From: an uncultured candidate division Zixibacteria bacterium
Lineage (GTDB): Bacteria; Zixibacteria; MSB-5A5; GN15; FEB-12
Direction of reading: 5' to 3'
DNA: 64,000 bases
NCBI GenBank assembly: GCA_963735035.1
Contig: CAVTJJ010000006.1
Location: forward strand, 96,001-160,000
Part shown: piece by piece, positions 1-64,000 of the stretch
Numbering within the stretch: position 1 is the first letter of the stretch
Layout of the letters: each line of letters begins with the position of its first letter
Translations under genes and position numbers: made by a program
Notes under the pieces: generated by a model
The model's database searches: none
What the model saw: the letters and a program-made list of their open reading frames with translations, nothing else
What the model was told of the DNA's origin: nothing

Positions 1-515
1 CATTGCGTGAACTCATGCCGCATCTGGATGCCATCAAGGTCGATCTCAAGTCGATTCGCGAAGCATACTACAAAGATGTCGTCCGTGGCGAACTCAAGCC
101 GGTGCTGGACCGCCTGGTTCAAATGCGTAAAGCCGGCATTTGGCTGGAGCTGGTCAATCTGGTCGTACCAACATTGAATGATACCGATCAGGAATTCACC
201 GAGATGGCTCGCTGGATCAAGACCAATCTGGGAACCGATGTGCCATTGCATTTCTCACGATTTCATCCGCAATATCTGCTCACCGGTCTGCCGATCACTC
301 CGCAAGCGACATTGGAACGGGCGCACCAGATTTGCCGCTCCGAGGGGCTCGAATATGTTTATCTCGGCAATCTGCCGGGCAATCCTGCTGAATCGACATA
401 TTGCCCCAAGTGCGGCGCCGTGCTGATAGAGCGTCGCGGATATCAGGTTCGCAAGCTTGGACTGACAGGCAACCAGTGCACAGCCTGTAAGCACGTCATT
501 CCGGGTCGCTTCTGA
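1..515 (+). CDS. amrS: AmmeMemoRadiSam system radical SAM enzyme, C-terminal part (5' truncated by window)
   Basis: PFL-activase-like C-terminus (VDLKS...ELVNLVVPTLND...PLHFSRFHPQY...YVYLGN) followed by the CPKCG...CTAC zinc-ribbon tail typical of this family. Confidence 0.75.
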   Translation, partial: LRELMPHLDAIKVDLKSIREAYYKDVVRGELKPVLDRLVQMRKAGIWLELVNLVVPTLNDTDQEFTEMARWIKTNLGTDVPLHFSRFHPQYLLTGLPITPQATLERAHQICRSEGLEYVYLGNLPGNPAESTYCPKCGAVLIERRGYQVRKLGLTGNQCTACKHVIPGRF

Positions 516-2662
516 TGAATCGGAACGCATTCCTGCTCGGGTTTCTCGCGACATCGGGTCAGGTCCTGTTACTTCGGGAGATCGTAACAGCTTTCGGGGG
601 GACAGAACTGTTGATCGGCACGGCTCTGTTCGGTTGGCTGGTGTGGGTAGCGCTGGGTGCGCTTATCGGCGGGCGGACCGGTGCCAGAAACAATCCGCAA
701 CTTCTACTCGTGGTGGGAGTGCTGATTCTCCCGCTTTCTTTAGTTGGCATCAGGCTACTGCCTGTACTCGTGACCAGCACGGTGGGGGAGATGGTGCCGA
801 TGACAACCGCCTCGGCTCTGTCGATTCTGGTAGTCGGCCCAGTCGGACTTCTGTCCGGTCTGCTGTTTCCGGCGATTGCGAAAGAGGGGCGTGAAAGCGG
901 CGAGGCGATTGCATCGGTCTATCTGTTCGAAGGCATCGGGGCGTTTGCTGCCGGACTGGTCACCACGGCTCTCATAAGCTTCTCAATCGGTAATCTAGGA
1001 ACGGCTATCATAGCGGGTGCGTTCGTCGGTTTGGTGACGGCGCTGAAATTCTCGAAACATCGTCTGCTGTCGGCAGCAGTGACAGTTGGTCTCGTCGCAA
1101 TTTTGGCCATGACCGGACTTGGGGCGGCGCTCGACCAACTGTGTGACCAATCGCGATATCCGGGCTATCTGGTCGAGCAATCATTTGATACCCCGTATGG
1201 TCATCAGACAATATTGTTACGCGACAGTTCAACAGTCCTCCTGACTGACAACGCCGTCGAAGCCGTCTTTCCTGACCTGGAACGGGCCGAAAACCTGTTG
1301 GTAGCGCCCTTGGCGTACTGCCCGAAAGCGGCGACGGTCTTGTTCATCGGTCGCGCCGAGTTTGGCCTGGAGCAATTGGCGTTGAAGATCCCGAACCTGC
1401 ATCTCAAATCGATAGATCCCCGCGCCCAAATCTATAGTCCCCTGGAATTGACTCAGGCACGGGTCGCTGTTCGAATCCAAGACGACCCGGTAGCATATTT
1501 GAGTCGTTCGTCGGCCGATACTTTCGATATCATCACCATAGGCCTTGGCCGTTTGGATTCGTACCGCACCTCAAGGTTGATCACACCCGAATTCCTGCAG
1601 AAGGTCAAGAAACATCTGAAACCCGACGGCGTCCTGCTGCTGGCCACATCGTTTGATACCGACCGTTATCTGACCGCGGAAACCGGCGCATCCCTTGCAA
1701 TAGTCACCCGCACTGTCGGCGAAGCATTTCCAAAGATGACCGTCTGGCCGGGCAACACGACGCTTGTCTTTGCCTCAGAACAAAATGATTTGGTCCTGGG
1801 CGTAGATTCTATTCAATCGCGGATTGCCCAAGTGACCTATCGTCCGGAATACGTGAGCGAGTTCTATCTGCCGGAACGTCTGGGCGAGCTGAAGCGAGAG
1901 CGTCTCCAGCGCGCGATAGCTGTGTCATCTTCTGACAATCGTGTTGACCGTCCCGTTCTTGCCACTGCCGAGGCCTGGCATCGCGCCCGGGCGAGCGCTT
2001 ATGATCAGAAATTGGCCGACATTGCATATCGGCACACGCTCTGGTTGTTCCTGATCCCCATATCTCTGATTGTGTTCTTTATTTGGTCTGCGCGGGATCG
2101 GACGCAGGGGCGAATCGGATTACTATTCTATTTCATTGCTGGGGTTGTCTCACTCTCTTTGGAATTGATATCGTTCTACTTGTTTCAGTCCATGGCGGGT
2201 TCGCTCTATACTCACCTGGCGGTATTAATTGGAGTCTTCATGCTCGGCCTGGCGGTGGGGACGTGGTTTGGATCGCGGACAGTCGGGCTCGGAATTGGCT
2301 GGTTGTCGCTATCTACTTTGGCGGCGGCGACCGTAATATTCGCACTGACGTGGAGATTGGTTCCCTCGGAGTTGGCACTCGTATACCATACGATGTTTCT
2401 CCTGGTTGTTGCGCTGGCCACCGGGACTCTCTTTGTAGCGGCCACACGTCACTATTACTCAGGATTCACTAGTCGAAGTCGTGGGACAGGGTATGCGGTG
2501 GAGTTGGCCGGTTCGGCATGTGGGGCGCTGCTTACAACGGGCGTGCTCTTGCCAATAATAGGCGTGAACTTGCTCATATGTGCGTTGGCATTGTTGACAA
2601 TTGCAGCGCTGGCGATACATCTTGGACTGGGCAAGACGAACGAAATGTCCAGGAGCGTGTAA
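515..2662 (+). CDS. Fused membrane / spermidine-synthase-like (SAM-methyltransferase fold) protein
   Basis: Two multi-TM blocks (Q.LLLRE...FGG.EL; YLFEGIGA; YAVELAGSACGA) flank a soluble domain with TPYG and FDIIT...FLQKVKKHLKPDGVL; stop/start overlap (TGATG) with upstream gene. Confidence 0.75.
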   Translation: MNRNAFLLGFLATSGQVLLLREIVTAFGGTELLIGTALFGWLVWVALGALIGGRTGARNNPQLLLVVGVLILPLSLVGIRLLPVLVTSTVGEMVPMTTASALSILVVGPVGLLSGLLFPAIAKEGRESGEAIASVYLFEGIGAFAAGLVTTALISFSIGNLGTAIIAGAFVGLVTALKFSKHRLLSAAVTVGLVAILAMTGLGAALDQLCDQSRYPGYLVEQSFDTPYGHQTILLRDSSTVLLTDNAVEAVFPDLERAENLLVAPLAYCPKAATVLFIGRAEFGLEQLALKIPNLHLKSIDPRAQIYSPLELTQARVAVRIQDDPVAYLSRSSADTFDIITIGLGRLDSYRTSRLITPEFLQKVKKHLKPDGVLLLATSFDTDRYLTAETGASLAIVTRTVGEAFPKMTVWPGNTTLVFASEQNDLVLGVDSIQSRIAQVTYRPEYVSEFYLPERLGELKRERLQRAIAVSSSDNRVDRPVLATAEAWHRARASAYDQKLADIAYRHTLWLFLIPISLIVFFIWSARDRTQGRIGLLFYFIAGVVSLSLELISFYLFQSMAGSLYTHLAVLIGVFMLGLAVGTWFGSRTVGLGIGWLSLSTLAAATVIFALTWRLVPSELALVYHTMFLLVVALATGTLFVAATRHYYSGFTSRSRGTGYAVELAGSACGALLTTGVLLPIIGVNLLICALALLTIAALAIHLGLGKTNEMSRSV

Positions 2663-3091
2663 TTGACAAGAGTAGAAGATGAATGCGCTGACGAAGCAGC
2701 GGTCACGAAAGTTATCGAGGCATCAATCGGCTGGGCGCTGACCAAGAACTTCGATCTGCTCTATAGCTCTCTGGCTCAGGATTCCAGACTCTTCATATAT
2801 CATCCCGACAGCGCCGGTACGATCTTAGGTTTCGAGGCCTTCAAGACCTACGCCGAGAGGCTTTTCCGGGGCGATCAATTCAAGGCCACGCGTTTCGAGA
2901 TCAAAGAACTTCGCATCAATATATCGGCCACCGGGGAAACGGCCTGGTACTCCTGTTTGCTGGATGATTTCGGAGAATGGAACGGCCAGCCGGGCGGCTG
3001 GGAAAACTGCCGTTGGACCGGGGTGTTGGAGAAGCGCGACAACAAATGGGTGATCGTCCAGATGCACTTCTCACTTGCGACTGATAAGTAA
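2663..3091 (+). CDS. SnoaL-like / NTF2-family protein
   Basis: AWYSCLLD...RWTGVLEKRDNKWVIVQMHFS C-terminal signature of SnoaL_3-type proteins; TTG start directly after the previous stop. Confidence 0.75.
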   Translation: MTRVEDECADEAAVTKVIEASIGWALTKNFDLLYSSLAQDSRLFIYHPDSAGTILGFEAFKTYAERLFRGDQFKATRFEIKELRINISATGETAWYSCLLDDFGEWNGQPGGWENCRWTGVLEKRDNKWVIVQMHFSLATDK

Positions 3092-3111
3092 CACGTGATG
3101 TTTCACATAAG

Positions 3112-3148
3112 AATGGGCGCCGGCCGGAATCGACAGGCGCCCATTTTC
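3112..3148. terminator. Likely bidirectional intrinsic terminator between convergent genes
   Basis: 10-bp inverted repeat AATGGGCGCC (3112-3121) / GGCGCCCATT (3136-3145) with A/T-rich flanks. Confidence 0.7.
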
Positions 3149-3168
3149 AAATTGAATTAACGAGAATC

Positions 3169-4056
3169 TTAGATGTCCATCTTGCCGGTGTACTTATCGG
3201 TGTGAGCGGGGCTGACACGCAATCTGTGCGCCGTCGCCCAGGCCTGCATCCCACTTTCAGCGTACGGAGCAATATCTTCAGCATAGATATACTGTCCGGC
3301 GCCCTGCAGGAAGTAGTAGGTCCAGGCGCCGTTCTGTAGGTCCGGAGCATCGTAAGAATACGTGCTGTTGGATGCGGTCGCGATGAAGCTTCCCGCGAGT
3401 CCGTCGCCCAGGAAATTACCGATCTTGCAGGCATCCATCGTCACCAGCACCTTTGTGCAGTTGGCGGAATTGATAATCGGCATGATATAGCCGTGAGGGA
3501 TGTAAAACAGATCGGTGCTGATGATCGACGACCCGTCGGTACCGTACTTGTTGCCATGGCCCGAATAGAAGAACGCGATTTCGTCACCCGGGACGGCGGA
3601 GGCCGCCAGCCACTGCAGGCCCGCCACAATCGCGTCGGCTGTGGCCGCACGGTCCACGTCCATTCTGATCGTAAAGCCCTGGCTTTGGAAATAAGCCCTC
3701 ATATCCTGGGCGTCGTCATCGCAGTATTGCAGGTCATTCGCCGTTCCTTCATAGTCAGATATCCCAACGATGTAGACATACTTGTGAGCCGGGTTGGGAT
3801 TCGGATCGGTGTTGCCACCCGGATCCGGCGGTGGCGGCTTGAGCAACTGGAATCTCTGATATTCCTCGGTCGGCTTCAAGACGTGAGCGTCAATCACCGC
3901 CTGTGGGCGGGTATCGATAAATTCAGGTCTCGCCACCAGCGTCATTGACTGGAAGTCCGGGCCGGGCAGGGTTGAGACGGTAGGAGCGTCTTTGCTACAT
4001 CCCGCGGCCAACATGAGCAGTACAACCGCTGAAAACATTAACAAGCGCAATCGCAT
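3169..4056 (-). CDS. Caspase-family (peptidase C14, metacaspase-like) lipoprotein
   Basis: Lipobox LAAGC; Pro-rich linker; VGISDY...DLQYCDDDA, YSGHG (His) and MDAC (Cys) dyad, GAWTYY; RBS AGGAGG upstream. Confidence 0.8.
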   Translation of the reverse strand: MRLRLLMFSAVVLLMLAAGCSKDAPTVSTLPGPDFQSMTLVARPEFIDTRPQAVIDAHVLKPTEEYQRFQLLKPPPPDPGGNTDPNPNPAHKYVYIVGISDYEGTANDLQYCDDDAQDMRAYFQSQGFTIRMDVDRAATADAIVAGLQWLAASAVPGDEIAFFYSGHGNKYGTDGSSIISTDLFYIPHGYIMPIINSANCTKVLVTMDACKIGNFLGDGLAGSFIATASNSTYSYDAPDLQNGAWTYYFLQGAGQYIYAEDIAPYAESGMQAWATAHRLRVSPAHTDKYTGKMDI

Positions 4057-4254
4057 CGTGATACCTCCTTATACTGTACGTTTCGACATTACAACCCGGG
4101 TTCCGGTGAGGCGAAACCGGGATTCTATGCGTTTCACAGTAGCGTTCATCACTTGAGAGAGAACCGCGATGTTCCCGTATGGGCGTCTTCGAGCACAAAC
4201 TAAAGACAGTGGAGAGTCGAGGAGTCCTACCCCGGAGGGCACCGTCGTGAGTAA

Positions 4255-4283
4255 ATAATAATCGCCGCCGGGGCCTAAGGCAA
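4255..4283 (-). promoter_or_regulatory. Putative sigma70 promoter for the caspase lipoprotein
   Basis: Minus strand TTGCCT-N17-TATTAT. Confidence 0.4.
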
Positions 4284-4416
4284 CAAAAAACTCCACGTTT
4301 GACGTGGATGGCAAAGTCCTTGCCGGCTACGTTCGAGTTTCCCTCTAACTCAAACTTTCTTAGGCCGTTGACAGGTCTCCACAGAAACACTTGATTGGAC
4401 TTGTGAGAATCAAGTA

Positions 4417-5544
4417 ATGCACATCCTCGCCCTTGAACCCTACTACGGCGGCAGCCATCGGGCGTTTTTCGACGGCCTGGTGTCGCACAGCCGCCATAAA
4501 TGGACCGTGCTCGGCCTGCCGGCCCACAAATGGAAATGGCGGATGCGACACAGCGCTGTTACTTTCGCCGGGCAGGTTCAGAAGTCAGTTCACGAACGGT
4601 CGCAGTTGGATCTGGTCTTCTGCTCCGATATGCTCAATCTCGCTGAATTCAGGGGACTGGCGCCCGAGTCGATTGGATCTCTGCCTGCCGTTGCATACTT
4701 CCACGAAAATCAACTAACCTATCCCGTGCAGCATGAAGACGCGCGCGATCTGCATTTTGGCATGATCAATTTTACTACCGCTCTGGCGGCCGACCAGGTC
4801 TGGTTCAACTCGGCATTTCATCGCGATACGTTCTTAGGCGCACTCCGAGAGCTGCTTCATCGGATGCCTGATTACAATCACGTCGAGACAGTCGACGTAA
4901 TCGCGCGGAAATCATATGTACATCCTCAGGGGATAGCCGAACCGACCGCCCTCAAGACTCGCCCGAGCGGGCCGCCGCGCATTCTCTGGGTGGCGCGCTG
5001 GGAGCACGACAAGAACCCGGAGCTATTCTTTGAAGCGATGTACCGCCTTCAAGACGAAGAGTGTGACTTTCGTTTGAGTGCAATTGGCGAACAATTCAGT
5101 GACACACCGTCGATATTTGCAGAAGCCCGTACCCGCCTGCAGGAGCGGATCGACCGCTGGGGTTTTCAATCAACTCGCGCCGAGTATGAACTATCGCTGG
5201 CTGAGGCTGACATAGTAGTGTCCACCGCCGATCATGAGTTCTTTGGAGTGAGCGTGGTCGAAGCGGTTGCGGCGGGGGCTTTCCCCCTGTTGCCGAAGCG
5301 ACTGGCCTACCCGGAGATATTCTCAACTGAGGGGAGAGCTGGCGACGAAGATTTCTTCTACGACGGTTCCGTCGACAGCTTGTTGGGTCGATTACGAACG
5401 CTGCTTACTAAGACGGCCACCGGGAATCTGTGGGAGAAGCGTCCTGATCGGCTGAATAACATAGTCGAGAAATACTATTGGAAGAATCTCGCGCCTCAAT
5501 TGGATAAGGCGCTCGACGATCTGGTACGATCCAAACGACAGTGA
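4417..5544 (+). CDS. DUF3524 / GTDC1-like GT-B glycosyltransferase
   Basis: LEPYYGGSH, LPAHKWKWRMRH, YFHENQLTYP, RWEHDKNP, STADHEFFGVSVVEA, PKRLAYPE motifs. Confidence 0.85.
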   Translation: MHILALEPYYGGSHRAFFDGLVSHSRHKWTVLGLPAHKWKWRMRHSAVTFAGQVQKSVHERSQLDLVFCSDMLNLAEFRGLAPESIGSLPAVAYFHENQLTYPVQHEDARDLHFGMINFTTALAADQVWFNSAFHRDTFLGALRELLHRMPDYNHVETVDVIARKSYVHPQGIAEPTALKTRPSGPPRILWVARWEHDKNPELFFEAMYRLQDEECDFRLSAIGEQFSDTPSIFAEARTRLQERIDRWGFQSTRAEYELSLAEADIVVSTADHEFFGVSVVEAVAAGAFPLLPKRLAYPEIFSTEGRAGDEDFFYDGSVDSLLGRLRTLLTKTATGNLWEKRPDRLNNIVEKYYWKNLAPQLDKALDDLVRSKRQ

Positions 5545-5546
5545 GT

Positions 5547-6483
5547 TCAGGCCAGCAGGCAGGCCAGCAGGATCGAGTTTAGTCGGGCGGCTACCGGCTC
5601 CGAAATGAAATTGACCGCTACCGGTACGCGCCCCCCCACTATTACTCCGCCCGATTCACACTCCGCAAATAGCGACATCGCCTGGTACACGCCCTGAGCG
5701 ACATACTTCGTCGAAGCCAATATGGCGTCGGCTTGCCCCGCCACTTTGGAGTTTTGGATTCCCTTTGGATTGGGCCGCGAAATTGTCCACGGCTACGTCG
5801 AATGAAAGCGGCCCGTCCACCCGAACACCTTTCAATTGACCCCGGTCGCACATCTTGGCCAACACGGCGGCATCAGTCGTCGCCGGCATCTGTGGGGAAA
5901 TTACTTCGACCGCAGTCGCAACCGCCGTTCGGGGATCAGCCACTCCAACCGCTCTGGCAACGCGGGACAGGTTGTTCAGCAAGGCAATCTTCGTGGCGAG
6001 GTCCGGCTCATCGTGCACCAGACCGTCGGTAACAAAAAGCAGTTTGGGATAGCGGGCAGCCTTGAGTACTCCGACGTGCGACATCACACTGCCGGTGGGG
6101 ACAAAGGCTTCTTCGACAGCGGTCAAGAGTGTCACCAGGTATTCCGGCGACAACCTACCTTGAACTATCAGGTCGATCTCGTCTGCTTCAGCCATCTTAG
6201 CCGCGATCTTCACCGCCATTTCGGGCTGGTTGATGTCGATAATCTTGATCCGATCAAGATCCATCCCATGCTCAGACGCTGTCGCTCGAAAACGTGCTTC
6301 GCCACCGATTACTATTGGCTCGATCAACCCGAGGGCGATGGCATCCGCGAACGCCGGAAGCGTTGCCGCTTCGTGTGGCACGACCAATGCGGCGCGCGGT
6401 TTTCGCGAGGCTGTCCGCTCGATGACCTGGCGGCGAATCTGATCGAACGAGTGAATCCGGGGGATGTCGATAGAGCTTTCCAT
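5547..6483 (-). CDS. Phosphate butyryl/acetyltransferase-like protein (degenerate paralog); apparent +1 frameshift near 5761
   Basis: PTA/PTB fold (SHVGVL...YPKLLFVTDG...DGPLSFDVAV). Removing one G from AAAGGGAATCC joins ORF 5656-6483 to the C-terminus in ORF 5547-5744 (KGIQNSKVAGQADAIL...GGRVPV...LACLLA). Confidence 0.75.
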
Positions 6484-6486
6484 CGC

Positions 6487-7401
6487 TCAGTTCTCCCGGA
6501 TTCCATTGCGGGTGTAGAAATCGGCGATCAGGCACGCCAGTGCCAGCGACGCCTTCTTGTTACGAACGGTGTCGGTCCTCGACACGATCGATACCGGCAC
6601 CCGCGCGCCGACAATCACTCCGGCAAACACGGCGTCGGCGAAATTGATCAGCGACTTGGCCACGACATTGCATTCTTCGATGGAATCGACCACGTACACA
6701 TCCGTCGCACCCGCCACCGGGCCGGAACGACCGAGCAACTTGGCGGCTCGAGGGGAGACGGCCACCTCGAAACTCATCGGTCCATCGATAACCATATCGG
6801 ACACCCGGCGAGTCGCGTCAGACAGGAAGTGATCGTGATTGACCACCGAAACTGCAACCTTGACCGGCGCGAGTCCGAGCGCGCGACCGACCAGTACGGC
6901 GTTCTCGATGATCTCGATCTTCTGGTCGTCACTCGGTTTGACCACCATACCACCGTCGGTGAAGTTGAGGAGCTTGCCGTATCCAGGAATATCGAGAACG
7001 GCGCAGTGCGAGAGAGTGTTGGTACCCCGAAGTCCGTATTGTTTATCGAGAACGATCTTGAGAATGGCCGAGGTCGGAAGGAAGCCTTTCATCACTATAT
7101 CGGCTTTCCGTTCGGCGGCCATCGCCACCGCCGCATGTGCGGCCTTTGTGACGTCCGGCTGGTTGACAATAGCGAGTCCGCTCAGATCGTAGCAATGTTC
7201 TTCGGCCAGCCCGCGTATTTTCGACTCATCGCCAACTAGCACGGCGTCGAGGAAGCCATCACGCCGTGACTCACACAGAGCTCCGATAACATCGGCGTCC
7301 TGCGCCGCTGCTACCGCTACTCTTTTCGGGCGATCTTCGCGCGCCAACGCGACGGCTTGCTCGAGAAGCTGCTCGTATGAGTGAATCGGTTCGCGGTTCA
7401 T
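6487..7401 (-). CDS. ptb: Phosphate butyryltransferase (branched/aromatic acyl-phosphotransferase)
   Basis: KRVAVAAAQD, ADIVMKG, LSHCAVLDIPGYGKLL.FTDGGM, DGPMSF, GARVPVSIVSRTD; start placed at MNREP (7401). Confidence 0.8.
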   Translation of the reverse strand: MNREPIHSYEQLLEQAVALAREDRPKRVAVAAAQDADVIGALCESRRDGFLDAVLVGDESKIRGLAEEHCYDLSGLAIVNQPDVTKAAHAAVAMAAERKADIVMKGFLPTSAILKIVLDKQYGLRGTNTLSHCAVLDIPGYGKLLNFTDGGMVVKPSDDQKIEIIENAVLVGRALGLAPVKVAVSVVNHDHFLSDATRRVSDMVIDGPMSFEVAVSPRAAKLLGRSGPVAGATDVYVVDSIEECNVVAKSLINFADAVFAGVIVGARVPVSIVSRTDTVRNKKASLALACLIADFYTRNGIREN

Positions 7402-7426
7402 ATCAAAATCGTTCGTGGTCGTTAGA

Positions 7427-8494
7427 CTAGTAGGTCTTGAGTTGTTCTTCGCCGTCAAGATATCGTACACCCGCGGCAGCGAGGGCTTCCATCTCGAATT
7501 CGCCCGGGACAACTACCACGCGCTTCATCCATCCGACCTGCGCGGTGATGCGCTCGACCAGACGCTGCGAATAGGCCATGCCGCCGGTCAGCAAGATCGC
7601 CTCGAAATCTCCCTGTAGCACAGTCGCGGCCGCGCCGATCTCTTTGGCTATCTGGTACGCCATGGCGTCGAAATAGAGCTGGGCTTTGTCATCGCCGGCC
7701 GTAATCATTTCTTCGACCCGGCGCAGATCGGATTCTCCGATATATGCCACCAGGCCGGATTCTTTCGACAGCTTGTCCAGTAGCTCTTTCTTCGTGTACT
7801 TCCCGGAGTAACATAACTCGACCAACGCCCCTATCGGAAGAGCGCCGGCCCGGTCAGGGGAGAAGGGCCCCATGCCGAGCAAGGCGTCGTTCACATCAAC
7901 CACCCGTCCCTCTTTGAGAGCGGCCACCGAAACGCCACCCCCCATGTGAACAGCGACGAAATTGGCACTCTCGAGACTCTTGCCCAGTTTGGTGGCTTCT
8001 CTTCGGGCTACTTCTTTGATATTGAGAGCATGAACGCGACATTTGCGCTCAATTTCCGGGACACCGCTGATACGCGCCAGGTCGGTGAAATTGTCCACCG
8101 TGATCGGATCGGTTATTAGACACGGAACGCCGAAGCGTTGAGCCAGATGATGTGCTATGATAGCGCCAAGATTAGAAGCATGATTGGAGTACCGGGCCGT
8201 CCGGAGATCGTTCAGCATTTGTTCGGTAATTTCGTACGAGCCGCCTTCAAGCGGCCGTAGCGGAGCTCCGCGACCGACTACCGCATTTACTCGCCCTGGT
8301 CGAAGCTGGAGCGATTCAATCCAGCGATTAATCTCCTCCATGCGATAGGCAAATTGATTGGCGACATTATCGAACCGGGTGAGTTCTTTGGGGTCGTGGC
8401 GGACGACTTCTTCTGCAATCTTGTTGATACCGTCAAACAGCGCCGTCTTGGTCGACGTGGAGCCCGGATTTATGATCAACAAGTGCTGCGACAT
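7427..8494 (-). CDS. buk: Butyrate kinase
   Basis: INPGSTSTK, HASNLGA, HALN.KEVAR, HMGGGVSV, GPFSPDRAG, LTGGMAYS, PGEFEMEALA. Confidence 0.93.
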   Translation of the reverse strand: MSQHLLIINPGSTSTKTALFDGINKIAEEVVRHDPKELTRFDNVANQFAYRMEEINRWIESLQLRPGRVNAVVGRGAPLRPLEGGSYEITEQMLNDLRTARYSNHASNLGAIIAHHLAQRFGVPCLITDPITVDNFTDLARISGVPEIERKCRVHALNIKEVARREATKLGKSLESANFVAVHMGGGVSVAALKEGRVVDVNDALLGMGPFSPDRAGALPIGALVELCYSGKYTKKELLDKLSKESGLVAYIGESDLRRVEEMITAGDDKAQLYFDAMAYQIAKEIGAAATVLQGDFEAILLTGGMAYSQRLVERITAQVGWMKRVVVVPGEFEMEALAAAGVRYLDGEEQLKTY

Positions 8495-8496
8495 GG

Positions 8497-9105
8497 TCAC
8501 CTCGCCGCAGTATGTTTCTCCAGCCTGATCTCACGACCCCGCGCAAACGCGGAAAGATTCATATCAACGAACTTGGCCTTGACCCGTTTCCTTATCGCTT
8601 CAGTCCACTGCTCGGGTGTGAAGGGGAGGTGATTCGAGAGCACGCCAATTAATATGGTGTTAACAAGACGTGGATCGCCCAATTCCCGCGCGATCTGATC
8701 CGCCTCGACCGGAATCACCCGCTCCAGTTTCGACTGAAGTTCCGCGACGGCATCTTGAGGATACGAATACTCCTTTGAAGACGTAACAATCGCCGGCACC
8801 AGGCGGGTGCGGGAGACAATCGCTACCCCGTCGCGGCGGAGCCAGTCGATTGCCCGAAGCGCCTCGGCCTGCTCGAATGACATCAGGATATCGGCGCGGC
8901 CATGAAATATCACCGGTGAGTACACTTTGGGTGCAAACTTGACGTGCGACGACACCACGCCACCACGCTGGGACATGCCGTGGACTTCCGATTTCTTGAC
9001 GTCCAGCCCGGCGGCCATAGCGACCTCGGAGATGATTTCCGAAGCAAGTAATACGCCTTGTCCACCGACGCCTACGATGAGAATGTCAAAACTGTTCTTA
9101 TTCAT
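8497..9105 (-). CDS. iorB: Indolepyruvate:ferredoxin oxidoreductase beta subunit
   Basis: GVGGQG, KKSEVHGMSQRGG.V.SHV motif. Confidence 0.92.
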   Translation of the reverse strand: MNKNSFDILIVGVGGQGVLLASEIISEVAMAAGLDVKKSEVHGMSQRGGVVSSHVKFAPKVYSPVIFHGRADILMSFEQAEALRAIDWLRRDGVAIVSRTRLVPAIVTSSKEYSYPQDAVAELQSKLERVIPVEADQIARELGDPRLVNTILIGVLSNHLPFTPEQWTEAIRKRVKAKFVDMNLSAFARGREIRLEKHTAAR

Positions 9106-9114
9106 AGCGGGGCC

Positions 9115-10893
9115 TTACACCATCACGAACTGGCTCTTGAGTACGATCGCTTCCGGTTGACAAATCTGAGCGCATAGCGTACACCCGGTGCATAGCGTCT
9201 GATCGATGACCGCTTTGGGGCGGCCATGCTCGTTGGTTTCTTCTGAGGCCATTATCGCCGGGCAGGAGATGCGGAAGCAGGCCGAACAGCCGTTGCATCG
9301 CTCCAGATCGACCACATAAGGTTCGTCCATGATCCGTTTCGGCATGAGTACACAGGGACGATTGGTGACGATCACCGATGGCCCGGTGTTCTTGATTTCT
9401 TCTTCGATAGCCGTCAGGGTGGCTTCGTAATCGTACGGATCGACTTTGCGGAAATTCTTTACACCGAGGCCCCGGCAGAGTGCTTCCAGGTCAATCACTG
9501 TGGCGTTCCGGCCCATCAATGTCTTCCCGGTCGCCGGATGCTGCTGGCCGCCGGTCATAGCGGTGGCGCTGTTGTCGAGGATGATTACGGTCACATTGCT
9601 GTTGTTGTAGACCGCATCTACCAGCCCGGTGATGCCGGAGTGAAAGAAGGTGGAATCGCCGATTGCCGCCACCACCCCCTGAGCAGCGCCGTTGACTTTC
9701 TCCAAGCCGATAGCGTTGCCGATGGATGCTCCCATGCATATGCAGGTGTCGAGAGCGTCGAGCGGCTTGAGCACGCCGAGCGTGTAGCAGCCGATATCGC
9801 CGGTCACAGCTACTTTCAATTTGCGTAGCGCCATGAAAGCGCCCCGGTGCGGGCAACCGGGACAGAGCACGGGAGGACGAGGGAACAGCGGTTCGGTCTC
9901 GAAAGCTGCCTCCGGGATTCGCTCGATCAACCCGGCTTCAGCCAGGCCGTGGGCTACAAGTGCGGGGGAGAGTTCACCGCGCCGCCCGAAATATTTCTTC
10001 CCTTCGACATTCAATCCGGCCGCCTTGATTTGGTCTTCGTAGAACGGTTCAAGCTCTTCAACCACGATCACCCGTTGGTGCTTCTTCACGAACTCGGCGA
10101 TCTTCTTCATCGGAAGCGGATGGCCGAATCCTATTTTGAGGTAGTCAAATTGAGGAGCTACTTCTTTGGCGTACTGATAGGCGATGCCGCCTGTGATGAT
10201 CCCGATCTCTGAGCCGTTGGATTCGACCCGATTCAATGGGGTCCGTTCCGAATATTCCTGAAGTTTCGCGAGTCGTTCTTCGACAAACACATGTCTTATC
10301 CGGGCGTTGCTCGGAATCATGACATATTTGGCCGGGGCTTTGACAAATTTCTTTTCGGGTGGGGTCACCGGTTCGGCCAGTTCAACAATCCCCTTGGAAT
10401 GCGAGATGCGGGTGGTCATGTGCAGCATGACCGGCGTGTCGAACTCTTCAGATATCTCGTACGCCGTCAGGAGCATGTCCTTGCTTTCCTGGCTGTCCGA
10501 CGGATCGAGAAACGGCGTCTTGGCGAATCGAGCGAAGATACGATTGTCCTGCTCGTTCTGCGACGAATGCATCTCCGGGTCATCGGCCGAAACCAGTACA
10601 AATCCGCCGCCCACACCGGTGTATGAGAAAGTCATGTACGGATCAGCCGCCACATTCAGGCCGACATGTTTCATGGTCGTGAGGGCGCGGGCGCCGCCGA
10701 TTGAGGCGCCGATGGCTACTTCGAAAGCCACTTTCTCGTTGGGCGACCATTGAGCATAGATTGAGGGATATTTTTCGGCGACGGTTTCGAGGATTTCGGT
10801 GGACGGTGTGCCGGGGTATCCGGCGGCAAGCTTGACACCGGCTTCGAACGCTCCCCGGGCGACCGCCTCGTTTCCGGACAATAGCTCTTTCAT
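9115..10893 (-). CDS. iorA: Indolepyruvate:ferredoxin oxidoreductase alpha subunit
   Basis: MKELLSGNEAVARG, YPGTPSTE, NEKVAFE, SSQNEQD, LCPGCPH, GDIGCYTLG, GDSTF.HSG, two C-terminal CxxCxxC ferredoxin motifs; true start at 10893 rather than 11343. Confidence 0.93.
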   Translation of the reverse strand: MKELLSGNEAVARGAFEAGVKLAAGYPGTPSTEILETVAEKYPSIYAQWSPNEKVAFEVAIGASIGGARALTTMKHVGLNVAADPYMTFSYTGVGGGFVLVSADDPEMHSSQNEQDNRIFARFAKTPFLDPSDSQESKDMLLTAYEISEEFDTPVMLHMTTRISHSKGIVELAEPVTPPEKKFVKAPAKYVMIPSNARIRHVFVEERLAKLQEYSERTPLNRVESNGSEIGIITGGIAYQYAKEVAPQFDYLKIGFGHPLPMKKIAEFVKKHQRVIVVEELEPFYEDQIKAAGLNVEGKKYFGRRGELSPALVAHGLAEAGLIERIPEAAFETEPLFPRPPVLCPGCPHRGAFMALRKLKVAVTGDIGCYTLGVLKPLDALDTCICMGASIGNAIGLEKVNGAAQGVVAAIGDSTFFHSGITGLVDAVYNNSNVTVIILDNSATAMTGGQQHPATGKTLMGRNATVIDLEALCRGLGVKNFRKVDPYDYEATLTAIEEEIKNTGPSVIVTNRPCVLMPKRIMDEPYVVDLERCNGCSACFRISCPAIMASEETNEHGRPKAVIDQTLCTGCTLCAQICQPEAIVLKSQFVMV

Positions 10894-11103
10894 AGTGTCT
10901 CGCAATGAGTTGTGCGATGGGTCAGAGTGCGGGCGAGAGGTTTTGCCATGTAAGACATAACGGCCCAAATTAACGGCGGAACCGCTCGCTCCGCAATGGA
11001 ATTCTGGAAGTGATTGCCGTGATTTCTTGAATCTCCGACAGGGTCGGTGTCGTTTCCATACTGCTTGCTGAAAGGTATCAGAACGCGTATTCTTCATGAG
11101 TGT

Positions 11104-11799
11104 ATGAGAGCAGTGCCTATATTTGACTTGGATGGTTTGCTCATTGACAGTGAGCCCTTGTTTTTCCGGGCATACCGTGATGCTCTGGCAAGCCATGGTC
11201 TTGAGTTGACTATGGCTGATTTCGCCGCACATTGGACCAGAGATGGGAAAGGCATAAGGGAATTCATATCCGATAGAGGCTGGAATCTTCAAGCCGACCA
11301 AGTTAAGAGTGAACGCAAGGAAGGTTATAGGGCCCTCATCCAAGATTTCCTGCGGCCGATGCCGGGAGCGCAGAAGCTACTAGAGAGCGTCAAGGGACGA
11401 ACTGATATGGCGTTGGTCACATCTTCAAGCCGAGAAGATGTTGAGTATATACTTACACGACTGGACTGGAAGTGTTTCTTTGATGTGGTGATCACCGAGG
11501 ACGACGGCTACCCGCGTAAGCCATCCCCGAATATGTTCTCGGCCGCGGTAGCGCAATTGAAAGCAGCTCCGTCTCAGTGCGTTATTCTGGAAGACGCCAG
11601 AAAAGGGCTCGTTGCCGCCTTGGCCGCGGGTATCAAATGTGTTGTAGTCCCGAATCAGTTCACCTGTACCAACGATTTCTCCGGCGCTACCTCAGTACTA
11701 CCTTCTTTGGAGAAGATAACCCCTGAGTATCTGGACACTCTTGTTGCAGAAGTATTGATTCCCGAATCGAAGCGGAGCGGAGAGAGCACCAATGGCTGA
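11104..11799 (+). CDS. HAD-superfamily phosphatase (beta-PGM/CbbY-like)
   Basis: FDLDGLLIDSE motif I, VTSS motif II, RKPSP motif III, LEDARKG motif IV. Confidence 0.88.
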   Translation: MRAVPIFDLDGLLIDSEPLFFRAYRDALASHGLELTMADFAAHWTRDGKGIREFISDRGWNLQADQVKSERKEGYRALIQDFLRPMPGAQKLLESVKGRTDMALVTSSSREDVEYILTRLDWKCFFDVVITEDDGYPRKPSPNMFSAAVAQLKAAPSQCVILEDARKGLVAALAAGIKCVVVPNQFTCTNDFSGATSVLPSLEKITPEYLDTLVAEVLIPESKRSGESTNG

Positions 11800-12925
11800 A
11801 TGTGAAGATAATTCTCGATTGACTCTGAATACCGTCGCGGACTCTTGCTGCGGCGGGGCTGCGCCCCAAATTCCATACGTCTCACACGAAGGGTGGTGCG
11901 ATGGTACAGTCAAGACTTCGATAGGTGAAATCCCTCGGATGTCCACCAAGATCACACGGGCAGACCGTCTCGAACATTGGAAAGTCCGCTGGGGAATCGG
12001 TCGGATGGGGTACGCTGTCGCCCCCGGTCTCTACGCGTTCGGGAATCCAAATCCCGACTCGCGAGTCTTCGTCACGGCCAATTTCAAAATGAGTGTCGAT
12101 TCCCTGCGTTCGGCGCTGGACGGTCTCGACGGCTGGGTTCTCGTGCTTGATACCAGAGGCATCAATGTCTGGTGCGCTGCCGGGAAAGGGACATTCGGCA
12201 CGAAAGAGTTGATTCAGCGCATCTTCATCACCCGGTTGTCACAGTTGGTCACTCATCGGAAATTGATAGTCCCCCAGTTGGGTGCCCCCGGAGTGGTCGC
12301 CCATGAAGTCAAACAACAGACCGGATTTACTGTGCGGTATGGTCCGGTGCGGGCGGCTGACATTCCGACCTATCTTGATTCCCATCTTAAGGCTACGCCG
12401 GAGATGCGGCGGGTACAATTTCCTGTGAAGAATAGGCTCGCCCTGGTGCCCGTGGACTTGATCCAATGGGGCCGCTGGGGCCTGCTGGCATCAGTGGTTC
12501 TTGGGCTCGTGTGTGGCTTCGGCAGCGGCATCTTCTCGATTGAACGAGCTCTCTGGCAGACTCTTCGGGCGGCGGTGCCGATTCTGGGCGGGCTGTCGGC
12601 CGGGGCGCTGTTTACGTCGTGGTTTCTGCCCTGGTTGCCCGGACGAGCGTTTGCAATCAAAGGAGCCTGGGCCGGCGTTATATATCTGTTATTTCTGGGA
12701 ATATTGTTTCTGACGTTTCCGAACATTAAGGTCGGCTGGGTTGATTGGGCGTCATCGGTATTGCTGGTCACGTCCGCGGCCAGTTTTGTCGGCATGAACT
12801 TCACGGGATCGTCAACCTATACATCGCTCTCCGGCGTCAAGAAGGAGATGCGTGTAGCAGTGCCGGTGCAGGCGGCAGTCGCATTGATCGGTCTCGGTTT
12901 CTGGGTGGCAGGGAGGTTTGTATGA
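11792..12925 (+). CDS. hgcA: Mercury methylation corrinoid protein HgcA
   Basis: Diagnostic cap-helix GINVWCAAGKGTFGT, TANFKMS, LIVPQLGAPGV, YGPVRA.D, C-terminal TM domain with NFTGSSTYTSLSGVKKEM. Confidence 0.95.
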   Translation: MAECEDNSRLTLNTVADSCCGGAAPQIPYVSHEGWCDGTVKTSIGEIPRMSTKITRADRLEHWKVRWGIGRMGYAVAPGLYAFGNPNPDSRVFVTANFKMSVDSLRSALDGLDGWVLVLDTRGINVWCAAGKGTFGTKELIQRIFITRLSQLVTHRKLIVPQLGAPGVVAHEVKQQTGFTVRYGPVRAADIPTYLDSHLKATPEMRRVQFPVKNRLALVPVDLIQWGRWGLLASVVLGLVCGFGSGIFSIERALWQTLRAAVPILGGLSAGALFTSWFLPWLPGRAFAIKGAWAGVIYLLFLGILFLTFPNIKVGWVDWASSVLLVTSAASFVGMNFTGSSTYTSLSGVKKEMRVAVPVQAAVALIGLGFWVAGRFV

Positions 12926-13230
12926 TGTCAACGACCTATCGATACTTGCCCGGGGTGACATCCCTGCAGCTTGATCAGACTAAATGCAAGGGTTGCCGTC
13001 TATGCACTGAGGTCTGCCCCCACGGAGTCTTCGTTGTCGAGAATCATCATTCTTCAATCGTCGACCGGGATGCCTGTATGGAATGCGGCGCCTGTGCCCG
13101 CAACTGCGAATCGGGGGCGATAACCGTGCAGTCCGGGGTCGGTTGTGCCACGGCGATCATCTACGGGGCTTTGACCGGCAAAGAACCCACCTGCGGTGGC
13201 GACACTCCCCAGGCTTCATGTTGCGGCTGA
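12922..13230 (+). CDS. hgcB: Mercury methylation ferredoxin HgcB
   Basis: CKGCRLCTEVCPHGVF, CMECGACARNC, GVGCA and C-terminal CC; overlaps the hgcA stop. Confidence 0.95.
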   Translation: MMSTTYRYLPGVTSLQLDQTKCKGCRLCTEVCPHGVFVVENHHSSIVDRDACMECGACARNCESGAITVQSGVGCATAIIYGALTGKEPTCGGDTPQASCCG

Positions 13231-13242
13231 TCGAACCAGGCC

Positions 13243-14262
13243 ATGATCGATTATCTGAAAAACAGGCACATACTGGTCGTGGGTGGAGCTGGATACATCG
13301 GCTCCGTTCTCACCCGGACTCTCCTAAAGCGGGGGTATAGGGTTCGGGTCCTTGATGCCCTTCTATACAACAATGAGTTCGCCGTACGTGAGCTTTTCGG
13401 CCAGCCGCGGTTCTCTTTTGTTCTCGGAGATTTGTGCAAGGAAGATGACTTGCGGATAGCCCTGGACGGGGTCACCGACGTTGTTCTCCTAGCCGCGTTA
13501 GTGGGAGATCCGGTCTGTCGCCGGTATCCCGATCTGGCCCGCCACATCAATGAAACCGGGACAATTCGCCTGATCGAATATCTTGCCGGTACCTCAATCA
13601 GACGGCTCGTCTTCATGTCGACCTGCAGCAACTACGGTTTGCGGTCGGATGACACGGAAGCCACCGAAACCAGTGAATTGAACCCGCAGTCGCTTTACGC
13701 CGAATCCAAGGTCAAGATAGAGCGCTATCTGCTGGATCATTCTGGTTCGCTTGGATATACGTTCACAATCCTCAGGTCGGCGACCGCCTACGGTGTCTCG
13801 CCCCGGATGCGTTTCGATCTCACGGTCAATGAATTTACCCGCGAGCTGGCCCTCAGACGCGAGCTGGAGGTGTACGACGCCGACACCTGGCGGCCTTACT
13901 GTCATGTCGAGGACATAGCCGAGGCCATCAGGTTGGTTTTGTCGGCTGATGAGAAGTTGATCGGAAGTGAGGTTTTCAACGTTGGAGCCGGCTCCGAGAA
14001 TCATACTAAACGGATGATCGTGAGTTATCTGAAAGAAATTCTGCCCGATGGGATCGTGCGGTTCCGGGAAGGCCGGGTCGATCCCCGCAATTATTGCGTT
14101 TCATTTGATAAAATCAGCACCCGGATTGCGTTCCAACCGAGTTGGACCGTGCGACGGTTCATACCTGAGTTGACGCGGCTTATCATGAATGGCGCCTACG
14201 AATCATCCGAGGATGAGTCAAGCATCTACGGCAATACAGCCCCGGACATCACGACGCCGTAA
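13243..14262 (+). CDS. NAD-dependent epimerase/dehydratase (extended SDR)
   Basis: GGAGYIGS, LAALVGDP.C, STCSNYG, YAESK, SPRMRFDLTVNEF, WRPYCHV.D. Confidence 0.88.
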   Translation: MIDYLKNRHILVVGGAGYIGSVLTRTLLKRGYRVRVLDALLYNNEFAVRELFGQPRFSFVLGDLCKEDDLRIALDGVTDVVLLAALVGDPVCRRYPDLARHINETGTIRLIEYLAGTSIRRLVFMSTCSNYGLRSDDTEATETSELNPQSLYAESKVKIERYLLDHSGSLGYTFTILRSATAYGVSPRMRFDLTVNEFTRELALRRELEVYDADTWRPYCHVEDIAEAIRLVLSADEKLIGSEVFNVGAGSENHTKRMIVSYLKEILPDGIVRFREGRVDPRNYCVSFDKISTRIAFQPSWTVRRFIPELTRLIMNGAYESSEDESSIYGNTAPDITTP

Positions 14263-14688
14263 TCCACGGCCACACAACACGTTAACGGGTTCATTATTGA
14301 TCCGTTTGGTCTGTGCGGGCCATGCAAGATCAATGCCTACAATTCTTGTCTTATATTCTGTGTGAGGCAGTCTTAGCTCTGTGTGGGGATGAATGTTCGG
14401 TCCTTTGGGATGTCTGGAAGGTGCCCGATGTCTCATTGATGAGAAAAAAAGTGTGCAGAAATTGCGCCATTGACCGAAATTGTTATTAACAACTTTCTTT
14501 TTTGGTTGACACTTGGCTGTCAAAAGTGCTCATAAGAGGTTGTAACACATAGGATGAGGGTGCTAGGACTGCACCAAATTGTTGCCAAGGAGCGGATACA
14601 TGCCTCTTGTTATTCATGCGGCTCTTCAGGCCTATTTCAGAAATCCAAGAGTAGTTATACAAGCATCGTTGCAGGAAGGAGTACTGGT

Positions 14689-17623
14689 ATGATGCCAAAA
14701 GCACTGCTTGCTGTGATGGTACTATTCTGTGTTGGAGCCATCTCTGTATGGGGTGCCACCACAGGAGCCATCAGCGGCTTGATCACCGATTCCCAGACCG
14801 GGGAACCCGTAGTTGGGGTTACCGTCATGGTCGTGGGCACAAACCTGGGAGCGTCTTCGGACGTCGACGGCCGGTACACGATCATAAACGTGCCGGTCGG
14901 AACCTACACTCTGAAAATGAGTTCGGTAGGTTATGCGACAGTCGACGTTTCTAACGTCTCCGTGTCGGTTGATTTAACCACCTATCAGTCGCAGACTATG
15001 AGTTCGCAGGCCACCGATATCGGTAAGACGATTCAGGTGACTGCCGAACGCAAGCTGATCATCGAGGACAAAACGACTTCGGTAAACGTCGTTACCCGCG
15101 ATGAATTGCTCGCCATGCCGACACGCGGGTTCGAGCAGGTGGTTGGTATCCAGAACAGCGTTGTTCGGATGAACTCCAACGTCGATACCCGCCAGCGCGG
15201 GTTCCGTCCGGCGGTAGGCAATGCCCCGGAAATCAACCTGCGCGGCGGTCGTCCGTCGGAAGTTGCTTACTACGTCGATGGGTTCTCTCAACAGGATCCG
15301 TTGACCGGTTTGTCGACAGCCAACATCAACAACAACGCCATCAAGGAAGTGCAGGTCACGTCTGGTGCGTTTTCGGCGGAGTACGGCCATGTTGCCTCAG
15401 GTATTGTCAATGTCACAACTAATTCCGGGAGTGACAAATATCACGGCAACGTCGAGGCGGTTTCTGACGCCGTTGCGGGCAAGTTCGGCTACGACGAGTT
15501 CGACCAGAATTGGTACTCTGCCGACTTGTCAGGACCGATTCCGGGCATGAGTAAAGGGTATTTCTTCTTGTCAGGTGAGCGGCGCTACCTTGGCGACCGT
15601 CAACCGTCCTCAAAGACGTACGACATTTACTCAAAATTCGGATTGGCCAAGGATTTTGACAAGCCCTGGCAGAAGCCTAACAATAGCCTCAAGGGCTGGT
15701 CGTACCAGGGCAAGCTGGATTTTGATATCACTCCGAATATGAAGCTGGGTCTCAGCGGTAACGGATCAATCGATCAATGGAATCGTTACATACATTCGTA
15801 CATGAATCCGGATTTCCCGGAGCAGATTAAGCACTCTCCGTATTATGACGACCGCAACCTTGGCATTAACGCCAAGCTGACCCATACTCTCAGCAGCAAC
15901 ACTTTCTATAACTTGAGTCGTCTCTTATTTCAAGGTGACACGACTCTACGTTGACGGTGTCCTGAGAGGTAATTACAACGCCTACCGGCGCGATGGGGCC
16001 AATCCGCGGCAGGACAAATACTCATTGTTCCAGGAAGGCACGCCTCACTACGCGAGTGAGTTCGACCCAGCGATAGATTCCGGATCTGCGCAGGATGTGT
16101 TGGTGCGGTATGACGCATCATATTTCGATCGGTTTGAGGACCGTCGGTCGCAATACCTCGGAAGCAAGGGTGTGCTGACCCATCAATTCTCGGCCAGCAA
16201 CACACTTACTTCAGGATTTGACTTCCAGTATCACACTCTGCGACTATTCCAGAATTTGTCGCCGACCGATCCGAGCGGATTCCAGATCAATAATGTCAAT
16301 TATTACGGCTTTGACAGTCTCGGCAACGTAGCTGATCCGTCCGGTTACCAGAACAGCACGAAACACCCTTACAATCTGGGTCTCTTCTTGCAGGATCGTC
16401 TGGAGCATCGCGGTTTGATTATTCAGGCCGGTCTGCGTTTCGACGTCTTCGACTACAGGTCGCAACGCTTGAAAGACATTCACAAACCGTTCGATCCGGC
16501 AGGCTCTGATACTGCTCACATTACTATTCTGGACCCGACCGATTTGACGTCTTCGAAGAAGTTCACGCGTCTATCGCCACGATTGGGCATTTCCTTCCCG
16601 ATCAGCGACAAGACTCAGATGCACGTCAACTATGGTATATTTTACCAACGGCCGGATTTGACTAATCTCTATTCCGGGTGGAACTTCGTGTATGGGCGCA
16701 TCGGCGGCGGTTCATATTACCCGCAACCGTCACCAAATCTGGGGCCGGAAACAATCACGCAGTACGAAGTTGGTATGAGTCACCAACTGGGTGATTTCAC
16801 TGCGGTTGACATAACTGCTTACTACAAGGACGTGAAGGACCTTACGCAGATTATCAGTATTCCCGCTTTTCCACTTGAGTGGTGGTCTTACGGTAACGCC
16901 GACTTCGGTACGATCAAGGGCGTGGACTTCAGCCTCACCATGCGCCAGACGCATAACATCAGCATGAGCCTGAAGTATTCGCTGAGTTACGCTCAAGGCA
17001 CCGGTTCCTACTCGCAGTCGCAGTACAACATTGCGTGGAAGAATCCTACTGGTACTCCCAGGGTGACTAATCCGCTCGATTACGATCAGCGGCACAGCCT
17101 TATTGGAATGTTTGACATTCGCACCGGCGCCAAAGAGGGGCCAAGATTCGGCGATGCGCATCCGTTGGAGAACACAGGACTGAACATTCTCATCCAGGCT
17201 GCCAGCGGTACGCCGTTTACCCCGATGCAACCATACGATGCCATTACGGCTGCGGCGGTTCAGCAGATACCGACTGGTCCGATCAACTCGGCGCATCTGC
17301 CGTGGACCTTTACGGTTGATATGAAGCTGGAGCGTACGTTCACGCTGGGCGCCTATAAGCTGGTGCCCTATTTGTGGGTCAAGAATCTGCTCAACTATGA
17401 GAATGTTATCGCGGTCTACGAAGGTACCGGCGAACCATATTCGACCGGTTGGCTCGAGACCCCGACTGGTGCGAATGATGTCGACAGAACGGACCCGGGT
17501 ATTGCGCACATAGCAGGGAACTATGGCGAGCAGTACTCTTACCGGTACGATCTGCTACAGAACAATCCGACCAACTATTCCAACCCGCGCATGATCATCG
17601 CCGGGCTACGAATGTCGTTCTAG
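14689..17623 (+). CDS. TonB-dependent receptor with N-terminal carboxypeptidase-regulatory-like domain; apparent +1 frameshift near 15918
   Basis: Signal peptide, GAISGLITD...GEP..G.TV...GT.LGA.SD.DG.Y, plug LRGGR..EVAYYVDG and GAFSAEYG, barrel SPRLGISFPISD, C-terminal Phe. One-base removal in TTGAGTCGTCTCTTAT joins ORFs 14554-15954 and 15935-17623; RBS AGGAG before 14689. Confidence 0.85.
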
Positions 17624-17643
17624 GGAAAGTGAGGAAAGTAGAT

Positions 17644-20600
17644 ATGAAAATAAAACTTCTGGCATGTCTGCTGGTTCTCTTATTCGGCCTGCCATTGATG
17701 GCGGCGCCGCCAAAGGGGATATCAGCACAAGACGGGGCGCTCACGGTGGACAATTCCGTGTTCATCGACGCCAATAAGATTCTAATGTTTGTTACGAATC
17801 ACGGCAATTTCGGCCGCGATCTGGGTGGCCGCTTCGGCTACGACTACGGTACCTTCTTCCCGTTTACAAGTGTGCCGGCTATTGACGACGGTTCCAACGT
17901 GACTTCACCCTATTATGCCGGCGGCATCTGGGTAGGCGGAAGAGATTCGGCCACCGGCGACACGCTGGTGACCGTCGCCATCTACAGCGACGAGTACGTC
18001 CCTGGTCCTGCCCTGGGTGGAACGTTTCAGGCCGACCGTGCCGAGTTCCACGTCTACAAGTTGTTCCAGGACAGCCTGACGTCCAATCCCAACGCGGACT
18101 ATACGAACTGGCCGTGGGATCAGGGGGCGTCCCGACATTATATCTATACTGTCGATACGACCGTGCTGCCATGGGACAGCACTCTAGTTGATTCGGTGCC
18201 TGGCATTATTGGTGATCAGTTCTGCTGGTCGGCCTGCAATGACTTTAATCCGGCTCAGCATAACAACTCCTCCGGCTCAACCGCGCCGCTGGGTATTGAA
18301 GTCAAGACGTCGACCTTCGCTTTCTCACGCGAAGATCCCCTTGGCAACTGTCTGTTCATACGATTCCAGATCTACAACCGCGGGGATAAGGTTCTTGAGA
18401 ATTGCCTGTTCTCGATCTGGTCCGATCCTGATCTGGGTGGTTCGGGCGACGACCTGGTCGGTGTGGATACTCTCACTAACCTTGCTTATTGTTACAACGC
18501 CACTAACAGCGACCAGAAGTATGGTTCGACTCCACCGGCAATTGGAATTGACTTTTTCCAGGGCCCGCTCGAATACACCGGCCTGGAGACGGATACGGCG
18601 AAGATGTGGGGCAAGCTGTGGCCTGGGTACAAGAATATGGGTATGTACTCGTTCAATAAGTACGTCAACGGTACCGACCCCAACGACTGGCGAGAATCTT
18701 ACCGGTTTATGGCTGGACTTGACGCCAAGAACGGCGGCGCTCCCTTCGTTAATCCGACCACTGGGCAGGTTACCCGGTATGTAATGACCGGCGATCCGGT
18801 GACCGAAACGGGCTGGCGGGACAACACTCCCGCCGACCGCCGTATGCAGGAGACGACTGGCCCGATCACTTTCCGACCCGGTGACAGCATCGAAATCGTC
18901 TGCGCCATGGTCATTGGTCGTGGCGGTGATCGTCTGTCATCTATTTCGGTCATGAGGTACTATGACCGCTTTGCTCAGGATGCCTACGACAAGGACTTCG
19001 TTCTGGCTCAGCCGCCGGCTCCACCTGTGGTTTCGGTGGCGCAGTTGGAGAACGAGGTGGTACTTAACTGGACTGATACCTCGGAAGTGGATCACGGTGA
19101 TTACCCGTTCGAAGGGTACACTGTCTACCAGGGCCCTGGTTCCAGCGGTCCGTGGACCCGTATTGCCAACTTCGACGTGGTCAACGGCGTTGCCCAGATC
19201 CTAGACGAGGTCCTCGATCCGGCGACCACAGCGCTCGAACAGCGGCTGGTCAAGCTTGGCACCGACAACGGCATCATGCGGTACTTCACGGTGACCCAGG
19301 ACTATCTCACGGGAGGCCCACTGCGGAATCTTACGACCTACTACTTCCGCGTTGAAGCGTATTCGTTCGATAATATAGCCACCCCCAAAACCCTGACCTC
19401 GGCCAACCTCGACCCGATCGAGCTCATCCCGAGAGCTCCGGTGGCGAACGAAACCTATAGCATGGTAGTGGGTGAATTCGACTCGGTGGTGCACGTCTCC
19501 GGTGTGTCCGACGGCATCATCACGGCTGAAGTCATCGACCCCAGCATTCTTACGGGCCACACTTATCGGGTCACGTTTGAGGAAAACAACGAGGCCGGTC
19601 TGCATGCCGGCAACGCCCTGGGTGTTGCCTGGTTCCTTATCGACAGCACTAGCGGTGACACTCTGCTGAGAGATATGACCAATCTTTCGGGGGACAACAA
19701 CTATCCCATCAAAGATGGCTTCATGTGCCGGGTGTCCGGCCCGCCGCTTCTAGGGCTTGCTTATCAGTATGTCGCTCCTGCGACGCCGAATATAAGCCCG
19801 GTCGCTGCCGTTGACGACACCGCTTACACCGGTGACCGCTGGTTTACGGGCGATCCCGTCAATGGCGGTGAGCTCATGTTTGGTGGTATATTCATGGAGC
19901 CGAACTTCTGGGGTAGCACCAGCCTGGGACCGACAGATTATCCCACCATTGAGGTGCGTTGGCGCCCCATGCAGAGCTACACCGATCTGAACGGCGACGG
20001 CCACTACACCATCGGCGAACCTTATGTCGTGGATGATACTACGTTAACTCAGCGAGCATTCATGTATCAGGGCTTCGCAGGCGGGCTGTACCAGGGGTTC
20101 AATAAGGTTCCGTTCTCCGCGTGGGACGTTTCCGATCCGGCGAATCCGCGGCAGGTGAACGTTGTCGTACGAGATCGTGATGCGAACGGTCAGTGGGATG
20201 AGAACTGGTTGGCCGATACCATTGCCAATCCGGCCGACACGATACTTCCCAGACGTGGCGATCTTCAGTACAACTACACCTGGATACTGAACACGACCTA
20301 TGATCCTACGGGTACGATGTATGGTGACGGAACCGGCGGATCAGTTGATTTCTGGAGTTACGACGATGGTAACGGGTTGTGGGATGCGGCCTGGATGATG
20401 TGGCTCTACCCGCGTACACGTCCAGAACTAGGAGCTGAAGGTATTCTTCGTCTGGTCCCACCAGCCGTTATCACGGGTAATGACTCTTACAGCTTTGTGC
20501 CTGCTGCCCCTACAGCGGTGGTTCCAAGCGAACAGGCATTAGCCGCTATCAAGGCCGTCCCGAATCCGTTCTATCTGTTTGGTCCATACGATCCGGCGGT

Positions 20601-20853
20601 GGGGAACTATCAAATCAAGTTCCATCACCTCCCCAAGGTGTGTTCGATCTCGATCTACAACCTGGCGGGTGATTTTATTACCCGGATAGACAAGAACGAT
20701 GATACGCCGATGGCTGAATGGAACCTGCAGTCCGATAATCGGATTCCGGTGTCCTCAGGCATATATATTTACGTCGTCGATGCTCCCGGCTTCGGTCAGA
20801 AAATCGGCAAGCTGGCTGTTTTCTACGAAGACGAAGTGCTCACGATCTACTAA
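17644..20853 (+). CDS. Large secreted protein (~1070 aa) with T9SS/FlgD-Ig-like C-terminal domain
   Basis: Signal peptide; WSDPDLGG...DDLVG; Fn3-like PPAPPV...LNW...FEGYTVY; Ca-binding-like DLNGDG; CTD IKAVPNPF...IKFHHLP...ISIYNLAGD...WNL...VSSGIYIYVV. Confidence 0.75.
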   Translation: MKIKLLACLLVLLFGLPLMAAPPKGISAQDGALTVDNSVFIDANKILMFVTNHGNFGRDLGGRFGYDYGTFFPFTSVPAIDDGSNVTSPYYAGGIWVGGRDSATGDTLVTVAIYSDEYVPGPALGGTFQADRAEFHVYKLFQDSLTSNPNADYTNWPWDQGASRHYIYTVDTTVLPWDSTLVDSVPGIIGDQFCWSACNDFNPAQHNNSSGSTAPLGIEVKTSTFAFSREDPLGNCLFIRFQIYNRGDKVLENCLFSIWSDPDLGGSGDDLVGVDTLTNLAYCYNATNSDQKYGSTPPAIGIDFFQGPLEYTGLETDTAKMWGKLWPGYKNMGMYSFNKYVNGTDPNDWRESYRFMAGLDAKNGGAPFVNPTTGQVTRYVMTGDPVTETGWRDNTPADRRMQETTGPITFRPGDSIEIVCAMVIGRGGDRLSSISVMRYYDRFAQDAYDKDFVLAQPPAPPVVSVAQLENEVVLNWTDTSEVDHGDYPFEGYTVYQGPGSSGPWTRIANFDVVNGVAQILDEVLDPATTALEQRLVKLGTDNGIMRYFTVTQDYLTGGPLRNLTTYYFRVEAYSFDNIATPKTLTSANLDPIELIPRAPVANETYSMVVGEFDSVVHVSGVSDGIITAEVIDPSILTGHTYRVTFEENNEAGLHAGNALGVAWFLIDSTSGDTLLRDMTNLSGDNNYPIKDGFMCRVSGPPLLGLAYQYVAPATPNISPVAAVDDTAYTGDRWFTGDPVNGGELMFGGIFMEPNFWGSTSLGPTDYPTIEVRWRPMQSYTDLNGDGHYTIGEPYVVDDTTLTQRAFMYQGFAGGLYQGFNKVPFSAWDVSDPANPRQVNVVVRDRDANGQWDENWLADTIANPADTILPRRGDLQYNYTWILNTTYDPTGTMYGDGTGGSVDFWSYDDGNGLWDAAWMMWLYPRTRPELGAEGILRLVPPAVITGNDSYSFVPAAPTAVVPSEQALAAIKAVPNPFYLFGPYDPAVGNYQIKFHHLPKVCSISIYNLAGDFITRIDKNDDTPMAEWNLQSDNRIPVSSGIYIYVVDAPGFGQKIGKLAVFYEDEVLTIY

Positions 20854-20862
20854 GGCAAGGAG

Positions 20863-21858
20863 ATGACGAAAATGAAACTGAAACTTGTATTCATGACGGT
20901 GGTTCTCCTGGTCTTAGGCCTGAGTACGGCCTTTGCGGGGAACGCCGCTAGAATCGGCAGCGCGGGCGCCCAGGAACTGCGTGTTCCTTTCGGCTCGCGT
21001 GGCACCGCCATGAGCGGCGCCGTTATCGCCAACGTGCAGGGTGTCGAGTCGATGTACTGGAATCCGGCCGGGTTGGCGTCTTTGGAGGGTACCGAGGCGA
21101 TGTTCTCGTACCTGCCCTATATCGCCGACATCAAGCAGAACTTTGTCGGCATTGCGACCAACGTCGAGAACTTCGGCACCATCGGTTTTGGTGCCAAGAT
21201 CATGTCTATTGGTGACATGGAAGAGACCACGCAGGAATTTCCTGATGGCACCGGCCGCCTTTTCAATCCGTCGCTGGCTGTTATCAATATCAGCTACGCA
21301 CGGATTCTGACGGCCAACGTGTCGTTTGGCGCCACGGCTATGTTCATCAATGAGCAAATCGCCGAGGCGAAGGCGACCGGTCTGGCGTTTGACGTCGGCT
21401 TCATGTACGATCCGGCTTGGCACGGTTTCAAGATGGGTATAGCCATGAAGAACTACGGTTCGGAAATGCATTTCTCCGGTCGTGGTTTCGACCGCAGCCT
21501 TGACGGCCGTCCGGTGAGCCCACTTGCGGCCCCCTTCGATCTGCCGGCCTGTATCAACATGGGCATGTCAAAGGATTTCGTTCAGGGCGACAATGTGCTC
21601 TCGATGAATGGCAACTTCGTGGCCAACACCTATTCCAACGACGTTGTCCAGGGCGGGTTGGAGTACGGTTACAAAGGGCTCTACTTCCTCCGCGGAGGGT
21701 ACAACTACTCGAAGCAGAGCGAATGGATTCACGGAGCAACCTTGGGAGCCGGTTTGACAGTTGAACTGGGTGAGACCAAAGCCAGGTTCGAATACTCGTG
21801 GAACCAGACTGATGTCTTTGACGACAACCAGCATTTCACGGTGAGCATGAGCTTCTAA
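20863..21858 (+). CDS. PorV/PorQ-family outer-membrane beta-barrel
   Basis: Signal peptide, GAQELRVPFGSRGTAM.GA, YWNPAGLA, D.G.MY, GGLEY...LRGGY, terminal Phe. Confidence 0.8.
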   Translation: MTKMKLKLVFMTVVLLVLGLSTAFAGNAARIGSAGAQELRVPFGSRGTAMSGAVIANVQGVESMYWNPAGLASLEGTEAMFSYLPYIADIKQNFVGIATNVENFGTIGFGAKIMSIGDMEETTQEFPDGTGRLFNPSLAVINISYARILTANVSFGATAMFINEQIAEAKATGLAFDVGFMYDPAWHGFKMGIAMKNYGSEMHFSGRGFDRSLDGRPVSPLAAPFDLPACINMGMSKDFVQGDNVLSMNGNFVANTYSNDVVQGGLEYGYKGLYFLRGGYNYSKQSEWIHGATLGAGLTVELGETKARFEYSWNQTDVFDDNQHFTVSMSF

Positions 21859-21885
21859 CCTGTGGGATAGTTCTTTGTTCTGTAC

Positions 21886-21921
21886 GGCCGGGCGCCCAAC
21901 CAGCGCCCGGCCTTTCTATTT
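21886..21921 (+). terminator. Intrinsic terminator after the TonB receptor-PorV operon
   Basis: GGCCGGGCGC / GCGCCCGGCC 10-bp stem followed by TTTCTATTT. Confidence 0.75.
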
Positions 21922-22141
21922 GGCGTATCCGCCGTTGCCTTGGGGACTTACGGCCAGGGGCACTTGTTGGGATCATATCTGTTGTGAGAGGTGAGGGTTT
22001 GCAGAACCGGTCCGGCTTGCCTCGGGTTTCGTAATTCCGATGACATTACGGAGATAATAGGTAAGGTTGCTCGGACATTGCTTGACAGAACCGGTTTCTG
22101 AGATATTTTGCGCGGGTGTTTTGTGAACGTCTGGAGGATGC

Positions 22142-23020
22142 ATGCCCAATGTAGTCGATAACCGGCCTCTTAGCGATATGGTTTGGAAGATGCGGGTCCA
22201 TGTACCCAAGTTGGTCGCCAAGGCAAAAGCGGGCCAGTTTGTCATTATTAGAGTCAACGAGCAGGGCGAACGGGTGCCTATGTCTATCGCCGGACTGGAC
22301 CCGGCCAACGGCCTGCTGACAATAATTTACCAGGTGGTCGGGAAGACCAGCGCCTTGATGACCACCATTCCCGCGGGTGGCCAGATTTCGGATTGTGTCG
22401 GTCCCCTGGGGCTGGCGTCGCATGCCGAGAATTGGGGGACGGCCTGCGTTATCGGTGGCGGTATTGGAATCGCGCCGATATACCCGATCGCCCAGGCTTA
22501 CAAGAAGGCCGGCAACAAGGTTCATACAATAATAGGGGCTCGAAACAAGAGCCTCTTGTTCTACGAAGAAGAGCACAAGGCGGTCGCCGATCAGCTTCAT
22601 GTCTGTACCGACGACGGTTCCTACGGGCGCCACGGCTTCGTGTCGGACGTTCTGAAGGGGTTGCTCGACGGCGGTGAGAAGATCGGTATGATCATGGCTA
22701 TCGGACCGGTGCCAATGATGAAGGTTGTGGCCAATCTGACCCGGAGCTACAACGTCCCGACCTGGGTATCGCTCAACCCGCTGATGGTGGACGGTACCGG
22801 AATGTGCGGCGGGTGCCGCGTTAAGGTTGGCGACGAAACCAAGTTTGCTTGCGTTGACGGCCCCGATTTCGACGGCCACAAGGTCGATTTTGCGCTGCTG
22901 TCGTCGCGTTTGGCGGCCTACCGAGATCAGGAAAGACACGCCATGAAGAAGCTGCTGGAAGATCCCAACTGCCGTCTGACCCAGGCAGTGAAGGGATTCC
23001 GTTACCCGGATCAACAGTAA
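22142..23020 (+). CDS. nfnA: Electron-bifurcating transhydrogenase small subunit (sulfide/dihydroorotate dehydrogenase-like FAD/NAD-binding)
   Basis: AGQFVI.R...GERVP.SIA, GPLG, GGGIGIAP, TDDGSYG, IGPVPMMK, MVDGTGMCGGCRV...FACVDGP.FDGH. Confidence 0.88.
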   Translation: MPNVVDNRPLSDMVWKMRVHVPKLVAKAKAGQFVIIRVNEQGERVPMSIAGLDPANGLLTIIYQVVGKTSALMTTIPAGGQISDCVGPLGLASHAENWGTACVIGGGIGIAPIYPIAQAYKKAGNKVHTIIGARNKSLLFYEEEHKAVADQLHVCTDDGSYGRHGFVSDVLKGLLDGGEKIGMIMAIGPVPMMKVVANLTRSYNVPTWVSLNPLMVDGTGMCGGCRVKVGDETKFACVDGPDFDGHKVDFALLSSRLAAYRDQERHAMKKLLEDPNCRLTQAVKGFRYPDQQ

Positions 23021-23089
23021 TTGCGGGTCATGTCGTAACACTTATAGACAGTCGATTCGATTGGACGCTGATATAGCTTGGAGTTGGTC

Positions 23090-24514
23090 GTGGTTGAAAA
23101 GTTGAAACCGAAAGATAGAATGAAGGTCCCCCGGGTATCGATGCCGGAGCAGAAGCCCGAGGTACGTCGACATAATTTTCAGGAAGTGCCGTGCGGCTTG
23201 ACCGAAGAGCAGGCTCTTCAGGAAGCTTCGCGTTGTCTGGATTGCCCCAAGAAACCGTGTGTAGCAGGATGCCCGGTCGAGGTTGATATCCCTGGATTCA
23301 TCAACCTGGTGCTCGAAAAAGACTACGCCGGCGCGGCGCGCAAGATCAAGCAAACCAATGCCCTGCCCGCTGTGTGCGGACGCGTCTGCCCTCAGGAAGA
23401 GCAGTGCGAAGTCGTTTGCGTGACCGGCAAGAAAGGCCGTTCGGTGGCGATCGGCTATCTGGAACGGTTCGTGGCCGACTACGAGCGCGATAACAAACTT
23501 GTCGAGATCCCGCAGGTCGCTCCGCCTACCGGTCGAAATGTAGCAATGGTCGGTTCCGGTCCGGCCGGTTTAACCGTTGCCGGAGATCTTATCAGGCTGG
23601 GCCACAAGGTTACCATCTTTGAAGCTCTGCATAAGCCGGGCGGCGTGTTGGTTTATGGCATCCCGGAATTTCGTCTGCCCAAAGCTATCGTGCAGGCCGA
23701 GTGTGATGTGCTCGCCAGCACCGGGGTCGAGTTCAAGAATTCGACCGTGGTCGGTAAGATGGACACAGTTGATGAATTGTTCGAGCAGGGGTTCGACGCG
23801 GTCTTTATCGGCACCGGCGCCGGACTGCCGAATTTCATGGGGATCGAAGGCGAGAACCTGATCGGTATCTATTCGGCCAACGAATACCTGACCCGCTCCA
23901 ACTTGATGCGTGCTTACGACCCGGATGGCGCCGACACGCCGATCATTCGCGGCAAGAATGTCGCGGTGCTGGGCGGCGGCAACACCGCCATGGACGCGGT
24001 GCGTACGTCGCTTCGTCTCGGCGCGGGACACGCATACATCGTGTATCGCCGCTCGGAAAAAGAGATGCCGGCCCGTATCGAAGAAGTTCACCACGCCAAA
24101 GATGAAGGCGTCGAGTTTCATATGCTGACCGCCCCGATCAAGTTCATCGGTGACGACAAGGGCAAAGTAAAGGCGATGGAATGCATCACGATGGAATTGG
24201 GCGAGCCGGATGCGTCGGGACGCCGTCGCCCGGTCCCGATGGAAGGCTCTAACTTCATTATGGAAGTCGACCTCGTTGTAGTGGCGATCGGCAACTCGTC
24301 TAATCCGCTCATCCAGGCTACCACCCCCGGTCTTACGACCAATAAGTGGGGCAATATTACGGTCAACGAAGAGACGATGGAAACCTCGCGCAAAGGCGTC
24401 TACGCCGGTGGTGATATTGTCACGGGTGGAGCGACCGTTATTCTCGCGGCTGGCGCGGGGAAGAAGGCGGCTCGCGCGATGCACAAGTACCTGATGGAAG
24501 AGGTCAAGAAGTAG
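23090..24514 (+). CDS. nfnB: Electron-bifurcating transhydrogenase large subunit (GltD-like)
   Basis: EASRCLDC...CVAGCPV, CGRVCPQEEQCE, GSGPAG, YGIPEFRLPK, GGGNTAMD, AGGDIVTGGATVILA; GTG start after GGAG (TTG at 23078 is an alternative); follows nfnA. Confidence 0.88.
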   Translation: MVEKLKPKDRMKVPRVSMPEQKPEVRRHNFQEVPCGLTEEQALQEASRCLDCPKKPCVAGCPVEVDIPGFINLVLEKDYAGAARKIKQTNALPAVCGRVCPQEEQCEVVCVTGKKGRSVAIGYLERFVADYERDNKLVEIPQVAPPTGRNVAMVGSGPAGLTVAGDLIRLGHKVTIFEALHKPGGVLVYGIPEFRLPKAIVQAECDVLASTGVEFKNSTVVGKMDTVDELFEQGFDAVFIGTGAGLPNFMGIEGENLIGIYSANEYLTRSNLMRAYDPDGADTPIIRGKNVAVLGGGNTAMDAVRTSLRLGAGHAYIVYRRSEKEMPARIEEVHHAKDEGVEFHMLTAPIKFIGDDKGKVKAMECITMELGEPDASGRRRPVPMEGSNFIMEVDLVVVAIGNSSNPLIQATTPGLTTNKWGNITVNEETMETSRKGVYAGGDIVTGGATVILAAGAGKKAARAMHKYLMEEVKK

Positions 24515-24517
24515 ATT

Positions 24518-24967
24518 CGTAGGGCAGAACCCCTTGCGGTTCTGCCCTACGTGCAAGGTTGCGGCAGGTCCTGCGTCGCCGAAGGCGGCGTGTGACCTGC
24601 CGCTTTTCATTATTGGACGATCTTGTGCGTGGCGTACCTCCCGGTACGCCACGTATTCGTTGGGGGTGACGAGAAACCCGTCAACGAAAGGTTAATGGCA
24701 TAATGTCGAAACCGCCCGAAACGGGCTGGTTTCGACCTATATGGGAGATATCGGTACGGGTGTCAAGTGCTCAAGTTTGTTTCAGTCGTCGTCATGCTTC
24801 GACCCTTCGACAAGCTCAGGGCTCAGCATGACGGAAAGGTAAGTTGATATTGAATCGACGGGGGATCTCGATCTGCAAGACCTCTTAGGCGGCAGGGCTG
24901 GAACCCTGCCGATCGGAGATAGATGCAGCTCGCCTCCCACTATGTCGGCAGATGTGGACATCTGCCG
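24518..24967. repeat. Cluster of about 8 REP-like palindromes
   Basis: Hairpins at 24518-24551, 24561-24603, 24628-24653, 24656-24688, 24705-24736, 24790-24833, 24890-24911 and 24946-24967. Confidence 0.7.
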
Positions 24968-25000
24968 GGCACGGATTTGATATGAACGGGAGTAATAACG

Positions 25001-25324
25001 CTACCAAATCCCCAACTGGTCTTTGGCCAGATCGGTACACATCGTCTTCGGATCCCAGATAGGGTCCCATACGAGTACGACTTCGACTTTTTTCACGCCC
25101 TCGACTTTTTCGGCGGCGCGGTGCGCCTGACCGATTAACATCTCGCCATAAGGGCAGGCGGGGGTGGTCAGTGTCATCTTGATGCGGACATTGCCGTTGT
25201 CGGCGATGGCAATGTCATAGATGAGCCCTAAATCGACTATGCCTATCATGATTTCGGGATCGTGTACCGGCTTGAGCGCGTCGATAATCTTGTCCCGAAG
25301 AGCGTCTTTTTCCTGCTTGGTCAT
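25001..25324 (-). CDS. sufT: DUF59 / SufT-like Fe-S assembly factor
   Basis: DPEI...IVDLGLIY, MTLTTPACP, LVWDP.W. Confidence 0.85.
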   Translation of the reverse strand: MTKQEKDALRDKIIDALKPVHDPEIMIGIVDLGLIYDIAIADNGNVRIKMTLTTPACPYGEMLIGQAHRAAEKVEGVKKVEVVLVWDPIWDPKTMCTDLAKDQLGIW

Positions 25325-25331
25325 AGGAAGA

Positions 25332-25811
25332 TTACTCCTGTTCGGTCGACACGGCGGGGGTGTCTGTCCCCTTGCCGGAGGCGTAGCGTTCGAGTCCATC
25401 GACCAAAGTGACCCAGGCCAGTAGAGCGCATTTCACTCTGACGGGGAAGTTCCGCACGCCCTTGAGTGATTCGATGTCCTCGAATTCTGGCGGCAATTGA
25501 ACATCTTCTTCACCCTTCAGCATTCGCCGGACAATCTGCGCCAATCGCTGGACTTCCTCAAACGGCATTCCCTTGACTGCTTCGGCGAGCATCGATCCGG
25601 ACGCGACTGAAATGGCGCACCCTTTACAATCGACGTGAACATCTTTCAATACGCCGTTTTCGACCTGCGCGGTCAGCGAAATCTCATCGCCGCACGCCGG
25701 GTTAGTGCCGTCCGATTTGACATTGGCCTGTGTCAGTGGCTGCTTGCCACGGGGTGAATGATAATGGTCGAGAATGACTTCTCGATACATGTCGTCAAGC
25801 TGGGAACTCAT
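25332..25811 (-). CDS. sufU: SUF-system NifU-family sulfur transfer protein
   Basis: YREVILDHY..P, NPACGD, GCAISVASGS, PVRVKCALL.W. Confidence 0.9.
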   Translation of the reverse strand: MSSQLDDMYREVILDHYHSPRGKQPLTQANVKSDGTNPACGDEISLTAQVENGVLKDVHVDCKGCAISVASGSMLAEAVKGMPFEEVQRLAQIVRRMLKGEEDVQLPPEFEDIESLKGVRNFPVRVKCALLAWVTLVDGLERYASGKGTDTPAVSTEQE

Positions 25812-27115
25812 ACGCCAAAGTACTTTCTCATTTCCTTCAGGCTTTCAACCAACACATCGATATCCTGTTTGTCATTATAGATATAGAATGATGCGCGCGC
25901 AGTAGCAACTTTGCCCATGGCCCGCATCAGCGGCTGGGCGCAATGATGCCCCGCCCGTATCGCCACTCCCCGGGAATCGAGGAAAGTGCCGATATCGTGC
26001 GGGTGGATAACCGGGTCAGTAAATGAAATCGCCCCGCCCCGCTGCTCCACATCCTGCGGACCCTGGATTTCCAATCCCGGAAGTTCGGCCAGATGCCCGA
26101 ACGCATACCGGGTCAATTCTGTTTCGTGATGATGCACACTTGCCATACCCAACCGGTCGAGATAATCGAGAGCGGCATTGAAGGCTATAACTCCAGAAAT
26201 ATTCGGGGTACCGGCTTCAAAGCGGTGAGGGATATCATTCCAGGTGACGCGGTCGAGACGGACTTCGCGAATCATTTCACCACCGGTACGAAACGGCGGC
26301 ATCTCTTCAAGAATCTCCCGCTTACCCCAGAGCACGCCGACCCCGGTCGGGCCGAGCATCTTATGGGCTGAGAAGGCGAAGAAATCGGCGCCGAGCGCGC
26401 GTACGTCGACCGGGCAGTGCGGTGCCGATTGAGCTCCGTCGACTACCACTATCGCCCCATGTTTGTGAGCGACCGCGGCAATCTCCGCCACCGGATTGAT
26501 TGTTCCGAGCACGTTTGACATGTGGGTGAGCGCCACAATCTTCGTGCGTCCTGTTATGATCGTATCAAGATTGCTCAGGTCGAGATGACCGCATACCGTT
26601 ATCGGGATGGCTTTCAGGATGGCCTTCTTGCGCTGCGCCAACTGATACCAGGGCACGAAATTGGCATGGTGTTCCATTTCGGTGATGACGATCTCATCAC
26701 CTTCATGGACGTTCAAATCACCCCAGGCGAATGCAATCAGGTTGAGCGAGTCGGTTGCACCGGAAGTGAAAATGACTTCTTCGGAGTCAACCCCGCCGAT
26801 AAACCGGGCAACGTGAGTGCGTGTAGCCTCATAGGCCTGGGTGGATCGATCTGCCAGCGTGTGTATCCCCCGATGGATATTGGCGTGGTTGTGCCTATAG
26901 TGTTCGAGAATCGCGTTGATAACCTCACGCGGCTTTTGCGACGACGCTGCGCTGTCCAGATAGACGAGCGGATACCCATTGACCTTCTGGCTCAGAACGG
27001 GAAAATCCGCCTTAATAGTAGCGACGTCTAGCTCCTTTACGAGGCTTTCCGTCGAAAGAATATTCTTCCTTGTGTCCGGTTGCATATCGTTCTCTCGTTT
27101 CGGCTCGCGTTGCAT
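25808..27115 (-). CDS. sufS: Cysteine desulfurase, SufS type
   Basis: YLDSAASSQKP, ANIHRG.H, EHHAN, SAHKMLGPTG.G, FEAGTP, RAGHHCAQP; alternative start at 27085. Confidence 0.93.
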   Translation of the reverse strand: MQREPKRENDMQPDTRKNILSTESLVKELDVATIKADFPVLSQKVNGYPLVYLDSAASSQKPREVINAILEHYRHNHANIHRGIHTLADRSTQAYEATRTHVARFIGGVDSEEVIFTSGATDSLNLIAFAWGDLNVHEGDEIVITEMEHHANFVPWYQLAQRKKAILKAIPITVCGHLDLSNLDTIITGRTKIVALTHMSNVLGTINPVAEIAAVAHKHGAIVVVDGAQSAPHCPVDVRALGADFFAFSAHKMLGPTGVGVLWGKREILEEMPPFRTGGEMIREVRLDRVTWNDIPHRFEAGTPNISGVIAFNAALDYLDRLGMASVHHHETELTRYAFGHLAELPGLEIQGPQDVEQRGGAISFTDPVIHPHDIGTFLDSRGVAIRAGHHCAQPLMRAMGKVATARASFYIYNDKQDIDVLVESLKEMRKYFGV

Positions 27116-27430
27116 TCAATCGTTCAAACGTACGAGAATATTATCGCCGTCGATTTCGACCTCGTATGTGTCAATCGGCACCACCGCCGGCGGTCCGGTG
27201 ACAGCTCCGGTCTTCAGATCGAAGCGGGCGCCGTGGCGCATGCAGACTACCTCGCCGCCGTCGATTTCGCCGTCCGAAATAGGCGCCGAATCGTGAGTAC
27301 ACACATCAGCCATAGCGAAGAAACCTTCCTCGGTGTGCGCGATCACAATTCTATCCTGGCCGACCTCGAATTGTTTCATGTCGCCAAGCGGAATGTCTCC
27401 GGTCCGGGCGACTCGTCTCAATACACTCAT
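27116..27430 (-). CDS. Rieske-type [2Fe-2S] ferredoxin
   Basis: CTH...CMRHGARFD..TG motif. Confidence 0.9.
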   Translation of the reverse strand: MSVLRRVARTGDIPLGDMKQFEVGQDRIVIAHTEEGFFAMADVCTHDSAPISDGEIDGGEVVCMRHGARFDLKTGAVTGPPAVVPIDTYEVEIDGDNILVRLND

Positions 27431-27431
27431 G

Positions 27432-28745
27432 TTATAACCTGCTCAACCGTTCATCGACAAACTGACTGATCTCTGCTCTGAGATCAGCAGGTACCTGTTC
27501 CATGGTCTTGGCTACAAATCCCGACACGATCATCCGCGCCGCGTCCTTGGGAGCAATGCCGCGGCTATTGAGATAGAAGAGGAGCAACGGATCAATCGGG
27601 CCGATGGTTGCACCGTGCGAGCACATGACATCCTCGTTTAGGATTTCTAGTTCGGGGATAGTCTCCGCTTTGGCGCCCTCGTTCAAGATCAGGTTTCGGT
27701 TTTCCTGGTAGGCCTCGCAGCCAGGGGCGTGTTTCTCGATTCTGATTAGCCCGGTATAGGCGGAAGTAGACTTGCCACCCAGAACGACTTTGAAATCGAT
27801 ATTCGACCGCGTCTTGCCGGAGGCGTGATGGTGTAGCGTATGATTGTCGAAATGCTGATAGCTCGATCCGAACAGAAGACCATATATCCGACTCTCCGCT
27901 CCGGGTCCGTTCAGGACTACACCGAAATTCTGCTTGGACAGAGTGCCACCGAAGGCGAGGGGAACCGTCAGCATCTGCGCGCCACGTCCGATGATCGCCC
28001 GGTGCGTTTGATAGAACCGGGTCGCTGGAGCGAGGCGCTGAAGCGAGATATAGCGAACACGGCTGTCATCTTGGGCAACAATCTCGACCGCCCCGTTGCC
28101 ATACGCAAAGTCGTCGGTATCGGCAGCCGGCCCGCCGCCGTATTCATCAATCAGAGTCAGCTCAGCATTCTTCCCTATCACTACCAGAAGGCGTGGATAT
28201 GTTGCGGAAGCGGATCCGCCCACCTGACGTAGCAGATGGACAGGCTTTTCAATAACCATGTTGTCAGGGACGTAGATGAAAATGCCGTCCTGCCAGAGTG
28301 CCCCGTTCATGGCTTCGAATTTGCCCGTTTCGGCGTTAACGAGGCTATAAAGATGCGGTTCCACCAATTTATGGTGAGCCTTCACCGCCTCTGACAGACG
28401 GCTTACAATCAGTCCCTGGTGAAAGCTCTTGTCAAAACCGTAACTCGTAATGTCGCGCCCGGCGATATCGGTGACCAGCCCTTCCAGAAGACCTCCCGCG
28501 AGATGCTTCTGTTCGAGTGACTTGGCAGTCTCGAACTTCCCATTGGTGGAACGAGCTTGCGATTTCGGCTCGAAAATGAACTGGGCCGGATCGGTATACC
28601 GCCACAGGTGCAGCCCCCGCTGGGGGAGGGGAAGCGAGTTGAATGTCTCGCGCTGGGCCTGACGTCGGCTTGTAAGCCAGGCCGGCCCGCGCTGCAGCTC
28701 ATCTGATAAGTCGGGAATGGAATATGGTAAGTTGGATGTCTTCAT
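27432..28745 (-). CDS. sufD: Fe-S cluster assembly protein SufD
   Basis: WRYTD, DGIFIYVP, PELEILNEDV.CSHGATIG, FYL.SRGI. Confidence 0.9.
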   Translation of the reverse strand: MKTSNLPYSIPDLSDELQRGPAWLTSRRQAQRETFNSLPLPQRGLHLWRYTDPAQFIFEPKSQARSTNGKFETAKSLEQKHLAGGLLEGLVTDIAGRDITSYGFDKSFHQGLIVSRLSEAVKAHHKLVEPHLYSLVNAETGKFEAMNGALWQDGIFIYVPDNMVIEKPVHLLRQVGGSASATYPRLLVVIGKNAELTLIDEYGGGPAADTDDFAYGNGAVEIVAQDDSRVRYISLQRLAPATRFYQTHRAIIGRGAQMLTVPLAFGGTLSKQNFGVVLNGPGAESRIYGLLFGSSYQHFDNHTLHHHASGKTRSNIDFKVVLGGKSTSAYTGLIRIEKHAPGCEAYQENRNLILNEGAKAETIPELEILNEDVMCSHGATIGPIDPLLLFYLNSRGIAPKDAARMIVSGFVAKTMEQVPADLRAEISQFVDERLSRL

Positions 28746-28747
28746 GA

Positions 28748-30181
28748 TTAACCCACCGACCCTTCCATTTCAAGCGCGATCAGCCGATTCAACTCGACTG
28801 CATACTCGAGCGGTAATTCCTTGGTGAACGGTTCCATGAACCCATTGACGATCAGCAAGCGAGCTTCGTCTTCGGTCAGTCCACGGCTTTGGAGGTAGAA
28901 GAGCTGTTCTTCAGCCACTTTCGAGACGCGGGCTTCGTGCTCTACGCGCACCTGATCGTTGTCGATCTCCATTGTGGGGTAGGTATCGCTTCGGGCCTGT
29001 TCGCCAATTAGAAGAGCGTCGCACTCCACCGACACTTTGCAGTTGGTGGCGTTCTTGTGCACCTTCACCAGTCCACGGTAGGTTGCCCTGCCGTTGTTCT
29101 TGGAGATTGATTTTGAAGTAATCCGTGATGATGTATTCGGGGCGGCGTGAATTACCTTGGCGCCGGCGTCCTGATGCTGATCGGTCCCGGCAAAGGCCAC
29201 AGACAATATCTCGCCACGCGCCCCTTCGCCCACCAACTGGATGCAGGGATATTTCATGGTCAGACGGGAGCCGAGGTTACCGTCAACCCACTCAACGGTC
29301 GCATTCTTGTAGGCGCTTGAACGTTTGGTTACCAGGTTGTAGATGTTTCGCGACCAGTTCTGGATCGTCGTATAACGTATATAAGAGCCTTCGAGGGCGA
29401 TCACTTCCACCACGGCGGTGTGAAGCGAATCGGTCGAATAGATCGGTGCCGTACAGCCTTCTATATAGTGCACGCGGGAGCCTTTGTCGGCGATGATAAG
29501 CGTGCGCTCGAACTGACCCATGTTTTCGGCGTTGATCCGGAAATACGCCTGAAGAGGGGCGCGCACTTCCACACCCGGTGGTACGTAGATGAATGATCCG
29601 CCGGACCAGACCGCGGTGTTGAGCGCGGCGTACTTGTTGTCGGTAGGGGGGACGATCGTGCCAAAATATTTCTTCACGATATCGGGATGCTCTCTCAGAG
29701 CGGAATCCATGTCGAGGAAGATGATTCCCAGCTTCTTGAGGTCCTCCTGCATGGAGTGATATACGACTTCCGATTCGTATTGAGCCGAGACTCCGCCCAG
29801 GAATTTCTGCTCCGCATCGGGTATACCCAACCGGTCGAAGGTCTTCTTAATGTAATCGGGGACGTCTTCCCACGAGTCTTTCTGGTGCTCGATCGGCTTC
29901 ATGTAGTAATAGATGTTGTCGTAGTCGATCTCGCTCAGGAGCTTGGTGTCGCCCCACTGAGGAGTCGGTTTGGACAAGAAAGTATCGTACGCCTTGTGAC
30001 GGATATCCGTCATCCAGCGTGGTTCCTTCTTCATCCGTGAGATCATCTCAACCACTTCGTGGCTTATCCCACGGGCTCCCTTGTGGAAATAATCCACCGG
30101 ATCATGGAAGCCATACTTGGCTTCGTAATCGTCGTTTAGCTGCGACAGATCTTGTTTCTGAGTGTCAACCCGGTCAGCCAT
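28748..30181 (-). CDS. sufB: Fe-S cluster assembly protein SufB
   Basis: [56 protein letters not shown]. Confidence 0.95.
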
Positions 30182-30182
30182 G

Positions 30183-30950
30183 TTAGACCCCGGCTTTCTG
30201 GGCCATTTCTGTTTCGACCCATTCATACCCGTTGGCTTCCAGCTTCAGAGCCAATTCCGGGCCACCGGACTTGACCAGTTGTCCGTCCATCATCACGTGA
30301 ACGTAGTCCGGTTTGATATAGTTGAGCAGCCTCTGGTAGTGAGTAACCAGAAGGATGCCATTGTGCTCATTGTGGAAGCGGTTGATTCCCTCGGCGACCG
30401 TCTTGAGAGCATCGATGTCCAGGCCAGAATCGGTCTCGTCCAGAATTGCCATTTTCGGCTGAAGTATGGCCATCTGGAGAATCTCGATCTTCTTCTTTTC
30501 GCCGCCGGAGAAACCGTCGTTCAGATATCTGGTCGCGAAAACTTCGTCCACGCCGAGAGCTTTCATCTCGCTCTTGAGAAGCTTGCGGAAATCGGTCATG
30601 TCGGCGCCGGGTCCGCGATGCGCCTGCAAGGCAGTACGCAGGAAATTGGCCACCGTCACGCCCGGAATCGCAACCGGATACTGGAAGGCGAGGAAGAGGC
30701 CGGCACGGGACCGTTCGTCAGATTTCATACCGATCAGGTTCTGTCCGTCGAGGATGGCGGTTCCTGAAGTAATCGCGTAGGCAGGATGTCCGGCCAGAGC
30801 GTTCGACAGCGATGACTTCCCGGAGCCGTTCTTGCCCATGACTGCGTGTATTTCGCCCGGCCGCACGGTCAGGGAGACGCCCTTGACAACTTCTTTGTTT
30901 TCGACCGTGACGTGAATGCCATTGAATTCAAACAGAGACTTGGTGTTCAT
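30183..30950 (-). CDS. sufC: Fe-S cluster assembly ATPase SufC
   Basis: [41 protein letters not shown]. Confidence 0.95.
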
Positions 30951-30979
30951 ATATTTCAATCCTAATGAGTGTGTTCTCT

Positions 30980-31492
30980 CTAAACGTTGGGGTCAAAACC
31001 CGCTATCTGTTTCAAATCGGCGGGGCCGCCCAGTGTTCCGGCGGACATGCGTTCTGCTTTCACGGCCGTTAGCAACGACTGACCCTGAGCCAGATCCTGA
31101 AGCGTCATCCGGCTGAGGAACTCTCTAACATATCCCGCCAGGCTGCCCAGTACGTCATGGACGGAGCAGTTCTCCAGGTGAATGCACTGATCAAGCTGAC
31201 CCGAATGCTTCTGGCAATGGGCGGGATCGATCAGCGGTCCGCCCAGAACTTCGAGTACTTCGTAGACGCTGATCTGATCGAGCGGGCGGGGGATGGAGAA
31301 ACCGCCGGAGCGTCCGCGTTCAGCCGTCACCAAGCCAGCTTTGCGAAGAATCGCCAGCAGCTTCGAGACATAAGGGACCGACAATCCTTCCCGCTCGGCT
31401 ATGTCCGGGATGGACAATTGCTTTCCGGGACCCTGCTGGGCCAGTGCCAGAAGGCACCTCAGACCGTACTCTTCAACTGCAGTTATTCTCAT
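30980..31492 (-). CDS. Rrf2-family (IscR-like) transcriptional regulator
   Basis: EYGLRCLL.LA, YVSKLL..LRKAGLV...RG..GG, three Cys (C..HSG..DQC...ENC); heads the suf operon. Confidence 0.88.
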   Translation of the reverse strand: MRITAVEEYGLRCLLALAQQGPGKQLSIPDIAEREGLSVPYVSKLLAILRKAGLVTAERGRSGGFSIPRPLDQISVYEVLEVLGGPLIDPAHCQKHSGQLDQCIHLENCSVHDVLGSLAGYVREFLSRMTLQDLAQGQSLLTAVKAERMSAGTLGGPADLKQIAGFDPNV

Positions 31493-31547
31493 ACTAGGAC
31501 TTCACCGATCCATTCTTCTTGTTTTGCCTCAGCGAGTCGTCGCCGCT

Positions 31548-31576
31548 ATACTACTAAAACAATACAGTATTGTAAA
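31548..31576 (-). promoter_or_regulatory. sigma70 promoter of the rrf2-suf operon with overlapping AT-rich inverted repeat (putative Rrf2 operator)
   Basis: Minus strand TTTACA-N17-TAGTAT; ATACT-N13-AGTAT dyad over the spacer and -10. Confidence 0.6.
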
Positions 31577-31662
31577 GTATTCTTTTCGACTCTTCTAACA
31601 TTTTCTTGAAGTACTGGTTCCGAACAGTCTTTCCGGAGGCCCAATCGGGGCCGAAACTTCCC

Positions 31663-31691
31663 TTGACTCATTTGTTTGAGTGGCGTATTAT
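31663..31691 (+). promoter_or_regulatory. sigma70 promoter of the manC-led operon
   Basis: TTGACT-N17-TATTAT, 37 nt upstream of the ATG. Confidence 0.65.
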
Positions 31692-31728
31692 CTGCCGATC
31701 AGATAGCCCAGCGCACAGGAAAACGATT

Positions 31729-32808
31729 ATGATTCATGGAGTTATTCTGGCAGGCGGCCGGGGAGAGCGGTTTTGGCCGCTGTCGCGTGCTAATAAGCCC
31801 AAGCAGTTCTTGAAGTTAACGTCGGACAAGACTATGCTCGAGGAGACCATTGTCCGTGTCCGACCATTAATACCTCTGGAACGGGTCCGGATCGTGGCCA
31901 ACGAGACCATGAGCCAGCATATTTTGGCCTCGGCCGATCAAATCTTCCCTAAGAACGTGCTGACGGAGCCTCGCGGTCGCAACACCTGCCTGGCCATCGG
32001 ACTTGCCGCCGTTCACCTGCATCACGAAGACCCCGACGCCACCATGGTCGTATTGTCTTCGGACCATCTTATCCGGCCAGCGGAGAAACTGGTCAAGATT
32101 ATCGAAGATGCCTGTGCTATCGCGGCGGCCGACAAATGCCTCATCACGATCGGCATCGTACCCACCCGGCCTGAGACCGGTTACGGCTATATTAAGATTG
32201 GCGAACAATTCCGCTCCGACCTGGAGAACCAGGTGTACCACGTAGCCGCTTTCACGGAAAAACCGAAAGAGGTCGTGGCGCAGGAGTACTACTACAATCG
32301 GAACTATCTCTGGAATTCGGGGATGTTTGTCTGGCGGGCGGATGCGATTCTGAGCGCCATTAAAGAATGTCGGAGCGAGATCGGGCGACTGCTCGATGAG
32401 TACGCCCACGCGGTCGGGACACCTTCAGAGCTGTCGGCGCGAGAGAAACTATATGCTCGGGCCGAGTCGATTTCTATCGACTACGCTGTGCTCGAGACGG
32501 CCCGCAACGTGTTGGCGATCCGGGCCGACATTGTCTGGGACGACGTGGGAAGCTGGCTGGCGCTGCAGCGCTACAAGGACGTCGATGGCGACAACAACGT
32601 GGTCATAGGCGAAGCCATCCTGCGCGACACATATGAAACGACGATCTACAATGACTCACCCGGCATTATCGCCGCACTGGGTCTTTCAGACCTGGTCGTG
32701 GTCAGGGCCGGTGATATTACCCTGGTGGCGCACAAGTCGAAGCTGGGCGATCTGAAAAAGCTCTTGCAGGAAATTGGGGACAATGAGTCCACTAAGAAAT
32801 ATCTGTAG
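31729..32808 (+). CDS. manC: Mannose-1-phosphate guanylyltransferase
   Basis: ILAGG.GERFWPLSR..KPKQFL, EP.GRNT, SDH, PETGYGYI, FTEKP, WNSGMF, SIDYAVLE, WDDVGSW. Confidence 0.92.
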   Translation: MIHGVILAGGRGERFWPLSRANKPKQFLKLTSDKTMLEETIVRVRPLIPLERVRIVANETMSQHILASADQIFPKNVLTEPRGRNTCLAIGLAAVHLHHEDPDATMVVLSSDHLIRPAEKLVKIIEDACAIAAADKCLITIGIVPTRPETGYGYIKIGEQFRSDLENQVYHVAAFTEKPKEVVAQEYYYNRNYLWNSGMFVWRADAILSAIKECRSEIGRLLDEYAHAVGTPSELSAREKLYARAESISIDYAVLETARNVLAIRADIVWDDVGSWLALQRYKDVDGDNNVVIGEAILRDTYETTIYNDSPGIIAALGLSDLVVVRAGDITLVAHKSKLGDLKKLLQEIGDNESTKKYL

Positions 32809-33418
32809 CTTCCCGGCCGCAGCCCTGGTCGTCGTGCTTTTGACAGGGTGCATGAAGCCTCAGGTGACGATTATCGAACAAGCCGATTCTGTTTCGTCGG
32901 CTACGGTTGACCCACGTGGCTATGATCCCCTGGAACTGCCTCGTGACCGGGAGATTGTCCCGGCGCTCTTCCCTCGATCCGGTGACATTATTGGCAAGCA
33001 GGTGATTGTAGAGAAGAACCCGACGACGTCGGGCTCCGATACCGTTGCCTTTGAGGGGGGGCCGACAACCAGGACCTTCGACACTCTTAACAGCCAGTCG
33101 TATCGGGTGCAGGTGTTCACCGGTCTGGTATATGGCGAAGCCAGACAGGTGGCCAGGGTGGCCGAAGAAATCTTCGACCAGCCGGTGTATGTAGATTACG
33201 AGGTGCCCAATTTCAAAGTGCGTATCGGCAACTGGCCGGACCGGGCCTCGGCCGAAAAATACCAGCAAAAAGCGCGGGCGGTTGGCTACACCAACGCCTG
33301 GGTGGTCATGGCAGGGGTGAATATCAGAGAAGTTGCGCCTCTCTATGATGACCTTACTGGCAAATCCGGCGTCGGTGCTGACAGTACCGGGGATTCGGTT
33401 TCCGTCGATGGTCGCTGA
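32783..33418 (+). CDS. SPOR-domain lipoprotein
   Basis: Lipobox LLTGC; YRVQVF...FKVRIG.W.DR..AE...GY.NAWVV. Confidence 0.75.
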   Translation: MSPLRNICSFPAAALVVVLLTGCMKPQVTIIEQADSVSSATVDPRGYDPLELPRDREIVPALFPRSGDIIGKQVIVEKNPTTSGSDTVAFEGGPTTRTFDTLNSQSYRVQVFTGLVYGEARQVARVAEEIFDQPVYVDYEVPNFKVRIGNWPDRASAEKYQQKARAVGYTNAWVVMAGVNIREVAPLYDDLTGKSGVGADSTGDSVSVDGR

Positions 33419-34049
33419 ACCGGTACTAAGAGTTGATCCGGTCAATCCGGCTGAGACAATTCTGGAGAGAACGGCTGCGGTCCTGAGGCAGGGAGGTCTG
33501 GTGGTGGCTCCCACGGAGACTCGCTACGGCCTGCTGGCCAGGGCTGATCGGCAGGCGCCACTAGAGCGCGTGTACCGGGTCAAGAAACGAAGTTTGAACC
33601 AGGCGACCGCTATTTTGGTGCGCAGCCGGGAGGAATTAGCGATACTCGGAGTGCTGACTCCGGCAGCTCGTCGGCTTTCGACGGCGTTCCTGCCGGGTCC
33701 GCTGACACTGGTGTTGACCGCAAGGCAAGATTGGCCGCCGCCTCGGGTGGTGGACGGAAAGATCGGTCTGAGGTTGTCCTCGTCTCCGGTTATCGAAGGG
33801 CTGCTGAGCCGACTCGATTTTCCGTTGACCGCGACTTCGGCAAATATCTCCGGACAGGCAGACCCGGACGGTGTAGAAGAAATAGTGTCCCAGTTTGGCG
33901 ACTTAGTTGATTTGTATCTCGATGCCGGACCGTTGACCGGGTTAACATCGACCGTAGTTGATTGCTCCGTCGATCCCGCAGAGATCCTGCGTGAGGGAGC
34001 CGTCGCGAGGAAAGACATTGAAAGCTTGCTGAGTCGAATAGATGGCTGA
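33408..34049 (+). CDS. tsaC: L-threonylcarbamoyladenylate synthase (Sua5/YrdC)
   Basis: PTET.YGL, K.R, PGPLTLVL, TATSANISG, STVVD, LREGA. Confidence 0.9.
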   Translation: MVAEPVLRVDPVNPAETILERTAAVLRQGGLVVAPTETRYGLLARADRQAPLERVYRVKKRSLNQATAILVRSREELAILGVLTPAARRLSTAFLPGPLTLVLTARQDWPPPRVVDGKIGLRLSSSPVIEGLLSRLDFPLTATSANISGQADPDGVEEIVSQFGDLVDLYLDAGPLTGLTSTVVDCSVDPAEILREGAVARKDIESLLSRIDG

Positions 34050-34542
34050 CGTTAAGAAATACATGGTTTTGTTTGTGTGCAGCGGCAACACTTGTCGCTC
34101 ACCCATGGCGGAATATGCGCTGCGCATGCTCCTGGAAAAGGATCGCCCCGGTCTGGCGGAAGTGATGTCGGCCGGAACGCTCGGGTTGCGGAATCAGCCG
34201 GCTACGCTGTATGCCCAGGAAGCCGCTAAGATTTGGGATCTCGACCTATCGAAACATCGGTCGCAGGCGCTGACCCAGGAATTGATCGCGCAGGCCGATC
34301 TCATCTTCGCGATGACAGCCGATCACCATGCCGAGATTGTCAAACTGGATCGCCGGGCGGCCGACAAGACTTATTTATTGAAGAACTTCCCCGACAAGTC
34401 ACCTGAGGGTGAAGCTGTGGCCGATCCGATCGGGATGGAGCTGGAGTACTACAACGAAGTTTTTCTTGAAATCGGCGAGTATCTGGGCAAACATCTTCCC
34501 GAAATTGTCAAACTGGTAGATTCGAAGCGAGATGGTCGGTAA
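34042..34542 (+). CDS. Low-molecular-weight protein phosphatase, YwlE-like (protein-arginine phosphatase)
   Basis: FVCSGNTCRSPMAE P-loop with Thr, SAGT, DLIFAM, VADPIG; adjacent to sua5, like Bacillus ywlC/ywlE. Confidence 0.8.
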   Translation: MADVKKYMVLFVCSGNTCRSPMAEYALRMLLEKDRPGLAEVMSAGTLGLRNQPATLYAQEAAKIWDLDLSKHRSQALTQELIAQADLIFAMTADHHAEIVKLDRRAADKTYLLKNFPDKSPEGEAVADPIGMELEYYNEVFLEIGEYLGKHLPEIVKLVDSKRDGR

Positions 34543-35368
34543 GAAGTTTATAGTTCACGGCGTTCTGCTCGTGCTCCTCTTTATCGGGTTGTTCCCGATC
34601 TTCTATTTCTCAGCTCTCAGGCTGGGCCAGGCCGAAGCGGCTCAGGGTGAACCGATCACGGACACGACGAATCCGATTGGTCGTTCAGTCGATAACATGG
34701 CTTTCGGGGTTGGGGAGAAGCTTTCCTTCGAAATCAAGTATGGATTTATCAGCGCCGGTACTGCCACGATGGAAGTCTCCCGGCTAGTCGAGTATGAGGG
34801 GCGTCCGTGCTATCAGATCGTTACCAAGGCCAACTCCAACAGTTTCTTCTCGAGCGTCTATAAGGTCGAGGACCGGGTCGAGTCGATTATGGATGCAGCC
34901 GGTTTGTATTCATGGAGATTCGAGAAGATATTGCGCGAGGGCAACTATCGTTCCGACCGTCAATACGATTTGGATCAACGCAACCACCGGGTGATAAACA
35001 AGAACGACACGATTTCAATCCCGTCTTTCACTCAGGATGCTCTCTCAACTATGTACTACGTTCGAACCCAGCCGCTTGAGGTGGGGAAGTCAGTTTTCAT
35101 CGATGACTTCATTGACGGCAAGCTGTACCATCTCGAAGCCAAGGTACTCGACCGGGAAACGGTCACGGTGGAAGCAGGCTCGTTTGATTGCTTTGTGATC
35201 GAGCCGATTACCCAATCGGTCGGTATTTTCAAACATGAGGGAAAGCTGAAAATCTGGCTGACCGCCGATCGACTTCGCATGCCGGTACTCATGAAATCAA
35301 AAGTAATGGTCGGTTCCATAGCGGTCGAACTGACCGACTACAAGTTGGGCAGTCTCGAAGAATTCTAA
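34532..35368 (+). CDS. DUF3108-domain protein
   Basis: N-terminal TM; F.VGEKL.F.IKYGFI.AG, YKVEDR.ES, QDALS..YY.R, TVEAG.FDC, IWLT.D..R.PV. Confidence 0.75.
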   Translation: MVGKKFIVHGVLLVLLFIGLFPIFYFSALRLGQAEAAQGEPITDTTNPIGRSVDNMAFGVGEKLSFEIKYGFISAGTATMEVSRLVEYEGRPCYQIVTKANSNSFFSSVYKVEDRVESIMDAAGLYSWRFEKILREGNYRSDRQYDLDQRNHRVINKNDTISIPSFTQDALSTMYYVRTQPLEVGKSVFIDDFIDGKLYHLEAKVLDRETVTVEAGSFDCFVIEPITQSVGIFKHEGKLKIWLTADRLRMPVLMKSKVMVGSIAVELTDYKLGSLEEF

Positions 35369-35372
35369 GCTT

Positions 35373-36335
35373 ATGGCGAAATCTTCCAAGCCCTATCGTC
35401 CGGTCGATTTGTCTCATGTCAAGCGGTACTCCTTGGCGCGTCGCCGAAACAAAGCGACTCCGGACCGGTTCGGCCGGCCGCTGCCGGCGACAGCGCAGAC
35501 TGGTCGTTTCTTTGAGTCGCTCCCGAAGTATCTTAAGGCAGCCGACCTCAACGCATTTATTGAGCGGGTCGCGCAGGCCCGTGCGAAAGGCCGACCGTTT
35601 CATCTGCTCATGGGGGCGCATCCGATCAAAGTAGGGTTGTCGCCGATCATCATTGACCTGATGAAACGACAGATTGTGACCGGACTGTCTTTCAATGGCG
35701 CCGGCCTGATTCACGATCTCGAGCTGGCTCACTTCGGAGGGACTTCGGAAGACGTCCAGGAAGGGCTATCCGATGGAAGTTTCGGCATGCTGACCGAGAC
35801 GGCCGAGCTGTACGCCGAAGTCTGTGATGTCGCAGTGGCGCGACGCCGTGGTCTCGGGGACGCGGCCGGTTGTCTGGTCGAACATCATAAGGCTCCCGGT
35901 CGGAAGATGTCGCTGTTTGCCGCCGCCTACCGTTTGGGTCTGCCTGTCACGGTTCACGTGGGGATCGGCACCGATATCGTTTCCCAGCACCCTGATTTCG
36001 ACGGCGCCAAAGCGGGAGAAGCCTCCCATCGCGATTTTCGAATCCTGGCCGCGGTCTGCGCCGATCTTGACAGAGGCGGCGTTCTGGCCAATATTGGCTC
36101 GGCCGTGATGCTTCCGGAAGTCTTCCTTAAGGCGCTGACGGTGGCTCGAAACCTGCATCCGGGAAAGAGCCGGCTGACTACGGCCAATTTTGATATGATC
36201 GAGCACTACCGTCCGAGAGTAAACGTGGTGACCCGCCCGACCCAGGGCGCCGGCAAAGGTTACAATTTTGTCGGCCATCACGAAATCATGCTCCCGTTGC
36301 TCGCCTGGGGTTTGAAAAGTCGGGTCGATAAGTAA
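35373..36335 (+). CDS. Conserved hypothetical protein, deoxyhypusine-synthase-like fold (GSU2086-like)
   Basis: MGAH.IKVGL, NGAG.IHD.E, TSEDV, VHV.IGTDI, GSAV.LPEVFLKAL, GHHEIM.PLL. Confidence 0.6.
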   Translation: MAKSSKPYRPVDLSHVKRYSLARRRNKATPDRFGRPLPATAQTGRFFESLPKYLKAADLNAFIERVAQARAKGRPFHLLMGAHPIKVGLSPIIIDLMKRQIVTGLSFNGAGLIHDLELAHFGGTSEDVQEGLSDGSFGMLTETAELYAEVCDVAVARRRGLGDAAGCLVEHHKAPGRKMSLFAAAYRLGLPVTVHVGIGTDIVSQHPDFDGAKAGEASHRDFRILAAVCADLDRGGVLANIGSAVMLPEVFLKALTVARNLHPGKSRLTTANFDMIEHYRPRVNVVTRPTQGAGKGYNFVGHHEIMLPLLAWGLKSRVDK

Positions 36336-36357
36336 ATCGACCGCGGAGTCTTTCGAA

Positions 36358-37884
36358 ATGGCCAAGCTGGTTGAATGTGTTCCCAATTTCTCTGAGGGGC
36401 GTCGCCCCGAAGTCGTCAAAGCTATCGTAGCCGCTATTGAGGCGGGAGATTCCGTCAAAGTCATAGACTATGAAATGGACGCCGATCACAATCGGGCGGT
36501 GGTTACTTTCGTCTGCCACCCGAACCTGGCCGTCGATGCCGCCTTTCGCGGCTACAAGAAAGCGGCCGAATTGATCGACATGAGCAGCCACACCGGAGGT
36601 CACCCGCGGATGGGCGCCTGTGATGTTTGCCCGTTTATACCTCTGGGTGAAACCACTGAAGAAGAAGCTATCGAGCTAGCCCACAACCTGGGTAAGAGGG
36701 TGGGGGAAGAACTTCAGATTCCGGTCTATCTGTACGAGAAGGCCGCTACGAGTCCGAAACGCCGCAACCTGGCCAACGTCCGGCAGGGACAGTACGAAGG
36801 CATTCGGGACAGCATCGAGACTGACCCGGCCCGCAGACCGGACTATGGTCCCGCTAAGATGAATCTCAAGTCCGGCGCCACGGCGATCGGGGTCAGGTTC
36901 TTCCTGGTGGCGTTCAATGTCTATCTCGATTCCAACAAGCTGGAGATCGCACAAAAGATCGCCGATGCGGTTCGCTCGATCAAAGGCGGCTATCGGTTCG
37001 TCAAGGCGATGGGTGTGGAGATCAAGGATCGTAATCAGGTGCAGATTTCGATGAACCTGGTGGATTTCTCACGGACGCCTGTATTCAGAGTGTTTGAGAC
37101 GATCAAGAGCGAAGCGGCCCGCTACGGTGTCAACGTGGTGTCGTCCGAGATAGTCGGCATGATACCCAACGATGCCCTCGTTGCGGTATCCGACTTCTAT
37201 ATGCGCTTTGAGCACTTTTCCAAAGAGCAAATCCTTGAAGAAAAGCTGGCCAGTCTGGCGCCAGGCGGCGGATCAGGCGGCCCCAGTTTCTACGATGAGG
37301 TCGCGTCGGTATCGCCCGCCCCCGGTGGCGGTTCGGTGGCGGCGTCGGCGGGGGCCCTGTCGGCCGCGCTGGCAGCGATGGTGGGACGATTGACCATCAC
37401 GAAGAAGAAATACGCCGATGTGAAAGATGAAATGGCGGCGGTTCGCGACCAGGCCGATGGACTTCGGTCTGAACTGACCCGGCTTATCGACACCGACAAA
37501 GATGCTTTTATGTCAGTCATGGCCGCTTTCAAGCTGCCCAAGGGTTCTGAAGAGCAGCAGATTCTGCGCGATAAGACAGTCCAGGAAGCCACCCAACGCG
37601 CCGCCCAGGTGCCGCTGGATGTCATGAAGAAATCGCTCGCGGCTCTGCAACTCGCGAGAGTTGTTGCTGAGAAGGGGAATGAGAACTCTATAACTGACGC
37701 GGGCGTGGCCGGCCTTATGGGACTGGCGTCGGTGGAAGGCGCCCGGTATAACGTCCGCATCAATTTGACTTCGCTTACCGACCCGGCCTTCGTAGAACAT
37801 CTCAAGACCGAATCCGACAAGGTGGTCGGTGAGGCTCGGGATGTGGCCGCTCATATCCGCAAAATGGTGGAAGCCAAGCTTTAG
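36358..37884 (+). CDS. ftcD: Bifunctional glutamate formimidoyltransferase / formiminotetrahydrofolate cyclodeaminase
   Basis: ECVPNFSEGR, DADHNR.V, HPRMGA.DV.PF.P, then PAPGGGSV and N.NSITDAGV...NV.INL. Confidence 0.92.
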   Translation: MAKLVECVPNFSEGRRPEVVKAIVAAIEAGDSVKVIDYEMDADHNRAVVTFVCHPNLAVDAAFRGYKKAAELIDMSSHTGGHPRMGACDVCPFIPLGETTEEEAIELAHNLGKRVGEELQIPVYLYEKAATSPKRRNLANVRQGQYEGIRDSIETDPARRPDYGPAKMNLKSGATAIGVRFFLVAFNVYLDSNKLEIAQKIADAVRSIKGGYRFVKAMGVEIKDRNQVQISMNLVDFSRTPVFRVFETIKSEAARYGVNVVSSEIVGMIPNDALVAVSDFYMRFEHFSKEQILEEKLASLAPGGGSGGPSFYDEVASVSPAPGGGSVAASAGALSAALAAMVGRLTITKKKYADVKDEMAAVRDQADGLRSELTRLIDTDKDAFMSVMAAFKLPKGSEEQQILRDKTVQEATQRAAQVPLDVMKKSLAALQLARVVAEKGNENSITDAGVAGLMGLASVEGARYNVRINLTSLTDPAFVEHLKTESDKVVGEARDVAAHIRKMVEAKL

Positions 37885-37887
37885 TAC

Positions 37888-38724
37888 ATGCCCGACTGTA
37901 TCGATCTTCATTTGCATACGACTCTTTCCGATGGCGCCCTGACTCCGGCGGAATTGCTGGACAAGGTGCGCGCGGCATCGCTCGCGGCGTTCGCGGTGGC
38001 GGATCACGATACGGTCGAAGGGTATCGCCAGATGCGGACGCTGCTTGTCAAGGGTGACCCGGAACTGGTGACCGGACTCGAATTGTCGGTCTCAGTGAAT
38101 GGTTCCGATCTGCACATGCTGGCTTATTTGTTCGACCCCGATTATGACGAACTCGCTGAGACGCTGGGTAGATTTCAGGAAGCACGGAACCTGAGGGGGG
38201 ATAAGATGGTAAAAAAGCTAAATGAGCAGGGTTTGAACCTGCGGTTCGAAGCGGTGCTGAAAGCCGCCAACGGGTCGGCTATCGGACGACCGCACATTGC
38301 CGAAGCAATGGTCAAGCAGGGATTGGTGGGAAGTTTTGAAGAGGCTTTCCGCAAACATATCGGAGACCATCGTCCGGCGTATATTCCAAAAAGTATGATA
38401 AGTCCAGAGGAAGCCATTTCATTGATTCATCGCGCCGGCGGTCTCGCCGTGTTGGCTCATCCTTACATCAATGACATGCACCGATTTGTGCCGTCACTGG
38501 TCCAGCAGGGCCTCGACGGACTGGAAGTATACCACTATTCCAATAACCTCCAGCAAGTGCAGGAACTCAAGCGGCTGGCCGCAAGACACAATCTCCTTAC
38601 GACCGGTGGGTCGGATTTTCATGGCCGACAGGAGCACGAAGGGGAAATAGGGGCGTATCAGGTACCGATCGAGTACCTTACTGCCATGAGAGAACGCGTC
38701 CTTGAAATTCGAGGCAGAGTTTGA
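37888..38724 (+). CDS. PHP-domain phosphoesterase (TrpH/YciV-like)
   Basis: DLHLHTT.SDG, DHDT, GRPHIA, VLAHP, GLEVYH, TGGSDFHG. Confidence 0.88.
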   Translation: MPDCIDLHLHTTLSDGALTPAELLDKVRAASLAAFAVADHDTVEGYRQMRTLLVKGDPELVTGLELSVSVNGSDLHMLAYLFDPDYDELAETLGRFQEARNLRGDKMVKKLNEQGLNLRFEAVLKAANGSAIGRPHIAEAMVKQGLVGSFEEAFRKHIGDHRPAYIPKSMISPEEAISLIHRAGGLAVLAHPYINDMHRFVPSLVQQGLDGLEVYHYSNNLQQVQELKRLAARHNLLTTGGSDFHGRQEHEGEIGAYQVPIEYLTAMRERVLEIRGRV

Positions 38725-40934
38725 AGAAATCAATCTGTTTGGCACTGGGTGTGATTCTGGCGGCGGCGCTGAGCATCGCGGCGGAAGACTTGACGTTGGA
38801 ACAGCAGCGGGGAATTATCGAGCGGTACATGTACGTTACGGGTCAGACGCCGCCCGCGCCGGCGTCGCTGGTGGATCAAGCTGCCCGAGCTGAACGGCCC
38901 GAAAAATGCGGTACCCCCGCAATTCTGGATTTCGAGCGCAATCGCGACCGGCTGGATCGTGGCCTGATGCAGGCTATGGGTGTCCTACCGGCCAGTCGGC
39001 CCGTGTGTGATACTTCCTACGGAGTTCCTGGAGGCTACACGCTCATCCATTATGACACTTCAGGTGCCGCCGCACCCTGGCAGGTGCGGGTAGATGAGGA
39101 CCATGACGGAGTGCCCGATTACGTCGAAAGCCTCGCCATGATCGCCGACTCGTGCTATGTTCACGAAGTCGATACGCTCGGCTATCCTCGGCCGCTGAAT
39201 GATTCCTTTTGCAGGGAGGGCGGTGACGCTCGGGTTGATATCTATATCGATTCGATGCGGGCGGGAATGTACGGAACAACCGACTCGGAGGCCGATTGCG
39301 ACAGCGCCACATACCTGCATCAGGGCGCCTGGATAACAATCGATCGCGACTTTCAGCAGATACCTCAATATAGAGGTCGCCCTCTTGACGCTGCCCGGGT
39401 GACTTTGGCCCATGAGCTGTTTCATACCATCCAATTCAATATTAATGTCAGCGAGCACGTTACCTGGATGGAGATGACCGCGGTCTGGATGGAAGAGGAA
39501 ATCTACGATCAAATCAATGACTACTATTTGTACGACTCACTCTTCTTCTTCAATCCCAGGACTTCTCTGCAAGACACCATCGACACGTATCACAAATACC
39601 AGGCGGTGGTGTTTCCGATTTATCTCAGTGAAAAATATGGACGCGATATCATCAAGGCGGTGTGGCATCGCTCTGAAGCATTCGATTATGGATGGAACTA
39701 TCTTAAGGCGGTAGACTCCATGGTCGATTCGGCGAGTCAGAGCCCGGCCCACGCCGAATACCGGTGTCTATGTCGAGACAATAACGGCGATCAATGCTTG
39801 GAAATGGATACGTTGCCGATTCGACAGAACTTGGCATCTGCCATGGCTGAGTTCGCGGTCTGGAATTTCTTCACCGGCCCTTACGCCGCCCAGGCCCCTA
39901 ACGGTATCGGGTACAGCGAAGGATCTCATTATTCCAGCATTCCTCTCGACAGTCTTGACATACGTAGAGAGTATCCTACCTGCACTACAGCGGATCCTCC
40001 CTGCACTATAGCGGATCCTACCTTACTCCCGAGTCCCAACGGGACCGCCTACATACGGCTGGAAAATATTCAGGCGATGAATCTCGATTCTTTGCTGTCG
40101 ATGTATGTTGTTCCTGAACCCGATCCGGTTCTTCGCTGGGGGGTGACTGCCATTTATCAGTTGGAGAATCAACCCGATTCCTACGTGGTTGTTTCTGACG
40201 TGGTTGACACCTTTAAGACATGGGCCTGCACCGATTCGGTCAGCGCCGATTGTTCGAGCTGGATCTGCACAGATTCGACCCTGTATCAGGGGGGCCGGTT
40301 TCTGGGGGACATGCTCGGAGACTGGACCTGTCTGCGATGCAAAGATCCGGTGAGTTGCGTCTGCCCGCTCGATTCCCCCAGGGTCTGTTCCGACACTACC
40401 ACTTGCGCCGATTCGGCCCGGGTCATCAATCTGCATTCATATCGATCGGTTACTCTGGTTCTCACGCCAAGCACGCGGATCGTGGGTCCATTTCTTTTCG
40501 GGAATCTCGTTCCAGTCAAATTCGGTATTTTCAACAGATCAACGGTTGATGAAAACCTGGTCGATCTGACTCCGGCGGTGTTGACGCCTTACCCCAACCC
40601 GGCGGTGGTTAGTGAGATGAACGGCCAGGAACTGGTTTTCAGATACCGGGCGAGCACCGACAGTCTGAGCTTTGCCGCGACGACCAATCCCATACTTGAG
40701 TTGGAAATCTATACGGTTGCGGGTGAACTGGTCCGCACGATGGAAGTTCCTTTCGGCGACGATCGTTATGGTCCTCGTCCGGGCGGCGGCTATGATATCG
40801 GTTGGGATATGAAGAACCAGTCAGGGAAGGATGTTGCATCGGGAGTATACCTGGCGATAGCCAGGTTGTTTGACGGCGGTCATAGGAAGTTGCAGTTAGT
40901 CGAAAAGCAGGTCAAGGTCGCTGTGATCCGATGA
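38721..40934 (+). CDS. Secreted zinc metalloprotease (MXAN_6640-like) with Cys-rich inserts and FlgD-Ig/T9SS-like CTD
   Basis: Signal peptide, KCGTP, DHDGVPDYVE, AHELFH (HExxH)...WMEMTAVWMEE, CTD PYPNP...IYTVAGELV...WDMKNQSG.DVASGVY...KVAVIR. Confidence 0.72.
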   Translation: MKKSICLALGVILAAALSIAAEDLTLEQQRGIIERYMYVTGQTPPAPASLVDQAARAERPEKCGTPAILDFERNRDRLDRGLMQAMGVLPASRPVCDTSYGVPGGYTLIHYDTSGAAAPWQVRVDEDHDGVPDYVESLAMIADSCYVHEVDTLGYPRPLNDSFCREGGDARVDIYIDSMRAGMYGTTDSEADCDSATYLHQGAWITIDRDFQQIPQYRGRPLDAARVTLAHELFHTIQFNINVSEHVTWMEMTAVWMEEEIYDQINDYYLYDSLFFFNPRTSLQDTIDTYHKYQAVVFPIYLSEKYGRDIIKAVWHRSEAFDYGWNYLKAVDSMVDSASQSPAHAEYRCLCRDNNGDQCLEMDTLPIRQNLASAMAEFAVWNFFTGPYAAQAPNGIGYSEGSHYSSIPLDSLDIRREYPTCTTADPPCTIADPTLLPSPNGTAYIRLENIQAMNLDSLLSMYVVPEPDPVLRWGVTAIYQLENQPDSYVVVSDVVDTFKTWACTDSVSADCSSWICTDSTLYQGGRFLGDMLGDWTCLRCKDPVSCVCPLDSPRVCSDTTTCADSARVINLHSYRSVTLVLTPSTRIVGPFLFGNLVPVKFGIFNRSTVDENLVDLTPAVLTPYPNPAVVSEMNGQELVFRYRASTDSLSFAATTNPILELEIYTVAGELVRTMEVPFGDDRYGPRPGGGYDIGWDMKNQSGKDVASGVYLAIARLFDGGHRKLQLVEKQVKVAVIR
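39979..40019 (+). repeat. 21-bp tandem duplication within the protease gene
   Basis: CCTGCACTACAGCGGATCCT / CCTGCACTATAGCGGATCCT encoding CTTADPP-CTIADPT. Confidence 0.85.
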
Positions 40935-41461
40935 CTTCCCGGGTCAGACTAGTTGCGCGCATTGCCCTGTTGTCAGCTCTGATTTACGTCTTGTCATGGG
41001 CGACGTCGTACTTTCCGAGCGTCAATGCGGCCTATTTTGTGGCTTTTTCCGCCGGTTGCCTTTGGGGGTTCGGCCCCGGGGCGGCGGTAGGGGCACTGGG
41101 GATGTGGCTCTGGACCAGTTTCAATCCCCTCGGTCCGGCCCCGTTGCCGATTGCCCTGGCGCAGATATTCGGTATGGCGATCTGCGGGTGTCTTGGCCCG
41201 TTCTTTCGCTTCCTCTTGAAGGATTCCCGACAATCGCTTCTATTCTGGCCCTGGCTTATTCTGGCCGCAACCGCGTGTACGATCATTTATTATCTGCCGG
41301 TCACCATTATCGACGCCTGGCTGTTTCAGCCGTTCTGGCCCCGCATCGTGATCGGTCTCCCGTTTGTTGGGATCTCTCTGGTGGCCAACGCCGTCATTTT
41401 CCCGTTGCTTTTTGGCGCTACACGACGGATATCTGAACGTGATGGTACCCTTGATGGCTGA
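40931..41461 (+). CDS. ECF transporter S component (CbrT/BtuM-like, substrate uncertain)
   Basis: Small highly hydrophobic protein with IALLSAL (AxxxA) in TM1, P.V loop, G..G..VG, NP.G. Confidence 0.62.
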   Translation: MTSRVRLVARIALLSALIYVLSWATSYFPSVNAAYFVAFSAGCLWGFGPGAAVGALGMWLWTSFNPLGPAPLPIALAQIFGMAICGCLGPFFRFLLKDSRQSLLFWPWLILAATACTIIYYLPVTIIDAWLFQPFWPRIVIGLPFVGISLVANAVIFPLLFGATRRISERDGTLDG

Positions 41462-43481
41462 TTTCGCGCGCAGGACTCTATTTCTGCTTCTGATATTGTC
41501 AGGTCCGGCCTGGGCCCAGACCGAAACTGACAGTGTGAAATCAGACACTACCCGTCCGGTTCCGACCGTTCCGTCTCAGACCATCAATGATTCCATCCTG
41601 ATGCTCAATCCGACCATTAAACTCGACACCCTCACGGACGCGCAGCGTCTGCTGGTCGAGTTCGAGACCCGGTATCGATTGAGGCAGAAAGAGCAACCGA
41701 CGGCCAGGGCAAAGCCACGGATGTCCGTTCAAGACAGCCTGACCGCCTACTATCTCCCCGCGCGATGGAACCTGCGGGAAGATATCGATCGCTCATTCTA
41801 CCACGACGCCGGGGATTATTTCCGATCCGATCCGAGTTACTTCGTACTCGAACCTCAGGTTTCCCCGATGAGGAAGACCGTTCAGCCATATGGGTTGGCC
41901 GGGGACCGGATGTCATTCCTGGTCGAAGGGGCATCGCTTCATCCGTTTGAGCATGTGGTCGAGCCCGATGGACTGGTTGACCTGAATGATCTGCCGACCG
42001 CATTGGATCACACTGTCGCAATATTGCCGGGTCCGGTTGGGCTCGTCTTTGGCGCCGATCATTCGGTGGCCACACTGTACACGATGCCCGAAAAGATCGA
42101 CTCCACCGAGCCGCGCAGCAGTTTCATAGTGGATCAAGGTGGCGCTGGTTACTCACACACGCGGGGACGCTACTCCAAGAATTTCACCGACGGCCGCCAT
42201 ATCGATATGTCGATCGGCTATCGCAACGGTGATGGACTGGTCCAACAGGCCACAGACCGCGCCTACCAGTATACGGGCAACTTTATCATCCCGGTCGGAG
42301 AAAATTGGGATATTCAGGCCGACGGCCAGTTGTACAATCGCACCGGCTACTATCACGTCCGGCCGCTGGCGTTCGGGGCCGCCCTCAAGCGCGATCGTTT
42401 CGACCGCACCGCGCGGGTAAGTATAAGTCGGTACAATGCCGATCGAAACGCGAAATACGTCTTCGGTTACCGGCATATCCGCCAGGAGAGCGCGCTGGGT
42501 GGTGCATATGACGTAAACCTGAACCAGACGGGCCATGGCCTTTCTATGGCCCGCGAATGGTTTGCCCGTGGTCTGGCGCTCCGCGCAGAATTGGCGGGGG
42601 ACTATCTCAAGTACGATACCTGGTTCAATCAATATTCACGGTTGAGCGCCGATGCCAGCCTGCAGGTGGTTCGCCTGTCGCGACCCTGGGGCTACTCTGC
42701 TCTACTCAAACAGACCTATGCCGAGAAATATCGTTTCCTTCCGTCGGTGGCTGTGATGCTGAGACGCGACGTTGAAAAGTCGCTGGTGATGTTTTCACTC
42801 GGCTACAGCGAACGGGCGCCGTCGATGAACGAACTACACTTGCCCTATCAGGCCACCAAGCTCTACGCTTCCGGCTTCAATGACTATGCCGATCAGGGTA
42901 ACCCCGATCTGATTTCCGAGAAGATGTTCGAGGGAACAATGGAAGTGTCAGTCGGGCGTCCGGACAACAGCCTGAGCCTAACCGCGACCGGTGGGAAGAT
43001 CTGGGATGGCATCGACTGGATGCCGACCAAGGCAGGCGCATTGACCGTATTTGCTCCGCAACACGGCGACGTGACATTCTCTAACATTACATCAGTAGGT
43101 CGAGTACGACTCGCCGACTTCCTGCGGTTCAAAGGAGGCGGCAGCTATCACTTTGTCGACTACAAGCTAACCGACAACAGGGCATATACACCGAAGTATC
43201 AGGCTTTCTCCGGACTCGAACTGCACCTTTTCTGGCGGCAGAAGCTGATTGATTTCTGGGCCTACGGTGAACTGGTGTATGTGGGACGCTACGACGGATA
43301 TATAGAACCTGGTTTGGGAAACGAAGCCCTCACAAATGTGAAGTTGTCGTTCAGGATGGGGCACTTCCGGTTTCACTGGATTATGCAGAACTCCCTCTCG
43401 GCAGTCTTTAGGCCCCGTGACTATTGGGAAAACCCGGGATATGTCACGTCGTGGGGATTTGTCTGGGATTTCTTCGATTGA
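41454..43481 (+). CDS. Outer-membrane beta-barrel with plug-like domain (TonB-dependent receptor / putative porin)
   Basis: Signal peptide (AWA-Q), plug-like ILPGPVGLVFG, RAPSMNEL, GNPDL..E, C-terminal WGFVWDFFD. Confidence 0.62.
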   Translation: MADFARRTLFLLLILSGPAWAQTETDSVKSDTTRPVPTVPSQTINDSILMLNPTIKLDTLTDAQRLLVEFETRYRLRQKEQPTARAKPRMSVQDSLTAYYLPARWNLREDIDRSFYHDAGDYFRSDPSYFVLEPQVSPMRKTVQPYGLAGDRMSFLVEGASLHPFEHVVEPDGLVDLNDLPTALDHTVAILPGPVGLVFGADHSVATLYTMPEKIDSTEPRSSFIVDQGGAGYSHTRGRYSKNFTDGRHIDMSIGYRNGDGLVQQATDRAYQYTGNFIIPVGENWDIQADGQLYNRTGYYHVRPLAFGAALKRDRFDRTARVSISRYNADRNAKYVFGYRHIRQESALGGAYDVNLNQTGHGLSMAREWFARGLALRAELAGDYLKYDTWFNQYSRLSADASLQVVRLSRPWGYSALLKQTYAEKYRFLPSVAVMLRRDVEKSLVMFSLGYSERAPSMNELHLPYQATKLYASGFNDYADQGNPDLISEKMFEGTMEVSVGRPDNSLSLTATGGKIWDGIDWMPTKAGALTVFAPQHGDVTFSNITSVGRVRLADFLRFKGGGSYHFVDYKLTDNRAYTPKYQAFSGLELHLFWRQKLIDFWAYGELVYVGRYDGYIEPGLGNEALTNVKLSFRMGHFRFHWIMQNSLSAVFRPRDYWENPGYVTSWGFVWDFFD

Positions 43482-43545
43482 CCTATGAACCGACGATTCG
43501 TTGTTCTTCCCGACGGAGTTCTGGTAGTCGATTGATGAGGTTGAT

Positions 43546-44103
43546 ATGGAATTGAAACTCAGCCGCGACGTTGCGTATGAGCTAGTCCTGACCCGGATCG
43601 GTCGTAACAATCTGCTCAAGCACGTACTCTCGGTCGAGGCCGGGATGCGACAAGTGGCTGAACTCCTGCACCAGGATGTGAATTACTGGGGTCTAATCGG
43701 TCTCGTTCATGATCTCGATTACAACGAGACCAAAGATGATCCGGCGCGACACACTTATGTAACGGCAGAGCTTCTCAAGTCGTATGACCTACCTGAAGAG
43801 ATGATGTATGCCATACACGCTCATCCGGGTCACGTGCCGTGCCGCTCGGCTCTGGACTGGGCGCTCTATTCGGTCGACCCAGCCACTGGATTCGTTGTAG
43901 CCTGTGCGCTGATGCATCCAGAGAAGAAGCTGTCCGTCCTCGATGGCGAGTTCATGATGCGTCGTTTCAAAGAGAAGCGGTTCGCGGCGGGGGCGGGGCG
44001 CGACGAAATCGCCGCCTGTTTGCATCTGGGGTTGGAGCTTGAGCCGTTCCTGCTGCTGGTTCGCGATGGCATGCTTAACATCAGAGAAGAGCTGGGGTTG
44101 TGA
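43546..44103 (+). CDS. HD/HDIG-domain metal-dependent phosphohydrolase
   Basis: KH.L.VE, GL.HDLDY, AI.AH, D..TGF..ACAL, KEK.FAAG..R. Confidence 0.85.
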   Translation: MELKLSRDVAYELVLTRIGRNNLLKHVLSVEAGMRQVAELLHQDVNYWGLIGLVHDLDYNETKDDPARHTYVTAELLKSYDLPEEMMYAIHAHPGHVPCRSALDWALYSVDPATGFVVACALMHPEKKLSVLDGEFMMRRFKEKRFAAGAGRDEIAACLHLGLELEPFLLLVRDGMLNIREELGL

Positions 44104-45431
44104 CGGGATCCGCGGGAGAAAGCATCTGGCGGCGGGACGTTTTCGGGTGGTCACTCTACGACTTCGCCAATACCATCTACTCCATGAACATCGTATCGCT
44201 GTATCTCAAGCGATACATAGTCGAAGACCTCGGCTATGGCGATCATTATTTCGACATTCCCTTTGCGGCATCAATGTTTCTCGCGGCGCTGGTACTTCCG
44301 GCGTTGGGTGCACTTTCCGATCACTCAGCCAAGAAGAAGACCTTCCTATTTCTTTTCACGCTGACCTGCTGCGCATCGGTAGGTCTGATGGCTTTAGTGC
44401 CGGGCTGGGCGATATTGGGGCTGGTGGTGCTGTTCATCATAGCCAATTTCAGCTATGAAGCGGCCCTGCCGTTCTATAACGCGCTGTTGTATTCGGTGGC
44501 CGAAGGACGCCAGGCACGATTGGTATCCGGTGTCGGTGTGGCCTGGGGGTACGTGGGGTCGATCGCGGGCATGGTTCTCGTACTGCCATTTGTACTCGGG
44601 GATATCTACGGCTGGATACTGCCACTGGTCAAGGCGGGAGGAAAGACTGCCGCATTCTTGCCCAGCGCTATTCTGTTCTTCTTGTTTGCGTTGCCCTGTT
44701 TTCTCTGGGTGAAGGAGAGGCGAAGCGCCAACTCAACTCACCCCGGTATCTTCGCGGCTTACCGCGAAGTGTGGCAGGCGGTTCGTGACACGAAGAGATA
44801 CCCCGGCGTGTTGCGTTTCCTGATCGCGGATTACTTCGTTGAAGACGCTGTGGCGACCGTCATTCTGAATATCGGTCTGTATTGTTCTATCGTCCTCTCG
44901 ATGCCGGAACAACAAATCACCACTTTTCTCATAATCTCAACCGTAACAGCCGTCCTTGGGTCTTTTGCAATCGGATTCTTATCCAAGAGATGGTCCCTCA
45001 GGCGCCTGTTGAATATCGTATTCGCCGGCTGGGTTGTGGCGCTGGTGGCGTTTGTCATGACCGATCACATGGCGGCGATCTGGGTTCTGGGCTCGCTGGT
45101 CGGTGTGCTCCTGGGCGGCCTTTGGACCACCACCCGGACTTTCCTGGCCGAGTTGGTGCCGCATGAAGAACTCGGCAAATTCTTCGGACTGTTTTCTCTA
45201 TCGGGTCGAGCCGCTGCGGTCGGAGGACCACTCATCTGGACGACCACAGTTTACCTGTTTAATCCCGATAGGACCCTCGGTCGATGGATAGACCGTCTCC
45301 TCGCGCTTGACAGTGCCGCCGCCGAACGGTTACCTTACAAGCTGGGAGTACTCTCCCTGGCGGTCATGGTGTTGGTCGGTCTGGTTATCTTCCAAGGTGT
45401 TCCGCGCAACGAGGCAAACACAAATGGCTAG
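44100..45431 (+). CDS. MFS transporter (UMF1/ATG22-like)
   Basis: WSLYDFANT, P.LGALSD, FYNALL, SG.G..WGYVGS, FFGLFSLSGR. Confidence 0.85.
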   Translation: MTGSAGESIWRRDVFGWSLYDFANTIYSMNIVSLYLKRYIVEDLGYGDHYFDIPFAASMFLAALVLPALGALSDHSAKKKTFLFLFTLTCCASVGLMALVPGWAILGLVVLFIIANFSYEAALPFYNALLYSVAEGRQARLVSGVGVAWGYVGSIAGMVLVLPFVLGDIYGWILPLVKAGGKTAAFLPSAILFFLFALPCFLWVKERRSANSTHPGIFAAYREVWQAVRDTKRYPGVLRFLIADYFVEDAVATVILNIGLYCSIVLSMPEQQITTFLIISTVTAVLGSFAIGFLSKRWSLRRLLNIVFAGWVVALVAFVMTDHMAAIWVLGSLVGVLLGGLWTTTRTFLAELVPHEELGKFFGLFSLSGRAAAVGGPLIWTTTVYLFNPDRTLGRWIDRLLALDSAAAERLPYKLGVLSLAVMVLVGLVIFQGVPRNEANTNG

Positions 45432-46478
45432 TCGAGTCGGCGACCGATACCACTATTCCGGCGCCCTGCATATTCACACGACCGAGTCCGATGGCACCGC
45501 ATCTCTCAAAGAGGTTGCCGAATTCGGACGCCAGGCCGGTCTCGACTTCTTGATGTTCACTGATCACATGGGGCTCACCAACCGGACCGCCGGGCTGGAA
45601 GGTTTCTATGGCCAGACGCTGGTAGTGGTCGGCTACGAACACAACGACACCGAAGACAATAACCACTACCTGATCTTCAAGTCGCCAGCTGTTTACGCGG
45701 ACAACTATGTCCGCACGTCAGTATGTCGAAGCCGCCCATCGCGACGGCGCTTTCGGAATCATTGCTCATCCGATCGAACACCGCAGCCGCGAGGGGAAAT
45801 ACCCGCCTTATCCATGGACAGAGTGGGAGACGGACCAGTTCGACGGGCTCGAAATCTGGAACCAGATGTCGGAATGGATGGAGAAACTAACCCGCTGGAA
45901 CAAGCTGGTCATGGCTTTTTCGCCGCGCAAATCCATGGTTGGGCCGCCTCCCGAGGCTCTATCGATCTGGGACAAACTCAATACCAAGCGTCGCTATGTA
46001 GGGGTAGCGGGTGTCGATGCGCACGGTTTCAAGGTGGATGTAGGTCCGCTCAAGGTCGAAATCTTCCCGTACAAAGTGCATTTTCGCTCTCTTCGCACAC
46101 ATATCATTCTCGACGAGCCTTTGTCGGCTGACTACGACGACGGCATCCAAGCAGTTTTACAAAGCCCTCGCCGATTGCCGCGTCTTCAATTCGAACTACC
46201 GCTGGGGCGACGCTGCTCATTTCCAGTTCTACGCCAACGATGGTTCTCGAACCGCCGTATCCGGTGACACTCTCGCGTGGCGTGAAGGGATCAAGTTGAT
46301 CGCTGAGGTTCCGGCGTACGCCACGATCAAACTGATTGGCAATGGCCGTCAGGTGGCGGAAGCAAATACGGATCATTTCGAATTCCCTGTTCGCGAACCC
46401 GGACTGTATCGGCTTGAAGTTTGGAAGGGGAAGCGGGGATGGATCTTCTCCAATCACATAAGGATCGGCGTTGACTGA
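45424..46478 (+). CDS. PHP-like (CehA/McbA-type) metallohydrolase; two apparent +1 frameshifts (~45706 and ~46138)
   Basis: GALHIHTT.SDG, TDH, E...NHYL; second frame IAHP, GLEIWN, GVDAHG; third frame FYKALADCRVF...YRLEV...WIFSNHI. Confidence 0.75.
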
Positions 46479-46905
46479 CCCCGCAAAAGGGAAGAAGCCA
46501 GTCAGCGTTTTTGACCTTGGCTTTGGAAATCCCGCTTATTCTGCCGGCTTGCGCGGCGGGGGACCGGGCGATTGGAAGTTTGTCATCATAGAAGCCACAG
46601 ACGCCCGCTATCTCGTTCTCGGCCCGGTGGCCAGGTACAAGTACCATGCTGGTCTGGTGAAACGATTCTGTGAGCTTCAGGGTGTGGCCTGTCTGACGGT
46701 CAAGAAACCTGACCTTGTTGAAGTGGTCGAGCGGGGAGTAAGGATTCGCGGTGGGGGGAGAGTCAGGTTCGACAAACCGAGCGGGGTCGTTCACTTCTTT
46801 GATAGTTCCCGCGCCTATGGACAGTTTGACCGCGACGAATTGACCGAAATTCTTGGCTCGTCTGACTTCCTGGAAGGGTTATCTGTGCAAATTGACCGGG
46901 GATAA
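46471..46905 (+). CDS. Putative Janus/Ocnus-family (PHPT1-like) phosphohistidine phosphatase
   Basis: [24 protein letters not shown] match PHPT1 [24 protein letters not shown] in order and spacing (by-eye alignment); TTG start with AAGGA RBS. Confidence 0.6.
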   Translation: [144 protein letters not shown]

Positions 46906-47028
46906 ATGCCTCGGCTGGCGGTGCGGTGTTCGGATGCGACATCCGTGCCTTCCCGCAAGCCATTGTGGTTCAATGACAGTCCGGGTGGAGTAAGGATTCC
47001 TGTTCACTTGGGGCTAAATGGGGCAAAA

Positions 47029-47062
47029 AGGATTTGACTTTACCGCGTACAAATCCTAAAGT
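47029..47062 (+). promoter_or_regulatory. sigma70 promoter of the nuo operon with overlapping inverted repeat
   Basis: TTGACT(47034)-N17-TAAAGT(47057); AGGATTTG-N13-CAAATCCT dyad. Confidence 0.55.
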
Positions 47063-47105
47063 AGCCGTCAACGTTTGAAATCGTTGGCGGCCAAAGGAAA
47101 GCAGC

Positions 47106-47462
47106 GTGTTTGAGGAGCTTTATCCGATTCTCTTTCTGCTGATTGTAGCGACCGTCCTGGCAGTCGCTTTTACAGTACTGTCTGTGCTGTTTGGTCGCCG
47201 CACCCGCCTTGGCAAGAAAAACCAGCCCTATGAATGCGGGATTGACCCGGTGGGAACCACCCGCGACCCGGTGCCGGTTAAGTACTTCATGGTAGCAATA
47301 TCTTTCATATTGTTCGATATCGAAATCGTCTTCCTGCTTCCGTGGGCGGTGGTGGCGCGCGATCTCGGTATGTTCGGATTCGGCGCCATCGCGGTGTTCG
47401 TGCTTCTCGTTCTCGTTGGCTATTTCTATGAATTAGGCAAAGGGGCCCTCAGATGGGACTAG
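47106..47462 (+). CDS. nuoA: NADH-quinone oxidoreductase subunit A
   Basis: PYECG, FILFDIE..FL.PWA, KGAL.W. Confidence 0.95.
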
Positions 47463-47959
47463 AAGAGAAGATTCCGGACTCAGTCATTCTGACCACGATG
47501 GACAAGATGGTCAATTGGGCGCGAAGGCGTTCAATGTGGCCGCTTGGTTTCGGATTGGCCTGCTGTGCGATTGAAATGATGGCCACGTTCATGTCGAAAT
47601 ATGACATGTCGCGCTACGGCATGGAAGTTTTCCGGCCTTCACCGCGTCAGGCCGATCTGATGATTGTGGCGGGACGGGTGTCGGTCAAGATGGCGCCGGT
47701 GATCAAGACCCTGTACGAGCAGATGCCCAATCCGAAATGGGTAATTTCGATGGGCGCCTGTGCCTCCTGCGGCGGCGTATTCAATAACTATGCGATTGTC
47801 CAGGGTGTTGATCGAATCATCCCGGTTGATATGTACGTTCCCGGCTGTCCTCCTCGGCCGGAGCAGTTGATGGATGCTATCCTGAAATTGCACGCGAAAA
47901 TAGACAAGGAATCTCTCAAGCAGAAGCATGAGGAGTGGGGCCGAGCGCTCCAAAGATAG
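47453..47959 (+). CDS. nuoB: NADH-quinone oxidoreductase subunit B
   Basis: [35 protein letters not shown]. Confidence 0.96.
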
Positions 47960-48022
47960 TCGGTAAGTCGGCCGGAATGTGATCCGTACGCGACCTCTTG
48001 TGAAGATTGGTGCAAGCGTTCG

Positions 48023-48538
48023 ATGGAAGATAAAGTAAGGCAGTGGCTTCAGAGTCGGTTCGCTGAAAGTATTGTCAGCGAGGTCAGCTTCCGGGGGCAA
48101 CAATCATTCTATGTCCGCCCTGAATCGATCTTCCCGATCTGCCAGGCTCTCGTTGAAGACCGCGAACTCGAAATAGGTTATCTGGCCGATATTACTTCCT
48201 GTGACTGGTTGGGACATGAGGCCGAGATGGGCGGGCGGTTTGAAGTCGTATACAACTTGTATAGTCTGTCCCACAAGTATCGATTCTTCCTCAAGGTCAT
48301 GTTGCCGGGTGACAACCCCCAGATCGCCAGCCTGACGCCTCTTTGGAATGGGGCCAACTGGCTCGAGCGCGAAGTCTGGGATATGATGGGTATTCGCTTT
48401 ACCGGCCATCCTGATCTTACGAAGATTCTGACCCCTGACGAACTCGAAGGTTTCCCGCTCCGTAAGGACTTCCCACTCACCTATGAGGTTCCCCAGTTTA
48501 ATTGGAACAAGGACCTGCCGCCGGAGGTGATCAAGTAA
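48023..48538 (+). CDS. nuoC: NADH-quinone oxidoreductase subunit C
   Basis: RFEVVYNL.S, ANWLERE.WD..GI.F.GHP, PLRKDFP. Confidence 0.95.
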   Translation: MEDKVRQWLQSRFAESIVSEVSFRGQQSFYVRPESIFPICQALVEDRELEIGYLADITSCDWLGHEAEMGGRFEVVYNLYSLSHKYRFFLKVMLPGDNPQIASLTPLWNGANWLEREVWDMMGIRFTGHPDLTKILTPDELEGFPLRKDFPLTYEVPQFNWNKDLPPEVIK

Positions 48539-49707
48539 TGGAAGCCCGGACCATACAGATCAACATGGGGCCGCAGCATCCGGCCACACACGGCGTACTC
48601 CGAGTCGAGTTGGAAATCGAGGGCGAGACGGTTGTCAAGGCCCGTCCGGTAATCGGCTACTTGCACACCGGGATCGAAAAGACAATGGAATCGAAGCTCT
48701 ATTACAAAGCGATTCCGTGCACCGACCGGATGGATTACCTCTCGCCGATGATGAACAATCTCGGGTACTGTCTGGCGGTCGAAAAGCTGATGGACATCGA
48801 GGTGCCGGAGAAGGTCAAATGGGCTCGGGTGCTTCTGGCGGAACTGACCCGAATCAAGTCGCATCTGGTCTGGCTCGGCACACATGCCATCGATCTGGGC
48901 GCCATGACCATGATCCTGTACGCTTTCCGCGAGCGCGAGATGATTATCGACATCTACGAAGCGTGCGCCGGCCAGCGCATGATGAGCACCTACATCAGAA
49001 TCGGCGGGCTCGCCGATGAACTCCCGCCGGATTTCGACAAGCTGGTCAGGAAGTTTCTGAAAGTCATGCCGGAGCGGATGAAGGATTACGAGAAGTTGCT
49101 TACCCGCAACCCGATCTTCATCCAGCGCACCAAAGGTGTGGCCGTGATATCGGCGGCCGACGCCCTCAACTGGTCGCTGTCCGGTCCGATGTTGCGCGGC
49201 AGCGGAGTCAAGAAAGACATCCGTAAGGATGAACCATACAGCGGGTACGAGAAATTCGATTTTGAGGTGGCCCTGGGTAAGAACGGCGATGCTTACGATC
49301 GGTATCTGCTCCGCCTGGAAGAGATGCGCCAGTCGCTCAGAATAATTCAGCAGGCGCTCGACGGAATGCCCCAGGGACCTTACCGGGCGCACGTTCCGGG
49401 AGTGGTGTTGCCGCCCAAGGAAGACATCCTGCACAAGATGGAATCGCTGATATTCCATTATAAGATTATCACCGAGGGTTTCAAGGCGCCGCGTGGTTCC
49501 GTCTATCAGGCGATCGAATCACCCAAGGGCGAGCTCGGTTTCTATATTGCCTCGGACGGCACCAACCGGCCCAACCGGATTCGCGTGCGGCCGCCGTCGT
49601 TTGTGAACCTGGCCGCGCTTCCGGCGCTGGTCGAAGGAAGGTTGCTGGCGGACGTCATTTGCGCCATCGGCACAGTGGATATCGTACTGGGAGAAGTCGA
49701 CCGATGA
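48538..49707 (+). CDS. nuoD: NADH-quinone oxidoreductase subunit D
   Basis: NMGPQHPATHGVLR, GYLHTG.EK, ESPKGE, DIVLGEVDR. Confidence 0.96.
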   Translation: MEARTIQINMGPQHPATHGVLRVELEIEGETVVKARPVIGYLHTGIEKTMESKLYYKAIPCTDRMDYLSPMMNNLGYCLAVEKLMDIEVPEKVKWARVLLAELTRIKSHLVWLGTHAIDLGAMTMILYAFREREMIIDIYEACAGQRMMSTYIRIGGLADELPPDFDKLVRKFLKVMPERMKDYEKLLTRNPIFIQRTKGVAVISAADALNWSLSGPMLRGSGVKKDIRKDEPYSGYEKFDFEVALGKNGDAYDRYLLRLEEMRQSLRIIQQALDGMPQGPYRAHVPGVVLPPKEDILHKMESLIFHYKIITEGFKAPRGSVYQAIESPKGELGFYIASDGTNRPNRIRVRPPSFVNLAALPALVEGRLLADVICAIGTVDIVLGEVDR

Positions 49708-50198
49708 TGCTCACCGCTGAATCAGTGGCCCGCATCAAGGATGCGGCGTCGAAGTATCCCCAGGTGAAGTCGGCCGTTCTCCCGGCTCTGACGATTGCCT
49801 ATCGGCAGGTAGGTCATTTGAACGATGACATCTACGAGGAGATATCCCAGACGCTGGGCATACCGGCCGGGGAAATCGCCGAGGCGGCGTCGTTCTATAC
49901 CATGTTCCCCAAGCAACCGGTAGGGAAGTATCTCATTCAGGTCTGCCATAACATCTCCTGCTCGCTTCTGGGGGCGGAGAGTCTGATTTCTTATCTCGAA
50001 CAAAAGCTCGGTGTCCAGGTCGGCGAAACCACCCCCGACAATTTGTTCACGATCGTGCGGGTGGAATGTCTCGGCTCTTGTGCGACCGCGCCGATGATGC
50101 AGATCAATCATGATTACTACGAGAATCTGACTCGCAAGAAAGTCGACTCCGTTCTGGATCAACTTCGGTCGGATGCCCGCGCGGGAGGGAAACAATGA
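49704..50198 (+). CDS. nuoE: NADH-quinone oxidoreductase subunit E
   Basis: SFYTMF, VCHNISC, ECLGSC..AP. Confidence 0.94.
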   Translation: MMLTAESVARIKDAASKYPQVKSAVLPALTIAYRQVGHLNDDIYEEISQTLGIPAGEIAEAASFYTMFPKQPVGKYLIQVCHNISCSLLGAESLISYLEQKLGVQVGETTPDNLFTIVRVECLGSCATAPMMQINHDYYENLTRKKVDSVLDQLRSDARAGGKQ

Positions 50199-51541
50199 GT
50201 TTCTACTCTCCCGTCAGAACGAACGCGTCCGAGGTGGCAGCATCAGAGGTGCTGCACTTGTTCCGTTATGTCGAAGACCCCGATCAGCCTAAGATCGCCA
50301 CATACGAGTCTCATGGTGGTTACACAGCCTGGAAGAAAGTTCTCAGTTCGATTACCCCCGAGCAGGTCACGGCCGAAGTCAAGAGTTCAGGTCTGCGTGG
50401 ACGTGGCGGAGCCGGATTCCCGGCCGGTATGAAGTGGGGATTCATCCCCAAAGATTCTACCAAACCGCGCTATCTGGTATGCAACGCTGACGAATCCGAG
50501 CCCGGCACGTGCAAAGATCGAGTACTAATGGAGCGTGACCCCCACGCCGTAATCGAAGGCATGGCGATCGCTTCGTTTGCAATCGGCTGCCATACGATGT
50601 TTATCTACATCAGGGGCGAATTCGGTTTCTCGATTGATGTCATGCGAACGGCGGTTGAAGAAGCGTACAAGAAGGGTCATCTCGGGAAGAACATCCACGG
50701 CAGCGGCTACGATCTGGAAATGGTCGTTCATAGCGGCGGCGGGGCTTATATCTGCGGTGAAGAAACTGCGCTACTAAATTCCCTCGAAGGCAAGCGCGGC
50801 AACGCGCGCATCAAGCCGCCTTTCCCGGCCGTAGCCGGACTGTATGATAGTCCAACGATTATCAACAACGTGGAAACTCTGGCAACCGTCCCGCACGTGA
50901 TCAATCGCGGGGCGGCGTGGTATCGCACTCTTGGCACCGAGAAGTCGACCGGCACGAAGATATTCAGCTTGTCCGGCCATGTGAAACAGCCCGGCAACTA
51001 TGAACTGATCCTGGGTCATTCTCTCAAAGATTTGATTTACTCGCCCAAGTACGGTGGCGGAATTCTTGGTGATAAGAAGCTGAAGGGTGTCATTCCGGGG
51101 GGATCATCCACACCGTTCTTGAGACCGGACCAGATTGATATTCCGCTCGATTATGAATCGCTATCCACAGCCGGTTCGATGCTTGGTTCGGGCGCGGTGA
51201 TAGTTTTCCACGAGGATACCTGTATCGTCTGGATAATAGCCAACCTGATCCGGTTCTATCGCCACGAATCGTGCGGCAAGTGTACGCCGTGTCGCGATGG
51301 CACAGGCTGGCTCCAGCAGATTATCAATCGCATCGAGGCCGGTGGCGGTCGACCAGGCGATATACAGAAGATAGAATCAATTTGCGGAAATATCTTCGGG
51401 CGAACCGTTTGCCCGCTGGGTGACGCGGCGGTGATGCCGATTCAGTCGGCGGTCAAGCAATACCGCGACGAATGGCAGTATCATATCGACCATGGCAAGT
51501 GTATGGTTGAATCGAAGTTTACGATGGCGGAAGGTGTCTGA
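50195..51541 (+). CDS. nuoF: NADH-quinone oxidoreductase subunit F
   Basis: GLRGRGGAGFP, NADESEPGT.KDR, GAYICGEETAL, HESCGKCTPCR, CPLGD. Confidence 0.96.
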   Translation: MSFYSPVRTNASEVAASEVLHLFRYVEDPDQPKIATYESHGGYTAWKKVLSSITPEQVTAEVKSSGLRGRGGAGFPAGMKWGFIPKDSTKPRYLVCNADESEPGTCKDRVLMERDPHAVIEGMAIASFAIGCHTMFIYIRGEFGFSIDVMRTAVEEAYKKGHLGKNIHGSGYDLEMVVHSGGGAYICGEETALLNSLEGKRGNARIKPPFPAVAGLYDSPTIINNVETLATVPHVINRGAAWYRTLGTEKSTGTKIFSLSGHVKQPGNYELILGHSLKDLIYSPKYGGGILGDKKLKGVIPGGSSTPFLRPDQIDIPLDYESLSTAGSMLGSGAVIVFHEDTCIVWIIANLIRFYRHESCGKCTPCRDGTGWLQQIINRIEAGGGRPGDIQKIESICGNIFGRTVCPLGDAAVMPIQSAVKQYRDEWQYHIDHGKCMVESKFTMAEGV

Positions 51542-54108
51542 TGGCTGAAGCTGTGAAACAAGATCAAGCTCCGGCTGTCGCTCGTCCGACCGTCACATTC
51601 ACGATAGACGGCCGTCAGGTCACGGTCCCCAAGGGAACGACTATTCTGCTGGCCGCCAAACAGGTCGGAATTGACATTCCCACGTTCTGCTGGCACCCGA
51701 AGCTGAGCATTGAAGGCGCCTGCCGGATGTGTTATGTCGAGATCGAAAAGTGGCCCAAGCTGGCTATCTCGTGCGCTACCGAAGCTATGGACGGCATGGT
51801 CGTCTACAGTAATTCCGAGAAAGTGAAGGAAGGCCGGCGCGCCGTCATAGAGTTCACCCTGTTGAATCACCCGCTCGACTGTCCGACCTGCGACAAGGGT
51901 GGGGAGTGCACGCTTCAGGACCTGACGTTCGCGCACGGCTTTGATGACTCGCGCTTCGATTTTCGCAAGAACCGATTTGGGGTACAGGAATCACAGACGA
52001 CCTTTGACGATGTCAAGATCGGCCCCGAGATAATTCTCAATCGGAACCGCTGTATCAGGTGTTATCGTTGCGTCCGTGCGAACAAAGAAGCGTTTGGCGA
52101 ATACGATCTGGGAGCATTTGAGCGCGGCGATCACACCGAAATCAATGCCGCTCCCGGCCGTCAGGTTGACAATCCGTTTTCGGGTAATCTAGTTGAGATT
52201 TGTCCGGTCGGCGCCCTTACCAATACCGACTGGCGCTATAAGATAAGAGTCTGGCTGACCCAGACCGTTTCGTCAATTTGTCCGTTCCATAGCTCGGGCA
52301 CGAATACTCTGATCTACAATAACGGCACCCGGGGACGCATCTTTCGCGTGACTTCGCGGCCCAATGATGAAATCGACGATGGCTGGCTGACCGATCTTAC
52401 CCGCTACGGGTATCAGATGGTCACGTCCGATGATCGCCTGCGCACACCACTCATCAAGAAGGGTGGAAAGCAGGTCGAGGCCGACTGGAACGAAGCCCTA
52501 TCAGTGATCGGCGAACGACTGACCGAAATAATCGAGAAGAAGGGCCGGGTCTGTGTCGGTGGGTTGGTTTCGCCGTCTTTGGACAACGCCTCACTTTTCG
52601 GATTCTCAAAGCTGTTCCGTACCGTGCTCGGCTCGAACAATATCGATTCACGCACCGACTATCGCATGTTGCCGGTGTTGCCGGGCGGAGCTTATGATAT
52701 TCTCTGCAGCCAGCGCTTCAAGATCGCCGATATTGACTCGTCCGATGTCATCTTTACGCTGGGTAGTGATCTGATCAGGGAGCATCCGAACGAATACCTG
52801 CGCATGCGCCGGGCGTTCAACATTAAGGGTGCGACCATTTACGCGGCCAATCCGTACGGTACCAAATCTGCCGATATCGCGCGCACCGAGCTCGTGTACA
52901 AAGCCGGCACCGAAGAAATACTGCTCAACGGTATCTGTCTGGCGGCTATCGAAGACAAGCTGATTGACGCCGGGCGGATTGGCGACCTGCGCAAGAAGAT
53001 TTCTCCTACGACGGCGGCAGACGCCGCCCGGCTCGCAGGTGTCGAAGCTGGTCTGCTTCATGAAGTCGCGGCGGCGCTTGTGCGCGGCCGCAAGATCACC
53101 CTCTTTGCAGGTGAAATAGTCAGCCGTTCCCGCGACCGCGAAGCTATTGCCGCGGCGCTGTGTAACTTGATCCGACTTTTTGGTATCAACGATAAAGGCC
53201 AATTTGCAGTTCTGCCGCGCTATGCCAATTCCCGCGGCGCTCGCGACCTCGGCCTGGCCCCGAATCCTGCCGAGCCGGTGAAGAATTGTCTGAGAGAGCT
53301 CTGGGGTGACTGGCCCGAGGTTCAGCCGCTTACATCCGACCAAATGATGGTCGGTATGAAGAAGGAAGAAATCAACGGCTGCCTGGTGATTGGCGCCAAT
53401 CCGGTGATGTTGTATCCGGACCGCGAATTTGCCCACGACGCCCTGGAAGGTTTGGATTTCCTGGTCGTCGCTGATATGTACGAGACCGAGACCACGGCCC
53501 TGGCCGATGTGGTTCTGCCGCTGTCATCATGGGCTGAGTACGACGGCTACTATGTCAATTTGGAAGGTCGGACGCAGTTGGCCGGGCGCGCCATGCCCCC
53601 CAGATTCAAGTCGAAGCCGGGATACGAAATAGCTGACCTCATTGGCAAGCAGCTTGGTGTCGACTTGTTCGAATCACTCGAACAGCGGGATGATATGATA
53701 AGTAAAGTCCTGGCTGTGGATTCAGTCACGGCATTGCCCGGTACGTATCTCGAAGTCAAGACGACCCCAGACGAGGCCGGCAAAGAATATCCTATCGCCC
53801 TTTTTGTTGGCGATGATGCTCATCACAGCGGTCACTTGACCGAGAAGGCGATGTCGCTGGTCAATTTCTGCAGTGAAGCTTATGTCGAGATGTCGGCCGC
53901 TCTGGCGAAGCGCCTGAAGCTCGAAACCGGAGATTCGGCCAGGATTGAATCGGAGACGGGCAAACTGATTGTCCAGGTGAGGATAGTGCCGCACATGACT
54001 GGTGACGCCGTGTTCGTTCCGCGAAATTTCTCCGCGTCTCCGGTAAACTCGCTTATTATGCGCAAGCGGCGGGTCGACTGGGTTAAGATCAGCAAGGTTG
54101 TAGGTTAA
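51541..54108 (+). CDS. nuoG: NADH-quinone oxidoreductase subunit G
   Basis: IPTFC.H...GACRMC.VE...C, NHPLDCPTCDKGGEC.LQD, CIRCYRC, ICPVGAL; molybdopterin-oxidoreductase-like C-terminus. Confidence 0.93.
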   Translation: MAEAVKQDQAPAVARPTVTFTIDGRQVTVPKGTTILLAAKQVGIDIPTFCWHPKLSIEGACRMCYVEIEKWPKLAISCATEAMDGMVVYSNSEKVKEGRRAVIEFTLLNHPLDCPTCDKGGECTLQDLTFAHGFDDSRFDFRKNRFGVQESQTTFDDVKIGPEIILNRNRCIRCYRCVRANKEAFGEYDLGAFERGDHTEINAAPGRQVDNPFSGNLVEICPVGALTNTDWRYKIRVWLTQTVSSICPFHSSGTNTLIYNNGTRGRIFRVTSRPNDEIDDGWLTDLTRYGYQMVTSDDRLRTPLIKKGGKQVEADWNEALSVIGERLTEIIEKKGRVCVGGLVSPSLDNASLFGFSKLFRTVLGSNNIDSRTDYRMLPVLPGGAYDILCSQRFKIADIDSSDVIFTLGSDLIREHPNEYLRMRRAFNIKGATIYAANPYGTKSADIARTELVYKAGTEEILLNGICLAAIEDKLIDAGRIGDLRKKISPTTAADAARLAGVEAGLLHEVAAALVRGRKITLFAGEIVSRSRDREAIAAALCNLIRLFGINDKGQFAVLPRYANSRGARDLGLAPNPAEPVKNCLRELWGDWPEVQPLTSDQMMVGMKKEEINGCLVIGANPVMLYPDREFAHDALEGLDFLVVADMYETETTALADVVLPLSSWAEYDGYYVNLEGRTQLAGRAMPPRFKSKPGYEIADLIGKQLGVDLFESLEQRDDMISKVLAVDSVTALPGTYLEVKTTPDEAGKEYPIALFVGDDAHHSGHLTEKAMSLVNFCSEAYVEMSAALAKRLKLETGDSARIESETGKLIVQVRIVPHMTGDAVFVPRNFSASPVNSLIMRKRRVDWVKISKVVG

Positions 54109-54112
54109 CGCG

Positions 54113-55096
54113 ATGCTGGAATTCGTTCTCATAGCGTCGATCAAGGTCATCGCGGTGATTCTTGTCTTGCTGACCGGGTGCGCCTACTCGACCTACATGG
54201 AGCGCAAAGTGGTGGCATTCATGCAGCACCGTATCGGTCCGCTCTATGCCGGACCGTACGGATTACTTCAGCCGGTAGCAGATGCTATTAAACTGATCTT
54301 CAAGGAAGACCTTGTCCCAGATAAGGCGGAGCGATTCGCATATACGATTGCCCCGATGATATCGTTTATGCCGGCGGTGCTGGTTTTCGCCGTAGTGCCG
54401 TTCTCGAGTGATTTCTCGCTCTTTGGCCGACATATTTCGGGCGTTATCTCGGACCTAAATATCGGCGTGCTCTGGGTGTTTACGATTGGATCGCTCGGCG
54501 TATATGGCACGATTTTGGCGGGCTGGTCGAGCGGATCGAAATATTCACTAATGGGCGGGCTGCGCGCCTCGGCGCAGACGATATCGTATGAACTGGCCTA
54601 TGGGCTTTCTATCGTTGGCGTAATCATATTAGCCAACACCCTGTCGATGACCGAGCTGGTGGCCAAGCAGGCGACGATTGCTGATTGGTATATCTGGAAA
54701 CAACCGCTCGGTTTCGTGCTGTATTTCATCTGCGCCATCGCCGAGACCAATCGGTCGCCGTTCGATCTGCCCGAAGCGGAATCGGAACTGGTGGCCGGTT
54801 ATATGACCGAGTATTCATCGATGCGGTTCGCGACGTTCTTCATAGGCGAATACGCTCATATGATCGCGGTTGGCGCGGTCGGGTCGACTCTGTTCTTCGG
54901 GGGCTGGCAGGGGCCGTGGTTGCCGCCGATTCTCTGGATGGTCATCAAGGTGTTCCTGTTCATCTTCGTCTATATCTGGATTCGCTCGACCCTGCCGAGG
55001 TTCCGGTATGACCAATTGATGAATTTCGGCTGGAAAGTGCTGTTCCCACTGGCCGTGTTGAATACACTTATTACCGGTTTGATTGTGGTATGGTAG
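54113..55096 (+). CDS. nuoH: NADH-quinone oxidoreductase subunit H
   Basis: ERKV...Q.R.GP, GLLQP.AD.IKL..KE, AETNR.PFDLPEAESELVAG, PRFRYDQLM. Confidence 0.96.
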   Translation: MLEFVLIASIKVIAVILVLLTGCAYSTYMERKVVAFMQHRIGPLYAGPYGLLQPVADAIKLIFKEDLVPDKAERFAYTIAPMISFMPAVLVFAVVPFSSDFSLFGRHISGVISDLNIGVLWVFTIGSLGVYGTILAGWSSGSKYSLMGGLRASAQTISYELAYGLSIVGVIILANTLSMTELVAKQATIADWYIWKQPLGFVLYFICAIAETNRSPFDLPEAESELVAGYMTEYSSMRFATFFIGEYAHMIAVGAVGSTLFFGGWQGPWLPPILWMVIKVFLFIFVYIWIRSTLPRFRYDQLMNFGWKVLFPLAVLNTLITGLIVVW

Positions 55097-55125
55097 GGCA
55101 TTAGCAGCGGCTATCGACAAATTGT

Positions 55126-55632
55126 ATGAAAGAACTCTTTAGAACATTAGTCGACACGTTCGTAAAGATGCCGCAAGGTTTTGCGGTGACGTTTCGGCAT
55201 ATGTTCAAACGGCCGGTCACTCTGGATTACCCGCGCAAGCGGGAACCGATGTCGCCCCGATACCGTGGGCTGCACTATCTGGAGCGTTATGAGGACGGCT
55301 CGGAGCGCTGTGTCTGCTGTGGGCTGTGTGCGGCGGCCTGTCCGGCCGATGCCATCTACATGGAACCGGCTGAGAACGAAAAAGGGGAGCGGTACGCCAA
55401 GATTTACGAAATCAACATGATCCGCTGTATTTTCTGCGGTTTTTGTGAAGAGGCCTGTCCCGAGGAAGCTATATTCCTCGGACGCGAATATGAGTTTGCC
55501 ACCGACAACCGGGACGGTTTCATTTACTCGAAAGAACAATTGCTGGTGCCGTATCCGAGAAAAGAGAATCCGTTCAAGAAGTTGATCAGACGGGTGCGGA
55601 AAGTTTACGGAGTTCCGGAAAGCCACCGATGA
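55126..55632 (+). CDS. nuoI: NADH-quinone oxidoreductase subunit I
   Basis: RCVCCGLCAAACP, RCIFCGFCEEACP. Confidence 0.95.
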   Translation: MKELFRTLVDTFVKMPQGFAVTFRHMFKRPVTLDYPRKREPMSPRYRGLHYLERYEDGSERCVCCGLCAAACPADAIYMEPAENEKGERYAKIYEINMIRCIFCGFCEEACPEEAIFLGREYEFATDNRDGFIYSKEQLLVPYPRKENPFKKLIRRVRKVYGVPESHR

Positions 55633-56201
55633 ATCTCGACTTGATCATGTTTACAGTGTCCGCCGTCGTGGCGGTTTTTGGCGCGACCATGATGATTGCC
55701 CAGCGCAGTCCGGTGGCGTCGGTACTGTACATGATTCTGTCTCTGGTTGCGCAGGCGGTGTGCTACGTGCAGCTCGGGGCACTCTTCCTGGGGGCGATCC
55801 TGGTCGTGGTCTACGCGGGCGCTATCATGGTGCTGTTCCTGTTCGTTATCATGCTGTTGAATCTCCGGGGCAGTGAAGACCTGGGCGCCGCACCGCCGCC
55901 TTTGAGCCAGTTGACCAAGTATATCTTTGCGGTGCTGCTCACGTTGGAGCTGGTCTTCATAGTCAAGGCAGCACTTCTGGCGCAGACAACGACAGGAATC
56001 CTCGAAACGCCGGCCGATGGTTTCGGCTCGGTACAGTCTGTCGCAAAAAGCCTGTTCACCGACTATCTGTATCCGTTCGAACTGACCGGTGTTCTCCTGC
56101 TGGCCGCCGTAGTCGGAGCCGTGGTTATTGGCAAGAAACGCCGACTTCTCGATGCGGGTGATGGACAGGCAGACACTACCGCCGGGGAGACAAAGGAGTA
56201 G
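55629..56201 (+). CDS. nuoJ: NADH-quinone oxidoreductase subunit J
   Basis: VYAGAIMVLFLFVIMLLN, YPFEL. Confidence 0.94.
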   Translation: MNLDLIMFTVSAVVAVFGATMMIAQRSPVASVLYMILSLVAQAVCYVQLGALFLGAILVVVYAGAIMVLFLFVIMLLNLRGSEDLGAAPPPLSQLTKYIFAVLLTLELVFIVKAALLAQTTTGILETPADGFGSVQSVAKSLFTDYLYPFELTGVLLLAAVVGAVVIGKKRRLLDAGDGQADTTAGETKE

Positions 56202-56202
56202 C

Positions 56203-56505
56203 ATGGTACCAATATCGGCATTCCTGGTTCTGGCAGCGGTGTTGTTCGGTATTGGAGCGATCGGCGTGCTCATCACACGCAATATGATCGTGCTCTTTAT
56301 GTCTGTCGAGATGATGCTCAACGCCGCCAACCTGGCGCTGATGGCCTTCTCGCGGGCGCTTAATATTGTCGACGGTCACGTAATCGTATTTCTGGTGCTG
56401 ACGATAGCCGCCGCGGAAGCCGCGGTTGGCTTGGCTCTGATAGTAATGGTTTACCGTAATCGCGAAACGATCAACATCGACCGCTTTAGTCTGATGAAAT
56501 GGTAG
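56203..56505 (+). CDS. nuoK: NADH-quinone oxidoreductase subunit K
   Basis: RN...MSVEMMLNA.N, AAAEAAVGLA; RBS AAGGAG. Confidence 0.95.
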   Translation: MVPISAFLVLAAVLFGIGAIGVLITRNMIVLFMSVEMMLNAANLALMAFSRALNIVDGHVIVFLVLTIAAAEAAVGLALIVMVYRNRETINIDRFSLMKW

Positions 56506-56516
56506 GACGTTCGTAG

Positions 56517-58457
56517 ATGGCTGACCTGCTTTTCCTGATTCCACTATTACCGCTGGCCGGGTTTCTAATAAACGGCCTGTTGCTGGGCCGTCTGCCCAAG
56601 CCGGTGATCAGCCTGGTGGCGTGTGGATCAGTAGGGCTGTCGTTCCTCTTGTCCCTGGCGGCCTTCTACAATCTGGCGTCGATGCCGTCGGACGCCCGCC
56701 AGATGACGCAGACCTTGTTCACCTGGATATCCTCGGATCTTCTGCACGTGAATTTCGGTTTCCTGCTCGACCCGCTGTCGGCGGTAATGATTCTTGTGGT
56801 CACCGGAGTAGGCTTCCTCATTCACGTTTATTCCATCGGTTACATGAGCCACGACCACGGTTACGGGCGATTTTTCGCCTACCTGAATCTGTTCATGTTC
56901 TCGATGCTCGTGCTGGTTCTGGCCGACAATTTCCTCTTGCTCTTCGTCGGTTGGGAAGGGGTGGGCCTATGCTCGTACTTGCTGATTGGGTTTTGGTACG
57001 AAAAACAGTCTGCGACTGACGCCGGTAAGAAGGCGTTCATCGTCAACCGGATCGGCGATTTTGGCTTCCTGCTCGGCATGTTTATCATCTTCTGGAATGT
57101 TGGATCGCTCGATTTCATAACGGTCTCGAAGATGGCTCCGGAAGTGTTTGTGGCGGGCGGTGGTCTGATTACCGCGACCGGTCTACTGCTGTTCCTCGGA
57201 GCGTGTGGTAAATCGGCGCAGCTTCCGCTGTATGTCTGGCTGCCGGATGCGATGGAAGGCCCCACGCCGGTCTCGGCCTTGATTCATGCGGCCACGATGG
57301 TGACGGCCGGTGTCTACATGCTGGCGCGCACCAACGTGCTGTTCCTGATGGCGCCTGATGCCCTGATGGTGGTAGCTGTCGTTGGTGCTGCGACGGCCCT
57401 ATTTGCGGCGAGCATCGGTCTGGCGCAAAACGATATCAAGAGAGTGTTGGCGTACTCGACCGTCAGTCAGCTCGGCTATATGTTTCTCGCCTGCGGTGTG
57501 GCGTCGTTTACGGCCGGTATCTTCCACCTGATGACCCACGCCTTCTTCAAGGCGCTTCTGTTTCTTGGGGCCGGATCGGTCATTCACGCCATGTCCGGAG
57601 AGCAGGACATGCGCAACATGGGCGGTCTTAAGAGCCATGTGCCGATTACGTTCCGGACGATGTACATAGCGACTCTCGCCATTGCGGGAATTCCGTTCTT
57701 TGCCGGGTTCTTCTCGAAGGACGAAATTCTCTGGAAGGCGTATTCTTCGCCCATGCACGGCGGCTGGTTGTTCTGGTTGGTCGGTGTGGCCGGTGCGGCG
57801 CTGACCGCATTCTATATGTTCCGTCTGATCTATCTGACTTTCTATGGCTCCGAGCGGATGAGTTCCGAGGTCAAGCACCACTTGCACGAGTCGCCCAAGA
57901 CGATGACCATACCGCTGGTGGTGTTGGCGGCGCTTTCGGTTGTCGGCGGATTCGTGGGTATCCCTGGTACGTGGGGACTGCCCAACCTCTTTGAAGAATG
58001 GCTGGCGCCGGTGATGCACGGCCACGCTCAGGCCGCGGCCGAACACGCATTGGCGTCAACAGGAGAATCTGCTTCGGAAGAACTGACTCTCATGTTGCTG
58101 TCAATCGCGGTCGTGCTAACTTCGATTTATATGGCTCGGTATTTCTATAAGAAGAACCTCACGGCGGCTACCAGCCTGGCTTCAAAGTTGAGTGGTGTTC
58201 GTACTGTTCTGGCCAATAAGTACTATGTGGACGAGATCTATGGCGCCGTGATCATTCGGCCGCTGGTCTATTTCTCGGTCTTCTTGTGGAAGATAGTTGA
58301 CGTCATTATCATAGATGGCACTTTGAACGGTCTGGCGGTGGTCTGGGGCGAAGTGTCCAACACTCTACGCTTCAGTCAGTCCGGACAGTTGCGCAGTTAT
58401 GCTACGATATTCTCGGTGGGCGTAGTGATACTGATCGCCTATTTCATGTTTGGATAA
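56517..58457 (+). CDS. nuoL: NADH-quinone oxidoreductase subunit L
   Basis: GWEGVGLCSYLLIGFW, GKSAQLPL.VWLPDAMEGPTPVSALIHAATMV, THAFFKALLF. Confidence 0.96.
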   Translation: MADLLFLIPLLPLAGFLINGLLLGRLPKPVISLVACGSVGLSFLLSLAAFYNLASMPSDARQMTQTLFTWISSDLLHVNFGFLLDPLSAVMILVVTGVGFLIHVYSIGYMSHDHGYGRFFAYLNLFMFSMLVLVLADNFLLLFVGWEGVGLCSYLLIGFWYEKQSATDAGKKAFIVNRIGDFGFLLGMFIIFWNVGSLDFITVSKMAPEVFVAGGGLITATGLLLFLGACGKSAQLPLYVWLPDAMEGPTPVSALIHAATMVTAGVYMLARTNVLFLMAPDALMVVAVVGAATALFAASIGLAQNDIKRVLAYSTVSQLGYMFLACGVASFTAGIFHLMTHAFFKALLFLGAGSVIHAMSGEQDMRNMGGLKSHVPITFRTMYIATLAIAGIPFFAGFFSKDEILWKAYSSPMHGGWLFWLVGVAGAALTAFYMFRLIYLTFYGSERMSSEVKHHLHESPKTMTIPLVVLAALSVVGGFVGIPGTWGLPNLFEEWLAPVMHGHAQAAAEHALASTGESASEELTLMLLSIAVVLTSIYMARYFYKKNLTAATSLASKLSGVRTVLANKYYVDEIYGAVIIRPLVYFSVFLWKIVDVIIIDGTLNGLAVVWGEVSNTLRFSQSGQLRSYATIFSVGVVILIAYFMFG

Positions 58458-58460
58458 GCG

Positions 58461-60047
58461 ATGGACAATATATTCTTGACATTGGTGACGTTCATGCCGC
58501 TTCTCGGGGCGGTGTTGCTGCTGTTTGTCCCGCGCGAGAGAGATGATACGGTCAAAGGCGTAGCGCTGATCATATCATTCATAACGCTTTTGCTGTCCAT
58601 CGCGATCTTCAAATTCTTCGATCCAAACGCCACCGGCATGCAGTTCTCCGTCGATGTGCCCTGGGTGCTTTCGCTCGGCATTCATTATCATATGGGTATC
58701 GACGGCATCTCGCTTCTGTTGATCGTGCTGACCAGTTTCCTGACGGTCCTGTGTGTGATAGCCTCGTGGAACTCGATCAAGCACGGTGTCAAAGGCTTCT
58801 ATATTTCGCTGCTGCTACTGACGACCGGGATGATCGGCGTCTTCTGTGCGCTGGACCTGTTCCTGTTCTATGTCTTCTGGGAAGTCATGCTGATTCCGAT
58901 GTATTTCATCATCGGCGTCTGGGGTGGCCCTAGGCGGGTCTATGCCGCCATCAAGTTCGTTCTGTTCACGATGTTCGGCTCGGTGCTGATGCTGGTGGCG
59001 ATACTGTACGTCTACTTCCAGTATCAGACCTATTCGGGCGAGTATACGTTTGATTTGCTGAAGTTGACCGCGATGCCATCACTGGCTGTCCAGCCCCAGT
59101 TGTGGCTCTTTGGAGCTTTCGCCCTGGCCTTTGCGATCAAGGTGCCGCTGTTTCCGTTCCATACCTGGTTACCCGATGCACATGTTCAGGCGCCTACCGT
59201 GGGTTCGGTCATTCTTGCGGGTGTACTGCTAAAGATGGGAACCTACGGTTTCTTGCGTATTTGCATGCCGCTCTTCCCGGAGGCGACGGTCATCTACTTG
59301 CCCTATATATGTGTCCTCGCGTTAATTGCAGTTGTGTATGGGGCGCTGGTGTCGATGGTCCAGCGGGACATCAAGTCACTGGTGGCGTTCTCTTCCGTGT
59401 CGCACATGGGCTTTATCATGCTCGGCATGTTCGCGCTCAATATTCAGGGGATGGAGGGCGCGGTTCTTCAGATGGTCAATCACGGGATTTCCACGGGAGC
59501 GCTCTTCTTGATCGTGGGCATGATCTACGAGCGGCGCCACACGCGGATGATTGAGGATTTCGGTGGCATAGCCAAGGTGATGCCGGTATTTGCTGTCTTC
59601 CTGATGATCTTTACGCTCTCGTCAATCGGCTTGCCTCTTACGAACGGGTTTGTGGGCGAGTTCCTGATTCTGCTGGGGGCGTTCAAAGCGAATACGACAT
59701 ACGGCGTTATTGCGGCCAGCGGCGTGGTTCTGGCCGCTTGCTATATGCTCTGGATGTATCAGCGCGTCATTTACGGCAAGATTACCAAGCCGGAGAACGA
59801 GAAACTGACCGATCTCACCGCTCGCGAGAAACTGGTGCTGATTCCTCTGGTCGTAATGGTGTTCTGGATCGGAGTGTACCCGTCGACCTTTACTTCGCGC
59901 ATCGAACCCGCGGTGAAACAGATATTGACTCAGGTAGCGCCCGCGCGGGCTGCCGAGCAGATACTACCCGCAGTAAAAGACCTGCGAGCCGGTGATGCAC
60001 CCACTGATTCGCTTCCGGCGGTAGTCGTGTCAGAGGTGTCGAAGTGA
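58461..60047 (+). CDS. nuoM: NADH-quinone oxidoreductase subunit M
   Basis: FWE..L.PMYF, KVP.FPFHTWLPDAHV.AP, LLKMG.YG, SSVSHMG, GF.GEF. Confidence 0.96.
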   Translation: MDNIFLTLVTFMPLLGAVLLLFVPRERDDTVKGVALIISFITLLLSIAIFKFFDPNATGMQFSVDVPWVLSLGIHYHMGIDGISLLLIVLTSFLTVLCVIASWNSIKHGVKGFYISLLLLTTGMIGVFCALDLFLFYVFWEVMLIPMYFIIGVWGGPRRVYAAIKFVLFTMFGSVLMLVAILYVYFQYQTYSGEYTFDLLKLTAMPSLAVQPQLWLFGAFALAFAIKVPLFPFHTWLPDAHVQAPTVGSVILAGVLLKMGTYGFLRICMPLFPEATVIYLPYICVLALIAVVYGALVSMVQRDIKSLVAFSSVSHMGFIMLGMFALNIQGMEGAVLQMVNHGISTGALFLIVGMIYERRHTRMIEDFGGIAKVMPVFAVFLMIFTLSSIGLPLTNGFVGEFLILLGAFKANTTYGVIAASGVVLAACYMLWMYQRVIYGKITKPENEKLTDLTAREKLVLIPLVVMVFWIGVYPSTFTSRIEPAVKQILTQVAPARAAEQILPAVKDLRAGDAPTDSLPAVVVSEVSK

Positions 60048-60265
60048 GCAACGTGACGATATACACCAAAGTTGGTTGCCCTTACTGTGCCGCGGCGAAA
60101 AAGCACTTTGCCGAACAAGGCATTGCATTTGATGAGATCGATGTGCACCAGACACCTGGCGCGAAGGACAAATTGAATCAGCTCAGCGACGGCCGCAATA
60201 TCGTTCCGGTAATTGTAGAGAATGGCAAAGTAACGGTTGGATTTGGCGGTGGTTGAGGAATATAG
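60044..60265 (+). CDS. Glutaredoxin-like UXX-star (seleno)protein; in-frame UGA at 60254-60256 probably read as selenocysteine
   Basis: IYTK.GCPYC, VPVIV..G...VGF, then GGG-TGA-GGA-ATA-TAG giving ...GFGGG-U-GI*; SECIS-like hairpin downstream. Confidence 0.8.
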
Positions 60266-60288
60266 GACGGGTGGCGGTCGCCACTATT
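60257..60288 (+). promoter_or_regulatory. Putative bacterial SECIS element
   Basis: GGUGGC-GGUC-GCCACU hairpin (60270-60285); G-first loop begins 19 nt after the UGA. Confidence 0.65.
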
Positions 60289-60289
60289 A

Positions 60290-61756
60290 GTGAGTACGAT
60301 GGTTGATTACGTTTCAGCGCTCTCGATTGATCTGAATCTGGTGTATCCGGAGATTGCACTGGTGATCGCCTCGTTTGTGTTGCTGGCCATAGCCTGTGTC
60401 CGGCGACTGAACGCAGCTGCTCCGTGGGTGACTCTGCTGGCTTATCTGGTCGTGCTCTGGTTGGTGATAAATCAGTGGGATCATCAGGGTTCCGGCTTTA
60501 GTGACATGGTGCTGTGTGACAATTTCGGCATCATGTTCAAATTGATTTTCGTGTTCACCTCAATCGTAACCGTCCTGCTGGCCCAGGATTACATGAAAGG
60601 GCGCGGACTCGACCTGCCCGAGTTCTATGCACTGATGCTTATGTCCACCTGCGGTATGATGGCCATGGCCAACACCGCAGACCTGGTGGTCATGCTGATC
60701 GGGCTTGAAGTTATGTCGGTGCCGCTGTATGTCATGGCCGGGTTCGATCACCGCTCGCTCAAGTCCAACGAGGCGGGCGTCAAGTATTTCATGATGGGAG
60801 CGTTTTCGTCGGCCTTCCTCCTGATGGGTATTGCGCTGATCTACGGCGCAACTGAGACTACAAATCTGCGACGGATCGTCACTGATTTCAGCTATCTCGC
60901 TTATCATCAGGAATCGTCGGTATATATTATGGCCGGGGCGATCCTGGTCCTGGTCGGTTTTGGGTTCAAAGTTGCAGCGGTGCCATTTCACAGTTGGGTG
61001 CCCGATGTCTATCAGGGAGCGCCGACCCCGGTGACCGCATTCTTCTCGGTGGCTCCAAAAGCGGCCGGGTTTGCGGTATTGCTGCGGATCTTTGTTTTCG
61101 GCTTCTCCGGTCTGGGAGACCTCTCAACGGTCTTCTGGGTGCTCGCTGTATTGACAATGTCGCTGGGGAACATCCTGGCACTGCGGCAGGACAATATCAA
61201 ACGGATGCTGGCCTATTCCTCAATTTCACACGCCGGCTACGTGCTCGTAGCATTGGCGGTGGGAGGACCTGAGGCAGTCAGCGCCGCCATTTTCTACCTG
61301 TCGGCCTATGCCATGTTCAATCTGGGTGCTTTTGCCGTAGTCACTCTCTTGGAGAACGGCGCGGGACGCAAAGCCGATTTCAGCGAATTGACCGGCATGT
61401 CCAAGGTTCATCCGTATCTGACCGCAGTACTCGCGCTGTTCATGTTCGCGTTAGCCGGATTTCCACCAACAGCCGGGTTCTTCGGAAAATTCTTTCTCTT
61501 TTCGGCGGCCGTGCGCTCAGGTTTCATCTGGTTGGCCGTGTTCGGCGTGCTCAATTCATTCGTGTCGGTCTATTTCTATCTGCGAGTCATCAAGGTGAGT
61601 TACTTCGACACGAGCGAAGAGCCGTTTGAAAAGGCGAGACTGTCACCGGCCATGCTGGTAGCCCTGGCGATAACCGTGATCGGCACGCTGGGCGTCGGCC
61701 TAATGCCGCACCAACTGTTGAGTATGTCTGTGGCGGCCATATTCGGCCTGCCGTAG
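60290..61756 (+). CDS. nuoN: NADH-quinone oxidoreductase subunit N
   Basis: EFY, LEV.S.P.Y, EA..KYF..GA, FKV..VPFH.W.PDVYQGAP, KRMLAYSSI.HAGY; alternative ATG at 60299. Confidence 0.95.
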   Translation: MSTMVDYVSALSIDLNLVYPEIALVIASFVLLAIACVRRLNAAAPWVTLLAYLVVLWLVINQWDHQGSGFSDMVLCDNFGIMFKLIFVFTSIVTVLLAQDYMKGRGLDLPEFYALMLMSTCGMMAMANTADLVVMLIGLEVMSVPLYVMAGFDHRSLKSNEAGVKYFMMGAFSSAFLLMGIALIYGATETTNLRRIVTDFSYLAYHQESSVYIMAGAILVLVGFGFKVAAVPFHSWVPDVYQGAPTPVTAFFSVAPKAAGFAVLLRIFVFGFSGLGDLSTVFWVLAVLTMSLGNILALRQDNIKRMLAYSSISHAGYVLVALAVGGPEAVSAAIFYLSAYAMFNLGAFAVVTLLENGAGRKADFSELTGMSKVHPYLTAVLALFMFALAGFPPTAGFFGKFFLFSAAVRSGFIWLAVFGVLNSFVSVYFYLRVIKVSYFDTSEEPFEKARLSPAMLVALAITVIGTLGVGLMPHQLLSMSVAAIFGLP

Positions 61757-61832
61757 TTCAAGACACAGTTGAATCTACAGGGGAGATAGAAAGCACAGAG
61801 ACGAACAGCGTCAGGCTAGTTCTAACTACGGG

Positions 61833-63233
61833 CTAGCACTCCTTGAGCTTGTCTTTGCCGTTGATCTTGGGGACTTTGATCGGGTACTTGCCTGAAAAGC
61901 AGCCGTGGCAGAAAGTCGTGTTCGGCAACGATGGCATTGACAGCATCCCTTCGAGCGACAGATACCGCAGTGAATCAACGCCCAGGTATTTTTCGATCTC
62001 CTTGACGCTCTTATTCGAAGCTATCAGTTCCTTGCGGGTGGGCATATCGATACCGAAGAAGCAGGGCGAAATGATGGGGGGAGAGGAGACACGGAAATGG
62101 ATTTCCTTGGCGCCCGCCTCACGGATCATCTTGACCAGCTTGAGGGAGGTAGTTCCTCGTACGATTGAATCATCAACCACGACGACTCGTTTGTTTCTGA
62201 GTACGCCCTTAACCGGGTTGAATTTCAGGCGAACGTCGAGATCCCGCACTTGCTGGTGCGGATCTATGAAAGTCCGTCCGACATAGTGATTCCGGATCAG
62301 ACCGATCTCGAACTTGATGCCCGATTGTTCGGCAAAACCGAGCGTGGCCGTGTTGGCTGAGTCGGGGATACCGATGACTACGTCGGCGTCGACCGGGTGC
62401 TCTTTGGCTAACAGTCGTCCCAAACGGCGGCGTATTTTGTCGACATTCTCGCCGAATATGCGCGAATCCGGACGCGAGAAGTATATGTATTCAAAAATGC
62501 AGGCGGCCTGGTGACCTTTCGGAGCAAAACGCCGGGAGTTCAGACCGCTCTTGGAAATTTCTACTATTTCCCCGGGCTCGATATCCCGGATGTACTTGGC
62601 TCCAATAATGTCGAAAGCGCAGGTTTCGCTTGCTATGAACCAGGCGCCACGAAACTTGCCCAGCGCCAGTGGGCGGAATCCCTGCGGGTCGCGCGCCGCC
62701 ATTATGGAATCCTCGGTCAGGAAAACGAGCGAGAACGCCCCCTTAATTTTCTTCAGGGCCTCGCAGATACGATCCAGCCGATTCCGCTTTTTCGAAGTCG
62801 CTATCAGGTGAAGAATAATCTCGGTATCAGACGTGGTCTGGAAGATCGATCCCCGCGAGTCGAGGGCGCGTTTCAACTCCAGCGAATTGGTCAGGTTGCC
62901 ATTGTGAGCGACAGCCAGGTTGGAGCTCCGATTGGTGATTATGAAGGGTTGGATGTTCAGCAGCGATGACGCCCCGGTCGTACTGTAACGAGTGTGGCCG
63001 ATCGCCATCCGCCCACGCAACTTGTTGATGTTGGCTTCGTCACCGAATACTTCGGACACCTGGCCCATCCCCTTGTGAAGGAAGAATTCCCCACCGTCCG
63101 ATGTGACTATGCCGGCCGATTCCTGTCCCCGATGTTGCAGGGCGTAGAGTCCCAGATAGGTCAGGTCGGCTGCCCGTTGGTGGCCGTGGATGGCGAAAAC
63201 ACCGCAGTTGTCATGAACCATTTCGTCCAGCAT
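61833..63233 (-). CDS. purF: Amidophosphoribosyltransferase (propeptide and Fe-S type)
   Basis: Propeptide then CGVF, LQHRGQESAGI, GH.RYST.G, AHNGNL.N, CIFEYIYF.RPDS, VDDSIVRGTTS, PCFFGID, FCHGCF.G.YP. Confidence 0.96.
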   Translation of the reverse strand: MLDEMVHDNCGVFAIHGHQRAADLTYLGLYALQHRGQESAGIVTSDGGEFFLHKGMGQVSEVFGDEANINKLRGRMAIGHTRYSTTGASSLLNIQPFIITNRSSNLAVAHNGNLTNSLELKRALDSRGSIFQTTSDTEIILHLIATSKKRNRLDRICEALKKIKGAFSLVFLTEDSIMAARDPQGFRPLALGKFRGAWFIASETCAFDIIGAKYIRDIEPGEIVEISKSGLNSRRFAPKGHQAACIFEYIYFSRPDSRIFGENVDKIRRRLGRLLAKEHPVDADVVIGIPDSANTATLGFAEQSGIKFEIGLIRNHYVGRTFIDPHQQVRDLDVRLKFNPVKGVLRNKRVVVVDDSIVRGTTSLKLVKMIREAGAKEIHFRVSSPPIISPCFFGIDMPTRKELIASNKSVKEIEKYLGVDSLRYLSLEGMLSMPSLPNTTFCHGCFSGKYPIKVPKINGKDKLKEC

Positions 63234-63274
63234 AAGCCGTTTTCCTCGTCGGGGTACCGCCCCGAAAAGCGGCT

Positions 63275-63303
63275 AAGGTACCAGGCCTGTCCTGGTTTGT
63301 CAA
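63275..63303 (-). promoter_or_regulatory. Putative sigma70 promoter of purF
   Basis: Minus strand TTGACA-N17-TACCTT with TG extension. Confidence 0.55.
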
Positions 63304-63518
63304 CCTTTCAAGCGCCACGTCGGAGCGTCCCTCTGTGAACTAGAGTGCAACGCCGGCCCCGGCTGTTAAGTTCTTGAACAAGCGAATGAACTGGCTAAAA
63401 CGTTGATTTTACGCTATTTTCGGGGTGTACACGCAAGTTTTCGCAGTCCCGACAGGAATATCCTGACCGGTGCACCGCTTTTGCTCTTGAGTCGACTGAA
63501 CCAAAGAGTCGAAAGTTC

Positions 63519-64000
63519 ATGGCTAGTAGAGACCAAGAAAGATTCAATATCCTACGAACTCTGGCGACCGCGGCGGTAGCCGATGTCCGTCTGGAACAAA
63601 CCGGGCGGGCTGCCCTGGAGCAGGCGGCCAGATTGATCGGTCTGGAAGCCATGGCGCTGCATTTGTGGGATGGCAAAAAGCAGCCCCTGCTGAGTCTGAC
63701 ATATTCGTCATCGGAAGATGAAGCGCGTCGTCTTAACGAATTGGAACGCGACCTGTTCGAAGGTCTCCGAAAAGACCGTCAATTAGTATCGGCTTATATG
63801 TCGTTTGGAGGGGAGACGCCGGTTCATTCCTTCACTCTTCCGTTGAGACACGGTGCTCAGGTATTTGGAGCGGTAATTGGGCTGCAAAAGGGCGAGCGGA
63901 CGCTCATTGCTGAAGACGATTTTCTCGATGCTCTCACCGCCACCCTGGCCCTTCACGCCGCGGCCAGCGGTATGACCGGGGCACTTCCGAAAGAACTCGC
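63519..64000 (+). CDS. GAF-like domain protein (3' truncated), possibly a sensor kinase N-terminus
   Basis: Open frame from ATG 63519 to the window end (MASRDQERFNILRTLA...LHLWD...FTLPLRHGAQVFGAVIG...DFLDALTATLAL); absent from the ORF track because it has no stop. Confidence 0.55.
   Translation, partial: MASRDQERFNILRTLATAAVADVRLEQTGRAALEQAARLIGLEAMALHLWDGKKQPLLSLTYSSSEDEARRLNELERDLFEGLRKDRQLVSAYMSFGGETPVHSFTLPLRHGAQVFGAVIGLQKGERTLIAEDDFLDALTATLALHAAASGMTGALPKEL

Follow-up and report, generated by a model that had tools for sequence, protein, structure and literature searches.

The locus and its genes

The window, i.e., the whole stretch of 64,000 nucleotides that was analysed, contains a small gene of the PHPT1/Janus-Ocnus family, located between a gene for a PHP-type metallohydrolase and the operon for NADH dehydrogenase. 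The features of this region that are relevant for the analysis are the following:

43546..44103, + strand: HD/HDIG-domain phosphohydrolase-type gene, first of a four-gene string (Pfam HD, E 2e-5; NCBIfam HDIG on the L018 orthologue)
44100..45431, + strand: MFS transporter, ATG22-like (Pfam ATG22, E 8.5e-35; MFS_1, E 5.1e-30)
45412..46478, + strand: PHP-type (CehA/McbA-like) metallohydrolase gene, lying in three frames (tblastn)
46460..46464, + strand: AAGGA, Shine-Dalgarno-like, 6 nt upstream of the TTG (read directly from the sequence)
46471..46905, + strand: PHPT1/Janus-Ocnus family gene, 144 amino acids, TTG start
46576..46578, + strand: codon of Lys36, counterpart of PHPT1 Lys21 (HMMER, weak stretch; conservation)
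46642..46650, + strand: codons of Tyr58-His59-Ala60, proposed counterpart of PHPT1 Tyr52-His53-Ala54, including the catalytic His
46750..46761, + strand: codons of Gly94-Gly95-Gly96-Arg97, matching PHPT1 Gly75-77 and Arg78 (ungapped HMMER alignment to 2ai6)
46807..46821, + strand: codons of Ser113-Arg-Ala115-Tyr116-Gly117, matching PHPT1 Ser94-Met-Ala96-Tyr-Gly (HMMER alignment to 2ai6)
47034..47062, + strand: promoter-like TTGACT-17-TAAAGT between the PHPT1-like gene and nuoA (consensus scan, 9/12 matches)
47106..47462, + strand: nuoA, first gene of the NADH dehydrogenase operon (Pfam Oxidored_q4, E 1e-32)

The initial annotation had described an open reading frame of 144 amino acids at 46471..46905, and this frame, with the peptide stretches quoted from it, is indeed present on the + strand. 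A 151-nt contig from sequencing reads is identical to positions 46549-46699, without any differences. On the opposite strand, an open reading frame of 155 amino acids overlaps the PHPT1-like gene.

The first 8 nt of the PHPT1-like gene overlap the last PHP piece, which ends at 46478. The overlap with a PHP hydrolase gene that had been noted before was seen, but the hydrolase gene is itself split by two apparent frameshifts in the window, one near 45705 and the other within 46086-46165, and the intact orthologue from the same genus gave three pieces in three frames when aligned by tblastn. The Pfam PHP model reached 23.2 bits on this gene, which is under its cut-off, and the NCBIfam model CehA_McbA scored 64 bits on the intact L018 orthologue, under its cut-off of 80. 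At the other end, the stop codon of the PHPT1-like gene is separated by 200 nt from the start of nuoA (47106), which is followed by nuoB, C and D. The promoter-like sequence in this interval is a weak site, because 2.3 such sites were expected in the region and the scan gave 4.

Kinship with PHPT1 and the putative active site

The likeness to human PHPT1 that the initial annotation had proposed proved to be above chance by the Pfam model, by a profile of 143 sequences searched against the PDB, and by a fold search. The Pfam Ocnus model (PF05005), which had been suggested as a check, was matched by the 144-amino acid protein with 23.6 bits at E 5.8e-5, a marginal pass at 0.6 bits above the cut-off of 23, whereby residues 33-129 aligned to positions 13-101 of the 108 in the profile; the L018 orthologue scored 27 bits. 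No PHPT1 was found among the PDB sequences by single-sequence phmmer or by hmmsearch with a 5-sequence profile, and a search of NCBIfam with the 144-amino acid protein gave no match at E <= 10, the SixA model TIGR00249 included.

When 1.84 billion cluster representatives were searched exhaustively with HMMER, 203 proteins were returned at E <= 0.001, including 85 at E <= 1e-10, and nearly all of these matches are 120-150 amino acids long. Longer, fused forms were not found at E <= 0.001 among 1191 candidates, which is weak evidence. The alignment of 143 of these relatives (A3) has a mean column identity of about 25%, and the closest sub-branch comprises five relatives that show 52-58% identity across the whole alignment. 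When the 143-sequence profile was compared with the PDB, the PHPT1 entries 2ai6, 2nmm and 2hw4 were retrieved at E 1.3e-6 to 1.7e-6, and the next match followed at E 0.41. On 2ai6, the alignment is ungapped where it places GGG-x over Gly75-77/Arg78 and S-x-A-Y-G over Ser94-Met-Ala96-Tyr-Gly.

The predicted fold agrees with these searches. A first AlphaFold2 model, based on 5 sequences, had a pLDDT of 81.2, and its five best PDB matches in Foldseek were all PHPT1 (E 2e-5 to 4e-4, probability 1.00), followed by the next match at 0.06. The second model, based on the 143-sequence alignment, reached a pLDDT of 90.4 and a pTM of 0.85, with all five models at 89-90, and again the top five matches were all PHPT1 (E 1.2e-5 to 6.5e-5; next 0.074). 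Thus, a comparison of an AlphaFold model with PHPT1 by Foldseek, as proposed in the initial annotation, gives PHPT1 as the best match, far ahead of anything else, and in the models the protein adopts the alpha/beta fold of PHPT1. The family model, the profile-to-PDB search and the predicted fold support the conclusion that the 144-amino acid protein is a true PHPT1/Janus homologue.

Human PHPT1 (2ai6, 2hw4, 2nmm) belongs to the same size class and has in common with the 144-amino acid protein the Lys, the Tyr-His-Ala, the Gly-Gly-Gly-Arg and the Ser-x-Ala-Tyr-Gly, but the identity between the two is only 16-20%, and the bacterial protein carries an N-terminal extension of approximately 30 residues compared to PHPT1. 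The stretch between Lys and His is 9 residues shorter than in PHPT1, and we place this shortening at PHPT1 loop L2, residues 29-39, a loop that is described as distant from the catalytic site in passages of PMC4817053. Between the His and the GGG loop there are 13 more residues than in PHPT1, which in the model form an extra beta-hairpin at 74-85. The counterpart of PHPT1 Glu51 is a Lys, the residue at the Arg78 position varies among the bacterial members, and in contrast to human PHPT1 the host is bacterial.

Excerpts of PMC4817053 list Lys21, His53, Ala54, Arg78, Ser94 and Ala96 as the catalytic-site set of PHPT1, and Glu51, Tyr52, His53, Tyr93 and Met95 as the residues that bind the substrate. 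The conservation of the corresponding positions among the 143 aligned relatives is as follows:

K36: K in 141/143
Y58: Y in 132/143
H59: H in 143/143
A60: A in 132/143
G94-G96: G in 142-143 of 143
R97: W in 48, R in 23, Y in 22 and H in 18 of 143
S113: S in 143/143
A115: A in 122/143
Y116: Y in 142/143
G117: G in 143/143

The four residues that had been named earlier as shared with PHPT1 (Lys, His, Arg and Ser) thus have their counterparts in K36, H59, R97 and S113, in the same order. The claim that their spacing is also similar held for the distance from Arg to Ser, which is 16 in both proteins, but not for the distance from Lys to His (23 versus 32 in PHPT1) or from His to Arg (38 versus 25). 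The Lys21 counterpart is based on the family 'KF' lying over PHPT1 'K21-Y' in a weak stretch of the HMMER alignment (domain 1). For Arg78, the counterpart is an Arg in the 144-amino acid protein and its close kin and is variable across the wider bacterial family, and since Arg occurs in only 23/143 sequences, one residue that has been implicated in catalysis by PHPT1 is not a feature of the family.

Because the Tyr-His-Ala triad is identical, His59 opens the first long helix (helix 59-70 in the second model begins at this residue), and the ranges of the Pfam and structural alignments agree with it, His59 would be the residue-by-residue equivalent of PHPT1 His53. What counts against this equivalence is that the spacing around His59 is off by -9 and +13 relative to PHPT1. 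The HMMER local alignment of a subgroup profile (A4) with PHPT1 covers only 56-111, and so starts after His53.

The variable positions bear on an improbable reading of the protein, according to which it would have the PHPT1 fold but no longer a role as hydrolase, and would instead bind or regulate, as has been considered for the insect Janus/Ocnus proteins. Their role as phosphatases is called unclear in parts of PMC4817053, and kinship with them may be counted against a phosphatase. The variable Arg78 counterpart fits such a loss of activity, and so does position 111, corresponding to PHPT1 Gly92 and located two residues before the conserved Ser, which is Asp in the 144-amino acid protein and its four closest full-length relatives (G in 123 and D in 18 of the 143 sequences). 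However, there is little or no variation at His59, Ser113, the GGG loop and Tyr116-Gly117 in sequences whose mean column identity is so low, which is the pattern expected of an active site that is being maintained.

Distribution and gene neighbourhood

A survey of the phylogenetic distribution in bacteria, likewise suggested at the outset, located the PHPT1-like gene in 116 of the 285 sampled genomes of the window's phylum. It is near-universal in three taxonomic families, with 96/107 genomes in f1, the window's own family, 5/6 in f10 and 14/15 in f20, and the 17 other sampled families of the phylum and 14 well-known control genomes gave no match. A single match was present in 114 genomes and two in G128, while the copy in G147 is interrupted by a TGA stop. 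With the 5-sequence profile, a search of genome contigs gave only 2 loci. Those relatives that carry names, all of them annotated 'hypothetical protein', come from MAGs assigned to Candidatus Zixiibacteriota, an 'FCB group bacterium' and Nitrospirae.

It could be argued that the frame is merely a chance opening between the PHP gene and nuoA, since it begins with TTG and is overlapped by an open reading frame on the other strand. This is vanishingly unlikely, given that 203 cluster representatives match the protein, that its homologues are open and full-length in 116/285 genomes, and that its fold is predicted with confidence. The chance frame is ruled out by conservation, which also clearly favours, at the level of sequence, the + strand frame over that on the opposite strand.

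The initial annotation had regarded the protein as unrecognised, and this does not hold for the family. Among the 143 aligned relatives, 132 match Pfam Ocnus at E <= 0.01 (best 2.2e-11), and although relatives at 25-59% identity are labelled 'hypothetical protein' by NCBI and JGI, many of them carry a precomputed PF05005 label. The nearest clusters in the ESM Atlas have 343 and 114 members, of which 60% and 50%, respectively, are Bacteria, with Nitrospirota as the commonest group, and they are either auto-named after Janus/Ocnus, as is the case for the 343-member cluster ('Janus/Ocnus family domain-containing protein'), or have PF05005 on about half of their members. Owing to the Pfam matches and atlas names, database searches can already pick up the family, although genome annotations do not name it. 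The small sub-branch of the 144-amino acid protein differs from the other bacterial Janus/Ocnus proteins in that Arg97 is retained and position 111 is Asp where Gly is common, and, unlike many other bacterial relatives, its members are mostly without a precomputed Pfam label.

In the window's lineage, the gene order HD - MFS - PHP - PHPT1-like - nuoA-B-C-D was observed in 13/13 f1 loci and in two named MAG loci. In all 15 of these relatives' loci the PHP gene is an uninterrupted reading frame of 348-460 codons, a candidate start of the PHPT1-like gene is found no more than a few tens of bases from the PHP stop, and the distance between the PHPT1-like stop and nuoA ranges from 118 to 268 nt. 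In the complete genome L018, the four genes from HD to PHPT1-like overlap or nearly touch. The PHPT1-like gene is the last of a tight HD - MFS - PHP - PHPT1-like string in this lineage and is probably translationally coupled to the PHP gene, and the downstream nuo operon probably has its own promoter.

The location directly upstream of nuo, to which attention had been drawn, is real, but the adjacency is confined to one taxonomic family and two MAGs and is missing from 7/7 loci of f10 and f20, thus it amounts to lineage synteny and does not indicate a functional tie. In these 7 loci, none of the HD, MFS, PHP and nuo neighbours was present, and in 5 of them an EamA transporter adjoins the PHPT1-like gene in mixed orientation. 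A third context was seen in 37 metagenomic loci of a PHPT1-like subgroup with the motif YHADIVERF, where the neighbours are mostly convergent (YceG/MltG in 19/37, ABC1 kinase-like in 11/37), the upstream genes vary, and nuo was not among the neighbours found. No neighbour shared across the three contexts (HD-MFS-PHP/nuo; EamA; convergent YceG and ABC1) was found.

These surroundings could be taken to indicate that the PHPT1 fold and chemistry are retained and that the physiological substrate is a small molecule, so that the protein would be a hydrolase of P-N or other labile phospho-metabolites, acting in salvage or detoxification together with the neighbouring HD and PHP enzymes and the transporter. 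Although we consider this unlikely, there are several points in its favour: the gene is packed with those for the HDIG protein, the MFS transporter and the CehA/McbA-like PHP metallohydrolase in 15/15 lineage loci, a transporter gene, EamA, stands beside it in most of the loci of the two other taxonomic families, and PHPT1 dephosphorylates phospholysine in vitro according to the parts of PMC6429109 that cover this activity, so that the fold is not strictly specific for protein phosphohistidine. Against this, none of the loci in the other two families contains HD, MFS or PHP, two of the five EamA genes there are transcribed convergently, and the metagenomic subgroup has other, mostly convergent neighbours. 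Moreover, no known pathway joins the HD, MFS, PHP and PHPT1-like families, and in the window it is the PHP gene that is frameshifted, whereas the PHPT1-like gene is intact.

Proposed function and relation to SixA

In bacteria, histidine phosphorylation drives two-component signalling, the PTS and several metabolic enzymes. Judged from sequence and predicted structure, we favour the reading that the 144-amino acid protein is an enzyme of the PHPT1 family, most likely a P-N phosphohydrolase with phosphohistidine as the first candidate (probability roughly 0.6), and we consider a protein phosphohistidine a more likely substrate than a small molecule. What speaks against it is that the differing neighbours name no substrate.

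From the observed family membership, fold and residue conservation, we infer the catalysis, the geometry of the pocket and the substrate as follows. A small cytoplasmic PHPT1 (Janus/Ocnus) enzyme would hydrolyse phosphoramidate (P-N) bonds via the PHPT1 mechanism, with His59 as the essential catalytic residue. The backbone amides of His59, Ala60 and Ala115, together with the hydroxyl of Ser113, would form the phosphoryl pocket, and Lys36, joined in the 144-amino acid protein by Arg97, would hold the substrate or the transition state in place. Candidate substrates in the window's genome may be the histidine kinases or an Hpt/CheA-type protein, HPr, and nucleoside diphosphate kinase (NDK). This genome, which is 96.9% complete, has 30 HisKA matches, 29 of which are over the cut-off, one Hpt protein of 686 amino acids, one HPr and one NDK. 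A protein substrate of this kind has a precedent, as PHPT1 is described to dephosphorylate bacterial CheA in vitro in a passage of PMC11277029.

The activity proposed here, dephosphorylation of phosphohistidine residues in signalling or phosphotransfer proteins, is the same as that of SixA (NCBIfam TIGR00249), but the family and fold of SixA are unrelated to those of the 144-amino acid protein. According to excerpts of PMC6282199 and PMC7948535, SixA belongs to the histidine phosphatase superfamily and works through a phospho-enzyme intermediate. The initial annotation was thus right to assign SixA a different fold, as this superfamily is unrelated and the 144-amino acid protein has no NCBIfam match. 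Its view that the PHPT1 family is regarded as eukaryotic also agrees with the literature, in so far as PMC7948535, PMC6282199 and PMC11277029, in the portions that deal with these enzymes, place PHPT1 in mammals or eukaryotes and give SixA as the enzyme of bacteria. A count from 2020, given in a section of PMC7948535, arrived at four phosphohistidine phosphatases with proposed in vivo targets, namely E. coli SixA and three mammalian enzymes. In the open-access literature, to which the search was directed, no paper on bacterial PHPT1 homologues or their activity was found; the bacterial members can be detected in databases and appear to be unstudied.

A bacterial PHPT1 homologue with most of its active-site residues intact is a testable candidate for a second bacterial enzyme of the kind of SixA, a simple system for the chemistry and specificity of PHPT1, and a handle on the origin of the eukaryotic enzyme. 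Its value is tempered by the fact that Pfam already finds bacterial members, that the organism is known from metagenome assemblies only, and that the context points to no substrate. As a tentative and rather doubtful extension, proteins of the PHPT1 type might form, next to SixA, another class of enzymes that erase phosphohistidine in bacteria, one that has not yet been studied and has been kept vertically in Zixibacteria-like and Nitrospirota-like lineages, they might be the main resetting enzyme where approximately 30 histidine kinases, HPr and NDK occur but no SixA, and the eukaryotic PHPT1/Janus proteins might have descended from such an enzyme.

SixA gave no match at E <= 0.001 in the window's genome, with its completeness of 96.9%. 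A complementary occurrence of SixA and the PHPT1-like gene was considered, but no clear pattern emerged across families. SixA and the PHPT1-like gene frequently occur together, thus there is no displacement pattern that would back a shared role. In f1, SixA was over the cut-off in 25/96 genomes with the PHPT1-like gene and in 4/11 without it, and in the families that lack this gene the occurrence of SixA at E <= 0.001 ranged from 0/9 to 12/14.

Interrupted reading frames in the window's genome and in a relative

The gene directly upstream of the PHPT1-like gene encodes a PHP-type hydrolase, and in the window its coding sequence is distributed over three reading frames:

45412-46478, + strand: PHP-type (CehA/McbA-like) hydrolase gene

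Two frameshifts, one near position 45705 and the other within 46086-46165, break the gene, which forms a single open frame in all loci of relatives (15/15), including that of a genome of the same genus. The broken gene in the window is either a pseudogene or the result of assembly indels; the public contigs that match this region span neither frameshift site. The same genome, which is assembled in 6 contigs, contains only one match to NDK, located outside the window, and this match has an internal TGA:

G000, contig C6, 327111-327500: sole NDK match

NDK is thus the second gene, beside the PHP-type gene, that appears to be interrupted in this assembly, a hint at indel or base errors of the assembly rather than at decay of single genes.

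The PHPT1-like gene itself is split in one genome of the window's taxonomic family (G147), where a TGA separates it into two matches; either a pseudogene or an error could account for this copy:

G147, contig C13, 58367-58761: PHPT1-like gene, split copy

Gene neighbourhoods in other lineages

In two other families that carry the PHPT1-like gene, f10 and f20, an EamA-family transporter gene adjoins it in 5 of the 7 loci (L029, L030, L033, L034 and L035), i.e., in 3/3 loci of f10 and 2/4 of f20, the two genes being co-directional in three cases and convergent in two. The gene string to which the PHPT1-like gene belongs in the window's lineage also includes an MFS transporter gene.

For the metagenomic subgroup named after its YHADIVERF motif, neighbours were counted in 37 loci from the series L038-L114. 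Of these, 19 have a convergent YceG/MltG gene after the PHPT1-like gene, and 11 have an ABC1 (UbiB-like) kinase gene there. Such a neighbourhood resembles synteny kept within a lineage, and no functional connection is apparent. At one metagenomic locus, two further genes are located directly upstream of the PHPT1-like gene:

L058, 1577-3819, - strand: IS200-type transposase and TnpB/Cas12f-like gene

A long protein among the search matches

P0048, a protein of 3288 aa retrieved in the HMMER search of 1.84 billion cluster representatives, matches query residues 73-118 in 8 separate stretches (E 3.8e-14). A motif scan of this protein found none of the KF, YHA, GGG and S-x-A-Y-G motifs, and the match is probably repeat-derived or compositional.

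Follow-up and report, generated by a model that had tools for sequence, protein, structure and literature searches.

Introduction

Mitochondrial complex I is served by glutaredoxin 2, which acts on glutathionylated subunits, and carries the thioredoxin-fold accessory subunit NDUFA2, which sits on the NuoG homologue. In animal thioredoxin reductase, selenocysteine (Sec) is found in a C-terminal Gly-Cys-Sec-Gly tail that is believed to pass electrons on to substrates from a dithiol buried in the protein, whilst small redoxins of the NrdH / BC3987-type class are expected to be reduced by thioredoxin reductase and not by glutathione. The SECIS element of the Escherichia coli fdhF type is a hairpin lying a short fixed distance after the UGA, with a G-U in its loop that is contacted by SelB, and the criteria of the bSECISearch literature are likewise a conserved hairpin, a fixed distance after the UGA and G/U in the apical loop.

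Closest to the gene considered here is the Uxx-star family of glutaredoxin-like selenoproteins. Table 1 of a 2026 review (PMC13188914) gives for this family the general model NF041212, the sub-models NF041114, NF041211 and NF047338, and the HUGP/GUXX-star fusion NF045501, and the review refers for Uxx-star to Zhang & Gladyshev 2008 and to Haft & Tolstoy 2025. For a family without an assigned function, a member encoded among the genes for complex I allows a function to be tested against a defined enzyme. We set out below the evidence for such a member in a metagenome-assembled genome of the uncultured phylum Zixibacteria, which a preliminary description had put forward as a hidden selenoprotein between nuoM and nuoN.

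A glutaredoxin-like gene between nuoM and nuoN

The window, by which we mean the whole 64,000-nucleotide stretch of DNA that was analysed, holds on its plus strand a 14-gene nuo operon (47106..61756) in which an NCBIfam scan of the 14 ORFs recognised every subunit from NuoA through to NuoN, in alphabetical order; the encoded enzyme is an NADH:quinone oxidoreductase that includes NuoE, F and G. Between nuoM (58461..60047; 528 aa; TIGR01972, 653 bits) and nuoN (60299..61756; 485 aa; TIGR01770, 451 bits) lies a co-directional gene, grx (60044..60265), whose GTG start at 60044 overlaps the nuoM stop (TGA, 60045-60047) and has a Shine-Dalgarno GAGG 7 nt upstream. No promoter-like or terminator-like site that would belong to grx itself was found between nuoM and nuoN, and the placement of the gene within the operon is conserved in 90 loci. 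No RNA run was found to cover this stretch. The gene carries a CPYC redox motif (60077..60088, residues 12-15) that is invariant in 30/30 aligned relatives, and an in-frame TGA at 60254..60256, which is followed by GGA (Gly), ATA (Ile) and TAG (60263-60265). Read through this TGA as Sec71, grx has 73 codons before its TAG stop and its product would end GFGGG-U-G-I. The overlapping GTG, the CPYC reading frame and the GFGGG-TGA-GGA-ATA-TAG ending are all as the preliminary description gave them. Of the two starts it offered for nuoN, ATG 60299 is supported by homology, the relatives beginning M-(V/I)-D-Y, and GTG 60290 is not.

In the NCBI/ENA gene calls, grx appears as a 70-aa unnamed ORF that is cut at the TGA. 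Because public gene calls stop the gene at this codon, the tally of selenoproteins for an entire uncultured phylum is probably too low, and this at a locus that ranks among its best conserved.

Probable recoding of the in-frame UGA

The UGA at 60254 is, on comparative grounds, very probably recoded to Sec, making grx a real selenoprotein. We examined 112 distinct related loci, comprising 90 with the order nuoM-grx-nuoN and 22 from other phyla in unrelated contexts. A TGA stands at the Sec column in 112/112 of these, and never TGT, TGC, TAA or TAG; in all 90 nuo-context loci it is followed by exactly two sense codons and a stop. The same U-x-x-stop layout is found in 20/22 of the remaining loci, the other two having three residues after Sec. 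No Cys homologue aligned with the UGA among the 112 loci, and a search pattern requiring a Cys codon at this column contributed none of the best 80 public loci, although the "(seleno)protein" of the family name implies that members with Cys occur outside this set.

One may instead take translation to end at the TGA, giving a glutaredoxin of 70 residues, with the hairpin that follows serving only as an intercistronic stabiliser or processing site. This would agree with the public gene calls and with the behaviour of the hairpin alone, since the single-sequence fold is no better than chance (71-nt fold, z = 0.38; 121/200 shuffles as good) and no Rfam family matches it. It would leave unexplained, however, a second stop that invariably lies two codons on, and a first codon after the TGA that encodes Gly in 28/30 loci with all four Gly codons in use, which is synonymous variation. 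It also sits poorly with the curated profile for the "Uxx-star family glutaredoxin-like (seleno)protein", NF041212 (cut-off 66 bits), which scores 110.1 bits against the 70-aa form and 117.3 bits against the read-through form, aligning over positions 1-70/70 and so across the tail, with a gain of 7 bits from reading through. The proposal of a hidden selenoprotein with the UXX-star pattern is thereby borne out at the level of family membership.

The hairpin itself speaks in the same direction. It occupies 60270..60285, with a 6-bp stem (arms GGUGGC, 60270-60275, and GCCACU, 60280-60285) and a GGUC loop (60276-60279), and exactly 19 nt separate the UGA from the first loop G. It stands far above chance because of the comparative data and not because of its single fold: in an alignment of 30 loci, pairing holds in 93.9% of cells, whereas shuffling gives 73.3% and sliding 23-58%, compensatory double changes occur in 6/6 stem pairs, and the observed score was reached by 0/500 shuffles. 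All of the nuo-context loci (90/90) have a hairpin with 4 or more base pairs; its loop lies 12-23 nt beyond the UGA and contains GU in 84/90. The element thus shows the distance, apical G/U and conserved hairpin of a bacterial SECIS, and the G-first loop 19 nt downstream noted earlier is exact in position, conserved and covarying. The selD gene of the same genome has a hairpin of the same geometry (7 bp, GU loop, 20 nt after its UGA).

The preliminary description had asked for the Sec machinery to be sought in the genome, and had allowed that this might be missing and that homologues might end at the Gly run without Cys/Sec-x-x. The machinery is complete, with selA (511 bits), selB (328 bits), selD (394 bits; the gene itself contains an in-frame TGA) and a tRNA-SeC at C6:279330-279426, and the homologues carry the Sec column as above. 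Taking these data together, we regard termination at the first TGA as extremely unlikely. Under the recoding that we favour, SelB and the GGUC-loop hairpin would recode UGA 60254, and translation would end two codons later.

As a separate observation, 25/90 loci have another UGA nine bases beyond the first, and this one acts as the genuine stop, so that the SECIS distance rule is cleanly illustrated in nature.

Family membership, fold and reducing partner

The grx product, a cytoplasmic protein, belongs to an already catalogued family, Uxx-star, and does not form a new protein family. It matches Pfam Glutaredoxin (PF00462) with 60.5 bits. Of the sub-family models, NF041114 (sub-family 1, cut-off 72 bits) gives 68.7 bits for the truncated form and 75.6 for the read-through form, narrowly passing its cut-off only in the latter, whilst NF041211 (sub-family 2; 80.1 bits against a cut-off of 100) and NF047338 (sub-family 3; 71.8 against 97) fall short. 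Classical glutaredoxin models also score below their cut-offs, for example TIGR02181 with 53.6 against 90.

An AF2 model of the product (pLDDT 92.2) shows a compact glutaredoxin fold in which the chain ends right after strand 4, and the C-terminal helix of classical glutaredoxins is missing. The best Foldseek matches are BC3987, glutaredoxins and NrdH, with TM values of about 0.8 (0.79-0.81 for the NrdH / BC3987-type structures 1h75, 3zij and 3zit). DSSP assigns two-residue bridges in the model at 53-54 (I-V, before cis-Pro55) and at 71-72 (U-G); we infer that these may pair with each other, which would place the tail near the active site. The residues that are invariant among the aligned relatives are those of a working redox site, namely CPYC, the cis-Pro, the Gly run and Sec, and no conserved extra surface was identified on the protein.

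In this genome, which is 96.9% complete, no gshB, gshA or GCS2 was found, trxB is present (358 bits), and grx is the only glutaredoxin-like gene. With neither the glutathione genes nor the C-terminal helix in place, the product does not qualify as a classical glutathione-dependent glutaredoxin. The reduction by thioredoxin reductase expected of NrdH / BC3987-type proteins fits a genome without gshA or gshB.

Conservation of the genomic context

The order nuoM-grx-nuoN occurs in 30/30 loci made up of 29 relatives from the order and the window's own locus, in 58 of the best 80 public loci and in 20/20 loci of further families, so that the arrangement (90/112 distinct loci) is not unique to this assembly, as the preliminary description had allowed it might be. 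Across the phylum Zixibacteria, 191/285 genomes hold a match over the NF041212 cut-off; in 39/39 genomes there is one such copy per genome and none elsewhere. The nuo genes run in the order A-N in 19/20 Grx-plus stretches and in 3/5 deep Grx-minus stretches, and nuoM and nuoN are directly adjacent in 5/5 sampled Grx-minus genomes. These comparisons strongly support grx as an insertion into a collinear 14-subunit operon, always with a predicted Sec, across most of the phylum. In a quick tree the nuo-context genes need 4 changes, of which well-supported branches force only 1, and a single origin cannot be shown. The operon context, a selenoprotein inside nuo, seems not to have been described, although the protein family is known: the literature searched, outside which Haft & Tolstoy 2025 lies, contained no report of a selenoprotein encoded in a complex I operon.

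Nor is the gene present wherever complex I is. A second nuo operon in the genome, which has 11 subunits and lacks E, F and G (C3:413259-423256), contains no grx, the gene being confined to the 14-subunit NuoEFG-type operon. One relative from the same family (G011; 97% complete, selB present) has lost it: nuoM and nuoN lie some 46 nt apart, and no glutaredoxin-like gene was found anywhere in that genome. In five families (f14, f16, f17, f19 and f20), selB is found in 15/20, 10/10, 14/14, 3/3 and 12/15 cases respectively, and despite this grx is found in 1/20, 0/10, 0/14, 0/3 and 2/15, with nuoM and nuoN remaining neighbours; lineages without the nuo-context gene have no replacement copy. The nuo operon can do without grx.

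This pattern bears on how far gene order can be trusted as a guide to function. It could be that a real selenoprotein with a general job, be it as a general redoxin, an NrdH-like reductant or a protein that binds soft metals or metalloids (Hg, As, Cd), simply travels with an operon whose expression is strong and steady. Being the sole glutaredoxin-like gene in the genome, grx could well have a general role; a relative kept the operon and lost the gene; and neither NuoM nor NuoN has a lineage-specific Cys. All 22 members outside the phylum lie in other settings, near heavy-metal P-type ATPases/HMA proteins (4 loci), sensor kinases, SelB, an AhpC-like gene or rhodanese, and because of this the Uxx-star family as such is not a complex I family. 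The 2026 review (PMC13188914) also states that Sec in UXX-star proteins may serve to bind a metal. Against this, grx retains its place between nuoM and nuoN in 90/90 phylum loci whilst NuoN identity falls to ~42%. Neutral gene order rarely survives so much divergence, and we therefore consider a passenger gene somewhat unlikely. The gene is, moreover, never in the 11-subunit paralog or elsewhere in the genomes with a single copy, and the lack of a replacement copy in Grx-minus lineages argues against an essential housekeeping role.

Possible roles alongside complex I

That the grx protein is linked to complex I is, on the strength of its position, a reading we hold by a modest balance of probability. 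It would be made together with the enzyme and serve as a small thiol/selenol redox helper, repairing or protecting oxidisable thiols or Fe-S ligands, or removing peroxide formed at its flavin; we infer such an assembly, repair or regulatory role from gene order. The gene's retention between nuoM and nuoN, always with Sec and never with Cys, across most of a phylum suggests that the respiratory enzyme is served in a way that depends on selenium. As regards possible targets, no conserved Cys was found in NuoN, and the sole conserved Cys of NuoM is common to Grx-minus lineages. The one candidate is the Cys of the NuoF motif EPGT-C-KDR, present in 19/20 Grx-plus operons and replaced by Phe in 3/3 deep Grx-minus ones, although phylogeny confounds this contrast and one operon departs from it.

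The chemistry may be envisaged as a three-chalcogen relay in which CPYC and the flexible Gly-rich Sec tail cooperate, with a Sec71-Cys12 selenenylsulfide being resolved by Cys15; this mechanism, suggested by the model, is tentative and falls short of probable. The protein would be recharged by thioredoxin reductase and not by glutathione, which the genome seems unable to make. The full combination of recoded selenoprotein, complex I redox helper and relay chemistry is the account that we narrowly prefer. A bolder version holds that the Sec-Gly tail is a selenium analogue of the Cys-Gly of glutathione, folding into the protein's own glutathione groove by pairing with the Ile-Val before the cis-Pro, as bound glutathione does, and forming the selenenylsulfide with Cys12. 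It would constitute a self-contained, very fast three-chalcogen unit in a phylum without glutathione, guarding the NADH-oxidising complex I and perhaps keeping the NuoF flavin-site Cys reduced, with UGA read-through coupling NuoN synthesis to selenium supply as a by-product. We consider this extension unlikely.

The protein might alternatively be a structural accessory subunit, a thioredoxin-fold protein stably bound to complex I by analogy with NDUFA2, in which Sec would act as a metal or redox-sensing ligand. The operon position, the start/stop overlap and the lack of internal promoter-like or terminator-like sites imply stoichiometric co-expression, and the fold is compact and confidently predicted. 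However, what is conserved is the working redox site, with no extra surface identified, and the gene is dispensable in the relative and five families described above, so that a structural role appears improbable.

It is also conceivable, and compatible with the other readings, that the SECIS, lying upstream of the nuoN start, has a regulatory effect, whereby ribosomes reading through melt the hairpin and promote nuoN initiation, and selenium supply or SelB occupancy thus tunes NuoN and complex I output. The hairpin ends 13 nt before ATG 60299, and extrapolation from tblastn alignments gives a gap of 7-28 nt in 80/86 loci; from typical ribosome footprint sizes, a ribosome halted at the last stop codon would sit over the stem's 5' arm, and one halted at the UGA would not. 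The nuoN Shine-Dalgarno (GUGAG, 60289-60293) nevertheless lies outside the stem, the gap is 42-186 nt in 6/86 loci, and short intercistronic gaps are normal in this operon, and we accordingly give this coupling little credence.

Comparison with known systems

Set against the Uxx-star family (NF041212), grx shares the small size, the N-terminal CxxC on a glutaredoxin fold, the Gly-rich end, the Sec three residues from the C-terminus and the SECIS right after the stop. It differs from the 22/22 members of other phyla, which are located elsewhere, in being fixed between nuoM and nuoN, and from sub-family 1, which the 2026 review (PMC13188914) lists with a UxxT motif and two Sec, in having neither feature. 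The NrdH / BC3987-type redoxins (1h75, 3zij, 3zit) are its best structural matches and of similar size, but lack both a Sec tail and any connection with complex I. With the fdhF-type SECIS, the element shares the short fixed UGA distance, the GGUC apical loop and a stem sequence free to vary; in contrast, no bulged U was identified in it, no Rfam model matches, and, with Sec third from the end of the chain, it comes after the stop codon of its gene and so falls in an intercistronic spacer.

Animal thioredoxin reductase likewise presents Sec on a flexible Gly-rich tail close to the chain end. The grx product is instead a 73-residue single thioredoxin-fold domain and not a flavoenzyme, and its proposed partner thiol is in CPYC and not adjacent to Sec. 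Mitochondrial glutaredoxin 2 and NDUFA2 are similarly glutaredoxin- or thioredoxin-fold proteins attached to complex I, but they are eukaryotic Cys proteins, glutathione-based or structural, and not nuo-encoded, and we claim homology for the fold only. If the association proposed here holds, then grx would represent a bacterial counterpart to the thiol-based control of mitochondrial complex I.

Evidence for UGA recoding between nuoM and nuoN

The window carries a complete nuoA-N operon (47106-61756), NuoE, F and G included, with a glutaredoxin-like gene (grx, 60044-60265, + strand) between nuoM and nuoN. The layout given in the preliminary description agrees with the window sequence, the open reading frame, the TGA and the hairpin all lying where they had been placed. 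The stop codon of nuoM (58461-60047, +), a TGA, overlaps the GTG at 60044, and from this GTG a frame of 70 codons runs on the same strand, with CPYC as residues 12-15 and GFGGG at its end. A TGA at 60254-60256 follows, then GGA, ATA and a TAG at 60263-60265, and a hairpin of the form GGUGGC / GGUC / GCCACU (60270-60285, +) has a loop that begins 19 bases past the TGA. One detail needs to be corrected: GTG 60290 had been offered as a possible start of nuoN, but ATG 60299 is to be preferred since the NuoN proteins of relatives open with M-(V/I)-D-Y. Public collections hold the window protein and two of its relatives as unnamed ORFs of 70 residues.

The selenocysteine (Sec) machinery that this layout calls for, left to be sought by the preliminary description, is present in the genome, with selA and selB adjoining at C6:290312-293537, tRNA-SeC at C6:279330-279426 and selD on another contig at G000:C3:544642-545568. 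SelD is itself a selenoprotein (...ACAGUASKLG...) with its own in-frame TGA and so serves as an internal control; a 7-bp hairpin follows its UGA, with a GU-containing loop that starts 20 nt past the UGA, the same geometry as that of the grx hairpin.

For comparison we collected 130 loci in three sets, namely 29 relatives of the same order together with the window's own locus (30 loci), the best 80 of 590 confirmed public loci, and 20 loci from further families of the phylum, which left 112 distinct loci after removal of duplicates. Homologues might have been expected to carry either Cys or TGA at the Sec position; all 112 carry TGA, and a Cys codon, TAA or TAG was found at that column in none of them, the public part of both counts being the best 80 of 590. 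The gene stands in nuo context in 90 of the 112 (86 complete and four cut by contig ends, with the same limit on the public part), and every one of these has exactly two sense codons between the TGA and a stop (TAA 46, TGA 25, TAG 19). The proteins end most often in GFGGGUGF (42), GFGGGUGI (17), GFGGSUGY (9) or GFGGSUGF (7), with other endings rarer. Of the first 30 loci, 28 have a Gly codon next after the TGA, with all four Gly codons in use, and a two-codon tail with synonymous variation of this kind is how a coding sequence would be expected to behave. Taken from these alignments, the comparative case for the TGA as a Sec codon is strong.

The SECIS hairpin

Folded as a single sequence, the window's hairpin does not stand out (z = 0.38, with an equally good fold in 121 of 200 shuffles), and an Rfam scan of 59900-60500 with E up to 10 returned no family. 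It is the comparison among relatives that bears out the SECIS element proposed in the preliminary description, through both covariation and conservation of distance. Across the 30 loci of the first set, pairing holds at the six stem positions in 93.9% of cells, compared with 73.3% in shuffles and 23-58% with the partner slid, and changes on both sides occur at all six pairs (41 such cells), a level of covariation reached by none of 500 shuffles. A hairpin finder applied to the nuo-context loci recovered a stem of at least 4 bp in all 90 and of at least 6 bp in 83, with the loop starting 12-23 nt past the UGA (mode 21). GU is present in the loop at 84 of these loci and the loop reads GGUC at 37, as does the apical loop in the fdhF SECIS of E. 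coli. We considered whether the hairpin could instead be an intrinsic terminator and rejected this, as no T run is present and a terminator scan found none.

We regard the reading of grx as a selenoprotein gene with its own SECIS element as very probably correct on these comparisons. With the ribosome at the UGA, the GGUC hairpin would be bound by SelB, Sec would enter at that codon, and two further residues would be added before termination; within the proposed mechanism, this recoding is the best-supported step.

The final stop is itself UGA at 25 of the 90 nuo-context loci (L020, L031, L032, L034, L036 and 20 more, the window's own not being among them), so that two UGA codons nine bases apart would be read as Sec and then as stop. 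That the second, nine bases nearer the hairpin, serves as the stop fits a distance-dependent signal, and the paired UGAs illustrate the SECIS distance rule with a case from nature.

Operon context and distribution

The order nuoM-grx-nuoN, whose conservation had been an initial question, is kept in all 30 loci of the same order, in 58 of the best 80 public loci (of 590 confirmed) and in all 20 loci of further families. The possibility that grx is unique to this assembly is refuted by the loci of relatives and the public loci. The remaining 22 of the 112 loci belong to Actinomycetota, Chloroflexota, Bacillota and others, with neighbours that have no connection to nuo, namely P-type metal ATPases or HMA proteins at four loci, along with sensor kinases, SelB, an AhpC-like protein, a rhodanese and assorted enzymes. 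An Anaerolineae MAG (L118) has its Uxx-star gene (2501-2719) two genes downstream of selB (142-2106). Some public MAGs with nuoM-grx-nuoN that cluster with Zixibacteria carry the submitter labels Ignavibacteria, Ignavibacteriales, Calditrichota or Deferrimicrobium; those labelled Ignavibacteria or Calditrichota nevertheless belong to the same GTDB phylum as the window, and at least one such record belongs to a genome placed by GTDB in the window's class.

Within the window, a scan between nuoM and nuoN found no promoter-like or terminator-like site. No RNA sequencing run containing the stretch is listed; two DNA runs are, with word shares of 0.06 and 0.04. At its C-terminus NuoM continues for ~35 residues (about 493-528, 59937-60044) past the TIGR01972 profile, which matches residues 6-492 of the 528, and this extension is also found in G011, a related genome without grx. 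The embedded grx is the only glutaredoxin-like gene in the window's genome, which also has a second nuo operon outside the window (G000:C3:413259-423256) with 11 subunits (A, B, C, D, H, I, J, K, L, M and N) and no E, F or G; there, nuoM adjoins nuoN with no glutaredoxin gene between them. The nuoL, nuoM and nuoH matches of this second operon come in several pieces, which could reflect frameshifts or only patchy similarity.

Across the phylum, 191 of 285 genomes have a match over the cut-off to NF041212, the profile of the Uxx-star glutaredoxin-like family, and 257 of 285 have one to selB. Five selB-positive families are almost without grx (f14 1/20, f16 0/10, f17 0/14, f19 0/3 and f20 2/15). 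In one genome sampled from each, nuoN directly follows nuoM, and for three of the five the stretch examined is the same collinear A-N operon. It follows that grx is an insertion into an older operon. The alternative, that grx was lost where Sec was lost, is refuted since the families without grx retain selB. G011, from the window's own family (97% complete, selB present), has a nuoM-nuoN gap of about 46 nt and no glutaredoxin-like gene anywhere in its genome; the order has one more genome with no match, but its contig breaks inside nuoN and it is uninformative. A quick tree of the 112 sequences, built on 73 columns, has too low a resolution to speak for or against a single origin of the genes in nuo context.

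Relationship to complex I

A role linked to complex I is plausible, and we lean slightly towards it, given that grx has long been kept in the NADH-oxidising operon, and only there. A tight link is made less likely by the gene being dispensable in G011 and the five families, and by the Uxx-star family having no tie to nuo outside the phylum, as the 22 other loci indicate. We surveyed Cys residues in all 14 subunits, comparing 20 operons with grx with 3-5 deep operons without it. Neither NuoM nor NuoN has a Cys conserved only in the lineages that carry grx; NuoN has no conserved Cys, and the single one in NuoM is common to lineages without grx, which also counts against a tight link. NuoF 96 and 106, NuoD 90, NuoG 338 and NuoH 23 are weak, phylogenetically confounded candidates. 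The only notable contrast lies in NuoF (window 50195-51541), where residues 96 and 106 fall in the flavin-site motif YLVC-NADESEPGT-C-KDR: of the operons with grx, 19 of 20 have Cys at the variable position of EPGT-x-KDR, where all three without it have Phe, a difference confounded by phylogeny and with one exception. This second Cys may be a target thiol, which we treat as a weak lead; the Cys form of NuoF is common in organisms that have no such gene. A complex prediction for NuoN with the 70-aa glutaredoxin, made from single sequences with no alignments, scored 0.00 against a mark of 0.34 and speaks neither for nor against binding.

The preliminary description had also proposed that the SECIS could tie NuoN synthesis to selenium supply. 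The geometry would allow this, with a gap from hairpin to nuoN of 13 nt in the window and, for 80 of 86 loci, of about 7-28 nt, but the Shine-Dalgarno sequence of nuoN lies outside the stem and the gap is long in six of the 86.

Protein family, fold and redox chemistry

The UXX-star pattern first noted by eye corresponds to a catalogued family, as the 70-residue form exceeds the cut-off of NCBIfam NF041212, "Uxx-star family glutaredoxin-like (seleno)protein" (110.1 bits, cut-off 66), and with the TGA read through the score is 117.3 bits with the profile covered over 1-70 of 70. Pfam also finds a glutaredoxin domain in the product. UXX-star families 1 and 2 and a HUGP/GUXX-star fusion stand on the list of a 2026 review (PMC13188914). 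The family is thus already known and the window protein is a member of it; what is apparently undescribed is the phylum-wide nuoM-grx-nuoN context. In the literature searched, that on Zixibacteria with selenocysteine or glutaredoxin included, no selenoprotein was described from within a nuo operon, though an earlier account may exist in print. Two related genomes have a second, weaker glutaredoxin-like match of about 46 bits, under the cut-off, with an in-frame TGA (G034:C450:2808-2996 and G021:C16:127100-127288), which may represent another Sec-containing redoxin family in the phylum.

A confident AlphaFold2 model built from a 30-sequence alignment (pLDDT 92.2) has the order strand-helix-strand-helix-strand-strand, its chain stopping directly after strand 4 so that the last helix of classical glutaredoxins is missing. 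Among solved structures, the closest folds are those of BC3987 (a small redoxin), glutaredoxins and NrdH, at a TM of about 0.8. The residues invariant among aligned relatives (G11, CPYC, A17, A18, G50, V54, cis-Pro55, V63, G66, G69 and U71, the Sec at the TGA) correspond to an active redox site. The genome has thioredoxin reductase but no gshA, gshB or GCS2, and gene content thus favours an NrdH-like redoxin fed by thioredoxin reductase over a glutathione enzyme.

DSSP analysis of the model assigns two isolated two-residue bridges, I53-V54, just before the cis-Pro, and U71-G72. If these pair with each other, the Sec-Gly tail would lie next to Cys12, at the place that the Cys-Gly of glutathione takes in glutaredoxins; docking of the tail at the glutathione site is a hypothesis that the model suggests. 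A selenenylsulfide between Sec71 and Cys12 could form and be resolved by Cys15, and the three-centre relay that would result is reminiscent of the tail of animal thioredoxin reductase, Gly-Cys-Sec-Gly.
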